The position numbers were made by a program, and so were the translations under genes. DNA of 28,570 bases, from the IMG/VR virus record IMGVR_UViG_3300034341_000592, positions 1 to 28,570 of that record; one strand, given 5' to 3'. Under the pieces are notes generated by a model. That model was not told the origin of the DNA. It searched no databases and worked only from the letters and a program-made list of their open reading frames with translations. Positions 1-28,570 of the stretch are shown here, one piece after another (the first letter of the stretch is position 1; the number at the start of each line of letters is the position of its first letter). Origin of the DNA: a virus. Its lineage: Duplodnaviria > Caudoviricetes.

Positions 1-2
1 GG

Positions 3-569
3 GCTGTTGCTCCTACTGTGTCTAATAGTAAGCTTGCCGGTAATGTTAGTCCTGGCATTGAGCCTTGGGCCGCTAATGTTTTCACTGAACAAAGCGCGAA
101 GGGTACGTTCATTAGGAAAAACAAAGAGCTAGAAAAAGTTCTACGTAAGGTTGGTATTAATACTAAAGAAACGTGGGATAAGATCATGGCCGATGGTGGA
201 AGTATTCAAGACGTTAAAGAGCTTGATGATTTCGGCTATGTTAATAACAAGCTAGTACGCTTGTCAGAGCAAGAGTCGCTCGATTTAACGGGCTTTGATA
301 AAGTCAAAGATGTGTTTAAAACCTTTAAAGAAATAAATCAATTAGAGCTAGTTAATCAAGCTGGTATACGTCAACAATATATTGACCAATCTGTTAGTTT
401 GAATTTAGCTTTTCCTTCTGAAGCTACACCGAAGTGGATTAATCAAGTCCACATGGACGCTTGGAAGAAAGGTATTAAGACATTATATTATATGCGAACA
501 GAATCTGTACTAAGAGGTGATATAGCCGCGAGTGCTATGGATCCGGATTGTGTTGCTTGTGATGGATAA
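3..569 (+). CDS. nrdA: Ribonucleotide reductase class I alpha subunit, C-terminal part (5' truncated by window edge)
   Basis: The frame is open from base 3 and reads AVAPTVSNSKLAGNVSPGIEP (RNR APT..S...G.S.GIEP motif). It also contains QQYIDQSVSLN, the GIKTLYYMRT tyrosine pair and the C-terminal redox CxxC tail (CVACDG). Confidence 0.95.
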   Translation, partial: AVAPTVSNSKLAGNVSPGIEPWAANVFTEQSAKGTFIRKNKELEKVLRKVGINTKETWDKIMADGGSIQDVKELDDFGYVNNKLVRLSEQESLDLTGFDKVKDVFKTFKEINQLELVNQAGIRQQYIDQSVSLNLAFPSEATPKWINQVHMDAWKKGIKTLYYMRTESVLRGDIAASAMDPDCVACDG

Positions 570-570
570 T

Positions 571-605
571 AAAAAAAGGGGAGGCCGTTAAGCTTCCCCT
601 TCTTT
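571..605. terminator. Bidirectional rho-independent terminator between convergent nrdA and the late operon
   Basis: Stem AAGGGGAGGC (576-585) pairs with GCTTCCCCTT (592-601) around a 6-nt loop. An A7 tract lies on the left (U-tract for the minus strand) and TTCTTT on the right. Confidence 0.85.
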
Positions 606-608
606 GTT

Positions 609-649
609 ACAGGATGTTTGGGTATGGTGCCCATTTTTTTTATTCCTGT
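609..649. other. Second stem-loop (possible terminator or structured RNA element)
   Basis: ACAGGA (609-614) pairs with TCCTGT (644-649). It encloses an inner hairpin TGGGTA-TGG-TGCCCA (619-633) followed by T8. Confidence 0.45.
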
Positions 650-672
650 TTATTTATAATTTCTAAACATTG

Positions 673-1140
673 TTATATTATTTTGTAGGTTGTTCTATTG
701 TTCACTTTTTCTGCCTTCAGGCATCGTCTGCGATTTCCATCAACAGATACATAACTAACATGTACCCAATCAGGGTTATCGTCTGTTCCAAATTCCCATA
801 TAAGCTGATCAAAATCAAGATTGTTTTTTATGTAGTTATACATTTCCGCGTTTGATTTGCGACCATATACGTCATCAATATCAATTGCGCGGCCTTCACA
901 ATGCTGTGATTTGCCACTGCCTCCTATGGCTTTGTTTAGTTCTGGGGATCTAAAAAAAGAATTAATTTTTATTGGGCCACCAACCCATTTTCTTAATGGT
1001 TCAAATACATTCTCAGCCACAGCTACCATATTGGTTAACTGATATTCGCTTGGTATATTTTCTATACCTTTTCTTTTAGCTGTATAAGACTCAATTGCTT
1101 CTCGCTCTGATATATTTTTGCTTATCTTTCCTAATTGCAT
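673..1140 (-). CDS. Peptidase M15A-family (Zn D-Ala-D-Ala/L-Ala-D-Glu type) endolysin
   Basis: Motifs SFFRSPELNKAIGG, SQHxxGRAID (His/Asp Zn ligands) and WVHVSY (third His). It is the last gene of the late operon. Confidence 0.9.
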   Translation of the reverse strand: MQLGKISKNISEREAIESYTAKRKGIENIPSEYQLTNMVAVAENVFEPLRKWVGGPIKINSFFRSPELNKAIGGSGKSQHCEGRAIDIDDVYGRKSNAEMYNYIKNNLDFDQLIWEFGTDDNPDWVHVSYVSVDGNRRRCLKAEKVNNRTTYKII

Positions 1141-1432
1141 CTTTTATTTCTTCTATATTTATATTTAATTTAAAACTTAAATCAGCGGACCATTGCCTTA
1201 ATGGCTTATTGTCTTTAAACAAAATAATAATTGGTACAGCTTGGATTTGTTTTTGCAGTGATTCGTTTTGATCTTCAAGGAAAGCATACACTGTTTTAGC
1301 TCCTTCTATGCTATAAGGCAGGTCTACCTTATTTTTGTCATTCCATTCAGTGTTTATTTGTACTACTTTATATTCTTGCGCTACAGCTACTGATGAAAAT
1401 AAAATTAATAGTAAATTAATAAGTGTTTTCAT
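1091..1432 (-). CDS. Exported small protein with probable thioredoxin-like fold lacking CxxC
   Basis: Sec signal MKTLINLLLILFSSVAVA followed by Gln. VVQINTEWN and IQAVPIIILFKDNK resemble the thioredoxin beta1-W and cis-Pro (VPT..FK.G) segments. The protein has no cysteines. Confidence 0.6.
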   Translation of the reverse strand: MKTLINLLLILFSSVAVAQEYKVVQINTEWNDKNKVDLPYSIEGAKTVYAFLEDQNESLQKQIQAVPIIILFKDNKPLRQWSADLSFKLNINIEEIKDAIRKDKQKYIRARSN

Positions 1433-1433
1433 T

Positions 1434-1718
1434 TTACATTTCTTCGATTATTTCATATAATTTTTCATCAATTTTATCTAACTTATTACTGTTCTCTTCA
1501 ACTTTGTCCTGCGTATTGATTATTGTTTCGCGAATAAGCTGATCTTTCAAATCGTATTCAGTTCGACTAATTGTAGGTTCAGGTAACTCTTTAGCTAGTT
1601 CTATATCTTTTTTCAATGTGAAATACATTGCAGCGAGAGACACAGCGCCAACTACTACCATTCCTATGGTTTTCAAATCAAGAGTTACTTTAGTATTTTC
1701 TCCAAGTTGTGTGGCCAT
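1434..1718 (-). CDS. Single-pass membrane protein with C-terminal coiled coil (holin/spanin-like candidate)
   Basis: Hydrophobic segment IGMVVVGAVSLAAMYFTL, then a heptad-like tail (VEENSNKLDKIDEKLYEII). It lies two genes upstream of the endolysin. Confidence 0.55.
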   Translation of the reverse strand: MATQLGENTKVTLDLKTIGMVVVGAVSLAAMYFTLKKDIELAKELPEPTISRTEYDLKDQLIRETIINTQDKVEENSNKLDKIDEKLYEIIEEM

Positions 1719-2008
1719 TATTTTCTTCTTTTTACAGATTTAACACGACGAGGCTTGCCGGCCGGCTGACCCAATCTTTTCTTTTCAGCAACTTTTTTCT
1801 TTTTTTCGGATGCTGACATTTCCGATGCAGTCTTTGGTGTTTTACTTGATATTCGTTTTTTTGGACGGCAATACGGGACGCCTCTTCCATCACCTTTTGT
1901 TCTACCACAAGGTTTACCTGTACGGACATCAATCCATTCTTCTTTAAACCAACGTTTAAGCGATGCACCTTTTTCGGTCTTTCTTACTTTTAACGGTGAT
2001 TGATACAT
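1718..2008 (-). CDS. Small highly basic phage protein (DUF5872-like: LKRWFKEEW..V..GKPCGR...PYCRP)
   Basis: Very Lys/Arg-rich 96-aa protein with the WFKEEW, CGR, PYCRP and KTPKT motifs recalled from small viral proteins. TAATG overlaps with both neighbours. Confidence 0.7.
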   Translation of the reverse strand: MYQSPLKVRKTEKGASLKRWFKEEWIDVRTGKPCGRTKGDGRGVPYCRPKKRISSKTPKTASEMSASEKKKKVAEKKRLGQPAGKPRRVKSVKRRK

Positions 2009-2160
2009 TACTTTTTGCTTTTATTACCCCAATTAGCCGCTCCAACCTTGCGACATTTAGCTATTGCTCCACTTGCATAAGCAGACGGAAACACTTTGTA
2101 TCTTGCTTTCACTTTGCGGTAACAAGCATCTTTTTTTTCGAATGGTGAGTTTGATTTCAT
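2008..2160 (-). CDS. 50-aa basic protein missed by the ORF track (MKSNSPFEKKDACYRKVKARYKVFPSAYASGAIAKCRKVGAANWGNKSKK)
   Basis: ATG at 2160-2158 starts 2 nt after the stop of the giant gene. Its TAA at 2010-2008 overlaps the next ATG (TAATG), so it fills the gap exactly. It carries the DACY.KVK.RY.V.PSAYASGA..KCRK motif recalled from other phages. Confidence 0.85.
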   Translation of the reverse strand: MKSNSPFEKKDACYRKVKARYKVFPSAYASGAIAKCRKVGAANWGNKSKK

Positions 2161-2162
2161 AA

Positions 2163-5100
2163 TTATTTATTTTCCTCTAAGTAATTTAATAATCTTTTGC
2201 CTTTATTTTCTGGTTTTGATTTCCAATTAGCATAAGCGTTTATTTCTTCTTGGCTCATTTCTTGTATGGCATCTATTTCTTTTTGTCTTTTAGCAGCAGA
2301 TTGTTCTTTTCTTTTACGAGTAGCCTCTATAGCTCTTGTTTCTTTAGCGGTAGTATTAATTAGCTCGTGCTCTTCAATTTCAGCACCAACTTCCCATGAT
2401 TTCCACCCAAGCGCCATTGCTATCCTTTGCATATCTGAATTACGCGAATCAAGCGCTTCTGTAACTGCGTCAATTTCCGTTACAGCCCTGTCGAGTGGCA
2501 GGTTTATTGTGGCTGATGCTAAGTTGCCCAACACTTGATATGCCGGACTTAATTGAAACTTGCCATCTATCATTACACCAAAACCTCTTGCTTCAAGCAC
2601 ATCTCTTTCGTAATCCATAGCTTCTAATGAATTATAAAACTTGCGGGCCTTAGAGCCGATTGGGGGTGATATGTTTATTGCTTGTAATAGTATTTTAGCA
2701 TTGTCTTTTTGGAACGGATCTTTTCCCTGCTGACGCATATATTCAATAAGCACATTTTTAATTGTAGATGCAACTGCGCCATATAATCCTGAACCTCTAA
2801 GTGTTGTATCAAGCATACTGTTCAAAACATTTTGAACTTTTTGCTCTTCTTTTCTTTCAATCTTATCAAGCTCTTCAGCGGTTAAGTTTTCTTCGTCTTC
2901 ATCATCAAATCCTGGTAACAATGTAAACAATCCATTTTGTAATGTAGAGAAGATTAAGTTTTGAATAGCCGTATAATATGTAATACGACTTAAATACGTC
3001 ATATCACTTTGAAATTGGTTCTTACCTTTAATGCGTCTTCTATTAATTAAATCTTGAAAATCACGCTTTTGAAAACGAGTAATCTGCATTGGGGTATTTT
3101 GGAAAGCTAATATAAGTCTACCCATAGTACCTGCTTGCTGTTTTGAAATAAGCATTGGATCACCAGACTGTTGTGTTTCGTCTGATATATTTGAAAAATC
3201 TTCCCATGCTTTTGCCTCCGCTTCAGCATCATCAAATCCTTTTTTCTTATATGTATTAATCCTGTTTCTGTAGAATGCCGCCCCACCTGTTGCAATTGCA
3301 AAGCTATCTGCTATTTTAGTAGGTGTAAAACCTATTTTAAGTAGGTAGCTAATCATTGCTAAAGGTTTATTATTAGCGTTTTTAGCTGCTGCTGCAATCT
3401 CTGCTTCTTGCACATCGCTTTTTAATCCGCCTCTACGTTCTTTGAGCTTTGGCGAATTAAATATTGTAGTCCAATCTTTTATATATTGTGGAAAGTTTGC
3501 AAATGCAGTCGCTGCTCTTAGCGGGTGATTATCCGTATAATTTAAAAAGTTTACAGTAGATAGCAGCTGTAAGGTAGCAGATCGTCTATTAAAGAACATA
3601 ATAGCTCCTACAGAATTATTTACCCAGTTATTCCATTTATTTACAATAGAGTCGCCTCCAGAAGGTTTGTTACTACCTGTTCGCATTCTATAAAGAATAT
3701 CCTCAAAAGATTGCCTTGCGCTTTTGCCAAGTGTAGCCTCTATTTTATTAAAATTATCCGGTGAAAATATTTGTTCAGTATTTTCAATAAACTCTTTTAA
3801 ATAAAGCTTCCTGTTTACGTTTAATGCAATATCAGTAAGGTCAGACAAAGTTGTTTGAGCATCCCAATATTCAGTAGGATCTGACCAACTATCTTGCTTG
3901 CTAATTGCTAGTAAACCATTTGCGTACGCTTGGAGTATCGGTGTCTTGTAAATATACTCAACCGCTTTCTTTTGATCTGCTTCTGTAAGCTCAGGAATTG
4001 TTTTATCAGACTGTGTCCATAAATATATACGCAAAGCTTGATCCACGCTTATATCCATTCCAGGTACTTTTTGATTCATACTTTGAATGCCTGCCGCTTT
4101 TAAATCTGGTCTGAATATTTTACGCAAAGCTTTAAAGTCATTCATTATAGCTTGCTTAGCTTTTTCCATAGCAGCTATGCCTCTAGTATATGGCGCAACT
4201 ACGTGGTCTTTGAAAAATTCTTTATCAGCTTCGCCTTGTCTACCGCTACCAAGAAGTGAGTAATACAACCCTCTTAAATCTTCAGCGGATGGAGGCAAGA
4301 ATAATTTGAACATGCCTTTGTTAGCGCCTATTCTACGAGCTACAACTCCAGATAATTTTTTACGCGCTGCAATACCCGAAGCACGTTCTATCATTTTGTT
4401 AAACTCAGAATTAAGACTTACTTTTCTTTTTTTACTTCTAGCTATCATACCCGGCACCTTGGCTAGTACCTTTTTCTTTTGAGCGTCTGTAAGCGCGCCA
4501 AATGAATCGGTTGTTCCAGCCATAACTGCATCATTCATAGCTTGCGCAGGAAACATTTGTCTAGCTATAACTTGTCGCATGTCAAATGTATCTTTTTTAT
4601 CTAATTCGCCTTTTGTAAGTGATATTAAATAATTTTGTTGCTGTTCATATTGTTTCTTAAGTACATCAGAAACAGGTTTACCTTTTGAAGCCGCTATAGT
4701 ACCTTTGTTTATAGACTCAAATAAATTCTTCATTGAGCTTGTGCTATACACACTGCTTGTTGAAGTTTTTGCTAAGTCAGAAGCTGTCTGAGTTGTAAGC
4801 GAAGGATATGCTACTCTTGAAACACTAACAGTGCCATCGCTTCTAAAGTTAGGCTTAAATTTAACATTAATATCAACTTCACCTAAAAACGGCGGTAAGT
4901 TAAGCCCCATTGGATTTGAATCTAAAGAAAAATTACCTATATCTGTAAAACCTATATAGTGCGTATTTTTTTCTTTATACAATTGAGAAACAATATCAGT
5001 TGGTAATGTTAATTTAGTAGTCGCATTTTTTTGAAAGCCAAGTCTCTGTAAAGCATAATATACATTTTTAGGCATAATCCAGTTTTTGCCATCAAATGTT

Positions 5101-8100
5101 ATTTTATCAGAGTACTTACCATTTGTTAGCTGATCTATATACTTTTTTAAACCCTTGTTATTTTTTTCAGCTTCTAATATTTCATCTTTATATTCTTGTT
5201 TAACATTTCTAGAAATACCGGGTGAGTCGGTACTCCAATTAGAAATGTACATTTGACTTAGCCTAGCGTTTTTACCTTTTTTAATTTCCCAATTTATAGG
5301 AACTCCTTCATATTCAAAAATTACATCTGGAGATGATGGGTCGCCTACAGGTTCTGTTTGTGTTATTTTTAAATTGTCAACTATTTTTTGCAATTTATTA
5401 AATCCATCAATTGCTTTTTGTTCTGCAACATACCATCCGCCTTCGTCAATTTCTTCCATTACATCCAAAAATGGGCCTATTTCAGTATCATATAATGTTT
5501 GATATTCTTTTGGAGAAAGAAGACTTTTAATTTTTTGTAATGCCTCAGCTCTTTCAGTGTTTGTAGCCCTAGTCATTGCCCCAATTGCAGACTCGACAGC
5601 CATACCTGCGCTTCTAGCAATCAAACCGCGTTCTGTTTGTTCTATAATTTCATTTCTAAAATTATCTGAAAGTACAGCGCCGCGTAAATCTTGATTTTGT
5701 TCAAAAGCTTTTGAAATATCAGATTCTGCATTCAGCATTTCTTCTCTGAATATTTGCCCACCTAATCTACTTGCTAGCTCTTGTGATAATGATTCTTTTC
5801 TACCTCGTATTGGTGTACCATCTTCAGTTGTAACAAAGTCTGCAAAAGCATTATCGCTTATTTTTGCCGGCTTAACTTTCCTTACAATTTCATTGCCTGA
5901 TGTTTGTCCTCTTTCAAGTGTTTTTTCACGATCAATTTTTTGCCCTACCCACTCAGGATAAGGTATAAAATTAGGTTTAAATTCTTTTACTTTAACAGTT
6001 TTACCGCCAACATTTATTTCAATAGTTTTACCGGTATATTTACCACCAACAGACTTTTCAATAGCGATTGGTATGCCACCTTTAACAGTTTTACCGCTAT
6101 CTTTACCCATTAACCATGTAGCGGAAGCGTTGTTAATTATGTCGGCTTTGTTATCAATGGTCCACTTGCGTAATTTTAAATCTGCTTTGCCACCAATTTG
6201 TTTTTTAATATCAATGTCAATAGACTTAGCCGATGACTGTATGACTTCTTTTACAATTGGTACAGTGTTTACGTTTTTAGAAACAGCAGTATTAATTTTA
6301 TTCTTAAGCGTTCTAACTATACCTAATACTTTATCTTTAGCTTTACTTGTTGTAGCTGGTAAAAGCGCGCTAGATGTTGTTAAATTAAACGTAGAGGCAG
6401 CCTCAGCCTCCTCTTCCGCTTCTCTAGCTTCTCTTTCTTCTATAGAAATCTCATCAGCTGCTATTTCAGCAACAGAGCCTAACTCGCCGGCTTGAATGTC
6501 AAGCGATTTTGCAGTATCAGTAACTGTTTCTTTAAACTTTTTAGCTTGATCAAGAACCGCTGCTCTTACAATACCTTTTGGACCTAATAAATATCCAAAT
6601 ACAGTATTTTTATCAGGGTCGTAATTTTTAATTAACCTAATACCAATATTTTCTTTAATAGCATCAACATCTAGTCTATCCGTAGGTATACCTGCTGCTT
6701 TTGCTGCATTAATTATGCTACCATCAAGCGCATTTGTATTTGTGACTGTAAAGTAAGCATTCGTGCTGTCCATATCCTCCGGAAACACATCGCTTAATTC
6801 TTTTTTAGTTGAAGCCGCGCGCTTAAGTCTTGTTTGCTCTTGTTTAGTTGGCAATACAATAGCCGCGTCTTTTACTTGTTTTACAAGCTCACTACCTTTT
6901 GCTTTTTTAATGTCTGTCGTTGTTAAGCTGCCATCTGCAATCTTTTTACCAATACCAACAACAAAGTTAAACATATCAGTCTCACCTGCAAAATTAAAGT
7001 CATACTCATTGCCAAATTTCTTTTGAACTATTGTTCCAAACAATCCTGACATTGCTTTCTTTGCGTTGTTATTTCTAAAGTCCACGTCACCTGCGGCAAC
7101 ACGCTCTAAAAATCTTGCAACAATTTCAACGCCATTACCCTCTTCTTTTAAAAGTTGCTTATGTATTGAAGGGCTTATTACTTTGGTTGTTTCTAATAAC
7201 TGCCTTCCTATTTCATCAAAAGCCGCTGGGTCTGTACCTAAAATATCCCAAAATACTTGATGGCCAACTTCATGTGTTCGAATAAACTTACGTTGATTTC
7301 TAACTTGATTTTCTACAACTGCATATGTTGTTTTCTTACCTTCAGGGCTTACATATGCTGCGCCGTCGTCACCATCTTTTAAGTTTTGAATTAACGTTTT
7401 CTTATCAGGGTCAGAAATAGTTTTGCTATTTTGTATAAAAGCAGTTGCTTCTTTAACAGTATTAAATGATTTAAAGTTAGCACCTAACCTTTTGTTAGCC
7501 TTACTGTTTTCAGCTACAATCTGATCTTGAAAATATAATTCTAAAGCTTTTGATTGTATTTTTTCTTCTGAAGCAGCGGTTTTATCGGCTGATAATAGTG
7601 CTTGCGCGTCGTTTAGGTATTGATTATATTGTGCTTCATTAGAGCCTTTCAAAAGTAAAAACTCAGTAAACTTATTTACTTTAGCACTGTCTTTTAAAGC
7701 CCCTTCTTTTGAAGATTGCAAATAATCTGTTTCAGCTTGCAACTGCTGTAGTCTTGCTGCTTTTTGTGATTCTGTAAGCGACCCATCCGATAGTATAGCT
7801 TTTGCCTCTAATTGTATTTTTGCTTGTCTATTTGTAATATCAATTACATATTGCCCAGCTCTTGCTGTAATATGCTCATTAATATTTTTTTCCTGCAATT
7901 GTATTTCATTTGCAGCATCAACACTTAATTTTTTAATCTGCTCTTCTATTCTAGCTTTTTCAGCTTCATTTTTAGCGCCATTATATTCTAAACTAAGTCC
8001 ATTTATTTCTGCTTGTATTTCGCGTACTTTTTTAAGTTTTGAATAGTCGGAATACCTAGACAGATGCAGTCCACGCATAAATGGTATACCTGAAAATAAA

Positions 8101-10355
8101 AGACCAAACCCAGCTCCTGAAAACCCAGCGTGATCCATGCCTTCTACGAATGGGTTGCCTAATAAAAGATTCTGTGTGCCCACCGTAGCAACTTCACCAA
8201 TAGACTCTAATAGTGTATCAGAAATAACTCCTTTATAACCGGATTTTGCATATGCAGCAGTGCTATTATCAACTATTGAATTAGCTTTTGGATTTCCTCT
8301 TAAAAATGTGCTTTTAGCTCTGTTTAATATTGGTATTGTTGTTAACTGAGCAAATGCTGCTTCAGCAACACCAAACCCTAAACTTTTAAGCCATACTTCT
8401 GAACCAGTGTATTCGGCGGTGCCGTTGGCAATTTCAGTTTGCATATCCATCATCTGCTTACCCGCAGAAGAAGAACCTATAACATAAGCTGCTGCCCCGC
8501 CTGAAGCCATAATTGAAGCAATAATAGGTAGTTGATTAGATACTTCTTGCAATGCAAATTTGCCAAAGTTTCCTTCTTTAAATGCATCATCGAACGCTAC
8601 GTCTCTAACATAACTTTCTCTAATGTCATTTGTCACTTCATTGTATTTAACAGCAAATGAATCTAGAGCTTTATTCATAGGCTTATATCCACCTACTAAG
8701 TATGTAGGTAAAGACAAAACTTTACCGCCTAAATACGTTATTCCAACCCCAATATCCCCAACACCTACACCTATTGATGTCATAGCTTTATCAGCAAGAT
8801 CATAATCTCTTCGGGTAGCGTCTAAAGCAGCTTCAATATTACTAATATCGCCTATGGCTTTATTTATTTCTTCTTGGGACTGTAAATAAAGTATTTCATC
8901 CGCTTGCGCTTTCGCTTGAAACTTTAAAGCACCATCTACAAAAGCTTCGCTAACAACAGAACCACTTGGTAAAATAACTTTTTTTGTTAAATCTGTATTA
9001 ACATCAATATCTAATTTTTTTAATACATTAACAAACTTGTCGGTTTCTAATTGGGTTACATCTCCACCTTCTATTATTTTAGAAAAAATATTTGTCGCTT
9101 CTTTTTCTAATGCAATTCTATCTAAAGACGTTTGTGCTTTAAAATTAGCGCTTAAATATCCAGTATTTAAAAAAGCTTGCAAGTTTGTTCTTATGCCTCT
9201 ATTTCCAATGCTCGCAATCTTATCTTGTATTTGTTCGCTTTGGTAATTAAAAACATATTCATTTTTTAACTCTGCTCTAACTTGAGCTTCAGCTTCAACT
9301 TTTAATTGCTCTTCTGTTTTTTCAGGCGAAATCTTTTTTAGCTTATTATAAGCGTTTTTTAAACGCGCCTCGTATGGCCTAACTTCTGTTTCATACCCAC
9401 CGCCTGTTGGAACACCACCTACAAAAGATGTAGCTTCAACTTTTTTAGTATAAGGCTTAAATAAATCTTCATTATCAAAATCCTGATAATCTGTAGATTG
9501 TTTTGCTTCGTCTGCTAATGGCTGCAAAATATCTAAAGCTTCTGTTTCTGCAACTTCTATACGCTCTTTTGTGCGTTTTACTTCTTCTGGCTTGTATGTT
9601 TCTGATAAAAACTTTTTTAAGCTTTTTATGTTATCAGTATAAAATGTATTTTTGGGCCCAGGTGTTGTAATATCAGTAAAAAGTTTAATTTCTTTACCGT
9701 CTTTTTTAGCTTTTATTACACGTCCTCCGGCCGCTGCAGTAGAACCTGTTCTTACTGTAGACGAAAACTCAACATCTGGAAACTGCACTTCTAAGTCTGC
9801 TTGAATTTGATCATAATCTCTTGAAAAGAAATTTTCATCAGCTTCTATAACTTCTGTTAAATATTTACCTGGATCTACAATTTTTTCTGCATCGCCCTCT
9901 ACAACAACTTCCTCTAGCTGCTTAGGTGGGGTTACAATTTTTGCCTGACCTCTAAATTTTCTTATGTAATCCTCAACATTGCCATATTCTTTTTCAACGT
10001 CTTCGTATGAGCTATATGTTTTCTCACCGTTTATATCAAACTCAATATATCTAGGATCTGGTGAATCCAAAGAAATATCTTCCGAAACTAAATCCGTATC
10101 TGGCTGCTCCGCCGTTGCTTCCGGTCCTACAGCCGCAGCCTCCTCCACAGGACCTATTGTCTTTTTTACACTCTGCAAAAAAGGGTCTTCAAATTCTTCT
10201 TGATCTTGAACATCTGGTTCAGTAGCGATATCCTCAATAACTTGTATATTAGGATTAGCAGCTAAATATTCTTCTACAGACATATTTTTAGCAGCAGCTG
10301 CCTCTTGAATTTCTTCCAGAGTATATTCAGATCCTTCAAAAATATATTTTGACAT
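2163..10355 (-). CDS. Giant (2730 aa) internal virion/DNA-ejection polyvalent protein with zincin, sigma-like and PD-(D/E)xK-like segments
   Basis: It is the largest and last of three genes after the tail nozzle, the usual position of podovirus ejection proteins. It has an acidic N-terminus, Gly-rich hydrophobic segments, HEVGH at aa 1028-1032, PD..EIK at aa 1676-1692 and a helical C-terminal region. Confidence 0.7.
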   Translation of the reverse strand: MSKYIFEGSEYTLEEIQEAAAAKNMSVEEYLAANPNIQVIEDIATEPDVQDQEEFEDPFLQSVKKTIGPVEEAAAVGPEATAEQPDTDLVSEDISLDSPDPRYIEFDINGEKTYSSYEDVEKEYGNVEDYIRKFRGQAKIVTPPKQLEEVVVEGDAEKIVDPGKYLTEVIEADENFFSRDYDQIQADLEVQFPDVEFSSTVRTGSTAAAGGRVIKAKKDGKEIKLFTDITTPGPKNTFYTDNIKSLKKFLSETYKPEEVKRTKERIEVAETEALDILQPLADEAKQSTDYQDFDNEDLFKPYTKKVEATSFVGGVPTGGGYETEVRPYEARLKNAYNKLKKISPEKTEEQLKVEAEAQVRAELKNEYVFNYQSEQIQDKIASIGNRGIRTNLQAFLNTGYLSANFKAQTSLDRIALEKEATNIFSKIIEGGDVTQLETDKFVNVLKKLDIDVNTDLTKKVILPSGSVVSEAFVDGALKFQAKAQADEILYLQSQEEINKAIGDISNIEAALDATRRDYDLADKAMTSIGVGVGDIGVGITYLGGKVLSLPTYLVGGYKPMNKALDSFAVKYNEVTNDIRESYVRDVAFDDAFKEGNFGKFALQEVSNQLPIIASIMASGGAAAYVIGSSSAGKQMMDMQTEIANGTAEYTGSEVWLKSLGFGVAEAAFAQLTTIPILNRAKSTFLRGNPKANSIVDNSTAAYAKSGYKGVISDTLLESIGEVATVGTQNLLLGNPFVEGMDHAGFSGAGFGLLFSGIPFMRGLHLSRYSDYSKLKKVREIQAEINGLSLEYNGAKNEAEKARIEEQIKKLSVDAANEIQLQEKNINEHITARAGQYVIDITNRQAKIQLEAKAILSDGSLTESQKAARLQQLQAETDYLQSSKEGALKDSAKVNKFTEFLLLKGSNEAQYNQYLNDAQALLSADKTAASEEKIQSKALELYFQDQIVAENSKANKRLGANFKSFNTVKEATAFIQNSKTISDPDKKTLIQNLKDGDDGAAYVSPEGKKTTYAVVENQVRNQRKFIRTHEVGHQVFWDILGTDPAAFDEIGRQLLETTKVISPSIHKQLLKEEGNGVEIVARFLERVAAGDVDFRNNNAKKAMSGLFGTIVQKKFGNEYDFNFAGETDMFNFVVGIGKKIADGSLTTTDIKKAKGSELVKQVKDAAIVLPTKQEQTRLKRAASTKKELSDVFPEDMDSTNAYFTVTNTNALDGSIINAAKAAGIPTDRLDVDAIKENIGIRLIKNYDPDKNTVFGYLLGPKGIVRAAVLDQAKKFKETVTDTAKSLDIQAGELGSVAEIAADEISIEEREAREAEEEAEAASTFNLTTSSALLPATTSKAKDKVLGIVRTLKNKINTAVSKNVNTVPIVKEVIQSSAKSIDIDIKKQIGGKADLKLRKWTIDNKADIINNASATWLMGKDSGKTVKGGIPIAIEKSVGGKYTGKTIEINVGGKTVKVKEFKPNFIPYPEWVGQKIDREKTLERGQTSGNEIVRKVKPAKISDNAFADFVTTEDGTPIRGRKESLSQELASRLGGQIFREEMLNAESDISKAFEQNQDLRGAVLSDNFRNEIIEQTERGLIARSAGMAVESAIGAMTRATNTERAEALQKIKSLLSPKEYQTLYDTEIGPFLDVMEEIDEGGWYVAEQKAIDGFNKLQKIVDNLKITQTEPVGDPSSPDVIFEYEGVPINWEIKKGKNARLSQMYISNWSTDSPGISRNVKQEYKDEILEAEKNNKGLKKYIDQLTNGKYSDKITFDGKNWIMPKNVYYALQRLGFQKNATTKLTLPTDIVSQLYKEKNTHYIGFTDIGNFSLDSNPMGLNLPPFLGEVDINVKFKPNFRSDGTVSVSRVAYPSLTTQTASDLAKTSTSSVYSTSSMKNLFESINKGTIAASKGKPVSDVLKKQYEQQQNYLISLTKGELDKKDTFDMRQVIARQMFPAQAMNDAVMAGTTDSFGALTDAQKKKVLAKVPGMIARSKKRKVSLNSEFNKMIERASGIAARKKLSGVVARRIGANKGMFKLFLPPSAEDLRGLYYSLLGSGRQGEADKEFFKDHVVAPYTRGIAAMEKAKQAIMNDFKALRKIFRPDLKAAGIQSMNQKVPGMDISVDQALRIYLWTQSDKTIPELTEADQKKAVEYIYKTPILQAYANGLLAISKQDSWSDPTEYWDAQTTLSDLTDIALNVNRKLYLKEFIENTEQIFSPDNFNKIEATLGKSARQSFEDILYRMRTGSNKPSGGDSIVNKWNNWVNNSVGAIMFFNRRSATLQLLSTVNFLNYTDNHPLRAATAFANFPQYIKDWTTIFNSPKLKERRGGLKSDVQEAEIAAAAKNANNKPLAMISYLLKIGFTPTKIADSFAIATGGAAFYRNRINTYKKKGFDDAEAEAKAWEDFSNISDETQQSGDPMLISKQQAGTMGRLILAFQNTPMQITRFQKRDFQDLINRRRIKGKNQFQSDMTYLSRITYYTAIQNLIFSTLQNGLFTLLPGFDDEDEENLTAEELDKIERKEEQKVQNVLNSMLDTTLRGSGLYGAVASTIKNVLIEYMRQQGKDPFQKDNAKILLQAINISPPIGSKARKFYNSLEAMDYERDVLEARGFGVMIDGKFQLSPAYQVLGNLASATINLPLDRAVTEIDAVTEALDSRNSDMQRIAMALGWKSWEVGAEIEEHELINTTAKETRAIEATRKRKEQSAAKRQKEIDAIQEMSQEEINAYANWKSKPENKGKRLLNYLEENK

Positions 10356-10369
10356 ATTATTTTATTTTA

Positions 10370-11833
10370 TTATGGTAATTTGTTTTTAGGCTTAGGCTTA
10401 GGTGATAATTTTTTTTCAACAGCAGCCCTATCTATTCCAGTGACAAAATTTAAAATGTCTTTTATACTTTCAGTGCTATCGATTTCTACTGTGTTAGCAA
10501 GCTGCGTGCCTCTTTGTTCTATAATATATTTGCCATCTTCTTTCTTGGCATATATATTTGGGCCTATTTTTATTGTCCCGCCTTCAGTAGCTTCAAGTTT
10601 ATTTAGCCCGTCTATTATATTCTTTTCAGCAGTGTTTAGAGCTTTTCCTGTAGAATCAATTTTATAATCTAGTGATACTGGAAAGTTTGCATTTGTTACA
10701 AACGTTTGAGAAGCTAAAAATATTTGCTTTTGTTCATCAGATAAAGGAGCGCCATCTTCAGTGTTTAATGTTTCAGGAGTGATTGTAATCGTTTTTTCCT
10801 TACCCTCATGCATGTAAGTGATACTCTCTCCCGATGTGTCCACTAAAAGTTGATTGGTAAACTGTGATTGCATATCGCGATCGCTCATACCTTGTATAGA
10901 CGCTTGCACTTGTGCAGCTGTAGCTGTTCTTAAACCTTCTACGTCATAAGAGTCTGCAACTTCTCTTCTTACAGTACCATCTTCTTCTGTAACGTATCTA
11001 TATGTTTTTTTAACCTCTTTCTGGCCCTGCTCATTTTCTTCATATTGAAGATACTTATCGGACATTTGATATCCAGTATTTGTTTTAACATATACAGGGT
11101 TTTCACCACCAGTTAAAGCAGTGTCAATTTTTTTATTTGTTTCAGGAACTTTATAAGCTGTAGGGTTTTGTGTAACATTCCATTCAAATGCTTCTTCACC
11201 TTCGGGGTAGAATTTTAATATTACATCTCCCTGTGAGTTTTTAGTCTGTTCAAAAGGCTTTTCTGCAGGTCTTTGGCCATTAAGTATAGACGCAGCTTTA
11301 AAATATACGTCATTGCCACTATTTTTGCTCTTATCAACAGTACCAGGTCCGCCCATTAATAACCCTTCACCACTTTGCACTTGTGCCTCACCAACCTCTG
11401 CCATAGTTGTATCTACATCTTGTATAGCGTCTAAAAAGTTATCATTTAGAGCTCTTAATTGCTGCTCTTCTTTAATATTAGCTTCTAGCTCTGCCTTTTG
11501 CTCTTCATTCCTAGGTATAAATGCCTTGTTTAACTCTTCAAGCTCGTATTGACGCGCTAAATTGCCGCGTACCATCCCAACCATAGCGTCACCTGGATCG
11601 CCGAACTTTTCAAGATAATCGTTTACAGCTTTATCTGCTTTTCTAGTTCCAGAAGCGGTAGCCTTAGTGTAGGTAGCATCGTCAAGAAGTGTTTGATCCG
11701 CTAGTTCTTTTTCTTTTTTAGCACGTTCTAAAACAGCCGTGTTAAGGCTTGTAGCAAAAGACTCAAACCCCTTAGCGAGTATAAGCGCACTCTTGTCGTC
11801 TACGACAGTTTGTGGATTTTCGTATGCTCCCAT
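10370..11833 (-). CDS. Putative internal virion (ejection) protein, 487 aa
   Basis: Lies between the small and giant ejection-type genes. It has a helical N-terminal half and no recognisable catalytic motif. Confidence 0.5.
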   Translation of the reverse strand: MGAYENPQTVVDDKSALILAKGFESFATSLNTAVLERAKKEKELADQTLLDDATYTKATASGTRKADKAVNDYLEKFGDPGDAMVGMVRGNLARQYELEELNKAFIPRNEEQKAELEANIKEEQQLRALNDNFLDAIQDVDTTMAEVGEAQVQSGEGLLMGGPGTVDKSKNSGNDVYFKAASILNGQRPAEKPFEQTKNSQGDVILKFYPEGEEAFEWNVTQNPTAYKVPETNKKIDTALTGGENPVYVKTNTGYQMSDKYLQYEENEQGQKEVKKTYRYVTEEDGTVRREVADSYDVEGLRTATAAQVQASIQGMSDRDMQSQFTNQLLVDTSGESITYMHEGKEKTITITPETLNTEDGAPLSDEQKQIFLASQTFVTNANFPVSLDYKIDSTGKALNTAEKNIIDGLNKLEATEGGTIKIGPNIYAKKEDGKYIIEQRGTQLANTVEIDSTESIKDILNFVTGIDRAAVEKKLSPKPKPKNKLP

Positions 11834-11836
11834 TTA

Positions 11837-12802
11837 TTATATTTTTTTGAATTCAACGTCAATTTTAGAGTAATCTACCCTATCAAATCCATCAAAGTGC
11901 TTTATAACTGCATCTTTAGGTATTTCGTCAGACATAACTCCCTGATAAACACCGTCGCCAAACATTTTATTAATATATTCAAAACTATATACTTTTAATC
12001 CGCTTGGTGAATATTTTATTAATTTAATATTTTTCTTTAATCTTTTATCAGATACGTCAAAAGCTTTTCCAGTTAGCCCAGCGCTAACAGCGCTTCCAAT
12101 TCCTGATATAGCTCCGGAAATAGCAGAGGCGCCTGCTTGTTGTGCAGCAACTTCTTGCTGTTGTTGACCTGTGATTTGTGCAGAAAGTCTATTTAATTTT
12201 GCAACTTCTCTATTTTCTTGTTGCTGGAATACAAACTGCTTGCCAGCAGCTTCAGATTGCTGCACTCTTTGTTTTTCAGAAAGCATTGCTTGCTGTTCAA
12301 ACTGTTCTTTCTTAAATTCACCTTCAGCTTTTAATTGCTCGTTTTTAGCCTCTTGTTGTTCAATGCTTGCTGCAATACCTTTTTTACTTTTAAGAGCTGC
12401 CTGGGCAAGCGCAGTAGCTCCACCGGCACTCGCGCCAGTCGATCTTATTGTGTCTAATGTGTTAGCAAGAGCAATATCAGCTTCTTCAGCTTGCATTGTA
12501 GCTGCATTTGTAGCAACGCCAATATTTTCAAAGGGGTTAGACATAGAAACAGGTATTTCTTTAACGCCTTCATAAGGGTTAACGATTGCTTGCCTATTGT
12601 TTTCAGCTGCTCTAAGCTCACCTTCTAATCTAAGTTTTTCTTTTCTTGCTGCTTTTTCCCGCCTTTTTGCTTTTTTTGATCCAAATATACCGCCTAGCAA
12701 ACTAGCGCCAGCGCTAATACCTACTGCTGCAAGCGCAGGAAACGGCGCATAAGTTAAGCCTAAATCTGGATTACCGAAAAAAAGTTCTAATATTTGTTCC
12801 AT
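11837..12802 (-). CDS. Putative small ejection/pilot protein with C-terminal peptidase S74 (intramolecular chaperone) domain
   Basis: Hydrophobic Gly/Ala N-terminal segment (ALAAVGISAGASLLGGIFG), Ala/Gln coiled coil and a second Gly/Ala segment. These are followed by SDKRLKKNI...YSFEY...YQGVMSDEI...VDYSKI, typical of the S74 autocleavage domain. Confidence 0.75.
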   Translation of the reverse strand: MEQILELFFGNPDLGLTYAPFPALAAVGISAGASLLGGIFGSKKAKRREKAARKEKLRLEGELRAAENNRQAIVNPYEGVKEIPVSMSNPFENIGVATNAATMQAEEADIALANTLDTIRSTGASAGGATALAQAALKSKKGIAASIEQQEAKNEQLKAEGEFKKEQFEQQAMLSEKQRVQQSEAAGKQFVFQQQENREVAKLNRLSAQITGQQQQEVAAQQAGASAISGAISGIGSAVSAGLTGKAFDVSDKRLKKNIKLIKYSPSGLKVYSFEYINKMFGDGVYQGVMSDEIPKDAVIKHFDGFDRVDYSKIDVEFKKI

Positions 12803-12806
12803 AATT

Positions 12807-14327
12807 TTAATATGATGATTCTACATAATTAGATGATACTGCAAATAATTCTTTAAAGCCACCTACATCAGTAACATCATCTGTTTTAATTGTAACTGTT
12901 GCAAAAAATCCTCTAATACCGGATATTTGTCTACCGTGAAGGATTTCACCAATTCTAATTGTAGTGTTGTTTTTTAATCTTGCAACATATTTGTTTTCTT
13001 TCCTGTCAAAGCCAGCATAGTATTTTATAAACGCAGGATCATATGTGCCCAATACAGAGTAATAGTCTGCTTTCTCTACAACTTGTCCATCTGCTGGGTT
13101 TATTACATACTCACCGCCATAATAACTTTTTACAGATGTAGTTGAATCATTCGATGTTGCATACACATTATTAACTGAATCTTGCCCTGTTTCGCTTGAA
13201 ATAAATCCTAAATAACTTACATTGTTATTATCAACTACAGTATCTATTTCCCATCCATTACTTCCTTCATAGCCTACTGTTTGAAAGTTTTTAACAGAGC
13301 TTACATTTGGATTAAACACAAATGTTATAGAAGCACCTGTTTGTTCACCATAAAAAGTGCCGCGGGCATTTGTTGAAGCTGTATCATAATGACGGAATAA
13401 TTCACCATCTTTCATGGTGTAGAAGTCATTGCGAAGGCTAAACATGTGGTCTGGCTTATATGTAAAAAAGCTTACCCAACCCTTAGGTCCCTCATCAAAA
13501 GCTAAAGTATCATACATTTCGTTTGAAGAAGAAACGTTTTTTTGTGTAGAAACAACATACTGTTTATTATGTATATCGTAGCCGCCTAAAATAATACCAG
13601 GCCCCTCAGGTGAGTCTATATCGTTAAATTTATCTCTAAAATAATCTCGCATTCCGTATTTTGAAATTTCCTCAATACCATTCATTGAAAGTCTCAAAAC
13701 AGAATTTCTGCGTTTATCAGTAAAATATTTTTGATAACCATAAACAGCAAAGCTTTCTGGGTTTTTGCTAATACCAAATTCACCTGCATATGGAACTATT
13801 TGGCCAACTACAACTCTGGAAGATGTAACAGTACCCCCGCCTTCAGCCGAATATATAGCGTCTTTATCTATAAGAGCTCTGCTAACTTTATTTTCCTGAA
13901 ATATAACCAAGTTAGTATCTTCAGCATATAGTTTTTGTATACTTCCTTTAGCGGGGTCAACTGATTTAGTTATATCCTCACCAACTGAAAATACATTAGT
14001 ATCATTAATACCTGTTCTAGAATTAAATATACCTGAATAAATTAATGCATTGCCTCTTACAGATCCGTTTGGTTCATCTTCAACTAAATAAGCTTTTACC
14101 CCAAAATCCACTGTAGTATTATTATACCCACCTCGTATTCTGGACTCTTCAATTGCCCATGTGCTATCCGATACATTAGTAGGCGCTATTTGCGGGTAGC
14201 CCCCTAAATCTTCAGGTATACCAAAAGAACCATTAGCGCCACCTCTGCCGTTGCTAGCATTTCCAATTTGGCCTACTCTTTTCAAAAGAAAGGTGTTAAA
14301 GTATTTAACTTCTATGATTGCACCCAT
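12807..14327 (-). CDS. Tail stabilisation/nozzle protein, C-terminal part (P22 gp10/crAss muzzle-like beta-propeller)
   Basis: GSIQKL...LVIFQENKV, GEFGISKNPESFA.YG...YFTD, VLRLS.NGIEEIS.YGM.DYF and GWVSF are repeats of the kind seen in the C-terminal half of crAss-like stabilisation proteins. Confidence 0.7.
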   Translation of the reverse strand: MGAIIEVKYFNTFLLKRVGQIGNASNGRGGANGSFGIPEDLGGYPQIAPTNVSDSTWAIEESRIRGGYNNTTVDFGVKAYLVEDEPNGSVRGNALIYSGIFNSRTGINDTNVFSVGEDITKSVDPAKGSIQKLYAEDTNLVIFQENKVSRALIDKDAIYSAEGGGTVTSSRVVVGQIVPYAGEFGISKNPESFAVYGYQKYFTDKRRNSVLRLSMNGIEEISKYGMRDYFRDKFNDIDSPEGPGIILGGYDIHNKQYVVSTQKNVSSSNEMYDTLAFDEGPKGWVSFFTYKPDHMFSLRNDFYTMKDGELFRHYDTASTNARGTFYGEQTGASITFVFNPNVSSVKNFQTVGYEGSNGWEIDTVVDNNNVSYLGFISSETGQDSVNNVYATSNDSTTSVKSYYGGEYVINPADGQVVEKADYYSVLGTYDPAFIKYYAGFDRKENKYVARLKNNTTIRIGEILHGRQISGIRGFFATVTIKTDDVTDVGGFKELFAVSSNYVESSY

Positions 14328-14353
14328 TTATTATCACTTATTTATATAAATTA

Positions 14354-14833
14354 TTACACAGTTCCGTCATATATTAGTATTGGCTCTTCTGTATAATTTC
14401 TTTTTTGTTTTGTTTCATTAAGATACGTAGGGCTAACCCAAAAAAGCCCATCTTTTCCCCATTCGCCTTTAAACCTTCTATGGACGCCTGACGCTATTTT
14501 ATATCGTTCCATGCTAACACCAAATTTTCTATCCTCTAAGCTAAGCATGCCGTGTATAGATTGGTGCGAACTGTGTACTTTTTTTCGGTAATGTATATCA
14601 ATAACAATAGGGTTTATAAGTATAGCTTTAGTTAAAGATTCTTTTAAATGGGGCAAAACTTTATTTCCTACAACTGCAAAATCAATATCTTTTGAATCCC
14701 ATTTATTTTCTATAATTCCTCCAACAAGATAAAGCTTATATCCTTCCCAATTAATTTTTTTTACTTCGTTTATTAATTTTTGAGTATGCTCATCATGCAG
14801 CCTAAGCTTATAATTACCTAAACGATTTTTCAT
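14354..14833 (-). CDS. Minimal nucleotidyltransferase-like protein (Pol-beta superfamily)
   Basis: LYLVGG-x9-DID matches hG[GS]x9-13DhD, with a later VIDI as the candidate third Asp. ATGA overlap with the upstream tail gene. Confidence 0.65.
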   Translation of the reverse strand: MKNRLGNYKLRLHDEHTQKLINEVKKINWEGYKLYLVGGIIENKWDSKDIDFAVVGNKVLPHLKESLTKAILINPIVIDIHYRKKVHSSHQSIHGMLSLEDRKFGVSMERYKIASGVHRRFKGEWGKDGLFWVSPTYLNETKQKRNYTEEPILIYDGTV

Positions 14834-17800
14834 ACAATAACAAAACTGTATACATCTACACTTGATGAAGGCACCGTATTTCCATAACTGCTTGCAAAAA
14901 GAGCATTGTCATATTCGCACTGCTCCAAAGCTGTAAACGCTGCACTTCCTGTTGCCCCTCTAGCCCAATCATTACTCCCGCAAGTAGTTGTTCCACTGAT
15001 TCTAACACTAGCATTTGTTCTATCAATTTCTATAGCATTTGAGGAGTCTGCTGTAAGGGTAAGATCTTCCCATGTTCCATTATACAAATAATACCCATCT
15101 GTTGGAGCGCCCTCGTCAAACCATAATTCTACAAATTCCACATCAATTTCGTCATAGTTATTTGGCGCGTATATAGCCTCACGCCTTCTAACAGTGGATA
15201 CAACATTTCCAAAACTAACAGTGATAACCAAAGTATCTTGCGCACCACCGGCATCCCGCAGTCTAACAACTATTTCATAATCATCTACAGGAATACCTAT
15301 TTGAGATTCATCATTTATGACTTGACAAGTAGATAGCGAATTTGTATTTGATGTAATTAGCGAAAAATGAGATACAGAATTACCAGAACTTCCAGTTTGA
15401 GATGTAATTGTCCAAGTAAGATCTTTTCCAGAATGATTGCTGTTTCCACCGTTTTTGCCCGTGATAGTTAGGATAGTTGATGTAGACCTGCCTATTGTAC
15501 CAAGATCACCATCAGGCGAGCTCGTACCATTTGATGCAAATATTTCTGGCGTAATATTACCAAGTAAACCCTCTTTTGTTATTACAGTTGTTGTAGAATT
15601 ACTGCCGTCTGTTAACACCGCTTGAAAAGTAAAATCGAAGTTTCTTTTTCCTGCGGTAGCGCCATAATATATATTATTAAAAAAAGCAGATGTTGTTTGA
15701 ACATTGTAATTAAAAGCGCCATCATCTACTAAATTAAAATATGTTGTTACATTTTGTGGGGTTCCTTCTCTATCAAAAACACTTGAAAGAGTTAAAGAAG
15801 TTATTGTATTAGTATCAATATCTGCACCAAAATTATCAACTAACCTAAAATCTCCCGCAAGTATGTCTGCTCCGCTTGCAATATCTTCATCAAATGGCGA
15901 TGTATTAAAGCTGCTAAAAAATGCAACAGCACCACTTGAGGAATTTGCGTAAGCTGAGTTTAAATCTGAAACAAGACCAGCTGATGTAGTTTCCCAAAAT
16001 ATATCTAATTTTGACTCAACGGGTTCTGTTTCAAAAACAGCTAAATTTTCAATGGTTGCAAAAGGAGTTGCGGCATTAGCAGGGGTTCCAAACTGTAAGT
16101 CACTATTAAAACTTGTAGTAATCTCGCCAACTATTGGATTAGCAATATTATTATAAAATAAAAATATATTATCCCCACTTGTAATTGGAGGTGCTGAATT
16201 GTCATAATTAAACAAATCAAATAAGTCCTGTATATTATTTACAGTAAATGAATTTTTTGCCGGGTAAAATTGTTTATTACCAGTTACAGAAAATGAATAG
16301 CTAGGTATGCCGGTTGTATCTTCATTGTTAACACGGCCATATAAACGAACTGAACTTCTAAATGATTTATCCTGTGGACCAACTTCTGCTAAATCTCTAG
16401 GTACTTTATTTATATTATCATTTATAAGCGATACATAAGATGCTTCTCTTCCGTCTGTTGCATTAATAGCAGCATCACCTTTTAAAGCTCCAGGAGTATA
16501 AACATTGTAATACTCTTGTTCGGTTTGCTTTACAACTATTTTATAACTGTACCAACCTAACGGATTATAAGCAGGATCGTTAACATCCCCGTTATAAATA
16601 CCTGGTTCTAATGTACTACTTGAAAAATTATTATTTACTCCGGAAGTTATTAATTGATTAAATAAAACTTTTATTGATTGACCCCTCCACTCGTCAGGTG
16701 CAATTTCTTCCGTTATATATGGAGCATACACAGTTGACCCTAGATATGTTTCTGTACCAACTGTAATGGAGTTGGTACTATTAGAAAGTATAACTCCAGA
16801 TTGTCTTCCGTATCTATCTGATAAAACAAATCCAATTTGATATTGTCTGTTTGTTTTCAATGAGCTACTGGGGTATTCTACTAAGCTTGTTGATGTTTCA
16901 ACGTCGCCTTGAGCTGAAAACGAAAGAACAGTATTATTTGGTACAGAAATAGCGGTATCTACCACCAATGTAGAAGGCGGTGTAAAAGATGTTACTATAA
17001 CCGTTCCAGAAATGCCATTACCTGTAACAACTGCCCCCGGGTAAGGTTCGAATCCAGCAACAGGGCCTGATATATTATCAATATTTAATGTAGTTGCATC
17101 TACGTAGTCCCCGTCTACATCTGCAACCCCTGTTTTTAAATTAAAATTAGATTTTTCGGTGATTGCTACATTATAGTTTAAAGCCGGTGGTGGAGTGTGT
17201 TTTGTTTGGAAATTACCATATATTATTCTATTGCTAGCGACTTCTTGAGATAGAGCTCTAACTGGTATTTTATCGTATACTCTTATTAAGTCTTTTTCCG
17301 GTAAGGTTTTATATGGCTTTTTATTTGTGTAATTATATGTGTAGTATTCATCAGACCCAGTACTGCTTATTACAGAAATAGGTATTGTATCTATAACATT
17401 TACCGCTAACCCATCTGATTCTTTTGAAATAATATCAATTTCTTTTATAAGAAAATCTGATTCTATTGAGCTTGCGGCACCTGGAAGAGGTATTATTAAT
17501 TCAATATTATTAACTTTGTTTTCCATAAAGGCAACAATACTTGATTCAAACGCCTCTTGCTGATCTTCGTCAAAAAAGTAGCCGTCCTGCTTCGGAATAA
17601 AGCATGACTGCGTAAATGGTGCAAATATTGAATATTCACCATCATCAAATTTGAATCTATAGCTAAATCTTATAAATTTATTTTCTATAAATTTAGAATC
17701 ACCTAAATATGTAAGATCATAATATGGATTAGGAACGAATACTACTTTGTCAGTTGTTTGAAATGAAGCGCTACCTGATATTGTTAAAACGCCACTAGAC

Positions 17801-18600
17801 GTAACATATGACTGAACCTCTAGCCCCAAGTCTGTTAATAAACCATTTTCACTAAGCTTAGCAACACTTAATCCGTTTGTGGGCTCAGAATAAGCGCCAG
17901 GAAAAACTAACTCGTTTATTGTACCAGAGTTTCCACTCCAACTTACAATACCAGCCATTCCGCCATCTGGAAGAAATACACTTGAAACATCTTTCATTGT
18001 AGTTTCATATTGAATAGCAGATGAAGAATCAGTGTTTAACTTGTATAGCTCCATTGGTAAATACGGATTATATTTTGCAACAGATAGTTGATCTTCTGTT
18101 GTATAATATGATCCGCCTGCTGCTGATTCAATATTTATTTTTCTAGGCTGGTTTCTGTTATCTGTAAAAAATAATAATTCTTCTAAAATATTAACACCTG
18201 TTATTGGATATAGTTTAGAAAAATTTAAAAACGGACCTGTTACAAGTAGCGTAGCAGTGGCGTTGTTTATATCATATTGATATATATAATGATTTGAACC
18301 GGTGCCGGGGCCGGGACCATTGGTATACGCCTCTGAGCTATTGTCTGTTAAAAAAACAAATATTAATCCTCTTGCTTCATCTGTTAAAAAACCAATAGAA
18401 CTTAAATCTGACACGCCGCTTGGGGCAAAATTTACAACAGATATATTACCTAATATGTTTTCTAAAGCACCTTCGTCCGGGCCTTCTGATCTGCTAACTT
18501 GTGCATTGATAGCATGTCTGTATTCTCCAGACGGCAATAACCGCGCATCTAGGTCCTTGTTCATCTTCGATTTTATGAAGGCGTTTTTAGCTTCAGGCAT
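14830..18600 (-). CDS. Tail stabilisation/nozzle protein, N-terminal part, with inserted and C-terminal beta-rich domains
   Basis: The N-terminus KMNKDLDARLLPSGEYRHAIN, plus LLFFTDNRNQPRKIN, FSYRFKFDDGEYS, NRIIYGNF and SLKTNRQYQIGFVLSDRYGRQS, are characteristic of crAss-like stabilisation proteins. Confidence 0.7.
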   Translation of the reverse strand: MPEAKNAFIKSKMNKDLDARLLPSGEYRHAINAQVSRSEGPDEGALENILGNISVVNFAPSGVSDLSSIGFLTDEARGLIFVFLTDNSSEAYTNGPGPGTGSNHYIYQYDINNATATLLVTGPFLNFSKLYPITGVNILEELLFFTDNRNQPRKINIESAAGGSYYTTEDQLSVAKYNPYLPMELYKLNTDSSSAIQYETTMKDVSSVFLPDGGMAGIVSWSGNSGTINELVFPGAYSEPTNGLSVAKLSENGLLTDLGLEVQSYVTSSGVLTISGSASFQTTDKVVFVPNPYYDLTYLGDSKFIENKFIRFSYRFKFDDGEYSIFAPFTQSCFIPKQDGYFFDEDQQEAFESSIVAFMENKVNNIELIIPLPGAASSIESDFLIKEIDIISKESDGLAVNVIDTIPISVISSTGSDEYYTYNYTNKKPYKTLPEKDLIRVYDKIPVRALSQEVASNRIIYGNFQTKHTPPPALNYNVAITEKSNFNLKTGVADVDGDYVDATTLNIDNISGPVAGFEPYPGAVVTGNGISGTVIVTSFTPPSTLVVDTAISVPNNTVLSFSAQGDVETSTSLVEYPSSSLKTNRQYQIGFVLSDRYGRQSGVILSNSTNSITVGTETYLGSTVYAPYITEEIAPDEWRGQSIKVLFNQLITSGVNNNFSSSTLEPGIYNGDVNDPAYNPLGWYSYKIVVKQTEQEYYNVYTPGALKGDAAINATDGREASYVSLINDNINKVPRDLAEVGPQDKSFRSSVRLYGRVNNEDTTGIPSYSFSVTGNKQFYPAKNSFTVNNIQDLFDLFNYDNSAPPITSGDNIFLFYNNIANPIVGEITTSFNSDLQFGTPANAATPFATIENLAVFETEPVESKLDIFWETTSAGLVSDLNSAYANSSSGAVAFFSSFNTSPFDEDIASGADILAGDFRLVDNFGADIDTNTITSLTLSSVFDREGTPQNVTTYFNLVDDGAFNYNVQTTSAFFNNIYYGATAGKRNFDFTFQAVLTDGSNSTTTVITKEGLLGNITPEIFASNGTSSPDGDLGTIGRSTSTILTITGKNGGNSNHSGKDLTWTITSQTGSSGNSVSHFSLITSNTNSLSTCQVINDESQIGIPVDDYEIVVRLRDAGGAQDTLVITVSFGNVVSTVRRREAIYAPNNYDEIDVEFVELWFDEGAPTDGYYLYNGTWEDLTLTADSSNAIEIDRTNASVRISGTTTCGSNDWARGATGSAAFTALEQCEYDNALFASSYGNTVPSSSVDVYSFVIV

Positions 18601-19514
18601 TAGTTTTTGATTATTTTAGATTTATTTCTAAATACTTGTGAAATTTCCTCAAGTTTAATATTTGATAATCGTAATTTAGTATTACGTATTTTTGCGCGTC
18701 TTTCTTTTTTAAACCTTGCAACAATATATTCTGGTATATTAGGCCTAACAGAAATTAAAGCATAAATTATATAAGCATAAAACGCTTCTTCAGCCATTTT
18801 AGGCACTTTCATATCTTCAGTATAAGCCAAGCCGTCAGATATATATTCTAAAATTATTATTTTATCAACTAAATTACTAGAAAAAGAAAACTTACCCTCT
18901 CTTTCATTTATGGTAAACCAACCATTAATCTGTGTTGTTTCTGGATTTGCGCCAAATCTTTGCCCTACCAAAGTTCTGTATCCTGGGTCCACGTTTACAT
19001 CAGCATCATAAAGGTAAGGATCATAAACACCTGTTATTTTTTTAGTATCAGCAGATTCCCAATTTTCTTCTGTAATTGATGTACCTTCTAAATTTTCGCC
19101 ACTAATATCTTGCGTTGGTATACCTTGGCCATCTTGTATTGGTATTTCTGTTGGGTTACTAGTTAATCTAGTAGGGTATATAATGTGCTTAACGCCAAAA
19201 TCATCTATCCACGATGCTTTAACATAATTAACGTAGTCTTGTGGTATTGCAACAGTAAGATTATTTGGAATTGTGAGCTCTTGAGATTTAATGCTTTTAA
19301 GAGTGTCATAGCTAAACTCTTGCATAGCTCGCTTAGCGTGAAATATAATATCTGTTCTTTTTACAGAAGGCAACAATTTGCCATCACCAACATAGCTAAT
19401 TATAAAGTTATCAATTATATCATTTACTGATAAATATCTATAGCTACCATAATTATCACCGGTGTAATATTGCTCGTTAGTTTGGGTTATTAAACCTCCG
19501 TTTGGTGCTGCCAT
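18600..19514 (-). CDS. Tail tubular/ring (head-tail adaptor)-like structural protein, type B copy 1
   Basis: Sits immediately upstream of the nozzle gene. It has an IPQDYVNYVK motif and is paralogous to 20502..21074. Confidence 0.6.
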   Translation of the reverse strand: MAAPNGGLITQTNEQYYTGDNYGSYRYLSVNDIIDNFIISYVGDGKLLPSVKRTDIIFHAKRAMQEFSYDTLKSIKSQELTIPNNLTVAIPQDYVNYVKASWIDDFGVKHIIYPTRLTSNPTEIPIQDGQGIPTQDISGENLEGTSITEENWESADTKKITGVYDPYLYDADVNVDPGYRTLVGQRFGANPETTQINGWFTINEREGKFSFSSNLVDKIIILEYISDGLAYTEDMKVPKMAEEAFYAYIIYALISVRPNIPEYIVARFKKERRAKIRNTKLRLSNIKLEEISQVFRNKSKIIKN

Positions 19515-19517
19515 ATA

Positions 19518-20489
19518 TTAACTTTTAGAATTTACTTGTTCTGCTCTTACTGCCTGCGCTGCCACTTGCACTACTTGCGGGTCTCTTATTATAACACCAG
19601 CATATGCTAGTATTCTTAATACAATATTGGTTTGTTCTGACTCTATTAATTCAAACTGAGTTGAAACATTAGATGAATATAAATATTGACCTAAATTACC
19701 AGTAGAAAAACCCCAAACAACATCAGAGGGTTTTCTTATATAAGACACTTTTATATCATTAGCATTTGTTATGCTAGAGGGGTATATATACAAATGAGGG
19801 TTGCTTGTATTATTTCCGCTTGTGCCTTGAGTTGATCTTTCATACATATACACTGGAAAATTAGTAGTAGGCTGAGTATACGGCGAAGACGCTAAATACA
19901 GATATCTGTTTCTATCTACATGCTGTACCTCCGTTGTGTTATCATATATAACCGTTCCCAACTTGTATAAATCATTTGGAACAGAAAAATATAAATCGGG
20001 ATTAACAGAACTTATTGTTAAAATGCTATCCGTAGAACCCCCTGTTACTATTACCGTATTCCCTCCCAAATACCCTGAACCTCCCGATGCAACTGTAGCG
20101 GTTTGTATTACCCCGCCAGATGTTGTAATATTTACAGTAAACCCTGAGCCATCACCGCCAGTGGTAGCAACATTTGTACCGTTACTATATCCAGTCCCTC
20201 CGTCAGTAACAGTTGCTGTTAAAACTCTGCCGGCTGGTACCGTAAATGTATTACCAACTTGTTTAAATATAGATATAGCCTCATCTGTATTTTTTTGGCG
20301 GTTAGAATATTCATCATCTGTTTGGCGTGCGCGTAATTGTTGGTTTAAATTTTCAAAATAGCTTTCAAAAATTTCTAACTGTACCTGTGTTGCGGTTTTA
20401 TTAAACTCGTCTGGGGTCATATAACCCCGCTGTTCTTTATTTAAAATATATAAAACAGTTTGGTATACAGTATTTACGTTTATAGCCAT
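19518..20489 (-). CDS. Tail ring-like structural protein, type A copy 1, with Gly/Thr-rich insertion
   Basis: N-terminus MAINVNTVYQTVLYILNKEQRGYMTPDEFN, plus VPNDLYKLG and YIRKP motifs. Paralogous to 21078..21797. Confidence 0.6.
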   Translation of the reverse strand: MAINVNTVYQTVLYILNKEQRGYMTPDEFNKTATQVQLEIFESYFENLNQQLRARQTDDEYSNRQKNTDEAISIFKQVGNTFTVPAGRVLTATVTDGGTGYSNGTNVATTGGDGSGFTVNITTSGGVIQTATVASGGSGYLGGNTVIVTGGSTDSILTISSVNPDLYFSVPNDLYKLGTVIYDNTTEVQHVDRNRYLYLASSPYTQPTTNFPVYMYERSTQGTSGNNTSNPHLYIYPSSITNANDIKVSYIRKPSDVVWGFSTGNLGQYLYSSNVSTQFELIESEQTNIVLRILAYAGVIIRDPQVVQVAAQAVRAEQVNSKS

Positions 20490-20501
20490 TATTATTATTT
20501 A

Positions 20502-21074
20502 TTAAGAAGAAAAATTAGTAAAGACTAATCTTGACTTTGATTTTTCTAATTGTTTTGTTTTTTCAACCATTAACTTTTGCAATATTGCAGGAGCAGTGTC
20601 AGGCCGATTAGAAAGAATTGAATAAGCCATGCAGGTATACAATGCTTCCTCAGCTAACTTAGGTATAGCTGCTGATTCGTCTAGCGTAAGTATATTCGAT
20701 AAATACTTTACTGTATTAGTTCCTCCTGAACCTAATGTTATAGTATTATTATTGTAGTCTATAAAAAAATAACCACCGCTAACAGGTGGAGTTGAATATG
20801 ACTGTTCTTGTCGAAAGCCACCTGCTGTAACTTCTATTATTGAAACAAAGTCTTCTGGCAAATCAAGTGATGTATTTACACCGGTATAGTCTTTTGAAAA
20901 CTGACTTTTTATAGTATCATAAGCAAATTCTTGCAAACATCTTTTAGCATGCAAAACAACCTCCGTTCTTTTAAAATCGGGTATAAGCCTGCCGGTTCCT
21001 GTATAAGAAACTATAAAGTTGTTTACAGCCTCTTCTAAGGATATAAAACCATTTATTGAAGTAGTATCTGCCAT
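20502..21074 (-). CDS. Tail tubular/ring-like structural protein, type B copy 2 (shortened paralog)
   Basis: NNFIVSYTGTGRLIPDFKRTEVVLHAKRCLQEFAYDTIKS aligns with DNFIISYVGDGKLLPSVKRTDIIFHAKRAMQEFSYDTLKS of 18600..19514. IPKLAEEALY aligns with VPKMAEEAFY. Confidence 0.6.
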   Translation of the reverse strand: MADTTSINGFISLEEAVNNFIVSYTGTGRLIPDFKRTEVVLHAKRCLQEFAYDTIKSQFSKDYTGVNTSLDLPEDFVSIIEVTAGGFRQEQSYSTPPVSGGYFFIDYNNNTITLGSGGTNTVKYLSNILTLDESAAIPKLAEEALYTCMAYSILSNRPDTAPAILQKLMVEKTKQLEKSKSRLVFTNFSS

Positions 21075-21077
21075 GTG

Positions 21078-21797
21078 TTATTTTTGTGAATTTGCGGTTA
21101 CCTGCTGCTCTTTTTGCGCACCTAATGAAGCTGCTTCAGGATCATTACTTGTAACGCCTGCATAAGTTAATATTTTACTTACCAGCAAAGGTTCATCTGA
21201 TTCGTGTATTTCAAAGTTCGTAGATATATTGCTATTATAAACATAACTACCCAAATTAGAGTCTACATTAAAGCCCCATTCAGCTTGCACCGGCTTTTTC
21301 ATATAATTTATCCGTACAACCCCTGCTACTAAATTTGGATAAAAAGTAAAACTTTTATTTTCGTAAATATACACAGGATATGCAAATGATGGTGAAGTTA
21401 AAGACCCTTGATTAATAGTATATAAATCGTATCTGTTAATTCTTTCAATTCTTGATATAGCCTGAGTAGAGCCGTCTGTATAACTCAGTTCATCTATTTT
21501 GTAAAGATCAGAAGGTTGTATTGCGCTTGAAGAACCCGTGCTCCCAGTTTGAGATAAAGCACCGGTTTTTTGAAATAACGATATTTTTTCTTGTAGTAAT
21601 GCCATTCTGTCAGCATAAGCTAAATCAGTTTGTGGCATTCTTAACAATTGGTTATAATCGTCTAAATATTCTGTAAATATTTCTTGTTGTGCTTGATTAG
21701 CAATCTTATTAAATTCAGTAGGCAAAAGCGCACCTCTTTTTTCTTGTTCTAAAACTACGAGAACAGTTTTATATACTGAATTAATATTTATAGCCAT
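21078..21797 (-). CDS. Tail ring-like structural protein, type A copy 2
   Basis: MAININSVYKTVLVVLEQEKRGALLPTEFNK, PSDLYKI, YMKKP..WGF and STNFEIHESDE..LV.KIL.YAGV all align with 19518..20489. Confidence 0.6.
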   Translation of the reverse strand: MAININSVYKTVLVVLEQEKRGALLPTEFNKIANQAQQEIFTEYLDDYNQLLRMPQTDLAYADRMALLQEKISLFQKTGALSQTGSTGSSSAIQPSDLYKIDELSYTDGSTQAISRIERINRYDLYTINQGSLTSPSFAYPVYIYENKSFTFYPNLVAGVVRINYMKKPVQAEWGFNVDSNLGSYVYNSNISTNFEIHESDEPLLVSKILTYAGVTSNDPEAASLGAQKEQQVTANSQK

Positions 21798-21810
21798 ATT
21801 TTTATTTTAA

Positions 21811-21840
21811 TAAAGAGCGGCAACATAACGCTACCGCTCT
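21811..21840 (-). terminator. Stem-loop, probable (leaky) intrinsic terminator
   Basis: Minus strand AGAGCGGTAGC-GTTAT-GTTGCCGCTCT followed by TTATT. G.U pairs form only on the minus-strand transcript. Confidence 0.65.
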
Positions 21841-21856
21841 ATATTAATATCACGCG

Positions 21857-22681
21857 TTATGCAAACTTTTTCTCAATTGATTTATAAACCTCTACGCCTT
21901 CGTCTGTTTGCAAGAAGGCAGCAAAAGCTGAATATGGGTTTTCGTCAAATGGAACTGTCATAAGTTTTTTATCATTTGAAGCCCATGAAAAGACTCTTTG
22001 GTCTTGCGAAAGTTTAATGATATTTGCTTCTTTAGCTTTAATCGCAAAGTTACGAAGCTGCACATTTTCATCATTTGCAAGCTCTAAAAATAAACCTGGA
22101 TTTCTTTTAGCGAATAAAAGTAAATCTCTTTTTAATTCTTTTGAGCTCATGCTTGACACCGAACTTCCTAATTCAACACGCACTATAGCTTCAGCCATAT
22201 CAACATCCATAGACATTGCTGCGTTTAGTGCTTCAAGCTCAAATTCAATATTGTCAAGCTGATCGCCAGCTTCAACAACAGAATCATGCTCAAAATATCT
22301 TTTGCCTAAAAAAGGGTGGTATAAAGAAAGGAGTTTTTGTAATGCTTGTTGTTCTTTAGGCACAAATAAATGCCCGTTTTTAAACATAATATGCCCTAAT
22401 GTAACTTCGCCTTTTTGTTCATCTACAAACGGTGAGTTTTGATTGGTAGCATATCTAAGTTCTCTTTGCTCTTGTTTTTCCGGATCAAACCAAAGCATTT
22501 GTCTATGCCTTGAATGTTTTGCCGGCATTGCGAATGTTAGTGGAGACATGTCTACTAAATAATAATGCCTGTCTTTAACTTCCCATTTTGGTTTTGTTGG
22601 CTCTTTTTTTACAGTTTTAGCCTTAACTATTTCCTGAGGCGCAACCTCAATTGTTTCTTCTGCTGTAGCTTTTTTTGCCAT
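21857..22681 (-). CDS. Conserved phage protein downstream of the capsid gene (probable virion/capsid-associated protein)
   Basis: Intact 274-aa ORF directly after the MCP gene, with RELRYATNQ.SPFVDEQ and LKRDLLLFAK.NP motifs. The function is inferred from synteny only. Confidence 0.55.
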   Translation of the reverse strand: MAKKATAEETIEVAPQEIVKAKTVKKEPTKPKWEVKDRHYYLVDMSPLTFAMPAKHSRHRQMLWFDPEKQEQRELRYATNQNSPFVDEQKGEVTLGHIMFKNGHLFVPKEQQALQKLLSLYHPFLGKRYFEHDSVVEAGDQLDNIEFELEALNAAMSMDVDMAEAIVRVELGSSVSSMSSKELKRDLLLFAKRNPGLFLELANDENVQLRNFAIKAKEANIIKLSQDQRVFSWASNDKKLMTVPFDENPYSAFAAFLQTDEGVEVYKSIEKKFA

Positions 22682-22706
22682 GATATAATATAATAAAAGT
22701 TTTAAT

Positions 22707-22748
22707 AAAAATAAAAACTACCCCCGTAATTAAACGAGGGTAATTTTT
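22707..22748 (-). terminator. Intrinsic terminator after the major capsid gene
   Basis: Minus strand AAAAATTACCCTCGT-TTAATT-ACGGGGGTAGTTTTT followed by ATTTTT, starting 13 nt after the MCP stop. Confidence 0.8.
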
Positions 22749-22761
22749 AAAAGGATAATGC

Positions 22762-24204
22762 TTATTTCTTCAACAATACGAAGTTGTTAGCACCTTGAAC
22801 ACACAAACATCTTTCTGACAAGAAGTGTACGTTCATTGCGTCTTCGCTTGAAGTAAATGCTCCACCTACTGAACCTGTAATCCAAGTTTTAAGTCTTCGA
22901 TCATCAGCTTCAGAAGCACGGTAACGTACGTGAAGGAATGGTCGTCGAATATTAGTACCAAGGATTTGGTCATATACAGTAGAAGTACCAGCCGGAATAA
23001 GAACACCATCAATTGAGTCTTCTGAAGTAGTGCCGAAGCTATTATCAAAACCACGTGTTGAAGCGTCATTCAAGTATTTCCAGTCAGTCTTATAAAAATC
23101 ATAAGAACCTCTGCGGAAGCCAGTGAATCCAAGATTCAATGCCATTTCTTCAGAGTTTTCAAATAGTCCATAAGCTGTACCTCCATTTCCGCCAGCAGAA
23201 AGACCTGCAAGCATATCATCAAAAGCTAGATTAGTGGTACGATCTAAGAAAAGCATGTTTTCTTCAATAGCACCTTGCCCGTCTAGGTTTTTAAGGATTT
23301 CATCAAAAGAATCTAGGTCTGCTGGGAAAGCTGAATATACGTTTCCACGCTCAGTAATTGCAGAGAAAAGACCTTGTGTACCTTTGACATCTTGCGAGTT
23401 TGCAGAGATACCAGCCAGTGTGCCATCAGCTTTTTCAGCTTCGACCATAGTCATTTCTAAGTAATCTTGATAACGTAGTCTTGTTTCAGACTCAGCCTTT
23501 AGATACCATAGATATCCAGAAGTTCCGTCTTCAGTAGCAACTTCAACCCATCCAATCTGAGCAGTGTCAGAACCATTAATACCATAGTGGTCTTTAATGA
23601 TAATTGGTGAGTTGTTAAACTGAGTAAACTCAGGTTGTACTGAACCTTCCATTCCAGAAGTTCCTTTTCCAAATTCAGAACCAAATACAAATACTTTCAA
23701 AGCAGTCGCGTCAACAAGAACTTGTGGCCAAGCATCAACTCCAAAAGGGTGTGCTTCAACAGTTGTTCCTGTAACAGCGCTTACAAAAGCTTTAGATTCA
23801 GTGCCCGTAGCAGGGTCAAGAACTACGATTAATGCATTCTTGCGGATAGCGTGATGCTTTCCAGCTCCACCAACAATACTACTTCCTCCGTCAGCGTTGT
23901 CGCCGATAGTAATAGTAGCATCGCCAGTAGCAGCAATTGTACATGCGTTATAAGAAATATGTAAGCGATTTTGCTCACTCCAAATAACTTGGTCAGAAGT
24001 CATTGGCATCTCAGCGCCTACCATCTGAAGAAATCCAGAAAGCGTACGGTTTCCGTAGCGCTCTACTTCAGCTTCATAAATTTCAGGTAGATATTGTTGA
24101 GAAAAGTCATTACCAGCACCGCTTGTAAAATCAAGATAGTTTCCGGTACCAGTTTGTTTTGCGGCCGTTGGGATCAACGAACCATACAAAGGTGATAATG
24201 CCAT
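22762..24204 (-). CDS. Major capsid protein
   Basis: 480 aa, following the portal and scaffold-like genes and followed by a terminator. QQYLPEIYEAEVERYGNRT, WSEQNRLH, LNLGFTGFRRGSYDFYKTDWKYLND and the C-terminal FLSERCLCVQGANNF resemble MCPs of Bacteroidota podophages. Confidence 0.85.
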   Translation of the reverse strand: MALSPLYGSLIPTAAKQTGTGNYLDFTSGAGNDFSQQYLPEIYEAEVERYGNRTLSGFLQMVGAEMPMTSDQVIWSEQNRLHISYNACTIAATGDATITIGDNADGGSSIVGGAGKHHAIRKNALIVVLDPATGTESKAFVSAVTGTTVEAHPFGVDAWPQVLVDATALKVFVFGSEFGKGTSGMEGSVQPEFTQFNNSPIIIKDHYGINGSDTAQIGWVEVATEDGTSGYLWYLKAESETRLRYQDYLEMTMVEAEKADGTLAGISANSQDVKGTQGLFSAITERGNVYSAFPADLDSFDEILKNLDGQGAIEENMLFLDRTTNLAFDDMLAGLSAGGNGGTAYGLFENSEEMALNLGFTGFRRGSYDFYKTDWKYLNDASTRGFDNSFGTTSEDSIDGVLIPAGTSTVYDQILGTNIRRPFLHVRYRASEADDRRLKTWITGSVGGAFTSSEDAMNVHFLSERCLCVQGANNFVLLKK

Positions 24205-24223
24205 TTTGTTTTAATTTTAAGTT

Positions 24224-25432
24224 TTAACGTTTTGTTTTAATTTTAAGTCTTGAAGAATCAGCGCCAGTAACAGCTTTGACTTTTAAACCATTAATAAATA
24301 CATCGCCTGTTTGTGTCTGACGCGGTTCGTTGCTAATGTTTTTAGACTTAGCTGTTAATTCACGAACTGCATCCGCACGCCCCTGCTCATAAAAATGATT
24401 TATTACTCTGTCAGGATTGTTAGCAACATATAAAGCTTTATGATATCCACTTAAATCTGACACTTCACCTTTGTTATTCAAGAACTTCTTGATAAAGTTA
24501 CTTATATCTGATTGTTGATTTGCGACTGAAGAATTATCTTTTAATCCGTATCTAAACTTTTTTTCGCCGAGGCTGAAATCAAAACCTTTGAAATCATCGT
24601 TGAAATAAGTTTTTGTACGATCCTGAAAATTTTCAGTTCGCTGCTTTATAGTTTGCTGTTCTTCATTGTATCGATTGAAAAAGTCAACTGCTTGTTTTTG
24701 TTCCTGAGTTACGCCGGGTCTCAACTTGATCTCGTCGTAATATTTATCTTTCAGTCCCTCCAAAAAACCTTTGGCTTTTGCAACTTCTTCTTTATACGCA
24801 ATTTTTTTCTTACGTACATCTTTTTCATCATCTATATCTTCGTCCCACGTAAAATCTTCTAAAAGAATACCTACGTCTTCAGAGTCTAGATGAGGTTTGC
24901 TTTGGCGGTAATACTCCCGCAAAAGTGTATTGTTATCTACATTAGAATAATCTGCGTTTAATCTTACGTAATCCTCTAATGTTCCACCAGTCTCACCCAT
25001 AAAGTCTACAACCTTTTGAATGTTTTCTGGCAATGGCTCTGCAGTGTCTTGTGACTGCTGCACGGCATCCTCAACTTGCCCTTGCAAGGTTTCAGTTTGC
25101 TCTTGAACCTCTTCTTCTGTTACTTCTTGTATTACAGGCGTATCTTCTACCGTTTCTTCGGGCTGCCGTACTTCTTCAACCACTTCTTCGCTACTTCGCG
25201 AGTCTTCGGATTCTTTGACAGGAGCATTGCTCTCATCTGTTGTACTGACTTGAACGGCATCTTCTTGTTCTGTTTTTTCGGTAAGATCTACCTTAATGGT
25301 ATCACCTGTTTCTTGTGTTTCTTCCGGCTTTTGAGACAAATCTACTTTAATAGTTTCAGGTGCCTCAGAAAGCTTTTTCATTTTTCGAGGTTTAACTTTA
25401 AATTCACCCTCTTGCTTGACTATTTCTGCCAT
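24224..25432 (-). CDS. Acidic scaffolding-like protein
   Basis: Very Glu-rich, low-complexity N-terminal third and a helical C-terminal part. Located between the portal and MCP genes. Confidence 0.6.
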   Translation of the reverse strand: MAEIVKQEGEFKVKPRKMKKLSEAPETIKVDLSQKPEETQETGDTIKVDLTEKTEQEDAVQVSTTDESNAPVKESEDSRSSEEVVEEVRQPEETVEDTPVIQEVTEEEVQEQTETLQGQVEDAVQQSQDTAEPLPENIQKVVDFMGETGGTLEDYVRLNADYSNVDNNTLLREYYRQSKPHLDSEDVGILLEDFTWDEDIDDEKDVRKKKIAYKEEVAKAKGFLEGLKDKYYDEIKLRPGVTQEQKQAVDFFNRYNEEQQTIKQRTENFQDRTKTYFNDDFKGFDFSLGEKKFRYGLKDNSSVANQQSDISNFIKKFLNNKGEVSDLSGYHKALYVANNPDRVINHFYEQGRADAVRELTAKSKNISNEPRQTQTGDVFINGLKVKAVTGADSSRLKIKTKR

Positions 25433-25459
25433 GATAAAATATTATAAAATTAATAAAAA

Positions 25460-27865
25460 TTACTTAGGGTCGAACTGACCTAAGTCAAAACCACCTAATA
25501 CGTCGAATCCCGCGGATTCAAAGTTTTTCGGTAATGTATCGTTTTTACGCTGATCAATTAATTCTGATTGTTGCGTTGCTTGTATTTTAGTGCGCTCGTC
25601 TTTTCTGTCCTCTTTGTAAGCGTCTTTGTTTTTTAAAACTTCAGACTGAGCTTCTGCTAATTGCTTATTGAATTGGAATTCAAGTTCCATTAAGCGCATT
25701 TTAATTTCAGCCTCTCTTTCAAGTTTTTGTATTTCAAACTGCGACTTACCTTGTTCTAATTGTAATTTACTTTCAGTAAGAGCTTGTTGTTTTTGCAACT
25801 CTGCAAGAGCCGCTTTTTCTGCAGTTTCGGCATTTGCTTGCGCTTGCGCTTGTATATTAGCCTGTTGTGCTTGCTGATCTTGTTGTTGCTTTTGACGTCT
25901 TTTAAGCCTTAAGTATTTATTGGCTAAATCAATATTTTTAATATTTTGAATTTCTATAACGTCATCTAAATATATTGCTCCAGCTTGCAGTGACGCTTGT
26001 ATGTTTTGTTGCAATTGTGCCTTCTCTTCCTCGTCAGGCTCAAGCTGTAGATATATGCCAAAATCATGCAAATGTAAATCCGAAACCTCTTTTAATGTTT
26101 CAACATTAAATTGATTTATACTTTCTAATAGCGTTTCCTCTGTTAAGGCAAATTCAAATATATCTTTAGCTTTTAAAGAAATATTTTCACATAACCTAAG
26201 CGTAACAAAAGAAGCTGATTGTAATATATGCCTTGTAGCTGTATTACTATTTGCGGCTGCAAGTTTTTGCAAACCAACCAATGCATTTTTATCCGGCGCA
26301 CTACCGTCTCTTGCTTCGTTTAATCCCGTCACGTCTCTTATCATCTGTAAATAATATTGATACGTGCTAATAAGCGAAGCAATTTTGCCCTGTCCAGATG
26401 ATGTTTGCAATTCTTGGATAGGCACTTTACCAGGGTTCATATCGCCATCTTGCGTAAACGAACGGCCTACGATGCTACCAGTTTGAAAGTACATGTTTAA
26501 TGCCTCCGCCGGATTATAGTTTGTTCCGTTGCCCAAGTCTACTTCAGCTAAACCATCAACATCAACGTAAACGCCGTCTGGTACCATACGAGACATTACC
26601 TGCTGCAGCTTTAAATGTGTAAGCTGAATCATATCAGCAAACCCTGTTACACGACTTACTAATGATTCAACTTTTCCTTTATACATTCTAGGCGCAACCA
26701 AAGTATAGTTCATTTCAACTTTAGGTGAATCCGCATATGGTCTGGTCATATTTTCAGCCATCTTCCATGATAGCATTTTTTCATGACCCAATATTTTTGC
26801 CCCAGTATATAATACCTCAATTACTCTTTCAACTCTTTCAAAGTTATCGCTAGGTGGTGGCGCAAAAAAGTCTGGCTTTTCTAACGCTTTTTCTAAACCA
26901 AACTCAGTTCTTTTAATTTTAAATACTTGCTTTTCAAAAGTTTTGTATTCAAAAAACATAACACTAATTGTGTTATTATCATTTTGCCCGTAATAATTTC
27001 TTATATAGTCATTATTGCCAGGGTACTTTTGTATTTCTTCTAAATCTTGCGGTGTAAGATATGGAAAAAGCTTTGCAATTTCTGATAATGAAATTTGCTT
27101 AACCTCGCCTATATAATATAAATCGTCAAAATTAGGGTCTTCAGTGTAAGAATAAACTAAATTTGATGGATCAACATATTTCACTTGTAATCCATTTGAC
27201 TTATTATATTCTGTTTTAGCCGCACCTATACCGCATATAACTAAATCCTGTATAATTCTTTTACGAATTTCGTCGTATTTATTTTTATCTAAACAATTGT
27301 TTATAAGTTGCTCAGTAGCTAATTCAACAGATTCTTTATAATCCATTTGCATATGCAACTCAAATTCTTCTTTATTCTTTGGTAGGCCTTGCGGGTCATC
27401 TGTAGAAAAGAAATTTCGGCCAGTTTGCTCTGTTAATGCCATAAGCTGTTCATACTTTCTCATGTCCAGCATTATATTTTTAGCATACTCTGTTTTTTTC
27501 TTTTGCGCAACAGGATCCTGAGCATATGCTTTTATTTCATAGTTACGTTGCGACATACCATTCACAACAATATCTACGAATTTAGGTACAACAGGTACAG
27601 GTTTCCAGTCTAAATTAAGGTAAGATAAATCACCATTAATAGATAATTCATCTTTGTATTTTTGAATCGGCTGTTCCCCTCTAGCATATAGTCTACGCCT
27701 ATGATACTCCTGAAAATTAGCAGTAAATCTATCGCCACCACGGTTATTTCTAAACCACTCGCCTTCAATAGCTCTCGCTACTTGCAAACCATATTCTAAT
27801 GACTGCTTTTCCTCATTAGGTACCACCTGATCGGGAAACGAGCTTTTGTAATTAGTGTTAACCAT
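25460..27865 (-). CDS. Portal protein
   Basis: 801 aa directly after the terminase gene, with LDWKPVPVVPKFVDIVVNG and IRDVTGLNEARDG motifs. The long Gln-rich C-terminal coiled coil resembles a P22/crAss-type portal barrel. Confidence 0.85.
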   Translation of the reverse strand: MVNTNYKSSFPDQVVPNEEKQSLEYGLQVARAIEGEWFRNNRGGDRFTANFQEYHRRRLYARGEQPIQKYKDELSINGDLSYLNLDWKPVPVVPKFVDIVVNGMSQRNYEIKAYAQDPVAQKKKTEYAKNIMLDMRKYEQLMALTEQTGRNFFSTDDPQGLPKNKEEFELHMQMDYKESVELATEQLINNCLDKNKYDEIRKRIIQDLVICGIGAAKTEYNKSNGLQVKYVDPSNLVYSYTEDPNFDDLYYIGEVKQISLSEIAKLFPYLTPQDLEEIQKYPGNNDYIRNYYGQNDNNTISVMFFEYKTFEKQVFKIKRTEFGLEKALEKPDFFAPPPSDNFERVERVIEVLYTGAKILGHEKMLSWKMAENMTRPYADSPKVEMNYTLVAPRMYKGKVESLVSRVTGFADMIQLTHLKLQQVMSRMVPDGVYVDVDGLAEVDLGNGTNYNPAEALNMYFQTGSIVGRSFTQDGDMNPGKVPIQELQTSSGQGKIASLISTYQYYLQMIRDVTGLNEARDGSAPDKNALVGLQKLAAANSNTATRHILQSASFVTLRLCENISLKAKDIFEFALTEETLLESINQFNVETLKEVSDLHLHDFGIYLQLEPDEEEKAQLQQNIQASLQAGAIYLDDVIEIQNIKNIDLANKYLRLKRRQKQQQDQQAQQANIQAQAQANAETAEKAALAELQKQQALTESKLQLEQGKSQFEIQKLEREAEIKMRLMELEFQFNKQLAEAQSEVLKNKDAYKEDRKDERTKIQATQQSELIDQRKNDTLPKNFESAGFDVLGGFDLGQFDPK

Positions 27866-27868
27866 TTA

Positions 27869-28570
27869 TTATATTATTTTTGAACTATATCCTTTATTGT
27901 TATATTTTTTAAACCCAAGCGGTACAGATTTTATAACTTTTTCCGCAGACGGTCTATATCTGTTTTTATTGCAAGCCATAATAGCTAAGCCAGAACTAAT
28001 TGTTGCATCAAATTTTGTTCTGTTGTTTATATTAAACCCAGCCCAGTCTTCTAAGGTTTTTTGCATATACATATCACCGTATATACCTTCTGTAACTTGA
28101 CCTATATAATTTTCTATATAACTTTCAATTGCAGCAGCGTGCGCTTGCTTAATATCTTCAGACGAGTTTGGTATGCCGCCTATATCTTTTTCTGTAACAG
28201 AAAGCTTATTCCAAAGCTTATCTGGTCGGTTCATTGAAAAACCTCTATAACCTCTTCGCTTTAAATAATATAACAATCGAGGTTTATTATTTTCACACAA
28301 TAGCGGCATTCCGTAAAACACTAATGCCATAAGCACATCTTCAAAAAATATTTCAGCTGTTTGAGGTCTAGCAATATATTCTAAAAAAAACATATTAGGA
28401 GGTGCATCCTCCATGCTAAACTTGGTCAGCCCATGCAAAGATCCTTTAGATCCTCTTTTATCAACAGTGCCCGATATATCATATGAGTCACATCCAAATG
28501 CTCCAACGTGCTCATTACCTGGGTATTTAATACCATTCTTTACTATTACACGGTTTTGCAAATTTTTAGG
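27869..28570 (-). CDS. terL: Terminase large subunit, C-terminal RNase H-like nuclease domain (5' truncated by window edge)
   Basis: The frame is open to the window end. GAFGCDSYD (catalytic Asp), EYIARP, LCENNKP and KFDATISSGLA are present, and the gene is immediately upstream of the portal. Confidence 0.88.
   Translation of the reverse strand, partial: PKNLQNRVIVKNGIKYPGNEHVGAFGCDSYDISGTVDKRGSKGSLHGLTKFSMEDAPPNMFFLEYIARPQTAEIFFEDVLMALVFYGMPLLCENNKPRLLYYLKRRGYRGFSMNRPDKLWNKLSVTEKDIGGIPNSSEDIKQAHAAAIESYIENYIGQVTEGIYGDMYMQKTLEDWAGFNINNRTKFDATISSGLAIMACNKNRYRPSAEKVIKSVPLGFKKYNNKGYSSKII

Follow-up and report, generated by a model that had tools for sequence, protein, structure and literature searches.

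A diverged sigma70 domain 2 within a giant, probably ejected protein of uncultured marine phages that have a distinct early promoter-like motif

Phages are known to begin transcription either with the host holoenzyme or with a packaged polymerase. The phage sigmas T4 gp55 and SPO1 gp28 are small proteins that use the host core polymerase on phage promoters. The crAss-like phages have a giant zincin-bearing virion RNA polymerase, which is injected for early transcription. The N4 virion RNA polymerase is, in the available parts of the papers that describe it, likewise a giant late protein with a zincin domain that is injected and transcribes from early phage-specific promoters (PMC5512222, PMC4496689). 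The accessible text on jumbo-phage sigmas describes them as free-standing (PMC7824862). In the accessible literature, which for the most part did not include subscription journals, we found no description of a virion protein with a sigma domain.

The locus described here resembles each of these systems in part. Like the virion RNA polymerases of N4 and the crAss-like phages, it encodes a giant late protein with a zincin motif, which by analogy may be injected; in contrast to them, no polymerase domain or catalytic motif was found, and the phage module would need the host core. With the polyvalent proteins, as the accessible portion of Iyer et al. 2017 (PMC5512222) presents them, it shares large size, a multidomain layout, a HExxH metallopeptidase (here a motif only) and a variable effector region; the word “sigma” does not occur in the main text of that paper as far as it was available. 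As for phage-encoded sigmas, we propose that the host core is used on phage promoters, and the family also has a free-standing sigma gene. However, those phage sigmas are made after infection for middle or late genes, whereas the embedded domain belongs to a protein of the late structural block and would act before phage gene expression. The domain itself compares best with sigma70 domain 2 (PF04542; nearest solved structures ECF sigma H 5zx2, sigma-28 6pmj, SigR 1h3l and the SigE N-terminal domain 8b3z). The order of the helices, the fold and the region 2.2-2.4 pattern with equivalents of F419, Y430 and R436 are the same. On the other hand, the phage domain lies inside a 2.7-kaa protein, scores below all curated cut-offs and lacks the WW, and no sigma-3 or sigma-4 was found after it; an unrelated conserved domain comes next.

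The window (the whole stretch of DNA that was analysed) is a 28.6-kb virus record, 45% complete. It holds mostly a virion gene block on the minus strand, with terminase, P22-like portal, structural and crAss-muzzle-like genes. Family profile searches placed the giant ORF (Table 1) after the terminase, portal, capsid-type and crAss-muzzle-like genes, and its gene position and homology suggest an ejection (cargo) protein that is packaged and ejected. The annotated relatives of the portal (87 records, the best at 42-51%) infect Flavobacteriaceae, and one relative of the phage encodes a type IX secretion tail domain. Both observations support the Flavobacteriaceae-type host named in an earlier, sequence-only reading of this DNA, and the host is therefore likely a flavobacterium. 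The sigma-like stretch of the giant ORF is covered in frame by contigs from three other DNA runs; contigs from RNA runs span part of the giant gene, which cannot show transcription. The crAss muzzle-like gene occurs as two parts, of 1,256 and 506 aa (window 12807-18600), separated by a 159-aa nucleotidyltransferase-like gene (PF01909, E 0.004). As the early region lies outside the window, all early-gene data come from relatives.

Table 1. Features of the giant protein gene in the window, and loci of the free-standing sigma gene in relatives
Feature	Position	Strand	Basis
Giant protein, 2,730 aa	2163..10355	-	ORF; last large gene of virion block
Zincin-type HExxH (H1028 E1029 H1032), candidate self-processing protease	7260..7274	-	alignment of homologs
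Sigma70 domain-2-like helical bundle, ~aa 1195-1278	6522..6773	-	profile, HHalign, model
SLD-containing linker (aa 1279-1302), candidate for a region 3.2 finger	6450..6521	-	partly conserved letters
Domain X, conserved, basic/glycine-rich (aa 1333-1582)	5610..6359	-	many invariant G/R/K; mostly pLDDT >90
PD-x12-ExK motif, possible restriction-type nuclease, in variable middle of giant protein	5280..5330	-	by eye; without profile match
Conserved C-terminal helical region, defines family	2166..4505	-	invariant columns in alignment
Free-standing sigma gene	L282:6600-7364		
Free-standing sigma gene	L287:7361-8107		
Free-standing sigma gene	L289:13943-14695		
Free-standing sigma gene	L278:1403-2152		
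Free-standing sigma gene	L292:19023-19787		

We found 77 homologs of the giant protein, of 1.5-3.5 kaa, and collected 79 loci. At 50% identity and E up to 0.001 the family comprises 518 clusters (the best 150 of 518 were inspected), and an estimated ~2,500 stored stretches, chance matches included, have the core pattern. Cultured phages gave no match to aa 1-1985 of the giant protein or to the free sigma; this is a family of abundant, uncultured, marine phages. The HExxH motif is invariant across 31 aligned homologs, and in 98 of 103 further long homologs it lies no more than 450 aa upstream of the sigma-like segment (median 183 aa). The C-terminal region was found at 39-53% identity in 16 further genomes. 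Downstream of the sigma-like segment, 169 of 252 homologs have a domain of the domain X type and 74 a second, weakly related type. Domain X showed no sigma-4 likeness when compared by HHalign with a sigma profile that includes region 4 (0.15%; 0.15-0.23% for the two types), and no clear fold match was obtained when it was searched as part of a longer model. We infer that domain X is a candidate reader of upstream promoter elements. In most aligned homologs the middle of the giant protein carries a HAD-like DFDDT motif, which the version in the window lacks; the large phage protein P0021 has a zeta-toxin-like kinase there. In two loci the giant gene is broken, within the sigma-like segment in L047 (G018) and after 1,810 aa in L005 (G007), through an assembly error or a real break.

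The residues in which the sequence-only reading had seen sigma70 region 2.2-2.4 lie at window 6656-6477 on the minus strand (aa 1234-1293 of the giant ORF), and their likeness to that region goes beyond chance in both the ranking by a phage-only profile and HHalign. The domain begins ~40 residues upstream of the limits first given for it, and the quoted segment is its C-terminal half. An iterated profile built solely from phage segments was tested on 175 bacterial ORFs, of which 32 are sigma70. Of these sigmas, 22 outscored every one of the 143 non-sigma ORFs from those loci (best E 6.6e-5), with the best stretches of the sigma hits in region 2, and with a deeper profile 15 sigmas ranked before the first decoy. 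Among giant proteins, the iterated profile picked up the segment in 133 of 152, and it matched 0 reversed sequences; among the 19 negatives, the 17 that were viewed had a like segment by eye or were not judged. A check of the HHpred type, run as HHalign, matched RpoD 400-445 in the sigma profile (58%, E 1e-4). When 58 windows along the giant protein were scanned in this way, only three exceeded 20%, all of them holding aa 1216-1262, and the next reached 1.9%. The segment is thus a diverged sigma70 domain 2, its homology demonstrated at modest scores.

Searches against curated resources gave less. The window's own sequence had no sigma match in Pfam, PHROG or NCBIfam, and weak matches of 41 family members to PF04542 (2) and TIGR02937 (4) all stayed below the curated cut-offs. 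A PDB sequence search reached sigma 8b3z only at E 0.075, below an unrelated chain, and returned nothing with a longer region; an Atlas search listed a Sigma70_r2 cluster at rank 22 (0.87), below the threshold.

In the alignment, Y1245 corresponds to RpoD F419, Y1255 to Y430, R1264 to R436, and D1269 to R441 (FliA D81). RpoD F419 and Y430 have a role in the -11A pocket. Their equivalents are the best-kept residues of the embedded domain, aromatic in 100% and 99% of 60 non-redundant rows, in a domain with a mean column identity of 18%. The version from G006 aligns ungapped to FliA 68-84, with R74, I75, L80, D81 and R84 identical. The WW motif, reported missing before, is indeed absent, with no counterpart of W433/W434 in the 60 rows. 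The letters of the SLD motif, a candidate for region 3.2, are present in the window, and D1286 is found in 72% of the 60 rows, the S in 27% and the L in 10%; this linker has a pLDDT <50 in the second model and lies outside the HHalign alignment.

An AlphaFold model of the embedded domain had a pLDDT of 76. When this model was searched against 48,161 chains, the top three rows and nine of the first 12 were sigma-2 structures or sigma complexes (Z 5.2-6.2; best sigma-2 match Z 6.2, rmsd 3.2 over 81 residues), and a second, longer model again matched sigma-2 (Z 6.7 and 6.3). Z values below 8 are common among helical bundles, and Foldseek against the PDB returned no match for either model. Three lines of comparison, by sequence ranking, by profile alignment and by fold, all single out sigma-2 and agree on its register. 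A complex prediction of the embedded domain with Bacteroidota beta-prime clamp helices scored 0.17 against a mark of 0.32 and is no evidence either way.

We considered whether the giant protein is itself an RNA polymerase. This was rejected, as it matched no RNA polymerase family, and the DxDxD-type motif, which the sequence-only reading had not seen in it, is missing from a 95%-identical relative and is not conserved in the giant ORFs of the family. A DxDGD-type catalytic motif was found in none of the plausible ORFs of at least 150 aa in five near-complete relatives. Pfam searches of 78 of their ORFs (most of those of at least 150 aa in G021 and G020, and the non-structural ones of G026) revealed no RNA polymerase, where a very divergent one could be missed. 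The embedded domain is neither a complete sigma factor, as it has no region 4, nor a virion RNA polymerase. The earlier suggestion that a sigma module takes the place of the phage's own polymerase held in part: the homology to sigma domain 2 was supported, and no phage RNA polymerase was detected; its use on the host enzyme stays a proposal. G021 and G020, which have direct terminal repeats, encode a primase-helicase, ERF, ribonucleotide reductase and GroEL, and their scanned ORFs of at least 150 aa gave no match to a DNA polymerase family.

The early region was read in five near-complete relatives. A motif, TACAAA-N3-4-AATACGA-N9-GATAATA, is repeated there on one strand upstream of small early genes, with 46 sites in six genomes compared to 0.0 expected from shuffles. 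Of 32 family records, 22 carry the motif, including all 10 near-complete ones, and the reversed pattern was found 0 times; the closest relative of the window has seven sites in its early region. As the converse test, 42 motif-bearing records drawn from 4 of 64 parts of the viral contigs were searched. Of these, 15 had a sigma-like match (8 of the 14 near-complete ones), and all 14 near-complete records encode the giant protein. Among 49 control records with the wrong spacing, taken from 53 loci, there were three weak sigma-like matches, and none in the nine near-complete ones. The three (E 4e-4 to 4e-3) lack the family C-terminal region, two of them are 4,250-aa proteins of another kind, and they were taken as chance. 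The co-occurrence of motif and protein amounts to one clade, and the free sigma has the same distribution.

The host promoter has, beside its sigma-A box, an upstream TTTG element. For Bacteroidota the box is given as TAnnTTTG in the accessible part of PMC9723704. No full host-type promoter was found in the six early regions, where the -7 box is about as frequent as in shuffles. The cultured relatives Elemovirus and Panino have neither domain nor motif, and their early regions hold 2 and 3 full host-type matches compared to 0.3 and 0.6 expected; a short stretch of a third outgroup had neither the motif nor a host-type match. From its position, strand and -10-like hexamer, the early motif, which is unlike the Bacteroidota consensus, is probably a promoter. 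The co-occurrence of this non-host motif with the protein family lends indirect support to the redirection of host polymerase.

Our preferred reading, which we consider somewhat more probable than all others together, is that the sigma-like module in the giant late protein is injected with the phage DNA and directs the host core polymerase to the phage early promoters. The giant protein would be packaged and ejected with the DNA, and the zincin would free the sigma module. The sigma-2 domain would then dock on the beta-prime clamp helices of the host core and open or read the GATAAT -10 element and the -13 base, while domain X, in place of sigma-4, might read the two TACRA elements, 11 bp or one helical turn apart. 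The early transcripts would yield the free sigma, which would in turn serve replication and late genes. In its fullest form, with a virion-delivered, protease-released module, a new DNA-binding domain, a phage-specific tripartite promoter and a one-residue code at the D81 position for the -13 base (D to C, E to G, A to T), the proposal is more tentative, and we lean slightly against its being right in every part. If true, the host holoenzyme and the packaged polymerase would be joined by a third means of starting an infection, an injected sigma module, and this one would be used by a large marine family. The defined promoter and the residue-base prediction make it testable in vitro without phage culture, and the system could give orthogonal promoters for Bacteroidota.

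The base before GATAAT (-13) is genome-specific (permutation p 0.0002) and could reveal its reader. In a first set of 11-13 genomes, it correlated with the distance between free sigmas (r 0.48; 0.42 without near-duplicates) and not with that between whole embedded domains (r ~0). Over 25 genomes r was 0.17 for the free sigma, 0.13 for ERF, 0.155 for the HTH gene and 0.08 for the embedded domain. As the ERF and HTH neighbors track the base as well, linkage explains the free-sigma signal. The whole-domain Mantel test was therefore rejected as a pointer to the free sigma, and it does not name the reader.

A single column, that of FliA D81, seemed by eye to track the -13 base among the first genomes. 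In the second set, the base was C at 15 of 23 sites in genomes with D in this column (G071 4/4, G073 9/9, G057 2/10) compared to 2 of 90 sites in 16 other genomes. Seven genomes with E had G at 32 of 32 sites, in a set that is G-rich anyway (28/58 in the rest). Overall, two of seven D genomes show no preference for C. Counting was done by hand and excluded terminal duplicates and single hits outside the region (14 sites in G038, G040, G042, G045 and G057); G040 was removed for its weak alignment, and the near-duplicates G007 and G017 were left out. Across 34 genomes the column came first of 53 for covariation with the -13 base (z 6.2). However, the linked ERF and HTH genes have columns with z up to 8.7, so this score does not beat lineage; only the position of the column in helix 2.4 is suggestive. 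We take FliA D81 to read the extended -10, a role for which no paper was found. As the window has D1269 at this position, its version is predicted to prefer C at -13.

One alternative is that leaky host transcription comes first and the free sigma then reads the early motif, in which case the embedded domain would serve another stage or none. This ~250-aa sigma70 lies between the HTH gene and ERF and is complete, with regions 2 and 4. It is ~60% identical across the family, far better conserved than the embedded domain, and was found in all 10 near-complete genomes of one group and in 12 of 14 of another; the near-invariance of the early motif beside a very divergent embedded domain may be set next to this. 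Its distance tracks the -13 base, but so do its neighbors, about equally. Moreover, the sites of the early motif precede its gene, and no full host-type promoter was found within 1.5 kb upstream of it in any of five genomes. Another promoter-like motif, in which a TATA-like run follows GTRAY, was seen by eye upstream of window 21797 and, in the genomes G007, G020, G021, G026 and G013, upstream of ERF and a number of late genes. It is a candidate target of the free sigma, and it would be left without a reader if the free sigma read the early motif. We regard this alternative as unlikely.

Another possibility is that the embedded domain acts as a decoy: it would sit on the clamp helices of the host core, displace the host sigma and shut off host transcription without reading DNA. 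Domain 2 alone is present and the WW is lost, as a decoy might allow, and versions appear to be swapped between close relatives, as expected of a conflict module. In the closest relative (L458, G128:C16) the terminase-capsid block is 84% identical to the window and the best C-terminal segment 92%, the C-terminal half outside the sigma-like version is 66% similar, and the sigma-like segment is only 24% identical. This contrast points to exchange of the sigma-like module. However, a few injected copies could hardly titrate the host polymerase, the DNA-facing aromatics are the best kept of all residues, and something else would still have to read the non-host early motif. The decoy is improbable in our view.

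A little less probable again is that a host alternative sigma or activator reads the motif and that the embedded domain is a relic or is reused elsewhere. Flavobacteria do have several ECF sigmas with unassigned motifs, according to the accessible part of PMC9723704. Yet the other contigs of the 2.5-Mb Bacteroidetes bin that holds the closest relative lack the motif, except for two near-copies, although the bin may not be that of the host, and the domain is kept across the family, as the profile counts show. Finally, convergence of a small helical bundle on the sigma-2 fold, which the sub-cut-off curated profiles, the Z of 6-7 and the blank Foldseek search might suggest, is very improbable, as sequence ranking, profile alignment and fold agree on sigma-2 and its register and the ungapped G006 alignment has five residues identical to FliA.

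In the genomes G007, G013, G020, G021 and G026, a partly palindromic sequence, TGACAA..AGCC/TAGGCT, recurs before the HTH gene and where the early and late regions meet; it is possibly an operator or origin for the HTH protein.
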